A DNA stretch of 50,740 nt, from assembly GCA_002254565.1 (NCBI GenBank), contig NJEG01000030.1, positions 1 to 50,740 of the forward strand, written 5' to 3'. Source of the stretch: Candidatus Altiarchaeales archaeon ex4484_2 (GTDB lineage Archaea > Altiarchaeota > Altiarchaeia > IMC4 > QMZM01). Below, piece after piece: positions 1 through 50,740 of the stretch. Under the pieces are notes generated by a model. It made no database searches, had not been told where the DNA came from, and saw only the letters and a list, made by a program, of their open reading frames with translations. The stretch's first letter is position 1; the number at the start of each line of letters is the position of its first letter. Both the position numbers and the translations under genes were made by a program.

Positions 1-70
1 CCCCAAAACAACCGCACAAGCTCCCTCTCAAAATTAGCGCCCTTAGCATACCTTCCCATTTTCAAAAAAC

Positions 71-1003
71 CTAATTCCCAGATAACTCAAGCATCCGATC
101 AATAGCCTTACCAGCCTCCCTGAGAATCCTCTCAGATACCCTCACCTCAAAACGATCACCTCTAAGAGAATCCAAAACCTTATCCAGGGTTAAAGACTTC
201 ATAGGAGGGCAAAGCATCGGGGGGGAGAGATGATAAAACCTCTTGCCAGGGAACTCACGCTTAAGCCGGTAAACCATACCCTCCTCCGTGCCGATAATAA
301 ACTCATCCGCAGGAGACTCCCTGCAATACCTGAGCATCCCGCCAGTGGACTCGATGCCGTCAGCCAGCTCCTGAATCCCAGGATCAACCTCAGGGTGAAC
401 TACCAACTCAGCATCAGGATGCCTGCTTTTAGCCATTAATATATCAACCAACGAAAGCTGGTGGTGTGTTGGGCAGTTACCCCCCTCAGGGACTACCACA
501 ACATCCTTATCGGTCCGTTTCTGTGCATAATAAGCCAGATTCCTGTCCGGACCGAACAAAACAGTATCCGAGTCCATTGCTTTAACTATCTGCGGAGCAT
601 TAGCTGAAGTGCAGACGCAGTCAGCCAGCGCCTTACACTCCGATGAGGAGTTAACGTACAACACAACCTCAGAGTCAGGATAAGATTTCCTGGACTCCAG
701 TATATCCTCAGGGGAGAGCATCAAGGCCATAGGACACCTAGCAAGCAGATCAGGAATCAACACCCTCTTCCTGGGATTAACTATCTTAGCTGTCTCAGCC
801 ATGAAATAAACCCCACAGAATACGATCACCTCAGCGTCGGTTTCAGCCGCCTGCCTCGCTAATTCAAGAGAGTCGCCAACGAAATCCGCCACATCCTGTA
901 CCTCAGGCCTCTGGTAGTTATGGGCTAAAATCACAGCATTCTGCTCCCTCCTTAATTCATCAATTTCCCCTGAGAGTTCCCTGATATTAGCCACATTATT
1001 CAT
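71..1003 (-). CDS. nadA: Quinolinate synthase
   Basis: ILAHNYQ, FCGVYFMAET, LYVNS, VHPE, IGTE and terminal CPPM motifs. Start moved to ATG 1003 because the longer ORF overlaps the divergent gene. Confidence 0.95.
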   Translation of the reverse strand: MNNVANIRELSGEIDELRREQNAVILAHNYQRPEVQDVADFVGDSLELARQAAETDAEVIVFCGVYFMAETAKIVNPRKRVLIPDLLARCPMALMLSPEDILESRKSYPDSEVVLYVNSSSECKALADCVCTSANAPQIVKAMDSDTVLFGPDRNLAYYAQKRTDKDVVVVPEGGNCPTHHQLSLVDILMAKSRHPDAELVVHPEVDPGIQELADGIESTGGMLRYCRESPADEFIIGTEEGMVYRLKREFPGKRFYHLSPPMLCPPMKSLTLDKVLDSLRGDRFEVRVSERILREAGKAIDRMLELSGN

Positions 1004-1040
1004 ATATAACATAGTAGGATTCAATAAATTAGTATTTAAT

Positions 1041-1562
1041 ATGAACAAAAAAATAGTGTTAGCAGTCTGCGGAAGCGTTGCAGCCATAGAGACGCCGAAA
1101 ATTGCGCGAGAGTTAGGGAGGGAGGGCTTTGATGTCGAATGCGTGATGTCTGAAGCAGCTCAAAGGATCATACACCCCGACGTTATGGAGTGGGCTAGCG
1201 GAAACAAAGTAATCACTGAATTAACCGGACAGGTGGAGCATGTAAGCCTCTGCGGTATAGACGGAGAAGCCTCACTGTTACTGGTATGTCCGTGCACCTC
1301 AAACACCCTCTCCAAGACAGCATGCGGTATAGGAGATAACCCAGTAACAACGATGGCGGCAACAGCCCTCGGCTCAGGCATCCCAATCGTGATGGTTCCG
1401 GCAATGCACCTGGCCATGTACCAGAACCCCTTCGTGGAAGAGAACATCAAGAAACTCATAAAAGAGGGAGTTCACATAATAGAACCGGAATGCAGGGAAT
1501 CCAAGGCTAAAATAGCAGGCATGGAAAAAATAATCAAAAAAACATGTGATATAATAAAATAG
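1041..1562 (+). CDS. coaC: Phosphopantothenoylcysteine decarboxylase-like flavoprotein (stand-alone CoaC half)
   Basis: KIVLAVCGSVAA, EHV, CPCTSNTLSK and PAMH..MY.NP of the HFCD flavoprotein family. No CoaB domain is fused. Confidence 0.75.
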   Translation: MNKKIVLAVCGSVAAIETPKIARELGREGFDVECVMSEAAQRIIHPDVMEWASGNKVITELTGQVEHVSLCGIDGEASLLLVCPCTSNTLSKTACGIGDNPVTTMAATALGSGIPIVMVPAMHLAMYQNPFVEENIKKLIKEGVHIIEPECRESKAKIAGMEKIIKKTCDIIK

Positions 1563-1563
1563 A

Positions 1564-2178
1564 ATGGAGCTCACCAAAAAACAGGGAACGGTTCTCGTGA
1601 AATACATCAGGAAAACCCTGGAGGAATACTTCAAGGAGAAAACAGTGGACATAAAGGACTACATAAGCGAGGACATGAGAGATGTTGTTTCAAGGGAAGC
1701 CGCAGCCTACGTGACGCTCTTCAAATACCCGAGCATGCGCTTCAGGGGCTCATCAGGCCATATGCTACCCATACTATCCCTCGAAAAAACCATCAGGGAA
1801 GCAACTCTTAAGGCAGCATTCAGGGACAGGAGATTCATTCCCTTGATGAAAAGCGAGCTAAGGGACACCATCGTGGAACTCTCTCAGCTCAGAAAACCAG
1901 TCAAAATCGAAGCCGATAGCCTCTCAGAGTATCCTTCAAAGATAAAAATCGGCAGGGACGGGATAGCTATAGAAAAAGGGTATACTAGGGCGTTATTGCT
2001 ACCACAAACTGCTGTTATGATGGGGTGGAATGCTAAACAATTCCTCTCCTTTGCTCTGCTTAAGGCAGGATTGGATCCAAGATACAAGAGCAAGAATATA
2101 CAGGTCTACAGAGTCCAGGCCCAGGTCTTCAGGGAAGAGAAACCTGGAGGTGACGTAATCGAAGAGGAGTTCAACTAA
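1564..2178 (+). CDS. AMMECR1/TIGR00296-family protein (divergent)
   Basis: YVTL, AAFRDRRF.PL..EL, IGRDG, LLLPQ and KAGL...QVFRE..PGG motifs. Confidence 0.85.
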   Translation: MELTKKQGTVLVKYIRKTLEEYFKEKTVDIKDYISEDMRDVVSREAAAYVTLFKYPSMRFRGSSGHMLPILSLEKTIREATLKAAFRDRRFIPLMKSELRDTIVELSQLRKPVKIEADSLSEYPSKIKIGRDGIAIEKGYTRALLLPQTAVMMGWNAKQFLSFALLKAGLDPRYKSKNIQVYRVQAQVFREEKPGGDVIEEEFN

Positions 2179-2223
2179 CTGCTCTGAGAATATTTATTTG
2201 GAGACTCCTATTATTTAGGAAAA

Positions 2224-3528
2224 ATGAACTATTACCAAGAAGCCTTCAACCTAATCAGTAAACAACACCAGTGGCGGGGTTCCTGTCTGAATATGATAGC
2301 CAGCGAAAACATAACCTCACCCGCTGTAAGGGAAGCAATAGCCTCGGATTTCGGTCACAGATACGCTGAAGGAGTAGCTGGAGGAGTAGATGAGAACACA
2401 AGGTTGAAGGTATTCGACCGGTACTATCAAGGAACCAAGTACTTCGACAGGATAGAGGCTCTGGCCATCAAGCTCTCGGAGGAGTTATTTCATGCAGAAC
2501 ACGCTAACGTTGTTCCCATCTCAGGTGTAGTAGCTAATCTGGTCGCTTATCACGCCCTATCAAAGAGGGGTGACAGAATCACGGCCCTCGGCCTACTGGA
2601 TGGGGGGCATATAAGCCACTGCAAGATAAGCGCAGCAGGCGTTATGGGCTTGAAGGACATCCCCTATGCATTCAACGAGAAAGAGATGAACATTGACGTG
2701 GATGAATCAAAGAAGATCGTGCGGAAAGAAAAACCCTCCATAATGTTGTTCGGCGCCTCAGTGTACCTATTCCCTCATCCGGTGAATGAGATGGTGGATG
2801 TGGCAAGAGAAATAAATGCCAAAATAGTCTATGATGGAGCTCACGTAGCCGGGCTTATAGCAGGAGGGAGATTCCATGACCCCCTAAAGGAAGGAGCTGA
2901 CGTGGTAACCGCATCAACCCATAAAACCCTGCCAGGCCCCCAGGGAGGCATCATCCTATGCAAAAAAGAATTAGCGGAAAAAATAGATAACACAGCGTTC
3001 CCAGCCCTGATGAGCAACCACCACCTCCACCACGTAGCAGGCCTTCTGGTTGCTTTAGCTGAGATGAAAGAATACGGGAGCGAATACGCTGGACAGATAA
3101 TATCCAACGCCAAAGCCCTAGCCCAATCAATGCACGAGCACGGCATCCATGTCCTATGCGAACACAAAAATTTCACGGAATCACATCAGATACTTGTGGA
3201 TGTGTCAGACCATGGTGGAGGAGCGGAGATAGCGGACAGGTGTGAGGAAGCTAACATCATACTAAACAAGAACCTTCTCCCATGGGATACGTTTAGGGAT
3301 ACACGAAACCCCTCAGGGCTTAGGATAGGGGTGCAGGAGCTAACAAGACTGGGGATGAAGGAGTCAGAGATGAAAGACATATCCATGTACCTCAAGCAGT
3401 TAATCATAGACAGAGAAAATCCAGGGAAAGTCAGGGAGGAAGTGGAGGAACTGAAGAAGGAATTCAATAGAGTACACTACGCCTTCCCCTCCCAGAGACA
3501 GGCATACGAACAAATCAAGTTCAAGTAA
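2224..3528 (+). CDS. glyA: Serine hydroxymethyltransferase
   Basis: IASEN, RYAEG, GGHISH, YDGAHV, STHKTLPGPQGG (PLP lysine) and PSGLRIG. Confidence 0.97.
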   Translation: MNYYQEAFNLISKQHQWRGSCLNMIASENITSPAVREAIASDFGHRYAEGVAGGVDENTRLKVFDRYYQGTKYFDRIEALAIKLSEELFHAEHANVVPISGVVANLVAYHALSKRGDRITALGLLDGGHISHCKISAAGVMGLKDIPYAFNEKEMNIDVDESKKIVRKEKPSIMLFGASVYLFPHPVNEMVDVAREINAKIVYDGAHVAGLIAGGRFHDPLKEGADVVTASTHKTLPGPQGGIILCKKELAEKIDNTAFPALMSNHHLHHVAGLLVALAEMKEYGSEYAGQIISNAKALAQSMHEHGIHVLCEHKNFTESHQILVDVSDHGGGAEIADRCEEANIILNKNLLPWDTFRDTRNPSGLRIGVQELTRLGMKESEMKDISMYLKQLIIDRENPGKVREEVEELKKEFNRVHYAFPSQRQAYEQIKFK

Positions 3529-3540
3529 TAATTTAACAAC

Positions 3541-3945
3541 CTAGTCAAGAAGCCTTTTCTCTCCCCTCAGTTCCTGTAAATCAGTGATATCCTGGCTTGC
3601 CTCCATACAACCAAGATATTTACCTTCCTTATCTCTTAGGGCATAGTACTCTATCAGGATTCTGCGTTTATCGATTCCCTCCCTAGGGGGGATATTAACC
3701 CAGAACCTTGCCTTATCCCTCTCTCCGCTTTTCATCTCCTTGAGTATCTGCTCCACCTTATTCAGACTTTCCCGTGGATGGCATTTCCTGACGTCCAGAC
3801 CCAAGGCAGCCTCAGGTCTCTTAAATGTTCTTGTCTTGTGTTTGTTCCATGCAAGGACCTTATCGTTCTCATCAAGGACTGAATACTCCAGCGGCAGGGT
3901 CTCCAGCAAGGCATCCAACACATCCTTGGGTAGTTCACCTATCAT
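3541..3945 (-). CDS. Stand-alone PAS/PAC-domain protein (PAS_10/DUF438-associated type)
   Basis: LETLP.E.S.LD, GLDVRKCHP..S..KV..IL and YYALRD..G.YLG.MEASQDIT. Start moved to ATG 3945. Confidence 0.85.
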   Translation of the reverse strand: MIGELPKDVLDALLETLPLEYSVLDENDKVLAWNKHKTRTFKRPEAALGLDVRKCHPRESLNKVEQILKEMKSGERDKARFWVNIPPREGIDKRRILIEYYALRDKEGKYLGCMEASQDITDLQELRGEKRLLD

Positions 3946-4092
3946 GCTCCCACCATTCCCTTGAAGCAGGGTTGACCCCCACACAACGATCCATTCATTG
4001 TATTTATGCTCTGCTACAAGAAATTTACTTTGTAAATTTCTTGGTTATTATAAAGTAGGGACATACTTTATAATTCAATAAAAAACGACAGT

Positions 4093-4203
4093 TCAACTCT
4101 GGCCTTTGCCTGTTTTCCGCTGCTTCTTGCAGCCACCTCTGCCCTTATTCGACCTTTTGCCCCTGCCTGAACCGTCTCTTTTAGGAACTCCTTTATCAGC
4201 CAT
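4093..4203 (-). CDS. 36-aa Gly/Arg/Lys-rich peptide (not in ORF track)
   Basis: Hand translation MADKGVPKRDGSGRGKRSNKGRGGCKKQRKTGKGQS*. The ATG is 1 nt after the upstream stop and is preceded by GGTGTGA. Confidence 0.7.
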   Translation of the reverse strand: MADKGVPKRDGSGRGKRSNKGRGGCKKQRKTGKGQS

Positions 4204-4204
4204 T

Positions 4205-4480
4205 TCACACACCATATCTCCTTCTGTCTTTTAATTCCTGTATCTTGCCCTCGTTCCATCCATCAATGTTCTGGTAGTACCCGGTTATTCTGGACCAGTG
4301 CCCCATAGGTTTCCCCCCGTAGGCGAGCTTTTCCTCGAATTTCCTTGCGCATTCCTCCGAGCAAACTAGGGTACCTGTTTTGGTAGGCTTCAGGTTTTCA
4401 TCTACGCTAGCCTGCATGTACTCACCTAGTATTCCCTTGCCGCATATGCCACATTTAACTTCATTGTTTGAAACTTCCAT
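4205..4480 (-). CDS. Small protein: Zn-binding CxxC...CxxxC plus class III RNR (NrdD) C-terminal glycyl-radical motif
   Basis: CGICG...CSEEC followed by SRITGYYQNIDGWNEGKIQELKDR, which matches the NrdD C-terminal RxxGY...W..GK..E..DR signature. Confidence 0.8.
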   Translation of the reverse strand: MEVSNNEVKCGICGKGILGEYMQASVDENLKPTKTGTLVCSEECARKFEEKLAYGGKPMGHWSRITGYYQNIDGWNEGKIQELKDRRRYGV

Positions 4481-4530
4481 ATTATTCCACCTATTGTTTA
4501 TCTAGTGGGTTTTATTGCTTTAATTACAAT

Positions 4531-4556
4531 ATAGCTATCTTTTGTATAGTAACTAT
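4531..4556. promoter_or_regulatory. Possible HxlR-family operator (imperfect inverted repeat)
   Basis: ATAGCTATC-N8-AGTAACTAT between the divergent genes; weak symmetry. Confidence 0.3.
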
Positions 4557-4611
4557 ATATCCTGTATTTATATTATAAGAAAGAATAGGGATCCAAACAT
4601 ATAGTGAAGAC

Positions 4612-4998
4612 ATGGAAAAACACACGCTCTGCGGAGAAGAAGGGGACTACTGCCCCATCTACAACATTAAATGCGGCTCAGATATAGAAAAATGCCCAGT
4701 ATATCGGGCCTTCAAGAGTATAGGGAAGAAATGGACACTCCAGATACCCCAGGAATTCTTCGTCAACCAAGGCATTAGAAGATTCAACCAGATACAAAAC
4801 TCACTGCACTGGATTACACCCAAAGTGATATCAACAAGGCTAAAGGATATGGAAAATGAGGATATCATAGAGCGAAAAGTCTACCCAGACAACACCCCTG
4901 TAAGGGTGGAATACACACTAAAAGATAAAGGCCAAGACCTTCAGGAGATAATACAGAAAGCCAGCGAGGGGGGTAAAAAATGGGAGATTGAAAGCTGA
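4612..4998 (+). CDS. HxlR-family winged-helix regulator with Cys-rich N-terminus
   Basis: CPV..A...IGKKWT, RRFNQI, ITPKVISTRLK.ME and PVRVEYTL..KG. Four Cys lie in the first 30 aa. Confidence 0.9.
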   Translation: MEKHTLCGEEGDYCPIYNIKCGSDIEKCPVYRAFKSIGKKWTLQIPQEFFVNQGIRRFNQIQNSLHWITPKVISTRLKDMENEDIIERKVYPDNTPVRVEYTLKDKGQDLQEIIQKASEGGKKWEIES

Positions 4999-5016
4999 TA
5001 AACCTCGTGAAGGAGG

Positions 5017-5667
5017 TCAGGTTTCTACCTCAATCGTTACAGAATCCCCATCCCGTAAACCGTATTCCTTTCTCAGATTCCTATCTGAGATAATCTCAAC
5101 CACCTCCCGATGGTGTGTTCTTTCAGGGAAAACCAGGAAACAGTTTATACTCCAATCATTTCCCGAAAGGGTTACAGGCATGTATTCCAACCGCCCATAT
5201 ACCCTCTCGTTTCTCCTGAAGCCCTCGATAAAACCGGTTGAATATCTCTTGACTGATGCTAGACCCGAATCCAGTTTAACGTTGAGTGTCCCGTGAAAGG
5301 GCTTAAAGCCGAGGTTTTCCCTGAACCTGTTCTCGTATTTTCCCATGTAATAGGCACCCTCACCCATCCCAGTAACAATGGAACCCCTAAATACCCTCTT
5401 CTTCCCCCTCTCAAGAAAATGCTTGAGGTCAAGATATACCTCAACCAGAGAATCCCTGCCTTTTTCCGTGAACTCAATACGCTGCTTCATCTCGCTTCTT
5501 GTTTTTTTTATATAACCTTCCAACTCCAAATCGTTCAGGTAGCGTGAAGCAGTCTGCTGTGAAACACCTAAGAATTCACCAACCTCTGAAGTGGACATGA
5601 GGAGAATGCCATCCCCTTTACTGAATCTCCTGCTTAGATGATATAAAACCAAGATTTGTTGATTCAT
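5017..5667 (-). CDS. ribK: CTP-dependent riboflavin kinase with N-terminal HTH (RibK/RbkR)
   Basis: SQQTASR HTH, GMGEGAYY, PFHGTLN, PERTHH and LR..YGL.DGD. Confidence 0.92.
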   Translation of the reverse strand: MNQQILVLYHLSRRFSKGDGILLMSTSEVGEFLGVSQQTASRYLNDLELEGYIKKTRSEMKQRIEFTEKGRDSLVEVYLDLKHFLERGKKRVFRGSIVTGMGEGAYYMGKYENRFRENLGFKPFHGTLNVKLDSGLASVKRYSTGFIEGFRRNERVYGRLEYMPVTLSGNDWSINCFLVFPERTHHREVVEIISDRNLRKEYGLRDGDSVTIEVET

Positions 5668-5680
5668 CCTGATTATGGGA

Positions 5681-6622
5681 TTAGATGTCTATATCCAAGG
5701 CCCTCGCCAGCTCATCATATCTGTTCCTGATTGTGACCTCAGTGACGCCAGTCAGTTTATTGGCTATGTTTTTCTGGGTATGCCTGTCGTTTGTTAATTT
5801 ACCAGCCAGGTATATCGCTGCTGCAGCAACACCAGTGGGACCCTTGCCTGATGTTATCCCCTTTCGTCTGGCGACCTCTACAATCTCTATCGCCTTCGCC
5901 TCTGTTGCCCCGGATAAGCCAAGCTCTGAAGCAAATCTTGGAACGTAATCTATTGCTGTGGCAACGGGCATCTTAACGCTCAGCTTCCTGCAGATAAACC
6001 GGTAGCTTCTACCGATATCTTTTCTCTTAACTCCAGTAGCCCCCTCTAATTCCTCCAACGTTTTAGGCAGGCGATGCTGTCTTGATATCAAATATATTAT
6101 GGCTGCAACAACACACTCTATGGAGCGACCCTTAACCAGACCCTTCTTCACCGCCCTCCGGTACCACATAGCACACTCCTCCTTGAGATTGTTGGGTATG
6201 TTGAGATAAGAGCACACCCTATCCAGCTCAGGTAAAGCAATAGAGAGATTTCTCTGCATCGAAGACGACATTCTGCTGCGCCTTTGCCATTTCCTCAGCC
6301 TGTATAGTTGGGCCTTCCTCTCCGGCCGGATTGAGCCGCCCTTGATGTCTCTATCATAGCGGTCTATCTCTGTTGTTAAACCCTTGTTTAGTTTAGCGTA
6401 CTTGACGAGACCGCCTGTTCTAGCCCTCTTGGAGCGCTGTTCCTCGTTGAAGCCCCGCCACTCAGGACCGAAGTCGAATAATCCCTCCTCGATAACAAAA
6501 CCACATTTCACACAGATAATTTCTCCATGAACCTGATCTGTGCGTATATTGGAGCCGCCACATGCCGGACACAGCACTGAAATATCACCACCTGTTTTTT
6601 CACTAATAATTTCTTCATGCAT
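5681..6622 (-). CDS. tfb: Transcription initiation factor IIB
   Basis: Zn ribbon CPAC..CVKC, GPEWR, RLRKWQ, GRS, GKGPTG and GVTEVTIRNRY. Confidence 0.97.
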   Translation of the reverse strand: MHEEIISEKTGGDISVLCPACGGSNIRTDQVHGEIICVKCGFVIEEGLFDFGPEWRGFNEEQRSKRARTGGLVKYAKLNKGLTTEIDRYDRDIKGGSIRPERKAQLYRLRKWQRRSRMSSSMQRNLSIALPELDRVCSYLNIPNNLKEECAMWYRRAVKKGLVKGRSIECVVAAIIYLISRQHRLPKTLEELEGATGVKRKDIGRSYRFICRKLSVKMPVATAIDYVPRFASELGLSGATEAKAIEIVEVARRKGITSGKGPTGVAAAAIYLAGKLTNDRHTQKNIANKLTGVTEVTIRNRYDELARALDIDI

Positions 6623-6631
6623 TTTTTCTGA

Positions 6632-6833
6632 TTAGATTATTATTTCCTTACCTACAAAGCTAGAAAAATCTTTTTTCATCCCCGGAAACACTTTAATTAC
6701 GAGATAAGGTTTGTCAACCCGACCTATGACTTCTAAGACCTTACCCACTTTTTTACCGTCCATAGAAGCTGTTTTAGGGTATTTGAACAATAAGCTTATT
6801 GCCATGAGATGATATTATTTTACCTTGTTCCAA
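6632..6833 (-). pseudogene. gar1: Gar1/Naf1-family H/ACA RNP protein, interrupted by one frameshift or deletion
   Basis: TTG 6833 frame gives LEQGKIISSHGNKLIVQ; a second frame (6805-6632) gives DGKKVGKVLEVIGRVDKPYLVIK...FVGKEIII. gar1-tfb adjacency is conserved in archaea. Confidence 0.7.
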
Positions 6834-6948
6834 ATTACCCCTCCGCAAAGGATATGATATTATATTTTTATAATACTTATGTTGATATAGTTAAATATAG
6901 TATGGACTATTTATATGGTGGAGATAATTAATAAGAAGTGTTGCTAAA

Positions 6949-7977
6949 ATGAACTTGATAGAAGAATTATGTAGGGCTTCAGGAGTATCCGGGTTCGAGA
7001 AAGATGTAGCTTCTGTAATGAAGAAACAACTGCAGGAATCTTGTGAAAAGGTTGAGGAAGACAGCTTCGGGAATGTCATCGCAAGGAAAGGAAAAGGCGA
7101 GAAAAAGATTATGTTAGCTGCTCACATGGATGAAATAGGTTTGATGGTCAAGCATATCAACGAGAAGGGATTCATTAGCTTCATCAAGATTGGGGGAATA
7201 GACGATCGCATCCTTCTGAACCAGAGAGTAATCATTAAATCAAGAGAAGGCGACGTCCCGGGAATAATAGGCTCCAAGCCACCGCATCTGCAAAAGGATG
7301 ATGAGAGAAAGAAGGTCATAAAACACGGCGACATGTTCATAGACATAGGAGCTAAAGACAGAAAAGATGCTGATAAAAAAATAGCAGTAGGTGACCCCAT
7401 ACTCTTCGAGGCAAACTATGGGTCATTAAACAAAAAACTCTTTTACGGTAAGGCAATAGACAACAGGATAGGCTGCTATGTAATGCTTAAGGTAATGGAG
7501 AAACTTCCCAGGGATATTAAATCAACAATATACGCCGTGGCAACCGCACAGGAGGAGGTCGGTCTTAAGGGAGCAAGGGTTTCCGCCTTCAAGCTCGAGC
7601 CAGACTACGCTTTCGCTATAGACACGACAATAGCAGGAGACACCCCCCAGATAAAAGAAAACGAATCCGACCTGAAGGTGGGTGAAGGCCCGGCTATTAC
7701 CATAACAGAGGCCTCAGGCAGGGGAGTGGTAACCCATCCCAAGCTAAGGGATCTACTCATCAAAACAGCTAAGAAACACAAGATACCCTACCAGGTGGAT
7801 GTCCTGGAGGGTGGGATGACCGATGCAGCAATAATCTACATGACACGAGCCGGCGTCCCCAGTGGCGTGATATCCATACCCTGCAGGTATATTCACTCCA
7901 GCTCGGGTGTTTTCAGTATCGACGATGTTAATAACTCCATCAAACTGCTGGTGAATGCACTGAAGGAGTTCAAGTAG
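6949..7977 (+). CDS. M42 family aminopeptidase (TET/FrvX)
   Basis: GVSGFE, AAHMDEIG, KAIDNRIG, QEEVGLKGA, GGMTDA and RYIHS. Confidence 0.95.
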   Translation: MNLIEELCRASGVSGFEKDVASVMKKQLQESCEKVEEDSFGNVIARKGKGEKKIMLAAHMDEIGLMVKHINEKGFISFIKIGGIDDRILLNQRVIIKSREGDVPGIIGSKPPHLQKDDERKKVIKHGDMFIDIGAKDRKDADKKIAVGDPILFEANYGSLNKKLFYGKAIDNRIGCYVMLKVMEKLPRDIKSTIYAVATAQEEVGLKGARVSAFKLEPDYAFAIDTTIAGDTPQIKENESDLKVGEGPAITITEASGRGVVTHPKLRDLLIKTAKKHKIPYQVDVLEGGMTDAAIIYMTRAGVPSGVISIPCRYIHSSSGVFSIDDVNNSIKLLVNALKEFK

Positions 7978-7978
7978 A

Positions 7979-8446
7979 ATGTCGAATTCAGTGAACTATA
8001 AAAACTTGTTCACAGTACTGAAGGTATCCATCCTATACGCTCTCTTTTCTATTTTATTTATTATTGGGCCCCTAGCGGTTGGATTCTATTTAGGGAACCG
8101 GGTGGAGAACCCAAGGAAGGGATTCCTGTTTGCTCTTACTGCTGCAGTAGCTGGATTCAGCATACAACATTATCTCATCCTCCAAGGCCTCTACGGGAAA
8201 TTCATTATAGCCATATTCATTATTTTATGGCATTTTATGTCCATAATATGTCTCCTGGTCGGGGTTTCCGCTGGTTACATGTACTCTGACTTCGGAAGGA
8301 AGGTAAAGGGAGTCAGATACAGGAAGGAAGAGGTTAAGGAGCCAGGGGATGAGGCTGCTCCAGAGACCTACATAGTATGCCCAGTATGTGGGGAATCCAA
8401 CGAGGAAGACAGAAGAAGATGCAAATCATGTGGCAGTGAGATATGA
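7979..8446 (+). CDS. Membrane protein with C-terminal zinc ribbon
   Basis: Three to four hydrophobic segments followed by CPVCG...CKSCG. Confidence 0.7.
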   Translation: MSNSVNYKNLFTVLKVSILYALFSILFIIGPLAVGFYLGNRVENPRKGFLFALTAAVAGFSIQHYLILQGLYGKFIIAIFIILWHFMSIICLLVGVSAGYMYSDFGRKVKGVRYRKEEVKEPGDEAAPETYIVCPVCGESNEEDRRRCKSCGSEI

Positions 8447-9060
8447 ACACAAGAAACGTTGCAGCAGGGGTTTTAAAGACCAGTGTTTTTTTTGTTTTCG
8501 TGTTTTTTTTCTCTGCTATAGTGGGATTTCATAACTATTACTCGGCCGTAGACGTCATAATCCCACTGCTTGAGAAAATGAGGTATGATATATTCAACCC
8601 CACATCCCAGCTCTCCACAGCAGTTAACGTATTCATGAATAACCTGAGTGTTAGCTTGATTATTTACCTTACAGGAATCACTGTCGCACTCCCGATCCTT
8701 GTTGTTTCCTTTAACGGTTTTATTGTAGGCTTCTTCGCTAGATACTCCCTCCTGCATGACGAAATCGGTTTATCTTTTTTTGTTAAAGGAGTTCTGGCAC
8801 ACTCAATCTTCGAGTTGCCTGCGTTGTTTATCGCAGCCTCTTCTGGACTCAGGGTGGGGACCGTGTTTTACTCTTTACTATTTGAGGTTCTGGAGAAACG
8901 CTTGAGGGGTGAGCAATACAACCTAAAGCAAAAGATTACAGTACTTAAGAAACGCATGAATGAGGGGGTTGCTGTTTTCATATCGATTGTGTTGCCTTTG
9001 CTTTTGATTGCTGCCTTCGTCGAGGTTTACATAACAGCATGGCTGCTGGGAATCTACTAA
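8443..9060 (+). CDS. SpoIIM/DUF95 family membrane protein
   Basis: FMNN, NGFIVG, HSIFELPA and LLLIAAFVEVYIT. Confidence 0.88.
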   Translation: MNTRNVAAGVLKTSVFFVFVFFFSAIVGFHNYYSAVDVIIPLLEKMRYDIFNPTSQLSTAVNVFMNNLSVSLIIYLTGITVALPILVVSFNGFIVGFFARYSLLHDEIGLSFFVKGVLAHSIFELPALFIAASSGLRVGTVFYSLLFEVLEKRLRGEQYNLKQKITVLKKRMNEGVAVFISIVLPLLLIAAFVEVYITAWLLGIY

Positions 9061-9070
9061 CAATGTTCCC

Positions 9071-9688
9071 GTGTTTTATACAGCCGATGCCATAATCTTA
9101 ATGGATGAGATGGTACTGGAGAACGCCGCCGAAAAAGAAAACAAGAGAAATATTTTGTATATAATCGGTTTTGTTGTTGCAGTAATATTTCTCTACCTCA
9201 GCATAACCAACCTAGATCACATGAAACCCGGGATTGAGTACAGGTATGTCTGTCCCGACGGGAGCATTGTAGGGAAGGCATCATCCTGCATTCTACCTGA
9301 ACCGGAGGTCATCATCAAGGAAATAAACAGGCCATGTAATGAATCCATAGTGTATGTGGAAAACTACACCCTGACCATATATGTCTGCGAGAACGGGAGT
9401 GTTGTGAGCAACATAAGTGAGTGCGTTACCACAACATCTACTACATCAACCACCACCACAACCCTTGAATTCAACTCCGACTGCGTGAAGCTAGGCTGTC
9501 CCAGAGGCACGGAATACGTTGGCAGCAAAAAGAGGAGAGAATACTATGGCTGCAAATGTTACATATCAAGGTATATGATAAACGAGACCGACCGGTTGTG
9601 TTTTGAATCAATACAGGCCGCGGAAAGCTTCGTCTATGACGGGAACAAGACCCTGGAGCCGTGTAAGATATGTCTTGAGGACGTCTAG
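9071..9688 (+). CDS. Membrane-anchored Cys-rich, Thr-linker extracellular protein (start uncertain)
   Basis: N-terminal TM, two YVCxxGS.V....C repeats, a poly-Thr tract and a C-terminal YVGS....YY.C.C...CF.S...A...PC..C module. Confidence 0.65.
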   Translation: MFYTADAIILMDEMVLENAAEKENKRNILYIIGFVVAVIFLYLSITNLDHMKPGIEYRYVCPDGSIVGKASSCILPEPEVIIKEINRPCNESIVYVENYTLTIYVCENGSVVSNISECVTTTSTTSTTTTTLEFNSDCVKLGCPRGTEYVGSKKRREYYGCKCYISRYMINETDRLCFESIQAAESFVYDGNKTLEPCKICLEDV

Positions 9689-9717
9689 AAACCAAACCGG
9701 ATTTCAGCATATTCCAT

Positions 9718-10590
9718 ATGATTAACATGCTCGATCAGGAAACAAGAAAAACCGTTCTGAAGGCACAGGGAAACGAAATCACGGAATACCACATCTACAG
9801 GAAACTCGCCTCCTGCCTGAAGGAAGAAGGAAACAAAAAAATCCTGGAAAAAATAGCGGATGATGAGCTGAGGCACTACAACTTCTGGAAGAAATACACT
9901 AAGAGGGATGTGAAACCCGACAAGCTGAAGATAGGGTGGTATTACCTTATCTCCCGGATTCTGGGTCTGACCTTCGGCGTGAAATTGATGGAGAAAGGTG
10001 AGGAGCAAGCCCAGGTAGTATACGAGAGGATATCCAGTATCATCCCGGAAGCAAAAAAAATCGTTGAAGACGAGGACATGCACGAGATAGAGCTTATAAA
10101 TATGATAGACGAGGAGAAACTAAAGTACGTTGGCTCCATAGTCTTGGGGCTTAATGACGCGCTGGTGGAGCTCACCGGGGCGTTAGCCGGCTTCACCTTT
10201 GCTTTACAGAAAACAGAGTTGATAGCGATGGCCGGGCTGGTTACAGGGATAGCAGCTTCCCTGTCCATGGCCGCATCCGAGTATCTCTCCACCAAAACCG
10301 AGGAAAGCGGAAAGGAGGAACTGAAGGCCTCCATGTATACCGGATTCGCTTACCTGGCAACGGTTGTTTTCCTGATATACCCGTATTTCATATTCAACAA
10401 CGTCTATCTATCCCTGGGAAACACCTTATTTAATGCTGTTATAGTGATCGCCCTCTTCAACTACTATATATCAATAGCAAAAGACATCCCATTCAGGAGA
10501 CGCTTTCTGGAGATGGCCTCCATAAGCCTGGGTGTTGCTGCCCTGACCTTCGTGGTGGGCTTTATTGTGAGACTATCTTTTGGAGTATAA
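9718..10590 (+). CDS. Rubrerythrin/ferritin-like plus VIT1/CCC1 iron transporter (MbfA-like)
   Basis: E..E..IY, DELRH and EDEDMHE di-iron ligands; VLGLNDALVE and SLSMAASEYLS VIT1 motifs. Confidence 0.9.
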   Translation: MINMLDQETRKTVLKAQGNEITEYHIYRKLASCLKEEGNKKILEKIADDELRHYNFWKKYTKRDVKPDKLKIGWYYLISRILGLTFGVKLMEKGEEQAQVVYERISSIIPEAKKIVEDEDMHEIELINMIDEEKLKYVGSIVLGLNDALVELTGALAGFTFALQKTELIAMAGLVTGIAASLSMAASEYLSTKTEESGKEELKASMYTGFAYLATVVFLIYPYFIFNNVYLSLGNTLFNAVIVIALFNYYISIAKDIPFRRRFLEMASISLGVAALTFVVGFIVRLSFGV

Positions 10591-10751
10591 GATTGAAGGA
10601 TCCATAAATCCACTTCATTAATTAATTTCCCCGCTGAATCCATGAACTAGATATAGTAGGCGACCATGAAAGGGTGGTAGGATATATCATCCTTTGAGGA
10701 GATAGGAAATGAGTTGTTTCTTATTGCATTCCTTCAAATATATTAGATAGG

Positions 10752-12065
10752 ATGGATGAATTGTTTTTTTCTTTCCAGGATTCCTTGATTCCGGATGAAG
10801 AAATTGATGAGTTGGGTGTAAAAATTGGTGGTGAAATCCAGTCCATGAAAGATGCTGCATCCATGGGCTACAGTGATGACAGAGCCTCCATTAACCTGCC
10901 CTTCGACAATAAAGCAGTGGATAGGGTGAAGGAGGTTGTGGAGGATAAGAAGGAACTCAACCCCAGCTACCTTGTTGTTGTAGGCATTGGCGGCAGCATC
11001 CGGGGTACAAAAGCCGTGCAGGAGGCGGTTTCAGGTAAACTCCGAAACCAGCGTGATTCCGGAATGAAGGTGTTGTATGCTTGTAACCCCGACCCCTACA
11101 TTATCAGAGATATCAAAGGGATTATGGAATCCATCCTAGAAAAGAAAGATAATGTTGTCTTGAACGTGGTCAGCAAATCAGGCACCACCACGGAGACGAT
11201 GGCTAACTTCCAGTTGCTGGTTGATTTATTGAAGGAACATAGACAGGATTATAGGAGATACGTGGTTGCCACCACAGAAAGAGATAGCGGGCTGTGGAAT
11301 CTGGCTTCAAAGGAGGGTTTTGATCTGCTGGAGATTCCCGGGAAAGTAGGAGGTAGATACTCAGTCTATTCCCCAGTGGGGTTGTTCCCTCTTGCTATGT
11401 TGGGTGTTGACATAGATGAACTACTTAAGGGTGCGAGGATTATGAGGGATAGATGCCTCAAAAGCGAAATCAGGGATAATCCAGCGGTTTTTGGTTCCAT
11501 AGTAACATACCTACACCACAGGGGAGGTAACAGCATCTATAACCTGTTTCTTTACTCTGAGGATTTTGAGTCAATTGGTGGATGGTATAGGCAGTTGATG
11601 GCTGAAAGCCTGGGCAAGGAATACAACAACAGTGGAGAGAGAGTTTTTGAGGGATTAACACCCTTAACATGCATCGGTTCCAGGGATCTGCACTCTATGG
11701 CCCAGCTTTTATTGGGTGGGCCCTACGATAAACTCACATCCTTCATCAAGGTTGAGGGGGAGGACTCAATGGTCAGCGTCCCAGTAAACCCCAGATATTC
11801 ATGTCTCGTTGACGGCATACAGGGTAAATCCCTGGGCTTTATAATAGATGCCATCTATGAGGGGGTTAAGGTTTCGTTCAGGAACAATAAGAGACCCTTC
11901 ACAGAAGTGGTTTTACCTGACAGGAGAGAGGCTTCTATTGGAGAGTTCCTCCAGTACAAGATGATGGAGACCATGTATCTGGGTTCACTCTTGGATGTTA
12001 ACCCCTTCAACCAGCCGAACGTGGAATCATACAAGAAGGAGACTAGGAGGATACTCGGCGACTGA
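10752..12065 (+). CDS. pgi: Glucose-6-phosphate isomerase (PGI superfamily)
   Basis: GIGGS, SKSGTTTET, VGGRYSV, QLMAESLGK, DLHS and NPFNQPNVE.YK. Confidence 0.92.
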   Translation: MDELFFSFQDSLIPDEEIDELGVKIGGEIQSMKDAASMGYSDDRASINLPFDNKAVDRVKEVVEDKKELNPSYLVVVGIGGSIRGTKAVQEAVSGKLRNQRDSGMKVLYACNPDPYIIRDIKGIMESILEKKDNVVLNVVSKSGTTTETMANFQLLVDLLKEHRQDYRRYVVATTERDSGLWNLASKEGFDLLEIPGKVGGRYSVYSPVGLFPLAMLGVDIDELLKGARIMRDRCLKSEIRDNPAVFGSIVTYLHHRGGNSIYNLFLYSEDFESIGGWYRQLMAESLGKEYNNSGERVFEGLTPLTCIGSRDLHSMAQLLLGGPYDKLTSFIKVEGEDSMVSVPVNPRYSCLVDGIQGKSLGFIIDAIYEGVKVSFRNNKRPFTEVVLPDRREASIGEFLQYKMMETMYLGSLLDVNPFNQPNVESYKKETRRILGD

Positions 12066-12145
12066 TGCTTCCGCCCATTTACAGTATATAGACTCTATAT
12101 TTTATATAACCCGCTTTTATAAGTCAGAATAAATAATTTTGTTAC

Positions 12146-12358
12146 ATGGATCATTCTGAGACAAACAGGAAGGCTCATGAAACAAATATTAGGAGATTGA
12201 TTGATGAGTTCGGTGAGAGTAGGGGGGATAGGATTCGGCGGGTCTACGAAAACGCTAAAGAGGCTGCTGAGGTTAAGGCCAGGGTAGGTGACTTCACCCC
12301 CATATTTATCTACAGGGAAGTTAGGAGCATGCTTAAGTCCATGGGTACCTGGAGATGA
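12146..12358 (+). CDS. Small three-helix-bundle (DUF3562-like) protein
   Basis: 70 aa with an ARV.DF.PIF..REVR..L pattern and an AT-rich promoter-like upstream region. Confidence 0.6.
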   Translation: MDHSETNRKAHETNIRRLIDEFGESRGDRIRRVYENAKEAAEVKARVGDFTPIFIYREVRSMLKSMGTWR

Positions 12359-12370
12359 ACCCTGTTTCTC

Positions 12371-12730
12371 TTATTCACTCATTGCGTCGATTTGGTTTCC
12401 TATCTTGTTGCAGAACTGGTCCAGCTCTTCGCGGAGTTTCTGTTTGATGTTTGAGGGAGGTATGGCAGTGTATCTGAACTTTCTGCCCTTTTTGAGTGAA
12501 ATGGCTCGGCGGGATATAAGCCCTGTAGATATGAGTTTCTTAACTATCCTCTGGGCTGTGGAGCGGTCCCGATCCAGCTCCTCGGCTATCTCCAAAATCC
12601 CCAACTCCTTTTCTGTGAGGAGGTGGAAGGTCTCCGCTTCCATGTCTGAGAGGCCAAGGACGCAAGATAATACATCATTTCTGCAAAAATCTTCCATCTG
12701 GGAGAAGGACCTGACCTCGCTTATTTTCAT
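12371..12730 (-). CDS. TrmB-family single-domain regulator (OxsR-like, N-terminal Cys)
   Basis: DVLSCVLGLS..E, EIAEELDRDRSTAQR.V.KL...GLI.R HTH; divergent from the thioredoxin operon. Confidence 0.8.
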   Translation of the reverse strand: MKISEVRSFSQMEDFCRNDVLSCVLGLSDMEAETFHLLTEKELGILEIAEELDRDRSTAQRIVKKLISTGLISRRAISLKKGRKFRYTAIPPSNIKQKLREELDQFCNKIGNQIDAMSE

Positions 12731-12748
12731 CTTACATTATTATTTTTT

Positions 12749-12854
12749 TGTTCAGCCATAATAAATGAATGTGTTTTTTGTTGAACACTTTCGCAGTTGT
12801 ATTTAAGGGTTGAATCCAAAATGAACAGGATATAAAGTGCGTGTTTATTGAACA
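12749..12854. promoter_or_regulatory. Repeated TGAACA/TGTTCA motifs, candidate operator sites
   Basis: TGTTCA at 12749; TGAACA at 12782, 12822 and 12849; near-palindrome TGTTTATTGAACA at 12842-12854. Confidence 0.45.
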
Positions 12855-12884
12855 AAAACCCACAAACAAATATGAGATGTAAAA

Positions 12885-13232
12885 ATGACTGGTAAAGAAT
12901 CAATAATAGATGTGAGGGACGTAGACTTCCAGGAGAGAGTAATAAATAGATCCAGGGAAAAGCCTGTTGTCGTGGACTTCTGGGCTCCATGGTGTCAACC
13001 CTGCCTGATGCTCTCGCCAATGCTGGAGAGCCTGGCGCATGAAAACAACGGAGAATTCGTTCTGGCTAAAGTCAACGTGGATGAAGCAAGGATAACAGCA
13101 CAGATTTATGGTATTAGAAGCATACCCTCGGTTAAGATATTCAGAGAGGGGGAAGTTAGAAGCGAATTCGTAGGCGTTATGCCCAAAGATAGGGTGGAGG
13201 AGATTTTGAGGAAGGGAATGGGTGCGCAATGA
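12885..13232 (+). CDS. trxA: Thioredoxin
   Basis: VVVDFWAPWCQPC, AKVNVDE and YGIRSIP. Confidence 0.95.
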   Translation: MTGKESIIDVRDVDFQERVINRSREKPVVVDFWAPWCQPCLMLSPMLESLAHENNGEFVLAKVNVDEARITAQIYGIRSIPSVKIFREGEVRSEFVGVMPKDRVEEILRKGMGAQ

Positions 13233-13262
13233 GAATAGATAAGATAACAAGAGGAGAACAGA

Positions 13263-13538
13263 ATGAGTGAAGACAAGGAAGAAATCGAGGGGTTGGTCAA
13301 GGAAGCCGAAAGATACGCCCGGGAGAATGGGTTTCGTTTGAACCCAGACGAGAAGGTTGTCAAGGGTCTTGTAAGGGGACTGCTCCACAACGAGAGCGTA
13401 TACGGTGAGAGATACTGCCCCTGCAGGCGGGTTACAGGCGATAAAGAAGAGGACAAGAAAATAATCTGCCCCTGCGTTTATCATAAGAGTGAAATAGAGG
13501 AGCAGGGATACTGTCATTGTCGATTATTTGTTAAATGA
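13263..13538 (+). CDS. Ferredoxin:thioredoxin reductase catalytic subunit
   Basis: YCPCR, ICPC and CHC.LF motifs. Confidence 0.93.
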   Translation: MSEDKEEIEGLVKEAERYARENGFRLNPDEKVVKGLVRGLLHNESVYGERYCPCRRVTGDKEEDKKIICPCVYHKSEIEEQGYCHCRLFVK

Positions 13539-13558
13539 AATAAAGGAGGTGATTGATG

Positions 13559-13732
13559 ATGGGTGTTGAGATAGATAAAGAAAAATGTATGGGATGCGGA
13601 GCCTGCTGGAGTGTCTGCCCTGAAGGCTTTGAGCCAGACGACGACGGCAAGGTCTCAGTCAAGAACGAAAACGCCGACTGCATAGATTCTGCAGCAGCAT
13701 CCTGTCCAGTGAATGCGATAAGCGTGGACTAG
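13559..13732 (+). CDS. Monocluster ferredoxin (not in ORF track)
   Basis: Hand translation MGVEIDKEKCMGCGACWSVCPEGF...DCIDSAAASCPVNAISVD*. Strong RBS GGAGGTGA at 13545; alternative ATG at 13556. Confidence 0.93.
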   Translation: MGVEIDKEKCMGCGACWSVCPEGFEPDDDGKVSVKNENADCIDSAAASCPVNAISVD

Positions 13733-13942
13733 ATAAAGGTTTAGCAGGGTAAGAGAACACCACCAACCTTTAGCTTATCGGGTGAGGGGATATCGTGAAC
13801 AGCCCCCAACGTAAAGTCACATGAAAGAGGGTTATGCGAATGCTGTGGTGGTATTCATAACATCCCTGTGATCCATAGGAACCCTATGTGGACCTTTTTT
13901 TAAAGGGGTTGTTTGGGTGCTGGAATGTAATGGGGGCTAAGA

Positions 13943-14887
13943 TTGAATAATGTTGTGTTAGTTTATAGTGCTGATTTCATGAAACTGGATTTCGGCTATG
14001 GACACCCTATGAGAGGAAATAGGTATGATAAGGCCTTGGATGAATTCAGGGAGATGGGTTTATTGGATGACTTAACCATCGAAAAACCCAGGTTAATCTC
14101 AGAGGATGTTATCAGGTTATACCACACCCCAGAGTACATACAGAGGGTTAAGGAGGTGAGTGAAACAGGTGAGAGTGTTTTTGGCGAGGAGGTTCCCCAG
14201 ATTAAAGGCATCTATGATATCATCTTATTAAGTGTTAGTGCTTCCATCACAGCAGCAGATTATATCGTGGGAGAGGGCCTATTTGATGTGGCCGTAAACA
14301 TTTGCGGGGGCTGGCATCATGCCTTCGAGAATAAATGCAGGGGTTTTTGTATATTCAATGATGTGGCCATCACAGCCAACTATCTAATGAAAAGAAAAAA
14401 CATAGATAAGGTTATGGTAATCGATTATGATGCTCATCATGGTGACGGCACCCAACGAGCCTTTTATAGGAATCCATGGGTTTATACTATCTCATTTCAC
14501 CAAGATCCATCCACACTCTACCCGTTTAGAAGCGGGTATGAAGACGAGATAGGAGAGGGAGAAGGGAAGGGCTTTAACAGGAATTACCCGTTATCTCCCC
14601 TGTGTGATGATGATGAGTTTATTTCAAAATTTAATGAGATACCTGAGTTAATTGAGGAATTTAAACCTGAGGTTTTAATACTGCAAATGGGGGTGGATGG
14701 TTCAAGACAGTGCTCTATCTCCAGCATGCGATTAACCAAAAAAGCCTACGATTATGTTTCAGGGCTATTTATGCGGTTGCAGAAGAAACACGGATTCAAG
14801 ACTCTGGCCCTGGGCGGCGGCGGTTTTGTTCACCCGATGTTAGGCCAACATTGGGGGGTTCAACTACAGAATTTCATAGATAAATAG
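13943..14887 (+). CDS. Histone deacetylase/AcuC family protein
   Basis: GHPM...R, GGWHHA, GFCIFND, DYDAHHGDGTQ, ISFHQ, G.G.G.G.N.N.PL and GVDG. Confidence 0.92.
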   Translation: MNNVVLVYSADFMKLDFGYGHPMRGNRYDKALDEFREMGLLDDLTIEKPRLISEDVIRLYHTPEYIQRVKEVSETGESVFGEEVPQIKGIYDIILLSVSASITAADYIVGEGLFDVAVNICGGWHHAFENKCRGFCIFNDVAITANYLMKRKNIDKVMVIDYDAHHGDGTQRAFYRNPWVYTISFHQDPSTLYPFRSGYEDEIGEGEGKGFNRNYPLSPLCDDDEFISKFNEIPELIEEFKPEVLILQMGVDGSRQCSISSMRLTKKAYDYVSGLFMRLQKKHGFKTLALGGGGFVHPMLGQHWGVQLQNFIDK

Positions 14888-14943
14888 AAGGTGGAAGGGA
14901 GGTGCAAGCACAGGATAAGATAATATTGTATCCTGCGCGTTAG

Positions 14944-15255
14944 ATGATGGAATATAGAATAAACAAACAGAAATGTACTGGATGCCAGGCGTGCGCCAGA
15001 AGATGCCCGCAAGCAATTAAAGTAGCAGGAGATGGTAAAGCAGAGATAATCTCCCAGCTAAAACTTGAGCAATGTGGGGGGGAAACAATATGTCCCTTCA
15101 ATGCTATAGAGGGAATAGGAGCAGGAGATACACAAGAGGGGAACATAGATACCAGCCGAGGAGGGGGTGCCGGCAGAGGAAGGGGTAGGGGCTTGGGCAT
15201 CGGACCAAGGGAGGGTAGGGGTAGAGGCCGGGGCGGTGGCGGTAGAAGGAGATGA
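14944..15255 (+). CDS. Ferredoxin-like 4Fe-4S protein with Gly/Arg-rich tail
   Basis: CTGCQACARRCP and CGGETICP followed by GRGRGRG repeats. Confidence 0.85.
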   Translation: MMEYRINKQKCTGCQACARRCPQAIKVAGDGKAEIISQLKLEQCGGETICPFNAIEGIGAGDTQEGNIDTSRGGGAGRGRGRGLGIGPREGRGRGRGGGGRRR

Positions 15256-15384
15256 AATAAGAAACGCTCCCGACTGAGTTGTGAGGTCGGAGTCAGCCGA
15301 CAACCAGGGTGTGTTCCACCCCCGTGGGACGCAAACACACAGGCGAAGCTAGTTGTTTTTTTTCTTTTGGTAGGCTGAAAGGAA

Positions 15385-15401
15385 ATGCCCCCGCCAGGAT
15401 T
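15385..15401 (-). repeat. Degenerate copy of tRNA-Glu 3' end (candidate att site)
   Basis: ATGCCCCCGCCAGGATT versus ATGCTCCCGCCGGGATT at 21742-21758: 15/17 identical, same orientation. Confidence 0.5.
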
Positions 15402-15571
15402 ATGCTAGAAAACTCTGAATCTAATCTGGAACTATTAAACTGAGAACGCTTGATTGTATTATCTCTTTTGCTATACCAAACTCTTATAATCTCTCCCCCG
15501 TATTTGAACAGGCGGAAACCAGGTATACGATGAAAACAGAACGTTGACGCCATGTACACTCTGCCCAGACA

Positions 15572-17953
15572 TCAGCTGAAGCCAAGCAGTAAGCCTCCCT
15601 GGTAAACAATAAATGCTGCGACCCATGCAACAACCGTTGTATAGACCACGGTAAACAACGCCCACCTCCAACCGATCTCTCTCTTTATTGTTGCGACCAC
15701 GACCATGCATGGCACATAAAGTAACACGAAAACAAGGAATGCATAAGCACTGAGGGGTGTGAACGTGCCCTGCAACGCCCCGACCAGAGTCGCCTCACCT
15801 GAGGGGGTCTCAACATCCCCGGAGCCATATAAAACACCCATCGAGCCGACAACAACCTCCTTGGCTACGAAACCAAAAAATAATGAGACGCTACTCCTCC
15901 AATCCCCAAAACCCAGCGGGGCAAAAACCGGCGAAATAAACTTCCCGACATCCCCGATATAACTTCCCTCAGAACCGTATTCAACCCCAGGGGGTAGAGC
16001 AGCAAGGAACCATATAAATATAACCACCGCAAATATCAAGGTTCCTGCCTTTCTTATGAACAGCCATCCGCGCTCCCAGGTATGGGTGAGTACACCCCTA
16101 AGCGTAGGCATCCTATAGGGTGGGAGCTCCATCACGAAAGGGGATGAAAGCCCCTTAAACAAGGTATTCTTAAATATGAACCCGATAACGATTGCAACAC
16201 CCATTCCAAGGAGGTACAGGGAGTAGATTACGGCTGTTTCAGTACTCACTGTGAACCCGAAAACACTAATTGATCCGGTAAAGAACGCTGCCGCGAAAAG
16301 CAGGTACACAGGAAGTCGGGCTCCACACGACATGAAAGGATTGATTAATATAGTCAATATCCGATCCTTCCTGCTCTCAAGCACACGGGTTGCCATAATA
16401 GCGGGCACATTACAGCCGAATCCAAGTATTAAAGGGATAAAGCTCTTACCGTGCAAGCCTATCTTATGCATAAACCGGTCCATGACAAACGCTGCCCTGG
16501 CCATATACCCGCTGTCTTCAAGTATTGCAATGACTAGGAACATCATGAATATAAACGGTACAAACACCAGAACAGAACCAACGCCTGCAACAGCACCGTC
16601 AAGCGCCAGAGACAGAAGCCATCCGGGCGCGTTTACAGAGAACAGAAGTCCCTCCACAAAGCCCCCTACAACATCCGAAATAAACCAGTCAACCACATCA
16701 GATAATGGAGCCGCCACCTCAAACGTTAAATTAAATGCAATCAACATAAGCAGAAGAAATAGGGGTATCCCAATCACCCTGTTCATCGCCACCCGGTCTA
16801 TATGATCCGACAGTGAATCAGCTCCCCCGATAACCCCGCCACCCTCAAGTGCTGCGTAAATGATAAAGAAAAGAACCATAAAAGGTAGATAGACTGTTAT
16901 TGCACCAAGACCCGCAAGTATTGTGTCTGCGAGTATCAGCGTCAACCACTCGGGGGAATTAACGGACTCAAGGAATCCATAGGCTGACTCCATAATCAGT
17001 CCGCCCGCGAAAAGAAATGCGAGACCAAGGATTGATCCAACCGCAAGGCTTATACCCCAAAACGGTTTTGAAACAGCTTTTCTAACGTGATCAGAGAAGG
17101 ATTTCTCTCTCCTCTTCCTCTCAACGCTCTCCATGACTATCCCGTGAATGAAACCGTATCTGGCGTCAGCAACTATTGTTTCAACATCCTCCCCGAAGAT
17201 AGCCTTCAGGTGATTCTGCAGTCTCCTGGATTCTTTTAAAACAATCCTGCTGTTATCCAGTTCCTTCACGAGCTTAATAATCTCCTCATCGCCTTCAAGT
17301 AGTTTAATAGCAACCCACCGGGGATTATATTTTTCCGGGATTTCTATGTTTCCGGTTATGTATTCCGTGAATTCCTCAAGGTGCTCTTCAACCTCTTTCC
17401 CATAGTTTATGGTTGGCCTCCCCGATCTTCCCTCATCCCGTTCATATCCATTCCCGGACTCAAGAACATCGATTACAGCATCCTTTAGTTCATCAAGACC
17501 TGAGCCGTCCCGGGCAGAGGTTTTTATTATCGGAACGTTCAGGTACCTGGATATCAAGTCAGTGTTTATCTCTAGACCCTCACTGTCCGCAAGGTCGGAC
17601 ATGTTAAATGCGAGCACCATATTTGCCCCCATCTCTATCAACTGTATTGCAAGATACAGGTTTCTCTCAAGATTTGTGCTGTCCAATATATCAACAACAA
17701 CATCAGGTTTTTCGTTAACTACATAATTCCGTGATATGAGCTCCTCAATAGAGTATGCGGTAAGCGAATAGGTCCCGGGCAGGTCAACGACCTCTAGTTC
17801 ATAGCCCTTGTGGGTGGACTTCCCCTCCTTCTTTTCAACTGTTTTCCCGGGCCAGTTACCGACATGCTGTCTTGAGCCTGTTAATGCATTGAATATTGTT
17901 GTCTTCCCTGAGTTCGGGTTCCCTATCAACGCTATTGTTGTCTTCTCCGCCAT
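15572..17953 (-). CDS. feoB: Ferrous iron transporter B (with internal duplication)
   Basis: [50 protein letters not shown] and YVPC. Confidence 0.97.
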
Positions 17954-17959
17954 TTTTTG

Positions 17960-18226
17960 TCATATAGGATTAACCATTATCTTATTAGCCTGCCCCCGAC
18001 CTACCACGACTCTTGAATCAAGGACCTTCAATATTACCGGTCCTGTGGCATCGTTTCTTATTACCTCAACTACCGCACCTTCATAGAGGGATATATCACC
18101 TAGCCTGTGCCTTAGACCCTGCCCACACAATATTGAGGTAATCCTTACCTTCCTCCCTTTTTCAACCATCGTTAGTGGGAGACTGCCCCCGCCTGAACCT
18201 CTTCGGTGCGATCCTCTTTGGCGCAT
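17960..18226 (-). CDS. feoA: FeoA family protein
   Basis: LPLT, RL.D..L..G..VEV and GP......SR...GRG.A.KI.V. Start chosen at ATG 18226. Confidence 0.88.
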   Translation of the reverse strand: MRQRGSHRRGSGGGSLPLTMVEKGRKVRITSILCGQGLRHRLGDISLYEGAVVEVIRNDATGPVILKVLDSRVVVGRGQANKIMVNPI

Positions 18227-18236
18227 CTTTTTTTGT

Positions 18237-18470
18237 TTATACTTCAACTAGGATGTTGGATGCCTCCTCTTTTCTGAGTGATAGGTGGTATCCCTTTATT
18301 CTTACATCTATTGGGTCGCCGAGGGGGGCGACCCGTTCAACATCTATGGAGGAACCCTTCACCAGACCCATGTCCAGCAGTCTTCTGTGTGTTGCTCCGG
18401 AGCCTTTTATTTTGACGATTATTCCCTTCTGTTTAGGTTTCAGTTCATCAAGTGATTTTACGGTCACCAT
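18237..18470 (-). CDS. feoA: FeoA family protein
   Basis: RRLLDMGL..G, APLGDPI and LSLRKEEA. Confidence 0.95.
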   Translation of the reverse strand: MVTVKSLDELKPKQKGIIVKIKGSGATHRRLLDMGLVKGSSIDVERVAPLGDPIDVRIKGYHLSLRKEEASNILVEV

Positions 18471-18492
18471 TTTTTTATCTGATTATAATTTT

Positions 18493-18532
18493 TTTGGTTC
18501 ACCTAAAATACTATGTCTTTAGGTGTATAAGA
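18493..18532. promoter_or_regulatory. DtxR-type operator(s) upstream of feoA
   Basis: Minus-strand TTAGGTGAACCAAA (18493-18506), plus a TTAGGTG half-site at 18519. Confidence 0.6.
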
Positions 18533-18569
18533 ATCCCGCCTAAAAAAGATTAGGGTAGCGGATAAAAAC

Positions 18570-19019
18570 CTAACTCTCAGCGTGCTCACACACATACTCC
18601 CTGCTTATGCAGAATTCCTTGAAGTGCTCAAGCCATTTAGGATACATTGGCGCCTTCTCAACGAACCTTACGAAGTTAGTTAGCTGCTCAATAGTCTCAG
18701 GACTGAGCTCATGCTCCAGATTACAGGCATCCCTGTCAGCGGTTTTGTCAGAGATGAGGAGTATGTTAAGGAATTTCTTTATCGTGTCGTGTTTTGTTTT
18801 GACTATTCTCCCTATTTTCCCGCCTTTTTTGGTTAATGTAACGCCGCTGTATCGCTCATAGTTCACCAGACCGCCTTCATCCAGTTTCTTCAGCATCTCC
18901 GTAACACTTGGGGGGCTTACACTAAGCTCCCGGGAGAGGTCCTTGGTCCTTGCATAACCCTTCCTGTTCACAATATTGTATATTGCCTCCAGATAATCTT
19001 CAACACTTTTGGAATACAT
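18570..19019 (-). CDS. DtxR/MntR family metal-dependent repressor
   Basis: EDYLEAIY, VSPPSVTEMLKKL and DACNLEHELS. Confidence 0.95.
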   Translation of the reverse strand: MYSKSVEDYLEAIYNIVNRKGYARTKDLSRELSVSPPSVTEMLKKLDEGGLVNYERYSGVTLTKKGGKIGRIVKTKHDTIKKFLNILLISDKTADRDACNLEHELSPETIEQLTNFVRFVEKAPMYPKWLEHFKEFCISREYVCEHAES

Positions 19020-19020
19020 T

Positions 19021-19034
19021 TTAGCCTGACCTAA
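19021..19034. promoter_or_regulatory. DtxR-type operator (autoregulation)
   Basis: TTAGCCTGACCTAA (minus strand TTAGGTCAGGCTAA) immediately before the repressor ATG, resembling the DtxR/IdeR box. Confidence 0.7.
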
Positions 19035-19111
19035 TATTATATGAGTAAGCTAATATATAAATAGACAGTATAAAGCTGGATTCCGAATCCGGGAGGAGGA
19101 TAGCATAGTCC

Positions 19112-19323
19112 TCATAACCTGCTCAGCAGCTTCCTCATGTAGAATTTCTTTCCAAGATATCCCATCTCTATGAGCTTATCCTCTTCAATCAATTTCTCGA
19201 TAACGTTCCACCTGTACTATCCACCGTTATTCCAACAACACCTATCTCATCAAAATATTTTGAAAAAGCCCCCTTCACCGCCCCTATCCTCACAGGATTC
19301 CGTGAACCGACCAGAATTTTCAT
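19112..19323 (-). pseudogene. Deletion scar: YjjX-type ITPase/XTPase 5' stub joined to the 3' end of a probable radical SAM gene
   Basis: From the ATG overlapping the upstream TGA: MKILVGSRNPVRIGAVKGAFSKYFD...VDS. Then, in another frame, WNVIEKLIEEDKLIEMGYLGKKFYMRKLLSRL*. Confidence 0.7.
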
Positions 19324-20354
19324 CATAATCCCGCCAATCCCGGAGGAATCCACTCTCTTCCCTTAATGTTTATCTTCCCCCCGCAGTAAGGACATCTCCC
19401 CTCCCTGATTTTATATTCTATCGTCTCCATCACTCTTCTTCTGATCAATAACTTCTTGCAGTTAGGACAATAGGTGTTGTTCCTTTCACTAATATTTCCG
19501 AGATAAACATACTTCATTCCCTCTGCCCTGGCAATATCATAAGCGCTCTCAAGGGTTTTCAGTGGGGTTTCTGGTATACCCCTGATTTTGTAGGTGGGAA
19601 AGAATCTCAAGAAATGGAGGGGTGTTTCATCCCCTAAATTCACCCTTATCCACTCCACCAACGCCTTCACTTTCTCCATGGAGTCCCCCACCCGGGGGAC
19701 TATTAAATCAGTTACCTCAATGTGAACCTCCTGTTTTTTGTATTCCATCAATGCCTTGTAAATCGGTTCGGATGATGGTACTGCAGAGAATTCCTGCAAA
19801 AAATGTTCATCCCCAGATCCCTTAAAATCAACTGTAGCCGCATCCAAGTACCTGGAAATTTTTTTAATTGGTTTTGGGTTGGTATATCCATTCGTAACCC
19901 ACGTATTATAGAGCCCTTCTTTATGAGCTAATCTAGCGATATCATAGGATAACTCATAGAATATGGTTGGCTCCGTAAAGGTATAACTGATACCCTGACA
20001 TCCGGAATCTCTCGCTAGTTGAACAATTTCCTCTGGAGCTATTTCTCTACCCCCTATCTCCGATTCCTGGCTTATACTCCAATTACAGCAGTATTTACAT
20101 CTCCAATTACAGCCGGGGGTGCAGATTGAAAAGGTCCAGGATCCGGGGGCAAAATTATAGCAGGGTTTCTTTTCAATTGGGTTTGGTGTTGTTGAGCTGA
20201 CTTTATCATAAACCAGAGAGTAGAGTCTCCCATCCATGTTTTTTCTAACCCTGCAGAACCCCGTTTTTCCTTCAGGTATTATGCAATTTCTGGCGCACAG
20301 CTCGCACCTTACCTTATTGTCCCCTAATTTCTCATAGAACATCGCTTCCTTCAT
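19323..20354 (-). CDS. AmmeMemoRadiSam system radical SAM enzyme (PFL-activase-like)
   Basis: MKEA.FY, CELCARNC, NPIEKKP, GCNWRCKYCCNW.ISQ, YTFTEP and C-terminal CP.C/CP.CG. Start at ATG 20354. Confidence 0.92.
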   Translation of the reverse strand: MKEAMFYEKLGDNKVRCELCARNCIIPEGKTGFCRVRKNMDGRLYSLVYDKVSSTTPNPIEKKPCYNFAPGSWTFSICTPGCNWRCKYCCNWSISQESEIGGREIAPEEIVQLARDSGCQGISYTFTEPTIFYELSYDIARLAHKEGLYNTWVTNGYTNPKPIKKISRYLDAATVDFKGSGDEHFLQEFSAVPSSEPIYKALMEYKKQEVHIEVTDLIVPRVGDSMEKVKALVEWIRVNLGDETPLHFLRFFPTYKIRGIPETPLKTLESAYDIARAEGMKYVYLGNISERNNTYCPNCKKLLIRRRVMETIEYKIREGRCPYCGGKINIKGREWIPPGLAGL

Positions 20355-20877
20355 TTTCTTTTCTGAATTTAAAACAAACATAGGTGTTCATCTCTTTCCC
20401 CAGGTATCTCTCCACCCTCCCCAAGGATTTTAATTCCCTTTCCAGCCAATCTAAATCTACGGGGTTATATTCTTTATTTGGATGTGCCAGATTAAAACCA
20501 ACTTTAGTGTATTCTCCAATAATAATTTTTTCTTTTGCGACCCTATAAGCCTCCTGAACAAATTTCTCCCTCTTACCCAGAGGGATATGATGCAAGGCAG
20601 CATAGCTGACAACCACATCAAATTTATCGTTTTTATAGGAAAGATTTGTCGCATCCCCCAGCTCAAATCCGATTCCCTTAATTCCCTCTAACACAGCATC
20701 CTCCCTTGCCTCTCTTAATCTCTTCTTAGAAATGTCGATGGATGTGACCCTACAATTAAAATCCCTTACCGCAATAATTGCCAGAGGCCCGGCCCCTATA
20801 TCCAGCAGGGTTCTATTTTCTACCTCGCCCCTTTCCAATACCTCTGCCCTTAACTTTAAACCGTTCAACTCCTCCAT
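20332..20877 (-). CDS. Class I SAM-dependent methyltransferase
   Basis: LLDIGAG, IDIS, GDATNL and FDVVVS...LHH. Start chosen at ATG 20877. Confidence 0.88.
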   Translation of the reverse strand: MEELNGLKLRAEVLERGEVENRTLLDIGAGPLAIIAVRDFNCRVTSIDISKKRLREAREDAVLEGIKGIGFELGDATNLSYKNDKFDVVVSYAALHHIPLGKREKFVQEAYRVAKEKIIIGEYTKVGFNLAHPNKEYNPVDLDWLERELKSLGRVERYLGKEMNTYVCFKFRKENEGSDVL

Positions 20878-20913
20878 TTTCCCTCCGGAGAGAATATACT
20901 TTGAGATGATCAT

Positions 20914-21396
20914 TTATATGAATCTACCATCCGATCTCTTTCCATATACACTACCAGATCTCTTAGAGAGCCAGCCTGTTCGCTCTACCTTTCGTACATC
21001 AAATTCTGGGACATAGGGTTTAATATCCAATAAAGGAGTACTGTCCAAGATGTCCACATCCTGAATATGGAGTGTACAACCCTCAACCTTAATAAGACGT
21101 ACCACGGAGATGCCGAGGGGGTTTGGTCGTCCCGGGATTCTTGTAGCAAAAACTCCACGTTTGTTAGTATCCATATATGGTCTGACCTCCAATGAATATT
21201 GCTTGGATAGATGGAAATGATAGATCAAGATAATATGTGAAAACCCCCCCATATCTCTGAGCCCCGCGCAGTATTCAGGTAATATCTCTACAGTTCCAGT
21301 AACCCCTCTGGCACCGGTTGGTTGTATGGGCATCCCCTTAGCATCCCTGAAAGGGGAGTGAATGATCCCTATAGGTTTGTATCTAACTTCTCTCAT
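20914..21396 (-). CDS. tsaA: tRNA m6t6A37 methyltransferase TrmO/TsaA family
   Basis: PIGIIHSPF, FSHI..IYHFH, GVFATR.P.RPNP and TPLLDIKPY. Confidence 0.92.
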   Translation of the reverse strand: MREVRYKPIGIIHSPFRDAKGMPIQPTGARGVTGTVEILPEYCAGLRDMGGFSHIILIYHFHLSKQYSLEVRPYMDTNKRGVFATRIPGRPNPLGISVVRLIKVEGCTLHIQDVDILDSTPLLDIKPYVPEFDVRKVERTGWLSKRSGSVYGKRSDGRFI

Positions 21397-21577
21397 TTTT
21401 TCATTACCCTCACCATCCTTGGGAAAAACATCCCTGTTCTTTCTTTATATTCCTGCCGTACAATTCAGTCATCTGGTTTTCCTCTATCCTGCAGTCCAGA
21501 TACCATATTGGAATGAACGCTAACATAATCATGAACCAGATTTCAGAGAAAAATAAAATCCCGGCTCCTGTTAACAT
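21393..21577 (-). pseudogene. 3' remnant of ICMT/PEMT-family membrane methyltransferase, frameshifted
   Basis: Hydrophobic stretch then RIEENQMTELYG, continuing in another frame as EYKERTGMFFPR (family pattern EE..L...yG..Y..Y...t..f.P). Confidence 0.6.
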
Positions 21578-21668
21578 AACAGGCTCTTCTCCCAGTTTAG
21601 GGAGGAATCGTGTTATCTATAGGTGATGGATCAAAAATACCAGCTAAAAGTAAGGGAAAACAACTAGA

Positions 21669-21700
21669 TTAGCGGGGTGACTGCTTAGCGGGGTGACTGC
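21669..21700. repeat. Perfect 16-bp tandem duplication
   Basis: TTAGCGGGGTGACTGC twice. Confidence 0.9.
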
Positions 21701-21742
21701 TCTTACTGCAGTTCCTATTGGTTGGATATCATCTGGTAGAGA

Positions 21743-21817
21743 TGCTCCCGCCGGGATTCGAACCCGGGTCACCGGCTCGAAAGGCCGGAATGATTGGCCG
21801 GACTACACTACAGGAGC
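21743..21817 (-). tRNA. tRNA-Glu (UUC), intronless, CCA not encoded
   Basis: Acceptor stem GCTCCTG/CGGGAGC-A, anticodon arm CCGGC-CTTTCGA-GCCGG, T arm CCGGG-TTCGAAT-CCCGG. Confidence 0.96.
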
Positions 21818-21899
21818 ATTAAAAAAAACGCTATAGAAAAAAAGATATAGGAAAACAATCATAAATAACCCACAAAAACCCCTCCAAACCCACAAAAAA

Positions 21900-22208
21900 C
21901 TAATTAGTCAACTCAACCTCAATATACACGCCATCAGGCACCTGAATGCGCATAATCTGCCTAAGACTCCGCTCATCAGCATCCACATCAATAATCCTCT
22001 TATGAACCCTCATCTCCCAACGCTCCCAAGTAGCCGTGCCCTCACCATCAGGGCTCTTACGGGTAGTGACCTTCATCTTCCTGGTTGGAAGAGGCACAGG
22101 ACCGGAAAAACCAACACCAGTCTTCTCAGTAACACTGATTATTTCACCCGATATCTCCCCCAACTGCCTGGGATCCCTTCCAATAAGGATAATTCTAGCT
22201 TTCTCCAT
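21900..22208 (-). CDS. rps10: 30S ribosomal protein S10
   Basis: [27 protein letters not shown]. Confidence 0.97.
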
Positions 22209-22239
22209 AATCAAAAAAAAAAATAAAAATAAAAAAAAA

Positions 22240-23511
22240 TTAAAGCTTCTTAGGGGTTATATCAATCACCATACCAGCCGCCACAGTCTTACCCATATCC
22301 CGGATAGCGAAACGCCCCAGCTGCGGGAAATCCTTCGCCTTCTCAATGCACAACAACTTAGTGGGCTTAACCTTCACCACAGCCACATCACCAGTCTTTA
22401 GAAACTGCGGACTCTCCTCCGAAACCTGACCCGTCTTAGGGTCGATCTTCTTCACCAACTCAGTGAACTGGCAAGCCACCTGCGCAGTATGCACGTGGAA
22501 CACAGGCGTGTACCCAACCGTTAACGCTGACGGATGCTGTAAAACCACAATCTGAGCTGTGAAATCCTCAGCCACCATAGGAGGATTATCCGATGGACCG
22601 GCCACGTCACCTCTCTTGATGTCGTTTTTACCGACACCCCTGACATTGAATCCGACATTATCGCCGGGAACAGCCTCAGACAGCTGCTCATGATGCATCT
22701 CAACAGTCTTCACCTCACCCACAGCTTTACTGGGCATGAATATCAACTTCTGACCGGGCTTCATAACCCCAGTCTCCACCCTCCCAACAGGAACAGTACC
22801 CACACCAGTTATGGTATAAACATCCTGAATCGGGAGCCTAAGAGCCTTATCAACAGGCTTCTCAGGAGCGGCTAAACTATCGAAGGCGCTGATTAATGTC
22901 ACACCCTTATACCAGCTCATATTCTCGCTTTTTTCCTTAAGATTATCTCCCACATACGCCGATACAGGTATGAAAGGAATCTCATCCACCTTATAGCCTA
23001 TACTCTTCAACAGATTAGAGAGCTGCTCCTTAACCTCCCCATATTTAGACTCATCATAGTTGACTGCATCCATCTTATTCAACGCCACAATCAACTGCTT
23101 CACTCCAAGAGTCTTAGCCAGGAACGCGTGCTCCTTAGTCTGGGGCATAACACCATCCTTAACAGAACACACCAGAACAGCAGCATCAGCCTGTGAAGTG
23201 CCTGTAATCATGTTCTTCACAAAGTCTCTATGCCCTGGAGCGTCAATAATAGTGAAAAAATTCTTGGGGGTGCTGAACTTCTTATGAGCTACATCAATCG
23301 TCAAACCTCTTTCCCGCTCATCTTTCAGGGAGTCCATAACCCACGCGAACTCGAATGTTCCCTTACCCAGCTTATCAGCCTCATCCTTGTATTTCTTCAG
23401 AACCTGCTCTGGAACCTCTCCAAGCTCATAAAGTAAACGACCTACTAATGTCGACTTCCCGTGATCAACGTGTCCAATAAATACTAGATTTATATGTGGT
23501 TTCTCAGCCAT
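22240..23511 (-). CDS. tuf: Elongation factor 1-alpha
   Basis: [27 protein letters not shown] and GRFAIRDMG. Confidence 0.99.
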
Positions 23512-23607
23512 TTTATCTCCCTCCTAATTTTTTCACCTAACAGGTAAATGTCGAGTGTTAACATAGATTTAGTAATGTGTTTAAGACTTTAAAAATAGCC
23601 ACATCCC

Positions 23608-25797
23608 TCACTCCATATAGTCTGCGGACTTAGGTATGCCCTTTTTCAAACCCTTGCGGTTCCTGATTCTGATTATTATGTCCTCCTGCAGTTCAGAGGG
23701 TACCCTATCGAATCCAGCATTCTCTGTAGACCAGAGGGCATGGCCTTCGGAGGCGCTTCTGATGTCCCCAGCGAAGCCGAATGATTCAGCCACCGGCAGC
23801 TTCCCCTCCACAGTCATCAACTCCTCCTTCTGCTTCATGTCATGCACTACACCCCGCCTTCTCTGGATTTCGCTGGTAACGGGACTCATGTATTCCTGGG
23901 GCACGTCAACCCACATAGTCTGCACCGGTTCAAGCAACATAGGCTTAGCTGATAGGATGCATGCCTTTATAGGGTTCTTGACTGCCGGGTAAACCTGGGC
24001 CGGACCCCTGTGGATGGCATCCTCATGTAGTCTAGCGTCCATTAACTTAACCTTCATTCTGGAAGCTGGTTCATTAGCCAAGGGAGATGAATTCATCACA
24101 TCCTCAAAGGAATCAAGTATCAACTCCATAACCTCATCCAGATGGATTATACCACGGGTCATGTCTAACATCATATTCCCCTGATACACATCTATTACTC
24201 TGGCAGCTTCATCCCGATCCATACCATACCCCTCCAGTTCCTTCCTGATGTCCTTGCTCCTGCGCTTCCTCCGGCCCTGCTCTATATTCCCATCAACAAT
24301 AGCCTGATACACACTCTCCTCAAGGGGCTCAACAGCTATATAGAATTTGTTGTGCTTGTTCGGTGATTTTCCCTCCACCGGGCCGAATTTCCCAGTAACA
24401 GTCTCCCGGTATACAACAATAGGAGGTGAAGTCTCGATATCCAAACCACCATCTTTTATCCTGTTTATTATGACATCCAGGTGCAGCTCGCCCATTCCGG
24501 ACAACAGATGCTCTCCCGTCTCCTCGTCTATCTTCACCTCAAGGGTCGGGTCCTCCTTAGAGACCTGCCTCAAAACCTCGATAACCTTAGGCAGGTCCTG
24601 TGTCTTTTTGGCTTCAACTGCTATGGTAACAACAGGCTCGGAGACATGAATCATGCCCTCGAAGGGCTTTATGTCATTCACAGCTACTGTTTCACCTGCC
24701 GTGGCACTCTTTAATCCAGTAATTCCCACAATGTTACCCGCGCAGACCGAGTCAGTGCTAACTCGCGTAGCGCCCATGTAGAAGCTGACCTGCTGCACTC
24801 TTTCGGTCTTTTTAGCGCCAACCATGTAGACATCCTGGCCCTGCTCAACACGCCCCGAAAAAATTCTTGCGGTAGCTACCTCACCCTCCCTCTTATCAAA
24901 TACTGAGATGTTTGTTACCATCATAGCCAGCTCACCTGTGGGGTCGCAGTCAATCATTGATTTACCTATTCCGGATTCAAAATCCCCCTTCCATATCTGT
25001 GGGATCCTCATCTCCTGAGCTGTAAGAGGATTAGGTAAGTGTTTCACTGCAATGTTAAGCATGATTTCATGAGCTGGAGCCTTTTCAGCAAGCTCTTGCT
25101 GCCTTTCCTCGTTACAGAAGTCTATTATGTCCTTGAATGTAATACCTGATTTTTTCATGTAAGGCACGGAAATAGCCCAGTTGTGGTATGCTGAACCGAA
25201 AGCAACCGAACCCTCATCTACACTAACAGTCCAGTCTTTTCCTTCAGGCTGTCTCTGTTTAATCAATTTGTTGACATTCTGGATAATCCTCAAAAACCTC
25301 TTCTGAAGTTCCTCGGGTGAAAGCTTTAACTCGTTTATCAATCGGTCAACTTTATTAATGAACAATGTAGGCTTCACGTTTTCTTTAATAGCCTGGCTGA
25401 TTACTGTCTTGGTCTGCGGCATAACACCTTCCACAGCACAGACTACTACGATAACCCCGTCAACTGCTCTCATAGCACGGGTAACATCACCCCCAAAATC
25501 GACGTGCCCAGGGGTGTCTATCATGTTAATGAGATACTCCCTATCCGCGTAGGGGTGCACCATGGATATGTTAGCTGCGTTAATGGTTATGCCCCTCTCT
25601 CTCTCATCATCGTGGAAGTCCAGGGCCAGCTGCTTGCCGGCCATCTCCTTTGATATCATTCCCGCATTAGAGAGCAGGTTATCCGAAAGCGTTGTTTTCC
25701 CATGATCTATGTGCGCCACAATGCCCATGTTGCGGATTTGCTCAGGCTTCTCTATCAGAGCCCTGATCTTCTCCGCCATCTTTTTCGCTCTGCCCAT
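23608..25797 (-). CDS. fusA: Elongation factor 2
   Basis: [23 protein letters not shown] and the intact diphthamide loop [11 protein letters not shown]. Confidence 0.98.
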
Positions 25798-25804
25798 TTT
25801 TCAA

Positions 25805-26413
25805 TTACCTTGAGGATTGCGCAATCCTCTCGGTTTCCTCCTTTCTTTGGATTGCATAGCCCTTAGTGTCTGACTTTGAAGCCCATATAATCTCATCAGC
25901 GAGACATTCACCAATAGACTTCTTGGAGTTGAACGAGTTAGAGAACGCCCCAAGGGCTATGTACTTGAGAGCGAAATCAATCCTTCTCTGGGATGAAACA
26001 TCTATGGCCTTATGATACCTGATTCCACCATATATTATAGTAGTGGTCTCCTCCCTAGGCCCTGAATTGTTCACTGCATCAACGAAAACCTGGAGTGGGT
26101 TCTTTTCCGTTCTCTTAGCTATTATGTCAAATGCTGTCTCCACAATATTTATTGCATTGTATTTCTTGCCAGTGTTCCCTGAGCCCCTGATGTACCTGCC
26201 AGATACCTTCCGGGTTCCCTGACCGCTGCGCATTAGCTTATTAACCAAGCGCTCCACTATGTTCATCTTTGACTTAGAGAACTGTTTCCCTGTAAGCCTG
26301 CCGGCAGTGTGCGGAACATACACCGGGTCAAGGGATATATACCTCTGCAATCCCTCATCCCCCACCATCACATCGTTAAAGCCCCACTTACCGAACAATT
26401 TTATCTCAGCCAT
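25805..26413 (-). CDS. rps7: 30S ribosomal protein S7
   Basis: KLFGKW, IVERLVNKLM, NPLQV, PREE and E.ERIA.SSR. Confidence 0.97.
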   Translation of the reverse strand: MAEIKLFGKWGFNDVMVGDEGLQRYISLDPVYVPHTAGRLTGKQFSKSKMNIVERLVNKLMRSGQGTRKVSGRYIRGSGNTGKKYNAINIVETAFDIIAKRTEKNPLQVFVDAVNNSGPREETTTIIYGGIRYHKAIDVSSQRRIDFALKYIALGAFSNSFNSKKSIGECLADEIIWASKSDTKGYAIQRKEETERIAQSSR

Positions 26414-26414
26414 T

Positions 26415-26567
26415 TTAGCTATAAACCTTGAATCCTATTCTTTCAGCGTTCTCCCTGAAGCATCTCCTGCAGATATGCAGGCCGTATTTATGGATTAATC
26501 CCTTCTTTGCCCCACATATAGAGCACCTCAGGTTTTTTACGTCGAATCTTGGGTTTTTTTTGGACAT
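26415..26567 (-). CDS. rps14: 30S ribosomal protein S14 (Zn type; not in ORF track)
   Basis: Hand translation [50 protein letters not shown]. Confidence 0.95.
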
Positions 26568-26572
26568 TTTAT

Positions 26573-27094
26573 TTATTCTTTCACCACATCAACCTTGAAC
26601 TTCTTTTTTATGAACTCTATCGACTCCTCGCGTGTAATTCTTTTACTGAGGGGTACTTTTTTCTTTCTTATCCGTCTCTTCTTTATCCGGTATCCCGGTC
26701 TCTGCAGGGTCATAGTGACGTCCATGCCAAATATACCGATATCTGGATCGTATTTCATCTTCGGGAAATCAATATATTCCCGGATTCCGAATGAGAGATT
26801 TCCTTCATCATCAAAGTTCCTGGCTTTTATTTCGTTATCTACTGTGATGAAACATTTTTTGATGAAATCCTCAGCCACCCCACCTCTTAACGTGACCTTA
26901 CACCCTATGGGGTCGCCTTTTTTCAAACCCCATGCGGGAACCCTGCTCCTTGAGATAGTCCTGACCGGTTTTCTGGTTGTTAAACGCTCCAGGAGGGTTT
27001 CCGCGTTAACCAGTTTCTCGCCGGATTTGCCTGCTCCTATGTTAACAACGACCTTCTCTATTCTCGGTTCCTCCATAACGTTCGTGTATTCCAT
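26573..27094 (-). CDS. rpl5: 50S ribosomal protein L5
   Basis: [25 protein letters not shown] and [11 protein letters not shown]. Confidence 0.97.
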
Positions 27095-27095
27095 T

Positions 27096-27773
27096 CTATA
27101 AATCCAGCAATGAATTCTTCTTACCCACTATGAACAGATAGCTAGTGAGCGTCTGCAGCTCACCTAATCTAGTCAATGATTTATGTTTCCTGCTTCCTGG
27201 CATTATTTTATCAATTTTGCCGATTTCCCCGGCATGTACCCCGTCAACCACTAGGGCGGTGTTGCCTTCCTTGAACTTCACTAAGTCCTTGATTTTCCTT
27301 TCCGGCAGCTCCAACACCACAGAATCCTTGGTCATGTAATCCTTCTTGTCTTTTTTATCCACGATAATGTTGCTGCCGTCGTGGAAGTTGAGCTGTATTC
27401 GGCCCCCTCTGACCACTGTTTTATCTATGATCTTGCATAACTTCGTTCCAGCATCCTTCTTTTTTATCTCCTTTAACACCATCGTTTTTTTCTTTGGCAG
27501 CACGATAAATCTCTTCTTGACATCAGGTATCTCCACCACATCCATCAAACCCACACCATAGTTTGGATCTCTCCTGACCTTTTTGTCTACTAACACATGA
27601 TCGCTATTCAATATCTTCCGTGCCTCTTTCGCCGTTTTAGCATATCCCAGTATATCCCTCAGGATATATGATAGGGTAATACTCTTCTTTTTGGGATGTG
27701 GTCCAGCTCTTACTGTAGAGATAAACCTTGGTTTCTTCCCATAGCCTGTTGCAATTCTCTTGGTGTGTGTCAT
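27096..27773 (-). CDS. rps4e: 30S ribosomal protein S4e
   Basis: GPH, LRD.LGYA, VGLMDV, QLNFHDG and G.HAG.IG; canonical operon position. Confidence 0.95.
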   Translation of the reverse strand: MTHTKRIATGYGKKPRFISTVRAGPHPKKKSITLSYILRDILGYAKTAKEARKILNSDHVLVDKKVRRDPNYGVGLMDVVEIPDVKKRFIVLPKKKTMVLKEIKKKDAGTKLCKIIDKTVVRGGRIQLNFHDGSNIIVDKKDKKDYMTKDSVVLELPERKIKDLVKFKEGNTALVVDGVHAGEIGKIDKIMPGSRKHKSLTRLGELQTLTSYLFIVGKKNSLLDL

Positions 27774-28144
27774 TATTTCTTCATACCTCTCTCCAGTAAC
27801 TCAATTCTTTTCTTATCATCCAGCGTTAAGTCGGTTATCATAACATTAGAGGGATCTATGGGTCTAGCAACATCTGTCCCATCAGTCTTCTTGATGTTAA
27901 CTCCATCAATGTATACACGGGATTTACCTACATCAACCTTCGTTACTTCACCCCCGTTGCCCTTGAACTCCCCTCTCAGTATCTTCACTGTATCGCCTTT
28001 CCTGATTGGGATAGTCATCCGCCCATATTTACCCCTGAGTTTCCTGTCAAGGCAGCTTCCCATAAACTTCCTCCGTTTATGTAGGGGTGCATCAACTCTC
28101 CACTTCCTTTGCTTACCCGGCTTAACTGATTTTGTTTGCTTCAT
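27773..28144 (-). CDS. rpl24: 50S ribosomal protein L24
   Basis: PGKQRK, APLH.R, IRKGDTV.ILRG and PIDPSNV. Confidence 0.96.
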   Translation of the reverse strand: MKQTKSVKPGKQRKWRVDAPLHKRRKFMGSCLDRKLRGKYGRMTIPIRKGDTVKILRGEFKGNGGEVTKVDVGKSRVYIDGVNIKKTDGTDVARPIDPSNVMITDLTLDDKKRIELLERGMKK

Positions 28145-28152
28145 CTTTGAAT

Positions 28153-28590
28153 CTAAACCACCATTGATGCTATAGAGCCTATCTTAGTCCATCTCTCAGC
28201 AGCCTCTCTCGCTACGGGAGTCTTTATCTCAGTCCCTTTTGGCAATCCATCCTCGCCTACGATGACCGCTGCATTATCCTCAAACCTGATTTTTGAGCCG
28301 TTAAATCTCGTGTACGGCTTCTTTTGCCTCACCACAACAGCCAAGACCACTTGTTTCCTTAAATCCTGCCTCCCCTTCTTAACTGAACAAACCACGAGAG
28401 TGCCTACCCCAGCCATTGGAAGCCTCCTGCGAACTCCCCTGTATCTTTTCACCGCGATAATCTCCAGCTCCTTCGCCCCGGTGTTGTCTGCACACTTAAG
28501 TCTGGCTCCAACCGGTAGATTAGGCTGTATCCTAGCGGTTATCGCCTTACCTGTGGGCAGGTTCTTTGATACACCAAGTGGTTTAGCCAT
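28153..28590 (-). CDS. rpl14: 50S ribosomal protein L14
   Basis: [14 protein letters not shown] and FEDNAAV. Confidence 0.97.
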
Positions 28591-28591
28591 C

Positions 28592-28906
28592 TTAAATCTT
28601 TTTTGTCACAACAAAGCTCACGGTCTTGCTGAGCTTCCTGCATTCCTCAATCTGCACGTTATCACCCGTCTTAGCGTCAATGCAGGGTGGATTATGTGCA
28701 GGTATCCTGGATTTAGCTGTCCTGTATCTCTCATATTTACCTGACTTGATAAAGTAATTCTTCTGCACTATCACTGTCCTGATCATCTTGTCCGAGACAA
28801 CAACACCCTCCAAGACAATGCCCCGGGTTGGGAGCTGTCCATGGATGGGGCAGTTCATGTCACTGCATTCCACTTTTCCCTCTGCCTTTTTCTTTTTCGC
28901 CGTCAT
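28592..28906 (-). CDS. rps17: 30S ribosomal protein S17
   Basis: [27 protein letters not shown] and ECR.LSKT. Confidence 0.96.
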
Positions 28907-28910
28907 TTTT

Positions 28911-29195
28911 TCAAGCAAACCTTATACGATGTTTCTTTTTCGTCCTGTCCTCTGGTCTTGAAAGCAGTAAACTGCCTTCAACCCTCACTTCCACCTTGGA
29001 GGGTAGAGTGAACTCGAACAATGAATCCTTTTTAGGGATTTTTTTCTCCCCATATCTTGTTTTTAGGGTAACTGTGTTAAGGGTTTCATCCACAACCCTA
29101 CCCTCACACCCATGTCCCTGATGTTTTGAATCAACCACGTTAGCCCTTAAACCGATGAGCTCATGCCTTAATATGTTCAATGGTGTTATGGTCAT
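28911..29195 (-). CDS. rnp1: Ribonuclease P protein component 1 (Rpp29)
   Basis: NILRHELIGL, G.VVDET.NT, IPK and RPEDR; canonical position. Confidence 0.93.
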   Translation of the reverse strand: MTITPLNILRHELIGLRANVVDSKHQGHGCEGRVVDETLNTVTLKTRYGEKKIPKKDSLFEFTLPSKVEVRVEGSLLLSRPEDRTKKKHRIRFA

Positions 29196-29268
29196 TGCTA
29201 TCGGGTTAGGTCTATTGGTGGATTAGTTGCATACCCTCTTTTTTCCTGTGAGGATGATAATGAAAACC

Positions 29269-29568
29269 TTAAAGGTTTAAATCTATCATCTCCTCGGAAA
29301 AGCCCATATCCATCAGGATATCCTTTATTTTGCTCACGTGATTTCCCTGAAGTTCTATTCTCTCATCTCTTACTGTGCCGCCGCAAGCTAGTTTCTGCCT
29401 CAGATCTTTCGCTATCTTTTGGGTATCCACTTCATCTAAACCATCAACGATGGTCACCATTTTACCGTATTTTCTCCTGTCACTGCGCACTCGAATCCTC
29501 TGAGCCTCCCTAGTCATCTCCTCGCAAACACATAGCTCTTCAGGAAGTCCGCACTTAGGGCAATTCAT
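29269..29568 (-). CDS. Translation initiation factor SUI1 (aIF1)
   Basis: CPKCGLPEELC, YGK.VT, LACGGT and IELQG.H. Confidence 0.95.
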   Translation of the reverse strand: MNCPKCGLPEELCVCEEMTREAQRIRVRSDRRKYGKMVTIVDGLDEVDTQKIAKDLRQKLACGGTVRDERIELQGNHVSKIKDILMDMGFSEEMIDLNL

Positions 29569-29777
29569 TTCTTTTTATTTGTTGTTTTTTGATTTTTAAT
29601 GGTCTTTATTCTCGCAATAGTCTTCTTTATTTCCCTGGTTTCGCCAATATCCTCAGGTATGCCACCAGAGGCAAGCACCCCATTTATCTTCATCAACCCC
29701 TCCTGAAGCTCCCTTAGTTTACCATCCAGTTCTTCCACGTCCATGTCCACCAATTCATGAGAGCGTAATATAACCAT
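29565..29777 (-). CDS. rpl29: 50S ribosomal protein L29
   Basis: ILR..EL, L.EL and IKKTIARIKT; located after S3. Confidence 0.92.
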   Translation of the reverse strand: MVILRSHELVDMDVEELDGKLRELQEGLMKINGVLASGGIPEDIGETREIKKTIARIKTIKNQKTTNKKK

Positions 29778-29810
29778 CTTTTGAATGTTTAATGATAATG
29801 AATTACGTAA

Positions 29811-30145
29811 TTAAATTCCCTTCCTTTTTGACTCAAGCCACGTAACCAGTGACTTCCTGTTACTGCCCTTCTTCTCAGCCTTAATGATTTTATCGTAATC
29901 CACATCATCCATCACCTTAAGCTGTTTCTTTATGTCACCGATATTGCTAGCCAACAAGTCAACGCCTTCCTTTTTCGATTCCTTCTTTATCCCTACTTCC
30001 CCATCCTTAGCCTCTTTCTTCTTAGGCTCTTTCTTCACAGCCTCTTCCTTCACCTTCCCAGCTTTTTCCTTCTCACTCTCCTTCTTCACAGCCCCTTCCA
30101 TCACCTTCTTCGGCTCTTCCTTCACCTTCCCAGCTTTTTCCTTCT
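29811..30145 (-). other. Out-of-frame Lys/Glu-rich C-terminal extension of S3 with terminal helical motif
   Basis: KEKAGKVKEE repeats ending in ...IIKAEKKGSNRKSLVTWLE. There is no independent RBS or start, and the frame begins exactly at the S3 breakpoint. Confidence 0.65.
30042..30145. repeat. 32-bp exact direct repeat in S3 tail
   Basis: CTCTTCCTTCACCTTCCCAGCTTTTTCCTTCT at 30042-30073 and 30114-30145. Confidence 0.9.
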
Positions 30146-30624
30146 GTGGAGTCTCCGGCCTTCTTCATATATCCCTCAGAATATTTCTCCGTTCTGGAAC
30201 GACCACCTTTACCTATAATCTTGCCAGATAATGTAATTTCCACACCCCTAGCTCCAGCACTCATGATTGCTCTAATAGCCCTGTAGACAACCCGCCTCCG
30301 ATACATTCTTCTCTCCAGCGCGGTAGCAATCCTTCGGGCAATCACCTCAGAGTTGAGAACAGGATTCTCCACCCTCTGAACGTCAATAGCCAGGTTCTCT
30401 ATATTATATTTCTGCTCCAACATCCTGGTTAGTTTATTAATGCGCCGGCCTTTTTTCCCGATCACGAGAGGTGGTTTCTCCACGTAAAGATTTATTCTAA
30501 CAGCAAGAGGGGTCTTGTGGATATCCATCCCACAGTATACGGCCTTGCTGAGTTCCCTCCTAAGGAAACTGTCCATCTCGGACCTGATCTTCCCCTCCTG
30601 AATGAAATGCTTCTCCATCGCCAT
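30073..30624 (-). CDS. rps3: 30S ribosomal protein S3 (C-terminal domain truncated at ~30146)
   Basis: KH domain VIGKKG..I..L, M.AGA.GVEI..SGK and GYMKKAG. The final G.iG.kV strands are missing. Confidence 0.9.
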   Translation of the reverse strand: MAMEKHFIQEGKIRSEMDSFLRRELSKAVYCGMDIHKTPLAVRINLYVEKPPLVIGKKGRRINKLTRMLEQKYNIENLAIDVQRVENPVLNSEVIARRIATALERRMYRRRVVYRAIRAIMSAGARGVEITLSGKIIGKGGRSRTEKYSEGYMKKAGDSTEGKSWEGEGRAEEGDGRGCEEGE

Positions 30625-30625
30625 T

Positions 30626-31069
30626 TTATATCTCCTCCACCACAACCTCTACATGCACAAGATCAGCGCTCCACATACGCCACCTGCCCTTTGGCTTCCT
30701 CCGCTTCCTGGAGACGCCTTCCTTAGCTTGTATGTGAACTATCTTCAGTCTCTCCGTATCCAACCCTTTATACTCGGCGTTGGATTCAAGACTCATTAAA
30801 ACCGTGAGTATGCTGGATGCCGGCTTCACAGGGTATTTCCCCGGAGAGCTGCCTTTCCTGTGGCCAACACCCTTCCTGAATTTATTATAAACTATTGGTT
30901 CCTTAAGCAACTGCGTGGACTTGAGCGTTGAGATAGCATCAGACAACATCATACCCCTTATTTTGTCACAGACTACTACTGCATCCTTGAAGGATATGTT
31001 CATGTCCCTTCCCATTGATTTAGCTATTCTGCTCTCGTCCCTTGAATCATAAGAGTAACGCAACTCCAT
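30626..31069 (-). CDS. rpl22: 50S ribosomal protein L22
   Basis: ISFK, GHRK, GKYPVK, NAEYKGLD and HVEVV. Confidence 0.96.
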   Translation of the reverse strand: MELRYSYDSRDESRIAKSMGRDMNISFKDAVVVCDKIRGMMLSDAISTLKSTQLLKEPIVYNKFRKGVGHRKGSSPGKYPVKPASSILTVLMSLESNAEYKGLDTERLKIVHIQAKEGVSRKRRKPKGRWRMWSADLVHVEVVVEEI

Positions 31070-31070
31070 T

Positions 31071-31481
31071 TTATCTAATCGGCACGAACAATGAAGACCT
31101 GGTTGCTCCCACCCCAGGGGAACTATGTTTCACAATCTGCCGGTTGTATGTGAATTCCCCGAGGTAATGACCCAGCATCTCCTGAGTGATAGTTACCTTA
31201 ACGAACTCCTTGCCATTGTATATCATAAAATCCAAGCCCACCATTTCAGGGATTATTGGCATGTCCCTGCAGTGGGTTCTAACTGCTTTTACTTTCTCCC
31301 CATTATCCAAGGCCTTTCTGGCTTTCCTTATTTTCCCCATAAGCTTTGTCTGGCTTTCCGTGAAACCCCTTAAAAGAGAGCGTCTCACATCAGAAGGCAT
31401 TATCTTCACCAGCTCATCCATTGACATAGCCTTCAATCCATCGAGAGTATAGCCCTTGTATTTGAATTCCTTTTTAGCCAT
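31071..31481 (-). CDS. rps19: 30S ribosomal protein S19
   Basis: RTHCRDM, YNGKEF, GHYLGEF and GVGATRSS. Confidence 0.97.
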   Translation of the reverse strand: MAKKEFKYKGYTLDGLKAMSMDELVKIMPSDVRRSLLRGFTESQTKLMGKIRKARKALDNGEKVKAVRTHCRDMPIIPEMVGLDFMIYNGKEFVKVTITQEMLGHYLGEFTYNRQIVKHSSPGVGATRSSLFVPIR

Positions 31482-31484
31482 TCT

Positions 31485-32204
31485 TTATTTCTTCTTTCTA
31501 CCGGTTCTTTTCGCGGCTATATGACCTGCCTTCCTTCCAGGAGGTGCATTTCTGGAGACGGTGGTTGATTTACCCACGTTAGAGTGAGAACCCCCATGGG
31601 GATGGTCTACCGAGTTCATAGCAACACCCCTCACTATTGGATATATCTTATTTCTTGTTTTTTTAGCATGAAATACCTGACCTGCATGAGCCATTGGCTT
31701 ACCTTTCCTGCCCCGGCCAGCCACCCGGCCGATGGTAGAGCGGGAGTTGCTGTTTACTTCGGTGATTCTCTTTGAGGGTAATCGGATATATGTTTTCCCT
31801 GTTTTTTTGTCGTGCGAAACTACGTATGCTGTGGAGCCGGCTGACCTTACAAGCTTTCCGCCGTCTCCTGGACGGGATTCTATGTTGTATACCATGGTTC
31901 CCTCACTTATATCACCCAATCTTTTTATATCGCCCCTGTTTGTTTCCTCCTTCCCGCCTAGGGTAATCCAGTCTCCTTCTTTTATGCCCTCGGGCGCTAT
32001 GTTTTTTATTTCCTTGAAGTTCTCCAGCAGTATCTTGGTCAGCGGAGCAGTCCTCCCAGGGTCATGTATTAACTCCACAACCTGACCAGAGATTTCTTCA
32101 TTGTCGTTGGGGGGATACTTCACTCTCCCCTTGAATCTATGGGAGGGTGACCTGTATCTGGGAGTCCCTTTACCTCTCCTCTGAGTGATTAATCGTTTAC
32201 CCAT
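31485..32204 (-). CDS. rpl2: 50S ribosomal protein L2
   Basis: MGKR...QRRG, HDPGR.AP, PGDGGKL.RS.G and RGVAMN.VDHPHG. Confidence 0.98.
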   Translation of the reverse strand: MGKRLITQRRGKGTPRYRSPSHRFKGRVKYPPNDNEEISGQVVELIHDPGRTAPLTKILLENFKEIKNIAPEGIKEGDWITLGGKEETNRGDIKRLGDISEGTMVYNIESRPGDGGKLVRSAGSTAYVVSHDKKTGKTYIRLPSKRITEVNSNSRSTIGRVAGRGRKGKPMAHAGQVFHAKKTRNKIYPIVRGVAMNSVDHPHGGSHSNVGKSTTVSRNAPPGRKAGHIAAKRTGRKKK

Positions 32205-32210
32205 TTTTTA

Positions 32211-32471
32211 TCATAATACTCCAAAGTGTGATGCTATCTCTTCCGCATTATACTCTGGTGAAAGCCTTACATGAGCTTTCTTTTTCCCCTCGGTAGTCCA
32301 CATGATGTTTGTCTTCAACACTCCCACATCATATAGATCTTCCACAGCTTTCTTCACATCGCTTCTGTTTGCTTTACTGTTCACAATGAATGTAAGCTTG
32401 TTCTCTCTTTCCCTTAACAATGTGGCCTTCTCGCCCATCAACGGATAAAGGATTATTTCATGGCTATCCAT
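32211..32471 (-). CDS. rpl23: 50S ribosomal protein L23
   Basis: P...EKA, NKLTFIV and GKKKA.VRL. Start chosen at ATG 32471. Confidence 0.95.
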   Translation of the reverse strand: MDSHEIILYPLMGEKATLLRERENKLTFIVNSKANRSDVKKAVEDLYDVGVLKTNIMWTTEGKKKAHVRLSPEYNAEEIASHFGVL

Positions 32472-32478
32472 TTTTTCC

Positions 32479-33270
32479 CTAAACCGATAGTTCACCTATC
32501 TTTTTGAGTGCTGACTCAGTCCAGACAGTTAACCTAGCAGGGTGTGTTCCGGGAGCTAGCATCTCCACATCCACATCACTTAACTCCACTATGTCAACGC
32601 CGGGTACATTATCTAGTTTCTTAACTCCCTCGTCTTTTTCTATGAGTATGAGAACGCTTTTCTTTCTCCTGTGTTTCCTGCCCCTCATCTTACCCTTACC
32701 TGACCTTATTTTCTTTTCTCTAGCTCTCTTAAGGTCATCCTCCAAGCCCAAGGCATATAAGGCATCCAGTAGGTCTTTGGTTTTATCTATCTTCTGAAGG
32801 GAATCCTCCACCACCAGGGGTGTTTCCTTGATGTCCCCTATTTTATGCCCTCTTTTTTCAACCAGTGAAACATCTCTTGTTGCTGCTATAGCAGACTTCA
32901 AAGCGAGATCGTATTCTTTCTTGTTCATCTTCAAAGAGTAGTCCCTCATCTTCGGAGGATGAGCTCTCCTACCACCTACAGACTGAGGAACCCTGCGCAC
33001 ATTACCTAACCCTCCTCCACCCGGCTTAATCCTAGGCAGGCGAGACATGCCCCTGTTTATGGTTTGCCTGAATCCACCTCTTCTCCTGCCGTAATAATCT
33101 GCCGAAGTCAACATACCAGAGGAGGGGTTCACGCCGTAAACGCTTCTCTTGTTTGCTTGGAGCATGATAACCGCTCTCTGAATCAGGTCCGGCCTGTATT
33201 CTGTGTCAAAAATGTCAGGTAATTTTACATCACCCTTAGCCTTGCCCGTTAGAGAGTATATGCTGGTCAT
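32479..33270 (-). CDS. rpl4: 50S ribosomal protein L4
   Basis: RPDLI.RA, GGRRAHPP, GKGKMRGR and LAPGTHP.RLT.W. Confidence 0.97.
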   Translation of the reverse strand: MTSIYSLTGKAKGDVKLPDIFDTEYRPDLIQRAVIMLQANKRSVYGVNPSSGMLTSADYYGRRRGGFRQTINRGMSRLPRIKPGGGGLGNVRRVPQSVGGRRAHPPKMRDYSLKMNKKEYDLALKSAIAATRDVSLVEKRGHKIGDIKETPLVVEDSLQKIDKTKDLLDALYALGLEDDLKRAREKKIRSGKGKMRGRKHRRKKSVLILIEKDEGVKKLDNVPGVDIVELSDVDVEMLAPGTHPARLTVWTESALKKIGELSV

Positions 33271-33271
33271 T

Positions 33272-34264
33272 TTATTTTTGCTTTGTGGAAAGGTTTACGT
33301 GTGTTATCTCATAAGTGACATCCTTTTTAGGCTTTCTCGGATGAGTCATCCGTATCAGTCTCTTGGATGGTCCCGGAACAGAGCCCTTAATCAGTACGTA
33401 ATCCTTTTTGACTGTACCATACCGGAGGAACCCGCCCTTGGGGTTTATTTTGCTACCGTCATCTCCCATATACATCAACATCTTGTTGTGTTCCGTTCTA
33501 GTGTGATATCCCATCTGCCCGGGCAATGGCTCCCGCCACATCTTTCTCGCTGGAGTCCACGCCCCCCCACTGCCAATATGCCTCCTGCCTTTACCGGCTT
33601 TCCTCGGCTGCATCCTTACACCATACCTTTTTATCACACCCTGGAATCCCTTGCCCTTAGACACTCCAGTAATGTCTACGCACTGGTTTTCCCTGAAAAC
33701 CTCAGATAGGGATATTAATCCACCCAATTTCTCTTTGGCGTAGTCTAGTTTCTCCCCCATTTCTCCCCCGATATGCATCTCCATCAGGTCGGGTTTTTTC
33801 TTGGAAAGGGATGTTAGCTTAGGTTGAGTGTGTACGATTAGTCGTATGTCAGCTATTTCATCCAGTTTTTTCTCGAGCTCTTTTATCCCATCATCTGGTT
33901 TTTTCTTTTTGGAATCTGGAGTGGTGATTACTCTCTTGAAGTCTTCAGATAGGTTATCCGAGTAGATATCAGAATAAACCTGTAAACCAGTATAGCCTTT
34001 TTTGTAGAAGCGGATAGCAGCAACAGAGAGTGGAGGTGTTTCGAGAACAGTCACTGGAACAAACACCTCAAGACCGGATGTGGGGCTGTTTTTCCGGTGG
34101 TCAATGGCCAGAACGTTACTCATGCCAACCTTGTATCCTGCGAAGCCCAGAATCCTGACCTCCCCGGGATCTGGCCAGAAGTGTATCCTGGGTGTTTCCT
34201 TTTTAGCCCTCTTCCTGGGCACATATGCTAGGCTTCCCGCTCTTGGTTTGCTGTATTTGGCCAT
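33272..34264 (-). CDS. rpl3: 50S ribosomal protein L3
   Basis: PR.GSL, GFAGYK.GM, KGKGFQG, GQMGYH.RTE and KGSVPG. Confidence 0.98.
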   Translation of the reverse strand: MAKYSKPRAGSLAYVPRKRAKKETPRIHFWPDPGEVRILGFAGYKVGMSNVLAIDHRKNSPTSGLEVFVPVTVLETPPLSVAAIRFYKKGYTGLQVYSDIYSDNLSEDFKRVITTPDSKKKKPDDGIKELEKKLDEIADIRLIVHTQPKLTSLSKKKPDLMEMHIGGEMGEKLDYAKEKLGGLISLSEVFRENQCVDITGVSKGKGFQGVIKRYGVRMQPRKAGKGRRHIGSGGAWTPARKMWREPLPGQMGYHTRTEHNKMLMYMGDDGSKINPKGGFLRYGTVKKDYVLIKGSVPGPSKRLIRMTHPRKPKKDVTYEITHVNLSTKQK

Positions 34265-34457
34265 ATTATCCTAGATACTTTGTTGCTGTGAGACGTTTAA
34301 TACCAAATTGAGTCAAAAAACTGGGCAGAGTTTCTGCTGCACTGGATGTCACTTCACATACCATTTTTCACTGTCTGTGCTCACTCTCTTCCAATTTCGA
34401 AAAACATAATCTAATGTTTATAGAATAAGACATTAGAATATGCATATAAAAATGGGC

Positions 34458-35216
34458 CTATAGGCTTAGGGCTGGAAGCATCGTATTTCTTGTTCCAGGC
34501 CCGATACCCAGGATAAATACTAAAACTTTCAGCATCCTGTACAGTATCTCATCTTCCTCCTCCGTGTTGTATTTCTCTAATGCATAGATTACCAGCAGAA
34601 CAATAACCAGCTTCGCAGGTATCATCACAAAAGCACTTCCCCCAAGAGATTGTATAAGAAACCTCGGCAGCAGGTGCTCTTCCTGGAAGCCGTAGAAGTC
34701 ATAGGCTATGAAGGTTGATGAGGCATCCAGCATGTGGGCGAAGATAAGCATGAGGTTGTCTGGTTTATTGAACGGGTTTATTCCAGATACCTTAAAGAAT
34801 AAAGCAACAGCCACTGCCATCAAAGGCGGATAAACTAGTCTTTCAGGGAACGCTATATAGGTAAACAGGTGGAATCCTGTGTAGAGCGCACCAGCTAACC
34901 CAAGTAGGAAGGGCGGGATCCAGTACCCTAACCCTGTGGTTTTTTCCAGCAGCAAACCAAGGAGTATCCCCATTAAACCAACAGCAACACATAGAAGGTA
35001 TACTCCAGGGGTTATATTCCATATCTGGCTTCTCTCGAAAAATCCCACGTCAGCCAGAAGCCTTACGAAAATCCCAAAAAACATGTAGGGTGAGATAAGT
35101 ATGATGAATTTCCTGTCTAATTTTATGTAGGAAAATAGAAACCTCCTCATCAGGTCCAAAACTATAATCAGAATCAGGAGATATATTATGTAGTCAGTTA
35201 CCGAGTAGACGCCCAT
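34458..35216 (-). CDS. DUF63 family membrane protein
   Basis: R.L.D, ITPG.Y, AHMLDASST, Y/F.E.H and LG.GPG.RN. Confidence 0.82.
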   Translation of the reverse strand: MGVYSVTDYIIYLLILIIVLDLMRRFLFSYIKLDRKFIILISPYMFFGIFVRLLADVGFFERSQIWNITPGVYLLCVAVGLMGILLGLLLEKTTGLGYWIPPFLLGLAGALYTGFHLFTYIAFPERLVYPPLMAVAVALFFKVSGINPFNKPDNLMLIFAHMLDASSTFIAYDFYGFQEEHLLPRFLIQSLGGSAFVMIPAKLVIVLLVIYALEKYNTEEEDEILYRMLKVLVFILGIGPGTRNTMLPALSL

Positions 35217-35221
35217 TTCAG

Positions 35222-36850
35222 CTACACCACATCATCCACTATAAACTCCAGCTGGTCGGAGAAGTCACTGTATCTAACCCTTCCCCTCAACGAGATTTCT
35301 TGGTCGACTATTGTTTTTTCCATCTCTTTAAGGGGAGCGAACTCGTCCTGGGTTTTTCCTATAAGGTTCATAACCTCCTCCACGTCCATTCCAAGCACCT
35401 TCTCAGCGTTCTCTTTAAAGGATATGGCCTTGATGCTTCCGGTCTCATCCTCAACGGTGAAAGATAATACGAGATTGGGCACCGGCTCCACATCATCATT
35501 ACATGATTCACAATACCATCCCAAGCCCGTGTTCTGCACACTCCTGCCGCAGCTCTGACAGGTATAATATATTATCCGCTTTTCGTCGTCTATGTGCACT
35601 ATCCTGCCCTTAATCCGCACATAACGGTCCCTGCCTTCCAAATCGATTATGTCTTTTTTGTTCACCAAGGAGTTCTCCACCTCCTCCATGGAAGGTAACT
35701 CTGTCTCCTGGTTCATGGTTAAATTCCCATAATTTCCCACGTGAACCTCAGGCTCGTCGTTGAGGTTTGCCTTAGAGTAGGCGTTCCTGATTTTCACTGC
35801 ATCACCCTTCTTCAGTTCATTCGCTATCTCAGATTTCTCACCCCACAAGACAACTCTTATAGTACCCTCCCCGTCGCTTATAATCAATGAAGCCATATTT
35901 CCTCCGGAGAAACTTCTGGGCTGGAAGACCTGAAGAATTCTTCCCTCGGTAGTGAATCCTGATATATCCGGTTTAATCTCCGTAATCTTTAGTTCACCAA
36001 CCGTTTCCTCCTTCAGAGGGGGTAAATCCAGGTCATTTTTCGTTAAAATAACCCTGCTCCTGTTGCCTGCCTGCAGCTCTAGTTCGTCATTTAAGCCCTT
36101 CCGGATGTATGCGTTCTCTAGTTTCACTGTATCCCCTGTTGAGAGGTCTGTTTCCGCTGAGCTATCCCATAAAACAACCCTTATCGTCCCTGTCTTGTCT
36201 TCCCCTACAAAAGACGCTCTCTTGCCTGTTGAGCCATCGGATCTTACGAACTCGGTTGGGGGATAATAGTTGGAAACCCGGCATAACAGGTTGACTGAGC
36301 TCAGCCCATCGCTGAGGTCTTTTATCTCTTGTTTTTTTTCCTTGAGGGGGGGTAGTTTCACGTCCAGATTAGGGTTTAGGGATATGGTGGTAAGGGAACT
36401 GGCGTGCACTTCCACACTGCCGTCTAACCCCTCTTTTCCGTATCCGTTCCTTACCAGTATGGAATCCCCTATCTGCACCTGCTCGGCTATCCGGGAGTTT
36501 TTATCCCATAAAAGAAGCCTTATCTCCCCGGTTTTGTCTAACAGAATTATGCTCGCCATCTTCCCCTGGCTGCCGTCTTTTCTCTTGAACTCCTTCAGCG
36601 GATAAATAACTTTCGCTCTCCCGTAGACGTTAACCGGCTTCTGGGGTTTGATGTCTTTTATTTCATTTAGTATGATTTTCCCCTCCTTGAGGGGTATGTT
36701 AAGTTCCTTGGCTACGGCATAAACTGCACCATAGTCTGAGAGGAGACCGTGTGTAGCATCCTTCCGTTTATCCATCATCTCCTCGATTTCTTTCTGTGTC
36801 TTCCCCGTCTCCGTGGATATTTTCTTGATTAAGTGATTTACGTCAGTCAT
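35222..36850 (-). CDS. rpa: Replication protein A (multi-OB fold plus Zn finger)
   Basis: Repeated D.TG.IR..LW OB folds, C-terminal CQSC...CESC and DETGSI. Confidence 0.9.
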   Translation of the reverse strand: MTDVNHLIKKISTETGKTQKEIEEMMDKRKDATHGLLSDYGAVYAVAKELNIPLKEGKIILNEIKDIKPQKPVNVYGRAKVIYPLKEFKRKDGSQGKMASIILLDKTGEIRLLLWDKNSRIAEQVQIGDSILVRNGYGKEGLDGSVEVHASSLTTISLNPNLDVKLPPLKEKKQEIKDLSDGLSSVNLLCRVSNYYPPTEFVRSDGSTGKRASFVGEDKTGTIRVVLWDSSAETDLSTGDTVKLENAYIRKGLNDELELQAGNRSRVILTKNDLDLPPLKEETVGELKITEIKPDISGFTTEGRILQVFQPRSFSGGNMASLIISDGEGTIRVVLWGEKSEIANELKKGDAVKIRNAYSKANLNDEPEVHVGNYGNLTMNQETELPSMEEVENSLVNKKDIIDLEGRDRYVRIKGRIVHIDDEKRIIYYTCQSCGRSVQNTGLGWYCESCNDDVEPVPNLVLSFTVEDETGSIKAISFKENAEKVLGMDVEEVMNLIGKTQDEFAPLKEMEKTIVDQEISLRGRVRYSDFSDQLEFIVDDVV

Positions 36851-36889
36851 TTTTTCTTTAAGAGAATTAGAATGAGAAAATAAAAGCTA

Positions 36890-37399
36890 CTACCATTTTT
36901 CGACATGTATATCCAGGCTTCTATCAGGCACATTAGGTATTATTTTAGGATAACCTAAGAGTATTAATGCAACAGGCCTTACTCCAGGTGGTATTTTTAG
37001 TATGCGTATTACGTAGTCTTCGTTGAATGCACCAACCCAGCATGAGGCTATACCAAATGAATATGCTGCAAGCATTATGTTCTGTATCATGGCTGCCGTG
37101 TCCTGTAAAGCATATAGATAAGCTCCTCTTTTGCCGTATTTCCTGGCCGCTACCTTCTGGTGAGTGCATATTACAAGAACAATAGGTGCCTCAGATACAA
37201 ATGACTGGGATGCTGCTCTTGCCATCTGTTTCTTAGATAGGATATCTTTGACTATGACAATGCTTCTTGTCTTAAGGTTCCCTGCAGTGGGCGCCCACTT
37301 ACCAGCATTCAGGATATCAGATAGTGTGTCTAGTTCTATGGGTTTGTCGATGAATTTCCTGACGCTTCTCCTGCCTACTATGGCTTCAAGCACATCCAT
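36890..37399 (-). CDS. Nitroreductase family protein
   Basis: RRSVRKF, APTAGN, QNIMLAA...G..SCWVGAF and LGYP. Confidence 0.93.
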   Translation of the reverse strand: MDVLEAIVGRRSVRKFIDKPIELDTLSDILNAGKWAPTAGNLKTRSIVIVKDILSKKQMARAASQSFVSEAPIVLVICTHQKVAARKYGKRGAYLYALQDTAAMIQNIMLAAYSFGIASCWVGAFNEDYVIRILKIPPGVRPVALILLGYPKIIPNVPDRSLDIHVEKW

Positions 37400-37471
37400 C
37401 AGTTAAAAAATTAGAATAGAAACAGTTAAATAAAAATTAAAGAAAAAAAAAAGAAGATTGGGGTTTTTAGT

Positions 37472-38413
37472 TTATTCCCCAGTTCCGCCTCTCATAGCTA
37501 CGAAATAGACTACCACTATTACAACCACCACACCCACTATTCCCAGAAGCAACATGGTGTTATCGCCCCCTCCAGATGCCTGAGTGGTTGTTGGTGCCTC
37601 AATTGTTGTTGTTGGAGCCTCGGTTGTTGTTGTTGGAGCCTCGGTTGTTGTTGTTGGAGCCTCGGTTGTTGTTGTTGGAGCCTCGGTTGTTGTTGTTGGA
37701 GCCTCGTCGGTTGTTACGGTCGTGGAAACGATTGTGGTAGTTGTTGTTGTTTCACCTGTGAAATCCACAGCTTTTTCTGTAGTCACATAGTCACTTTTCT
37801 CGAACGTTAGTATGTATCTCCCAGCTTCTTCCAAGGTGAAGGTTACTTGACCGTCTTCATCAGTCCAGAGTTTCTCAACCCTGTTCTTCCAGTATTCTGA
37901 ACCAAGGTATACTTGCACCATCACATCCTCTAATGGGTCTTCCCGGTCCCTGTCCTTTACTGTTACCACCACATCTTCTCCTATGATAGTTGAGCTTATG
38001 TCCACATCCATGTAGTGAGTTCTACGGCCTGACTTGGGCACATCTATGTAGTCTACACCAGTATCGTAACCTGTTTTTGTTGCGGTTACCTTGATATGAC
38101 ATCCCTTATCGGCTTTAACACCCTTGAAGACTACTGTATTTATAGTTGCAGGTGGTGCGGCAGCCGTAATCAGTGAGGTGCCATTTGCAGAGTCCACATC
38201 ACAGTATTGTAGCTGGACTGTAACGCCGTTGGAGTCTCCTGCGCTTGCTGTTACTTTAACTGTGACGTCTTCCGCCATCAATCCATCTATTTCATCATCC
38301 TGCCCATCGCTTGAGTTTACTTTCACAGTTAGTGTCTGCGCGGAAACGCTTGTTAATCCTAGAGCGAATATACTCATCAATACTATCCCATAAACCAAAA
38401 CTTTCTTATTCAT
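37472..38413 (-). CDS. Cell-surface glycoprotein with signal peptide, beta-sandwich domains, Thr-rich linker and C-terminal TM
   Basis: MNKK plus hydrophobic leader ending VSA, ATKTGY, TDEDGQV.F, (EAPTTTT)n and a TM followed by basic residue. Confidence 0.8.
   Translation of the reverse strand: MNKKVLVYGIVLMSIFALGLTSVSAQTLTVKVNSSDGQDDEIDGLMAEDVTVKVTASAGDSNGVTVQLQYCDVDSANGTSLITAAAPPATINTVVFKGVKADKGCHIKVTATKTGYDTGVDYIDVPKSGRRTHYMDVDISSTIIGEDVVVTVKDRDREDPLEDVMVQVYLGSEYWKNRVEKLWTDEDGQVTFTLEEAGRYILTFEKSDYVTTEKAVDFTGETTTTTTIVSTTVTTDEAPTTTTEAPTTTTEAPTTTTEAPTTTTEAPTTTIEAPTTTQASGGGDNTMLLLGIVGVVVVIVVVYFVAMRGGTGE
37583..37705 (-). repeat. 21-bp coding tandem repeat (EAPTTTT)
   Basis: GGTTGTTGTTGTTGGAGCCTC four times exactly (37622-37705), plus two degenerate copies. 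Confidence 0.92.
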
Positions 38414-38590
38414 TTTTTTGTTTTCCTCCTAGCTTTTTTAGGTACATCAGCTGAATTTTTGTTTAGCTCTTAATTAAATATGCTTTAATCCTTTAAAAAT
38501 AGGTATAGCATATAAGTATATGAATTATTAATTCTACGCATATAAATATGTTTCGATTTTGATAGGGTATGCTGCTGCTTATTTAGGTGT

Positions 38591-39517
38591 TTATTTTTCC
38601 CTGAACCATTTAATGGTTTCCTGAAGTCCAAGATTTAGGTTTGTTGTAGGAGCCCATTTAAGTTCTCTTTCAGCTAATCCACAGTCAAGGCTTATGTTTC
38701 TGACCTCGCCTTTCACCGGTTTATCGTGGACTGCTCGGGTATCTGATTCAGCCAGATCCCTTAGTTTCCCGTAGATTTCATTGACGCTGGTTTCTATGCC
38801 CGTGCCTATGTTGAATATTTTATCCCGGGTTTTCTCTCTTAAGGCCTGAAGATTTGCTTTCGCAACGTCTTTTACGTATACGAAGTCTCTTGTCTGTTCG
38901 CCGTCACCGTAGATGAGGGGGGTTTCCTGATCCAGTATCTTTTGGGTGAATATGGCTACCACCCCCGCTTCTCCAAGCGGGTCTTGCCGTGGTCCGTAGA
39001 CATTGGCGTAGCGAAGGGATGCATAATCTAGATCGTGGAGCTGATGGTACATGCCCAGGTATTTTTCAAAAGCAAGCTTGGAGACCCCGTAGGGGCATAA
39101 CGGCGCCTCAGGTTGGTCTTCTTTCGCCGGCAGGTGTTCGGGTTCCCCGTAGATTGCACCCCCAGTTGAGGCGAAAACAATCTTTTTTATGTCGTATTTC
39201 CTGCAGCATTCCAGTAGGTTTATTGAACCCAGGATGTTGACCCTGGCATCGTGTACCGGGTTTTTCACGGAGTCCCGAACATCTATGTGAGCCGCCTGAT
39301 GCACCACCCAAGAAGGCTTCTCTTTCTCGAAAACATCCCCTAGTTTACTCTGATTACATATATCTACTTTATGGAATTCTGCTTTAGGGTTGACGTACTC
39401 CAAAAAGCCGTGGCTTAGGTCGTCTACTACCGTAACCCCGTAGCCTTGATCTACCAGCAGGTCCACAACATGCGAGCCAATAAAACCCGCCCCACCAGTA
39501 ACCAAAACAGAAACCAT
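38591..39517 (-). CDS. NAD-dependent NDP-sugar epimerase/dehydratase (GalE-like)
   Basis: VTGGAGFIGSH, ASTGGAIYG, YGVSK, RYANVYGPRQ and GDG.QTRDFVYV.D. Confidence 0.93.
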   Translation of the reverse strand: MVSVLVTGGAGFIGSHVVDLLVDQGYGVTVVDDLSHGFLEYVNPKAEFHKVDICNQSKLGDVFEKEKPSWVVHQAAHIDVRDSVKNPVHDARVNILGSINLLECCRKYDIKKIVFASTGGAIYGEPEHLPAKEDQPEAPLCPYGVSKLAFEKYLGMYHQLHDLDYASLRYANVYGPRQDPLGEAGVVAIFTQKILDQETPLIYGDGEQTRDFVYVKDVAKANLQALREKTRDKIFNIGTGIETSVNEIYGKLRDLAESDTRAVHDKPVKGEVRNISLDCGLAERELKWAPTTNLNLGLQETIKWFREK

Positions 39518-39562
39518 ATTAGATAAGAAATGGGAATCATAGGAAATAAAAGCCCTTCTTTT

Positions 39563-40351
39563 TCAGTATCTTTCGAGGTATTTTTGCGCGTATTCCGGTG
39601 CCTTGGTTATTGGTTCAGTGTCTTCTTCCCGGAAGAGGGAGGGCTGTACCTGGTTTGCTAGGCGTTTAAGCTCTTTCTCTCCGAGGTTTTGTAGGCGTTG
39701 GATGATTAATTGCTTGGGTTGGGGTGGAAGATTGTTTGCTGCTAGTATCTCTTTGTTGAATGGGAATTTTTTCTTGAGCATGAACATCAGATCATAGATG
39801 TCTCTGCCCCGTTTTCTATTCAGTAGGGCACATAATTTCTCTGTTATCATTGATGATTCAGTCATCACTGTTGCGGTGTAGTTGTATCCATAGAGGCTTA
39901 GTATGTGTTGTTTTGTCTCAAGATCCCAGTGTGGTTTGTTCACCTCCAGTTTTATCATCATATCCACTCCTCTCTGGTCTGTGATGTTGTATTGTTGCAT
40001 TATCTCGGTGAGGTTTATTTCTGCTGTATATAACGTTTTTCTTTTGGTGTATTGTGTTTCTGTTTTGAATCCTTCCAGTTGCAGGTTTCTTGCTGCTTCT
40101 TCGGTTATGTCTTTGATTTCTTTGTGTGTTAGTTTTTTGGTGTTGAAGTCAAGGTCTTCTGAGAACCGGGGCAGATGGTAGCAGTATCGTAGGGCTGTTC
40201 CTCCCATGAAATATAGTTTTTTCCCTTCTCTTGTTTTGTAGATGCTGTGGAGGATTATGTTTTGGAGGTATTCTCGTATTATTGCCCTGGGTTTGTTTTC
40301 CGGTAGCCCGTGTTCTTTTGCTTCCTGGGTTAGGTATTTGAGGGGCATCAT
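39563..40351 (-). CDS. AbiEii-family nucleotidyltransferase toxin (type IV TA)
   Basis: EYLQ..IL, FMGGTALR....LPRFSEDLDF and EK..A...R..GRDIYDL. Confidence 0.92.
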   Translation of the reverse strand: MMPLKYLTQEAKEHGLPENKPRAIIREYLQNIILHSIYKTREGKKLYFMGGTALRYCYHLPRFSEDLDFNTKKLTHKEIKDITEEAARNLQLEGFKTETQYTKRKTLYTAEINLTEIMQQYNITDQRGVDMMIKLEVNKPHWDLETKQHILSLYGYNYTATVMTESSMITEKLCALLNRKRGRDIYDLMFMLKKKFPFNKEILAANNLPPQPKQLIIQRLQNLGEKELKRLANQVQPSLFREEDTEPITKAPEYAQKYLERY

Positions 40352-40953
40352 TTTTTTAGTATCTGTTTTATTGTCTGGTGGGTTTTTTTGTTTAGTTTTT
40401 TTGCGTAGTTCATGGTTTTTTGGTGGGATATTTTGTTGAGTTGTTTTTTGTTGAATCTTTCTCCTTCATAGTCTTTTTGTCCTTGTCTGTTTCGGTGGTA
40501 GATGAAGTCTGCTAGTGCTTTCTCGGGTTCTGCGATTAGGGTCTTGTATCCCTGGATTTTCATTAGTTTGTATCCTGTGTATGCGTTTTTTTTGATTGTG
40601 TGGTAGGTGAATGTACCGTGTTTGTTTTTGATTGTCCTGGTGGGTTTGGTTGTGGTGGAGGTTGTGTGGGCTGTTTCTTCGGGTATTAGGTTGTAGAATG
40701 ATAGGGCGGTTTCGTGGGATATGTAGGAGGGCTGGTATAGTTTGTTGGCTAGGTAGTAGGCTGGGATGTTTTTTTCTTGGAGTAGGTACATGTTTTTCTT
40801 GATTCGTTGGATGTGTCCTTGTTTTACCCAGTTGTGTAGGTTGTTTTTGATGGTTTTTGGGTTGTTTTGGGGGTATAATGCTTCGATGTCGTATAGTGTG
40901 AATATTTCGAGTTTTTTTTCTTGTAGTTTCCTCTGGAAGCCGGGATAATCCAT
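40348..40953 (-). CDS. AbiEi-family antitoxin
   Basis: N-terminal wHTH, PSYIS.ETALSFY.LIPE and A.PEKAL.D; overlaps the toxin start by 4 nt. Confidence 0.9.
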   Translation of the reverse strand: MDYPGFQRKLQEKKLEIFTLYDIEALYPQNNPKTIKNNLHNWVKQGHIQRIKKNMYLLQEKNIPAYYLANKLYQPSYISHETALSFYNLIPEETAHTTSTTTKPTRTIKNKHGTFTYHTIKKNAYTGYKLMKIQGYKTLIAEPEKALADFIYHRNRQGQKDYEGERFNKKQLNKISHQKTMNYAKKLNKKTHQTIKQILKK

Positions 40954-40989
40954 TTCAGTTAATCATAATATATTAGGACTTACTGAAAT
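40952..40989. promoter_or_regulatory. Inverted repeat over abiEi start (autorepression operator)
   Basis: Arms ATTTCAGTTAATCATAAT and ATTAGGACTTACTGAAAT, 15/18 complementary. AbiEi is known to repress its own promoter through inverted repeats. Confidence 0.7.
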
Positions 40990-41034
40990 AAAAATAGATT
41001 GGTTTTTCCCATCAGAAAACGAAAAAACAAACAA

Positions 41035-41082
41035 ATGCGAGCCAATAAAACCCGCCCCCCCAGTAACCAACACATCCTCCAT
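41035..41082 (-). pseudogene. 5' stub of NDP-sugar epimerase
   Basis: MEDVLVTGGAGFIGSH, after which homology stops. Confidence 0.85.
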
Positions 41083-41287
41083 AGTTTACATCTATGAAGC
41101 ACAAAAATAAATAAAGACGATTTTAACGGGGTGTTGTGTTTTTTGCTTTGAGTTTCTGGGGGGGTTTAACAACGATGAGCTCGTGGCTGTAGGTAGCAGC
41201 CTGAGAACATCAGAGAAGAGCTTGGAGATAGATAGTAAAGAACTAGGCACCTATCCCCGTAATTTTTATTTAATACTCAATAATAAC

Positions 41288-41410
41288 ATGGAACAAAAAC
41301 TTCTGGATATACTCGCATGCCCCAAGTGTAAGGGTGATCTAGAGCTTAAAGGGGATCACCTTATTAAGGCAGGAAGTTGGGATTGTTGGATAATCGGATA
41401 CAAGAGGTGA
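41288..41410 (+). pseudogene. Truncated Trm112-family gene
   Basis: MEQKLLDILACPKCKGDLELKGDHLI, lacking the second CxxC and the YPI.DGIP tail. Confidence 0.7.
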
Positions 41411-41487
41411 CTAACTAGGTTCATAGATGAGATATCTGTTATTTAAATGACAAAGTATTTATAAATAATGGATATTATAATATCAAT

Positions 41488-42855
41488 ATGGATCTATCAC
41501 TCCAAAATCCATGGTGGAAAAATCCTAATGTAATCGAAGATGATGAGAAGGTGGAGGAGGCACTAAACAAAAAACAAAAGGTTACCTATCCCTTCAACCT
41601 GACCCAAAATACATTAGTTCTGGGTCCAAGACAGGTTGGAAAAACAACCATGCTAAAACTCTTCATCCATGATCTGATCAAAAGGGGTGTAAATCCAAGA
41701 GATATTTTATACTTCTCTTGCGAGCCATTGAGTAAAAAGCAGGATATAATCGAGGTTTTCTCGGATTTTGATAGAATTTCCATAGAGCTGAAGGGAAGGA
41801 AATATTTATTTTTGGATGAGGTCACCCAGATTAAAGACTGGGAGTTAGCAATAAAATACTTTCTCGAAACTAAACTTTCTAAGAACAAGATACTTGTTAC
41901 AACAGGTTCTAATGCTCTTTTACTAAAAAAGGGATTAGAGAGGTTACCCGGGAGGGATCTAAATGTAAGATTGTTCCTTCCTCTGAGTTTTAGGGAATTC
42001 CTATTAAATTTTGCAAGTAGGGAATTAAAACAAGAATTGAGAAAAAGCACAGTAATATATGAAGATCTCATGAATATGGAAAAATTAAATTCCATGGCTG
42101 TAAAATTATCGCCCTTCCTGGATGAGATCAATGCAAGGTTATATATCTATCTGAAAACTGGGGGTTACCTAAAGCCGATATACGAGCTCCTTGAAAATAA
42201 TTATATACGGGAGGAAACATATGAGATCTATGTTAAATGGATTCTCGGCGATCTGAGTAGATTGGACAAGAGAGAATCCATATTCAAATCCATGGTCAAG
42301 GGGGTAATAAAAAACTATTGTTCAAAATTTTCCCTGCTATCATTTGCCAAGGAGATGGAGATACCCTCTCATGTAACGGTTTCAGAATATCTTGAGGGTC
42401 TTCAATCCTTGTTATTGGTGAATAATCTCTATCAGGTTGATTTGAGTAAAAAACTTCCCATCTTTAGAAAGGAGAGGAAATGCTATTTCATCGACCCATT
42501 CCTTTACAATGTGTTTAAGGGCTATTCCCTTGGAAGATATCAGGATTACTCAGAGGATTCAGAGGATAAACTACTCCAAGGAGTTGTGTGTGAGGCACTG
42601 GCGAGACTTAACAGGCAGTATCTTGACATAACTCATTTTCTCTGGTTTTATACAAAGAAAAAGGAAACCGACTTTGTTCTAAAAATCGATAATTCTCTTA
42701 CTGGAATTGAGTTGAAATTCAAGGATAAAGTAGAGAAGAGGGATTTTTCAAACCTCTATTCTTTCAAGGATAGAATTCTATTGAGCAAAAAAGACTTAAG
42801 TTTCGAGGATAATCTTCTTATCATGCCAACTGGTTTGTTTTTGAGTCTGGTTTAA
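41488..42855 (+). CDS. AAA_14 plus DUF4143 ATPase (C-terminal nuclease-like domain)
   Basis: QNPWW, GPRQVGKTT, FLDEV, TGS, LPGR, GGY, K.YF.DP and E.DF....GIELK. Confidence 0.9.
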   Translation: MDLSLQNPWWKNPNVIEDDEKVEEALNKKQKVTYPFNLTQNTLVLGPRQVGKTTMLKLFIHDLIKRGVNPRDILYFSCEPLSKKQDIIEVFSDFDRISIELKGRKYLFLDEVTQIKDWELAIKYFLETKLSKNKILVTTGSNALLLKKGLERLPGRDLNVRLFLPLSFREFLLNFASRELKQELRKSTVIYEDLMNMEKLNSMAVKLSPFLDEINARLYIYLKTGGYLKPIYELLENNYIREETYEIYVKWILGDLSRLDKRESIFKSMVKGVIKNYCSKFSLLSFAKEMEIPSHVTVSEYLEGLQSLLLVNNLYQVDLSKKLPIFRKERKCYFIDPFLYNVFKGYSLGRYQDYSEDSEDKLLQGVVCEALARLNRQYLDITHFLWFYTKKKETDFVLKIDNSLTGIELKFKDKVEKRDFSNLYSFKDRILLSKKDLSFEDNLLIMPTGLFLSLV

Positions 42856-42872
42856 TTATTGCGGAAAAGAGA

Positions 42873-44054
42873 ATGAAAGGAATCAACTCCTACATCAACA
42901 CAATCCTCGGGGAAAGCGAAATCATCAGAAGCAGTGGGATGGTATTCGGAGCCAGCCTCCTAGGCAGCATCATATTATTCATCGCAAACCTCATTCTCTC
43001 CAAGCACTTCGGACCTGAAGGCTTCGGTAACTTCAAAACAATCATTAGTTTATTTCTCCTCCTTCCTGCATTGATTGAATTTGGTGCAGGGGTTACCCTC
43101 ACCAGATACATAGCCCAATTCTCTAACAAAGAAGAAATCAATTACTTGGTTAGATGGTTCTTGAAGTTGAGAATCATTTCCTACCTGCTTTTATTAAGCA
43201 TCATATTCATCCTAAGGGAGCAGGTAGCTCTTTACTTCTTGAAAGACCCATCTCTCGCTTACCTGATACTACCGGGTATTTTTTTATCCGGATTCATTTT
43301 CTTCAATATTTTCAAATTCATCAGCCTAGGATTCCAAAACTTCAAGCTATACTCATTCTCACAATTCCTAACTCCAGCATCTACGGGTGTATTAACCATA
43401 TTCTTTGGCTACTTTTTTGGTGTTTATTATGCCATAATAGGGTGGGGTCTGGGCTATTTGATAGGTAATCTACCTAATATCAGGTTCTCATTCACCGAAA
43501 AAATCTTTGAAAAGACCAGGGTAATTGATGTCAAAAAGATATTTCTCGGGTATAGCATCCCCCTCCATCTGATGATAATCCCTGGCTTTCTTGGTATCGC
43601 CGTGGTACCAATTCTGAGCCTGTTTTTCTCACAGAGATTAATCGGCTATTATGCCTTCGCAATGATATTCTATCAGGGAGTGCTTTTAATACCCGCCGCA
43701 TTATTCTCGGTGCTGCTCCCAAAATTTTCTGAACTAGAGGGGTCAGAGAACCTAAAGGAAGCGAGAACAAAACTCAGAAAGGTTTTTTTAACTTACACGC
43801 CAATCGTGGTCTTAGGAATCATTGCCTGCTTGTTGTTTTCTGAATTATTTCTCGGGATTATAGCACCCACCTATCTCCCCGGATTAATTTTATTCAAATC
43901 ATTAATCTGCTTCGGACTATTAGTGGGATACCTACTAATCTACAGAAGCTATTTAACAGGTTTAGCCAAGATGAAAAAACTCACCATACTAGTAATAATT
44001 CAAAATCTTTCATTGCTTGTGATAAGTTTCATTATTGTGGAGATGGCTAGTTAA
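42873..44054 (+). CDS. Oligosaccharide flippase (Wzx/MOP family)
   Basis: About 12 TM segments, GPEGFG, FG....LTRYIA, IGYY..A and LLPKFS. Confidence 0.85.
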   Translation: MKGINSYINTILGESEIIRSSGMVFGASLLGSIILFIANLILSKHFGPEGFGNFKTIISLFLLLPALIEFGAGVTLTRYIAQFSNKEEINYLVRWFLKLRIISYLLLLSIIFILREQVALYFLKDPSLAYLILPGIFLSGFIFFNIFKFISLGFQNFKLYSFSQFLTPASTGVLTIFFGYFFGVYYAIIGWGLGYLIGNLPNIRFSFTEKIFEKTRVIDVKKIFLGYSIPLHLMIIPGFLGIAVVPILSLFFSQRLIGYYAFAMIFYQGVLLIPAALFSVLLPKFSELEGSENLKEARTKLRKVFLTYTPIVVLGIIACLLFSELFLGIIAPTYLPGLILFKSLICFGLLVGYLLIYRSYLTGLAKMKKLTILVIIQNLSLLVISFIIVEMAS

Positions 44055-44055
44055 G

Positions 44056-45840
44056 ATGTTAGGGATTAATATAACTGATCCTATAAAAAACAAAATGATT
44101 GAAAAATTAATTGTCAAAGCCAAATGTCAGTTAAATATAAAAAAAGATATAAACGTAGTAATATGGCTATCGCTTGTATTTGGTTTATTGATTTTTGTTC
44201 TAACAGTTACTAACTACCAGATTACTTCAATTCCTCTTGATGCTGATTTTGGTTTAATCTCAGTTCTACCATGGAGCTGGTGGTTGGCTTTTTCACTAGT
44301 GATTCTAGCAGCGTTACTATGTGTTTTCCACAAAGTTACCGAAGTTCAATATTTTATGTGCATATCTAGCTTGATAATAGTATTATGGTTAACCCCCATT
44401 TTTATCGAACCATATCCTCGAGTTTCAGATAGTTATTGGCATACTAGTACCTCATTATCGATTTTAGAATATGGTTATGTTAATTACGACGTCATATATT
44501 CCACCTCACGTTATTCTTATCTCCAATTCCCTGGTTTTTTCATTCATATGGCCTTGATAATGGAACTAACTGGGCTAGTGGACACCATAAATGGGCAGAT
44601 GATATTTATCCACTATTTTCCCATTATAGCCTGTTTAGTCACAGCAATCACAAGTTACGTTATGTTTAAACGTTTTTTAGGCTACGAGAGAGCAAAACTT
44701 GCGACACTTATTTTGTTCTTGAGTAACGTTTACATGCAATTCCACGTCTCACCACAAGCTTATGGATTAATGCTTTTTCCTTTGGCTTTCATGGGAATCC
44801 TAAGTAATAATCGTAAATGGAATCTTATGGGTATTATCACAGGAACCACACTCATTGTTGGACATCCAGTTACAGCTTTAATATTAGTTGGTGTTCTATC
44901 AGTGGCTTTTATTGCTAGTGTGATAAATTCAAGGGTTTTTAAACTTACTGAGCAAGTCAAGGTTAGTGATAAATTTTTGGTAGTAGGAGTAATAGCATTC
45001 GCGGGATGGTTTTTCTTTATTGCTCAATCTTATTTTACATCATTGAGTAGAGTGTTAATGGATATTCTACCTATTAGAGAAACGATTATCAAAAGTGCAG
45101 TAACTACTCCCGCTAAGACTATCAATTTATCTCCCCCAATCCACGCTTCTAAACATACTTTTGGCGGTGGAGCAAGTATTGCATCGGATATTAGGGTAGT
45201 TATTATTCTTTTGTTGGCTATCGTTAGCATTTATGGAGTTTATGAGCTTTATAAGCGTCGTAATAAATTTTCATCAATAATAATTGGGTTCGGAGGTTTT
45301 AGCGTTTTATTTTATATAATAAATTATCTCACTCACCAAAATTTCTCTGACCGAGCAGTGATGGTATTTTTCTATGGTTTGGCTTTTCTCATCCCATTGA
45401 TAGTATTAAAATCAACGAGAGAATTCTCAGATAAAATTATCTCCAAAAACCGATTGACGTTTTTAGCATTAATCTTGATTATGATGATGGCAACACTTTG
45501 CTCGTTGACTCTCTATTATCAAGAAGGTTCACAAATTTTCAATAATGAGCACATTGATGGCTATGTGTATGCATGGGATATTGCTTCTCCCAAAGAAAAA
45601 ATTTGGGGTAGGTTTTTTTCTCCCATGTATATCATGAATCCAAAGAGGGAGGTAAAAGCATCTCGGTATTATTCGAATCCCGACATTATTGCGTTCAGCA
45701 AGATGGCGCACCACAGATATAGATGGTTAGGACGAGGGAGTGGGTATCTAACATATAAATTAGAAATAGAGAAGCATAATGCATTTTCTAAAGTTTATCA
45801 AAACGATGAGTTCGAGGTCTGTGAAGAGTGGACAAAATGA
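44056..45840 (+). CDS. Polytopic membrane protein of glycosylation locus (GT-C/polymerase-like)
   Basis: Many TM segments with D.YWH, Y..FPGF, SPQ, H..T and a terminal KVY.N motif. Start chosen at ATG 44056. Confidence 0.65.
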   Translation: MLGINITDPIKNKMIEKLIVKAKCQLNIKKDINVVIWLSLVFGLLIFVLTVTNYQITSIPLDADFGLISVLPWSWWLAFSLVILAALLCVFHKVTEVQYFMCISSLIIVLWLTPIFIEPYPRVSDSYWHTSTSLSILEYGYVNYDVIYSTSRYSYLQFPGFFIHMALIMELTGLVDTINGQMIFIHYFPIIACLVTAITSYVMFKRFLGYERAKLATLILFLSNVYMQFHVSPQAYGLMLFPLAFMGILSNNRKWNLMGIITGTTLIVGHPVTALILVGVLSVAFIASVINSRVFKLTEQVKVSDKFLVVGVIAFAGWFFFIAQSYFTSLSRVLMDILPIRETIIKSAVTTPAKTINLSPPIHASKHTFGGGASIASDIRVVIILLLAIVSIYGVYELYKRRNKFSSIIIGFGGFSVLFYIINYLTHQNFSDRAVMVFFYGLAFLIPLIVLKSTREFSDKIISKNRLTFLALILIMMMATLCSLTLYYQEGSQIFNNEHIDGYVYAWDIASPKEKIWGRFFSPMYIMNPKREVKASRYYSNPDIIAFSKMAHHRYRWLGRGSGYLTYKLEIEKHNAFSKVYQNDEFEVCEEWTK

Positions 45841-47172
45841 AAAAACTTCATATTTACATATCAAACATGTGTAGTGATGATAATAAAGGTGATTTGGCTA
45901 TTTTAGACAGTACAGTCAAACTTCTAAGGAACATATGGCCAGAATCAATCATAATGATTCAGAATGTAGACTATTCTTTAGAAGATATAGAAAGACTGAA
46001 ACTAAATCGCTGGAGCAAAAGGATTGTGGATAAGTATTTTGGCTCTTTTTTTTCCAAGAATCTTTGTAGCCTCTAAGTCTAGTACAGCACGTTCCTTGTT
46101 AATTGGAATATTAAATTTTTTAAGGTCATTAGGGCTTATCTTTAGTGCTGTTTTGTTCCGATATACAGGATTTAAAGGCATATTACTCTTCTCTAACAAG
46201 GAGCAATGGGAAGCTCTGGTAAGTAGTGATTTAATATTGATGAAAGGGGGAAGCTATATATTTAGTTATGGGAGATGGAAAGATAATTTATTTATATATA
46301 GAATGCTATTAACTCCCCTTTTAGGAGTATTACTTCGAAAGAAAGTTGTTTTTCTCTCCCATTCTATTGGGCCAATTAATGGAAAAATCGAGCGATTTTT
46401 GACCAAGTATGTTTTAGGTCGAACAAGGGCTATAATATTGAGGGAGAATCTATCTTATGAATATGTTAAACATGATTTGAAACTCAATGGTCCCTTAATT
46501 GATGTGCTTCCAGATTTAGCTTTTTATACGGAATCACAGGGAATAAAAACTTATAAAATTTATAAAAAACAACCACTAGTTGGTTTTACTATTAGGCATT
46601 GGGATTTTCCTCAAAAAAAGGATCCATACAGTTATTTTGAAAAATATATCTCGGGAATAACTGAGATAATAGACTATATCAGAAAAGATTTTAATGCTAA
46701 AATTTTACTTATTCCCCATTGTATGGATGACATAGTGGTAATGCAACAAATATATGCCAAGTTTAAAAATCCTGAAAATATTTTTATCATACAAGAAGAT
46801 TACTCCTTAGTCGAATTAAGAACTCTTTTAGGATCACTGAGTATCCTTATTGGCACAAGAATTCACTCAAACATTCTTGCCATTTCAGAAGCTACACCCG
46901 TAATTCCTGTAGTATATGAAGTTCATAAGGGTTATGGAATTATGCAAATGGCTGGGATAGAAAAAGAGTCTATCTTTGAAATTTCCAACTTAGATGTAGC
47001 AACATTAAAAAGAAGAATTAAATACTTATTGCAAGATACTTCTAATTTTCACGAAAGAAAATGTCTTTATGCAAAAGTAACTTCCTTAAGAGAGGATATT
47101 CCAAAAAAAATAGAAGGGTATTTGAAAGGAGTTTTGTGTAACCAAAGATTGGAAATGGGGAAAAATGATTGA
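45828..47172 (+). pseudogene. Polysaccharide pyruvyl transferase (WcaK-like), split by +1 frameshift at T8 tract
   Basis: The first ORF carries NKGDLAI; the second carries GGSY, SIGP, LRE..S, PDLAF, GTRIHS and YE.HK..G. The frames cross at T8 (46046-46053). Confidence 0.85.
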
Positions 47173-47393
47173 GGTATCGGTGAATTGTTGATATACTGTT
47201 TATTGAAAAATCTACGCTTGCTGTCGATTAGCTATTCCTGAAAGTCTAGAACAGCATCCATTGATATTGGTTTATTAGGTCGTCATATCATAGTCAACTA
47301 TAAACATAGGGGGTACGACTATGATAAACATAACAACTCTTGGAACCCAAAAATAAATTTTTGCCTGTCCAGCTTGTTAGTATAAAAAATATT

Positions 47394-48035
47394 CTATCTA
47401 GAAAGGAGCACCATATAAGTCTCTGCTATAGTTCCTAATATGGGTTTAACATCTATCAAGCTTAAATTTGCACGCTTTAATTCTTCCTTCAAATTACTTG
47501 GAGTTATTGGATACCAAGCCCCCTTATTACCCCTAATCATAGTCATTATCCCTCTAAGAAAGCCTTTTACTGAATAGGGGTTGTAATAAGATATTACTAT
47601 CCATTTTTTGGTTACCCTCCTCATCTCATTGAGAATTCCCACCCTAAGCTGAGGAGGCACATGTCCCGTAAAGCGTATTGATACGATACAATCAAAAGAA
47701 TTATCTCTAAATGGTAAAGCTTCTGCATCACAGACAACAGAGTTTATCTTCCCAACTTCAATCCCTTTTTTAGAAACATTAATCATATCCCTGGATATGT
47801 CTGCATCGACAACCTTAAAACCGCTTTCAATTAGTACTTTAGTTATTCTCCCAGTCCCACAGGGTAGGTCTAGTATAGTTTCAATATCATTCGAATGTTG
47901 TTTAAGTATATTTATCACCGTTTTCTTTTCCAAATAATCGACGAATTTTCCCATAAAACTAGAGAATCTCACTTTCTCATATCTTTCTGCCACAGAAGTA
48001 TTCTGATACGCTTCTCTCGCATTATATGACTTCAT
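47394..48035 (-). CDS. Class I SAM-dependent methyltransferase
   Basis: ILDLPCGTGR, DIS..M and DAEALPF.DNSFD. Confidence 0.9.
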   Translation of the reverse strand: MKSYNAREAYQNTSVAERYEKVRFSSFMGKFVDYLEKKTVINILKQHSNDIETILDLPCGTGRITKVLIESGFKVVDADISRDMINVSKKGIEVGKINSVVCDAEALPFRDNSFDCIVSIRFTGHVPPQLRVGILNEMRRVTKKWIVISYYNPYSVKGFLRGIMTMIRGNKGAWYPITPSNLKEELKRANLSLIDVKPILGTIAETYMVLLSR

Positions 48036-48040
48036 AACAT

Positions 48041-49216
48041 TCAACCCCTCACCAGTTCATTCCATAAATGTAGATATTCATTTGCGATTATCTTGATATC
48101 ATGGTTATGAGATATAGAATCTCTAGCATGTTTATGCAACCTTCGATCTTCATTGGTTATTATTTCTAAAATCCTTTTGACCATTTCCTCCTTACTCTTG
48201 GTTATATAACCGTTGATTCCGTTTTGAATAACTTCTTCAGCACCTTTAACATCATTTGTTACTACTGGGATACCATATGCCATAACCTCTAACCACGTTA
48301 AAGGAGGGGCAACAATAGAATCCTTGACCAAAACAGGACAAATAAAAACATCTGATGCATTAACTAACCCGATGAAGTCCTCATTAGTCCCAGTTGATAT
48401 AATTTTTATATTTTCTGACTGGTATTTTAGATATTCTTTTCTAAAATGAACGTGTTTAAAACAGAATATAAAAGTACACTCATCTGTGAGCTTCAAGATC
48501 TCATTAGCCACATCAATCGAATAGAAAAAATCTTGTAAAGAGGTTTGCTGAAGAAATCCTGACCACAAAACGATTTTAGATTCGGGATTAATGTTCATTT
48601 GTTCTCTTGTATCTTCTCTTAATTCTAGTTTTGGTTTAATCTTGAGAGTATTCACTCCCCAACAAATTTTTTTTATTTTGTTCTTATCGAAGCCCAATTC
48701 AACTAATTTATGCATAAAAGATGATGATGAGGCAACTATGGTCTTGAAAGGACTTAAACTCAATTTAAGAAACAGATCATATCCAAAATAACGTGGGTGA
48801 TAGCTTATTGCAGACACAGTAGATGGTGCTTTTAGTGGTACTAATTTCATGAACGACATTATTGGACCATAATTATCTATGAAATGGACAATGTCAATAT
48901 CATTATTATAGGAAATTTTCCTCACTTCTTTGAGAATCTTTATAAAAGATAAACTCTTACTTATATAATTATTTGTAGAAGCGAGTTTAATATCACTAAA
49001 TCTCCTTTCAAATATGGGAAATGGAGTAGGCGATAGATTATATAACCATATATTTGGCTCATAAAATTGCTTTCCTTTTGAATAGTCAGAGTTTAAAGAG
49101 AGTATGTGGATCTCTTCTATTTTAGATTTTAATTCTTCTACCAATTCAAGCCAGAAGTTCTTGTCACCCTCATGTCTTTTCAGTAAAAATCTGCTCCCAA
49201 CCATCAGCAACTTCAA
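48041..49216 (-). CDS. GT4 family glycosyltransferase
   Basis: SDVFICP, PLT.LE.MA.G.PV and I.NG.NG. Start probably TTG 49216 after GGGGTGA. Confidence 0.85.
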   Translation of the reverse strand: MKLLMVGSRFLLKRHEGDKNFWLELVEELKSKIEEIHILSLNSDYSKGKQFYEPNIWLYNLSPTPFPIFERRFSDIKLASTNNYISKSLSFIKILKEVRKISYNNDIDIVHFIDNYGPIMSFMKLVPLKAPSTVSAISYHPRYFGYDLFLKLSLSPFKTIVASSSSFMHKLVELGFDKNKIKKICWGVNTLKIKPKLELREDTREQMNINPESKIVLWSGFLQQTSLQDFFYSIDVANEILKLTDECTFIFCFKHVHFRKEYLKYQSENIKIISTGTNEDFIGLVNASDVFICPVLVKDSIVAPPLTWLEVMAYGIPVVTNDVKGAEEVIQNGINGYITKSKEEMVKRILEIITNEDRRLHKHARDSISHNHDIKIIANEYLHLWNELVRG

Positions 49217-49217
49217 T

Positions 49218-50408
49218 TTAATCACCCCTAAACAGTTTAAAGTATTCATTAATGAATTTCTGAGACATATAAAAGTTTTCATATGCTTCCTTCGCTTTCG
49301 AAGAATAATGTTCTTTTTTAAAATTTACTATTGTTGTTCTCAACTCTTCATCATCATTGTAAACTAGATTTTTATTTACTTTTTCTACAATCTCAGGCAG
49401 ACCCCCTACATTGGAAGATATAATTGGGGTTCCAACAGATAAGGCTTCAAGAGCAGTTAATGGACAATTTTCTGGCCATATGGATGGCATTATCAATGCC
49501 AAGGCATTTTTATATAGTGAATATAGTTTGTTCCTGTCGCACCATCCTAGGTAAATAATTTTTTCTTCTGAATCATTTGAATTTATAAATTTGATGATAT
49601 CCCTCTCTAAACTTCCTTTTCCGGCAATTATAAGTCTGGCGTCAATTTCACCCCGGTATTTTTTGAATACCTCCAACAAATTCATTATTCCCTTATGTTT
49701 CTCTAAAACACCGACATAAAGAAAATAATTAAGATATTCAGAGTTTTCTATATCCTTGGGCGGGGATGGGATGAAGTTGGGTATATGTGTAATTCTTACT
49801 GTACCTAATTCGCTTGATAAACTATTTTTTACATATTCACTTGGAGTTATTATACAATCCAAAGAAGAGATAGATTCTTTAAATCCATTAAAATTTCTCC
49901 ATAGCTGGTAAGGTCTCTTAGATCTAAGAGAGCATAAGAAACAAGATTTATTTATGCAAGGTTCTTTTCCATATTTTAGCAAATTGTTCATCTGGCATAT
50001 GAGCCAATAATCATGGGCGGTATACAGGTTGATATAAACTCCCACTTTTTTAAATAATTGATAGCCAAGCAAAGAAATATTGTGATGATGAACAACATCT
50101 GGTGAGACATCCTTAACAATCTTTGAAAATTTTTTAGTTACATAATGGGAGTTTCCAAGGGTATAAACAGATACAGGATCAAGTTTTCCAAAGGGTGATT
50201 TGAGTGGGTGAATATGAACTTGTCTATCTTCTTTTTTTTCTGGAAGTTTTTTCCTTTTCAATCGATAAGCATCCAGGCTATGCATCACATGAACTTCATG
50301 ACCTCTTTTCACTAGCTCTTCTGCTAGAAGTTTTACATGAACTGCATCCCCACCAATATGATATGGTGGGTAAAAGGTTGAGGTCATAAGAAATGTTATG
50401 GTTTCCAT
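49218..50408 (-). CDS. GT4 family glycosyltransferase
   Basis: YPP..IGG, TAHDYWLIC, YVG.L...KG, PSIWPENCP...LEA...G.P and GGLPE. Confidence 0.92.
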   Translation of the reverse strand: METITFLMTSTFYPPYHIGGDAVHVKLLAEELVKRGHEVHVMHSLDAYRLKRKKLPEKKEDRQVHIHPLKSPFGKLDPVSVYTLGNSHYVTKKFSKIVKDVSPDVVHHHNISLLGYQLFKKVGVYINLYTAHDYWLICQMNNLLKYGKEPCINKSCFLCSLRSKRPYQLWRNFNGFKESISSLDCIITPSEYVKNSLSSELGTVRITHIPNFIPSPPKDIENSEYLNYFLYVGVLEKHKGIMNLLEVFKKYRGEIDARLIIAGKGSLERDIIKFINSNDSEEKIIYLGWCDRNKLYSLYKNALALIMPSIWPENCPLTALEALSVGTPIISSNVGGLPEIVEKVNKNLVYNDDEELRTTIVNFKKEHYSSKAKEAYENFYMSQKFINEYFKLFRGD

Positions 50409-50484
50409 AATCTCACTTCTTGGCAATTACTACATAATATAGGATAAATCTATTGAGCATACCAAAGCTTAAAGGGAATAAATA

Positions 50485-50740
50485 TGCTGTGTTGAATAAA
50501 TCGTAAAGTATTTCTTTGTGAAAAGGAAATAGCCATAGTGGGGAGACCACTATGGCTTATATTGATAATAGGGATTGGGGCATATATAATGAGCGGTTGG
50601 TCAAGAGGGGAGAGTTTTATCTGGGTTTGGATTTCTTGGAGAACTGGGGTAGGGAGCTGTCCCGGATGAATCGGGGGAAGAGGGGCGCTCCCTTCCAGTA
50701 TCCTGAGTCGTTCGCTCAGTTCAGTGGTTTGATGTATGAG
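50485..50740 (+). mobile_element. IS5 family (IS903-like) element, left end; runs off window
   Basis: TGCTGTGTTGAATAAATC (50485-50502) resembles the IS903 terminal inverted repeat and is followed by a transposase start. Confidence 0.8.
50552..50740 (+). CDS. IS5-family transposase N-terminus (partial)
   Basis: MAYIDNRDWGIYNERLVKRGE...MNRGKRGAPFQYPES, matching W..YN..L..RG and GRP..Y motifs. Confidence 0.85.
   Translation, partial: MAYIDNRDWGIYNERLVKRGEFYLGLDFLENWGRELSRMNRGKRGAPFQYPESFAQFSGLMYE

Follow-up and report, generated by a model that had tools for sequence, protein, structure and literature searches.

Insertion of an AbiE cassette with a long target duplication as the probable origin of a rebuilt epimerase gene start in an altiarchaeal genome

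A 1.5-kb abiEi-abiEii cassette appears to have entered the 5' end of a sugar epimerase gene of Candidatus Altiarchaeales archaeon ex4484_2 with a long duplication of its target and without a dedicated attachment site, a reading that we regard as the best explanation of the locus with a probability of roughly 0.8. As reconstructed, the cassette, with its own promoter/operator and no recombinase, would have inserted after epimerase codon 16 with duplication of the first 48 nt of the gene. The window analyzed here, i.e., the whole stretch of 50,740 nucleotides (contig NJEG01000030.1 of assembly GCA_002254565.1, positions 1 to 50,740), is an entire contig (C13) of a 1.395-Mb assembly that is 83% complete.

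Read along the minus strand, the locus comprises a stub ORF, abiEi, abiEii, a 45-nt spacer and the epimerase gene, in accordance with the succession of stub, toxin-antitoxin pair and new start fused to the epimerase body that an earlier note on this DNA had described. The repeat search recovers a direct repeat of 49 nt (39470-39518 and 41035-41083, 88% identical, spacing 1565), the core of which (39470-39505 and 41035-41070) is identical at 35 of 36 positions (blastn, E about 1e-11) and has just these two sites in the assembly. This repeat brackets abiEi and abiEii alone, as had been claimed, and neither the ORFs nor Pfam reveal an integrase, transposase or other mobility gene in the 1565-nt unit, which bears out its earlier description as a cassette without a recombinase. 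The duplicated stretch as aligned runs for 48 nt from the ATG, i.e., the first 16 codons, with a gene-side copy at 39470-39517 and a stub copy at 41035-41082, both on the minus strand. These copies are identical at 42/48 positions in the window and at 44/48 in L112, a metagenome contig (91% identical) carrying the same insertion; in the window they differ in codons 2-4 and, by one synonymous change, in codon 8. Since only 7/12 of the nucleotides following the ATG are identical between the window copies (11/12 in L112), a duplication of 36 nt instead of 48 is conceivable, in which case the ATG would have come from the insert end.

The native promoter and the first 16 codons remain as a dead stub 5' of abiEi. 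The stub ORF (41082-40963) encodes MEDVLVTGGAGFIGSH followed by 23 out-of-context residues and a stop (40965-40963), and the putative native promoter region (41083-41125, minus strand), nearly identical in L112 and in the empty site of a same-genus genome (G004, see below), is now aimed into the stub and abiEi. The epimerase ORF itself (39517-38591, 308 aa, beginning MVSVLVTGGAGFIGSH) is kept whole, its second copy of the duplicated codons starting with its own ATG after the insert-side spacer (39518-39562, minus strand, from the abiEii stop to the new ATG), whose TATA-like box makes it a probable replacement promoter. T-rich TATA-like runs can be read about 30-40 nt 5' of both ATGs, as the earlier note had remarked, and its comparison with Campbell-type geometry likewise holds: the original 5' end stays behind in the stub, and the insert side provides a new start and promoter. 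The left end of the insert (40997-41034, minus strand), directly after the stub copy, is non-conserved and shows no similarity to the left ends of other cassettes, while the junction itself is identical in L112. No inverted repeat pairing the two insert ends was detected in the repeat search of the window. Beyond the promoter, a small divergent Trm112-like ORF (41183-41410, plus strand; PF03966, 1.9e-5) belongs to the chromosomal flank and serves as a synteny marker, with a homologous flank in both G004 and L112.

By its sequence the target gene encodes an extended short-chain dehydrogenase/reductase sugar epimerase of the GalE-like, predicted NAD-dependent kind. Its product matches PF01370 at 1.8e-65 (residues 4-238 over profile positions 1-240/240), its best NCBIfam match is TIGR01179 galE (3.1e-61, under the cut-off), and its translation displays both the N-terminal GxxGxxG motif as GGAGFIG and the YxxxK catalytic pair as YGVSK. 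The amino acid identity to the gene of G004 is 87%.

The inserted genes are recognizable as an AbiE type IV toxin-antitoxin/abortive-infection pair. The predicted nucleotidyltransferase toxin of the DUF1814 family, abiEii (39563-40351, minus strand), matches PF08843 at 7e-25 (88.8 bits against a cut-off of 22.5), and its translation contains the motif stretches GG ... R ... DLD, KLxA..R and RDxxD, all invariant in our alignment A1. The distance from motif I to motif II is slightly shorter than in the definition of motifs I-IV by Dy et al. 2014 (PMC3985639). The predicted antitoxin and autorepressor, abiEi (40348-40953, minus strand), overlaps abiEii by 4 nt and matches NF047376 TAA_AbiEi at 2.8e-13 (profile positions 12-162 of 172; 49.9 bits, below the curated cut-off of 150) along with a weak match to PF13338; abiEi accompanies abiEii in every homologous cassette compared. 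Relative to L112, AbiEii is 91% identical in amino acid sequence, with no stops, and AbiEi 98%. Just 5' of abiEi lies a palindromic stretch (40952-40996, no strand assigned; palindrome I2 of the repeat search at 40952-40989), 84-86% conserved at the nucleotide level in the cassettes of genomes G006, G028 and G037 and visible in those of G043 and of the metagenome locus L113. Inverted repeats serve as AbiEi operators in the system described in PMC3985639, and the stretch here is a candidate abiE promoter and putative AbiEi operator. The DUF1814 motifs I-IV are a point of likeness to the AbiE system as presented in that paper, as would be the apparently bicistronic arrangement with overlapping genes and the palindrome 5' of the predicted abiEi; the window cassette differs in being archaeal, strongly A+C-rich, below the NCBIfam cut-off in its AbiEi, and of predicted activity. 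Among the lineage-specific changes in the A+C-rich cassette (n=84), G>A accounts for 18, C>A for 16, and T>C and A>C for 12 each; a strand-specific mutation signature was considered and dropped, the changes being mixed with no clean deamination pattern.

Evidence for an insertion comes from G004, where the upstream flank, a single 48-nt copy (MENV...GSH) and the gene body are contiguous on contig C17, the blast pieces on either side of the site overlapping by 43 nt. This is the empty allele that the earlier note had predicted. At every site where the window copies differ, G004 agrees with the stub copy, and over the 36-nt core the stub matches it at 34/36 positions and the gene copy at 33/36. 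Because the G004 site is uninterrupted, the MEDV start of the stub can be taken as the native 5' end, and the MVSV start and its promoter as the insert side. No AbiEii was found in G004, a genome 69% complete, and the more distant G002 has the epimerase and the same downstream gene with no AbiE within 1.5 kb. In addition to L112, whose spacer is just 78% identical as a whole yet retains the TATA-like run and the 16 nt next to the ATG, Logan contigs from four runs (X1, X2, X3 and X4) span both junctions; as independent assemblies bridge both, the insertion is not an assembly artefact. Circle or excision junctions were absent from the assembled Logan contigs of the four runs, and such contigs drop rare variants. 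Further, the amino acid motif is the same in six of seven orthologous epimerases from other genomes and a variant in the seventh, yet these seven match the 36-mer at only 21-29 of 36 nt, as opposed to the 35/36 of the stub. An identity beyond that of orthologues with the same motif, synonymous sites included, points to duplication and not to conservation at the protein level, as had been argued from the window alone.

The same footprint recurs in the AbiE family. Across 61 genomes of the class, flanking direct repeats scoring at least 40 were found at 5/13 testable AbiE loci; the same test on 400 'inserts' of 1.4 kb placed at random in this genome returned 1 at that score. Among loci whose AbiEii is at least 50% identical, long direct repeats flank 5/6 independent testable loci, counting L113; a metagenome scan for close relatives recovered two loci. 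The five targets are all different. Two are 3' ends, of a gatB-like and a transporter gene, two are 5' ends, of the epimerase gene and, together with its promoter, of a flippase-like gene, and one is intergenic; the repeats of the class (40-117 nt) each derive from their own gene end or intergenic stretch. The insert ends of these related cassettes have no att core or inverted repeats in common. An empty counterpart of the G043 site was identified in G041, while none was obtained for G006, whose relative G015 is too diverged and has its flanks on other contigs, or for G028, whose relative G023 is just 72% identical. In G028, 5/6 differences between the repeat copies are synonymous, which suggests that both copies diverged as working genes.

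A more distant set, consisting of bacterial AbiEii among the matches listed (38% identity or less) and viral-contig loci, was gathered with alignment A1. Repeats scoring 50-279 flank 7/77 testable loci of this set, among the matches listed, and 6/7 of these, again among the matches listed, are spaced 1567-1768 nt apart, i.e., they span the gene pair alone; two controls gave 2/400 (maximum 41) and 1/77 (maximum 44) at a score of at least 40. Over all AbiE instances the repeats vary from 17 to 177 nt. On viral contigs no close relative of the cassette was detected above 33% identity.

Additionally, a search of the genome of the window for local repeat pairs of 28-400 nt with at least 80% identity and a distance of 0.5-6 kb gives 20 direct and 0 inverted ones. 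MNT-HepT (twice), a PIN/VapC gene and two Schlafen-type genes are among the cargo that the direct pairs enclose. Some of the 20 do not mark insertions but are motifs conserved between neighbouring paralogues, e.g., those of two glycosyltransferase genes on contig C42. For the VapC case on contig C53 an exact empty site is present in genome G001, and 6/8 differing sites between its repeat copies fit a single-crossover chimera. Of the two MNT-HepT cases, the block missing from G004 relative to contig C29 is larger and not repeat-bounded, and the search for an empty site of the contig C50 case recovered one flank and no empty site.

With regard to mechanism, a Campbell-like route through host recombination of a circular intermediate is tentatively favored within the best explanation. 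A circular or concatemeric form of the cassette bearing a short target-like stretch would recombine once with the chromosome by means of host recombination, and recombination between both repeat copies could free such a circle again. Retention of the cassette would follow from the addictive and defensive properties of the pair and from the survival of the target gene. A widely staggered break that was then repaired, or a template switch, is a possible alternative within the same explanation. A comparison of the chimera expectation with that of a filled-in break, based on 38/136 mismatches in the central third of 16 repeat pairs, was not significant (p = 0.2).

In its strict form, a true target-site duplication would involve incoming DNA without homology to the target and very long staggered ends or a template switch, the fill-in copying 36-48 nt, and selection would have preserved the in-frame ATG and the TATA-like box that belong to the insert end; we consider this rather unlikely. 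It is compatible with the variability of repeat lengths (17 to 177 nt), with insert ends unrelated between instances, with the sharpness of the window repeat given its nearly identical core, and with the outcome of the donor searches. In the 61 class genomes no homologue of the spacer lies 5' of another epimerase, and no donor with the right spacer plus an MVSV start is present, the spacer and gene copy together having matched the conserved motif part alone. In G043 the gene-side copy is relatives-like over its whole length and the stub copy carries unique changes along its own, a pattern that fits drift after a true duplication as well. However, the copies of the window and those of the C53 VapC case differ in their insert-proximal halves, as a single-crossover chimera predicts, and the mostly synonymous differences of G028 likewise count against such a duplication. 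A true duplication moreover requires a lucky in-frame ATG and promoter at the insert end.

The earlier note had looked to the Rossmann motif of epimerases as a possible landing pad, perhaps served by a trans-acting integrase. In that account an integrase would use the motif DNA as its attachment site, making the cassette a CIME-type element that is flanked by att sites and lacks an integrase, and the rebuilt gene end with imperfect repeats is indeed integrase-type geometry; the motif DNA is also 85-91% conserved in several class genomes and in many organisms of the same metagenomes. We nevertheless judge this very improbable, as related cassettes sit between unrelated repeats at other genes, the 36-mer has no further copy in the genome, ten cassette repeats of the genome have no core in common, the 83%-complete assembly has one PF00589 tyrosine recombinase gene, and the viral contigs yielded no close relative of the cassette. 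That the stub is the remnant of a deleted second epimerase paralogue and the repeat merely the conserved GxxGxxG motif, the outcome the note had named against itself, finds a precedent in the direct repeats of adjacent paralogues such as those on C42, yet its likelihood is next to negligible in that the DNA upstream of the stub runs straight into the gene body in G004, tblastn at E 1e-3 finds no second epimerase of this kind in the assembly, and same-motif orthologues fall far short of the 35/36 identity.

Several known types of element were also considered and set aside. A DNA transposon, insertion sequence or MITE was rejected on account of the lack of terminal inverted repeats and of duplications of 17-177 nt rather than a fixed length, and a site-specific integrative element on account of the lack of an att core among the related cassettes or the ten genome repeats, along with the single PF00589 gene. 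Duplications of the casposon or Cas1 type have a fixed length, and integration of that type was dropped for this reason. An integron cassette was dropped for want of attC-like sites, as these are generally known.

Campbell-type integration into gene ends leaves direct repeats bracketing an element that rebuilds the target end, the displaced end becoming a stub, and integrase-bearing elements have integrase-less, att-flanked derivatives (cis-mobilisable elements). The window insertion resembles such elements in its direct repeats, rebuilt gene end and stub, and differs from them in the absence of an integrase from the cassette, the absence of a conserved att core and the widely variable repeat length. 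In the insertion-duplication used for laboratory gene disruption, circular DNA with a short chromosomal fragment integrates by a single crossover, so that the targeting fragment flanks the insert to left and right and the gene survives whole only when that fragment includes one of its ends. The geometry is exactly that of the window insertion, although the laboratory fragments measure hundreds of bases as against 36-117 nt for the pieces in the natural cassette.

Insertion with long target duplication has been described in bacteria, where the cargo consists of restriction-modification genes (Furuta, Abe and Kobayashi 2010, PMC2853133), and is also treated in a review (PMC3874152); Nobusato et al. 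2000 is a reference cited on it. The class as set out in PMC2853133 comprises inserts of <20 kb without mobility genes and with a duplication of >30 bp, both copies of which align to one target. The window insert has an empty relative, a duplication of >30 bp, a length of <20 kb, no mobility gene and a repeat that is not multicopy; its cargo is AbiE and not the restriction and modification genes of the original definition, and the class is applied here to the mode of insertion. The likeness to the cases in PMC2853133 extends to a small cassette without a mobility gene that is absent from a close relative with a single target, to a variable and imperfect duplication that is unique in the genome, and to an addictive ('selfish') gene pair as cargo. 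Unlike those cases, the cargo is a toxin-antitoxin pair and the host an archaeon (zero archaeal cases passed the screen reported in that survey), one cassette family repeats the pattern at different targets, and the duplicated piece is a gene 5' end with a replacement promoter. AbiE offers nothing comparable to double-strand cutting, the common cause proposed in PMC2853133. It does stabilise DNA carrying it (PMC3985639), and the account in that paper puts abiE on plasmids and mobile elements and not free-standing between long duplications. A literature search returned no paper that reports long-target-duplication insertion in archaea or of toxin-antitoxin cassettes.

Defence and toxin-antitoxin genes move often, and many chromosomal ones have no transposase, integrase or phage nearby, so that their arrival usually goes unexplained. 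With its empty counterpart, the present locus cleanly documents the states before and after one such arrival in an archaeon, and its footprint, i.e., a long, variable and imperfect target duplication, recurs around archaeal AbiE, some distant bacterial AbiE and other cassettes of the same genome, turning an old observation on restriction-modification genes into a broader and countable pattern. As a speculation that we hold to be unlikely as it stands, the AbiE, MNT-HepT, VapC and Schlafen-type cassettes of archaea and bacteria might form a class of mobile units without a recombinase of their own, which host recombination circles, which re-enter by short homology and which addiction fixes. If so, the long duplication that the cassettes create or carry would let host recombination cut them out as circles, which would re-enter new or orthologous sites via short homology, much as in the 'virus-like life cycle' that restriction-modification genes were once proposed to have. 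With members found between different 40-177-nt duplications in distant phyla, the AbiE family would then be a tractable example. The window cassette is small (1.5 kb plus 48 nt) and would be suited to bench tests of the mechanism. For annotation, short 'orphan' gene starts or ends beside defence genes are best read as insertion scars and not as pseudogenes of lost paralogues.

The locus reads on the minus strand from a T-rich promoter-like stretch into a stub ORF of 39 codons (41082-40963) that begins MEDVLVTGGAGFIGSH, followed by abiEi (40953-40348; NCBIfam NF047376, 2.8e-13, below the curated cut-off) and, overlapping it by 4 nt, abiEii (40351-39563; Pfam AbiEii PF08843, 7e-25). After a 45-nt spacer comes an epimerase gene of 308 aa (39517-38591), which begins MVSVLVTGGAGFIGSH and matches PF01370 over its full length (1.8e-65). 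All four AbiEii motifs, as given by Dy et al. 2014 (PMC3985639), are legible in the window translation and invariant across the six aligned cassette homologues. A repeat search of the window recovers two direct copies of 49 nt, 88% identical and spaced by 1565 nt, at 39470-39518 and 41035-41083, with a 36-nt core identical at 35 of 36 positions; across the 1.395-Mb, 53-contig assembly, in which the window is contig C13, this core is restricted to these two places. The earlier observation of a repeat bracketing abiEi-abiEii only is thus confirmed.

Further features of this region merit description. A palindromic stretch at 40952-40996, some 40 nt ahead of where abiEi starts, has counterparts in four other loci (L013, L014, L023, L113) and is retained though the cassettes are otherwise only ~65% identical; by analogy with the inverted repeats that AbiEi is described as binding (PMC3985639), it probably serves as the AbiEi operator. 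The cassette coding strand (39563-40953, minus) is exceptionally A+C-rich (A 0.44, C 0.27, G 0.14, T 0.14; abiEi alone, A 0.48 and G 0.10) as compared with the genome (A 0.28, C 0.23, G 0.23, T 0.27). This skew is common to a metagenome contig carrying the same insertion (L112) and much weaker in the homologues of G006, G028 and G039, three other genomes of the class, and no clean mutational signature was found among the lineage-specific changes of the cassette. Additionally, a predicted secreted or anchored protein of 313 aa (37472-38413, minus) carries a Thr-rich unit of 8 residues, repeated five to six times in tandem, ahead of a C-terminal membrane helix; against G004, a genome of the same genus, only residues 1-218 and 278-313 align in tblastn, the repeat region being missing or different.

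A DNA search of 40 relatives identified in G004 two matching pieces on one contig, overlapping by 43 nt, of which one runs from the upstream flank to the repeat end and the other comprises the epimerase from the repeat onward. Alignment and the printed sequence show that G004 has a single copy of the 48 nt, reading MENVLVTGGAGFIGSH, continuous with the epimerase body and preceded by the promoter stretch and a divergent Trm112-like ORF, as is the stub in the window. This is the empty allele that the earlier note had predicted. AbiEii was not found in G004 (69% complete). The epimerase is present together with the same downstream neighbour in the more distant G002, where AbiE is absent within 1.5 kb, and hence the empty state is ancestral. 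The window copies differ at codons 2, 3 and 4 and at one synonymous site in codon 8, and the stub copy agrees with G004 at every one of these sites; therefore, the stub holds the original promoter and start, while the MVSV start and the 45-nt spacer lie on the insert side. The stub is the native end, and the proposed Campbell-type geometry of stub, gene pair and replacement start holds.

The resemblance of the two copies could in principle reflect mere conservation of the epimerase motif. However, seven orthologous epimerases from other genomes of the class, six with the same amino-acid motif and one with a variant, have only 21-29 of the 36 nt in common with the repeat, as against 33/36 for G004 and 35/36 for the stub. 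On these identities the 36-nt repeat is a duplication and not a conserved motif, as had been argued from identity at synonymous positions. The motif DNA is nonetheless fairly conserved in the community, with a depth spike at 39422-39508 among aligned Logan contigs and 85-91% matches in some ten genomes from the class.

The same insertion is present in independent assemblies. The metagenome contig L112 (2355 nt) preserves the order Trm112-like ORF, stub, abiEi, abiEii, epimerase at 91% nucleotide identity, with a left junction identical to that of the window and repeat copies identical at 44/48 positions from the ATG. Both junctions are also bridged by Logan contigs from four sequencing runs, of which three (X1-X3) represent the same strain and the fourth (X4) a relative at ~92% identity. 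Hence, the insertion is neither an artefact nor brand new. Identity between the window and L112 is 96-97.5% over the stub, left spacer and abiEi, 92% over abiEii and 65-82% over the left chromosomal flank; the right spacer reaches just 78% overall, although its TATA-like box is conserved. The native epimerase promoter is now directed into the stub and abiEi, and the epimerase probably uses the spacer TATA-like box. Variants between the repeat copies are patchily common to the two lineages, codon 2 of the L112 stub, for instance, being that of the gene copy, which suggests occasional gene conversion between the copies. Upstream, the intergenic stretch that separates the Trm112-like ORF from the epimerase promoter contains a strain-variable indel: Logan contigs of X1 and X3 have 27 extra bases at 41239, an X2 contig has scattered small insertions at 41240-41252, and G004 likewise has extra sequence in this stretch.

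AbiEii relatives occur in 14 of the 61 genomes of the class, which in the genome collection used is the whole phylum, amounting to 15 AbiE loci, 13 of them testable and two cut by contig ends. A flanking direct repeat scoring at least 40 was detected in 5/13, a score reached by 1/400 random 1.4-kb "inserts" of this genome (99th percentile 29). Among independent loci with an AbiEii at least 50% identical, including the metagenome locus L113, five of six have a flanking repeat. In the window (with L112) the 5' end of the epimerase is duplicated; in G006, 48-49 nt from a convergent transporter gene, made up of its final 10 codons, the stop and 17 nt; in G028, 83 nt (93%) covering the terminal 27 codons of a gatB-like gene, where the left copy sits at the end of another contig, which joins the cassette contig; in G043, 117 nt spanning the promoter of a flippase-like gene and its initial 28 codons; and in L113, 69 nt of non-coding sequence. 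The 117-nt stretch is single-copy in G041, G042 and G044, and as G041 also has the left flank, the G043 insertion too has an empty site. The exception, G039, has only a 17-nt repeat (16/17), yet at the expected places. The ends of the inserts are unrelated among instances save for the palindromic stretch. Given that the same cassette family sits between these other duplications, the idea that the Rossmann motif of the epimerase serves as a landing pad fails. In G043, a multicopy ~250-nt repeat has since landed between abiEii and the right duplication copy (L023:2377-2637, contig C90); with six or more additional copies (97-100% identical) on other G043 contigs and diverged copies in G042, it resembles a small, non-autonomous type of mobile element.

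Among the matches listed, 105 more distant bacterial and viral-contig loci (≤38% identity) include 77 with enough flank, seven of which have repeats scoring 50-279, three of these being one event on related contigs. At a score of at least 40, a matched control gave 2/400 (maximum 41) and reversed flanks 1/77 (maximum 44). The repeat spacing equals the gene pair alone (1567-1768 nt) in six of the seven; the other, L109 (spacing 2761), may represent paralogous genes. AbiE pairs between direct repeats of 46-177 nt, spaced by 1567-1768 nt, are found at L058:1518-3130, L071:2077-4021, L074:2154-3860 and L133:1916-3543, from Saccharibacteria, Patescibacteria, Bdellovibrionales and a viral-collection contig, the L058 repeat being the last ~15 codons of a glycosyltransferase gene.

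Comparable structures recur across the source genome itself. When the assembly was compared with itself, 20 direct versus 0 inverted pairs emerged with a repeat length of 28-400 nt, an identity of 80% or more and a separation of 0.5-6 kb within a single contig. Some direct pairs are motifs of adjacent paralogues (e.g., on contig C42), and about ten bracket whole genes: two MNT-HepT pairs (C29:18352-19443 and C50:7376-8215, with 78-nt and 40-nt repeats), a PIN/VapC gene (C53:16354-17636, 124 nt), two Schlafen-type genes (~103-122 nt), an archaeal ATPase, an ABC-transporter block and two genes of unknown family, the coordinates for these latter kinds of cargo being C48:15430-18637, C24:10227-11820, C4:4218-7797 and C14:4083-5042. 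The direct repeats of these cassettes span 40-124 nt. For the VapC insertion, contig C52 of G001 provides an exact empty site, in two pieces overlapping by the 124 nt. No shared core was found among the ten repeats of this genome, and the assembly has one PF00589 recombinase gene.

Host recombination would have made the joint of an insertion that has a polarity, keeps the epimerase ORF, recurs, and carries neither an att-like core nor, as previously held, a recombinase gene of its own. The favoured route is a single crossover in which cassette DNA in circular or concatemeric form, bearing a short homologous stretch, recombined with the chromosome, because differences between the copies fall in the insert-proximal halves in the window and the C53 VapC case (6/8 sites fit in the latter), and because 5/6 differences in G028 are synonymous. 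A serious rival is still a template switch or the filling-in of a break with widely staggered ends, since a global test of the crossover across repeat pairs was not significant and the G043 case is consistent with a true duplication that has drifted. Besides the single crossover that would have installed the cassette, the repeat copies could recombine to release it in circular form, leaving the native gene restored; the toxin would punish such a loss.

"Insertion with long target duplication" was defined for restriction-modification genes (Furuta, Abe and Kobayashi 2010, PMC2853133) as an insert of <20 kb without mobility genes, with a duplication of >30 bp and variable length, both copies of which align to a single target in the empty genome. 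The AbiE insertion matches that description in insert size, lack of mobility genes, duplication and target alignment, and differs in its toxin-antitoxin cargo and archaeal host; by that study's account of its screen, no archaeal case passed. Its authors state the mechanism to be unknown, proposing double-strand breakage and a "virus-like life cycle". Where two reviews (PMC2654758, PMC3874152) mention long target duplication, it is for restriction-modification systems only. Among the matches listed for "long target duplication", judged by title and the start of the abstract, none concerned toxin-antitoxin cassettes, and a literature search on toxin-antitoxin or AbiE with direct repeats, target duplication, empty sites or archaea found no such report. 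The finding extends a recognised yet unexplained type of gene insertion to a new cargo and a new domain of life, and adds that such insertions recur within the AbiE family as well as in further toxin-antitoxin and defence cassettes of the same genome.
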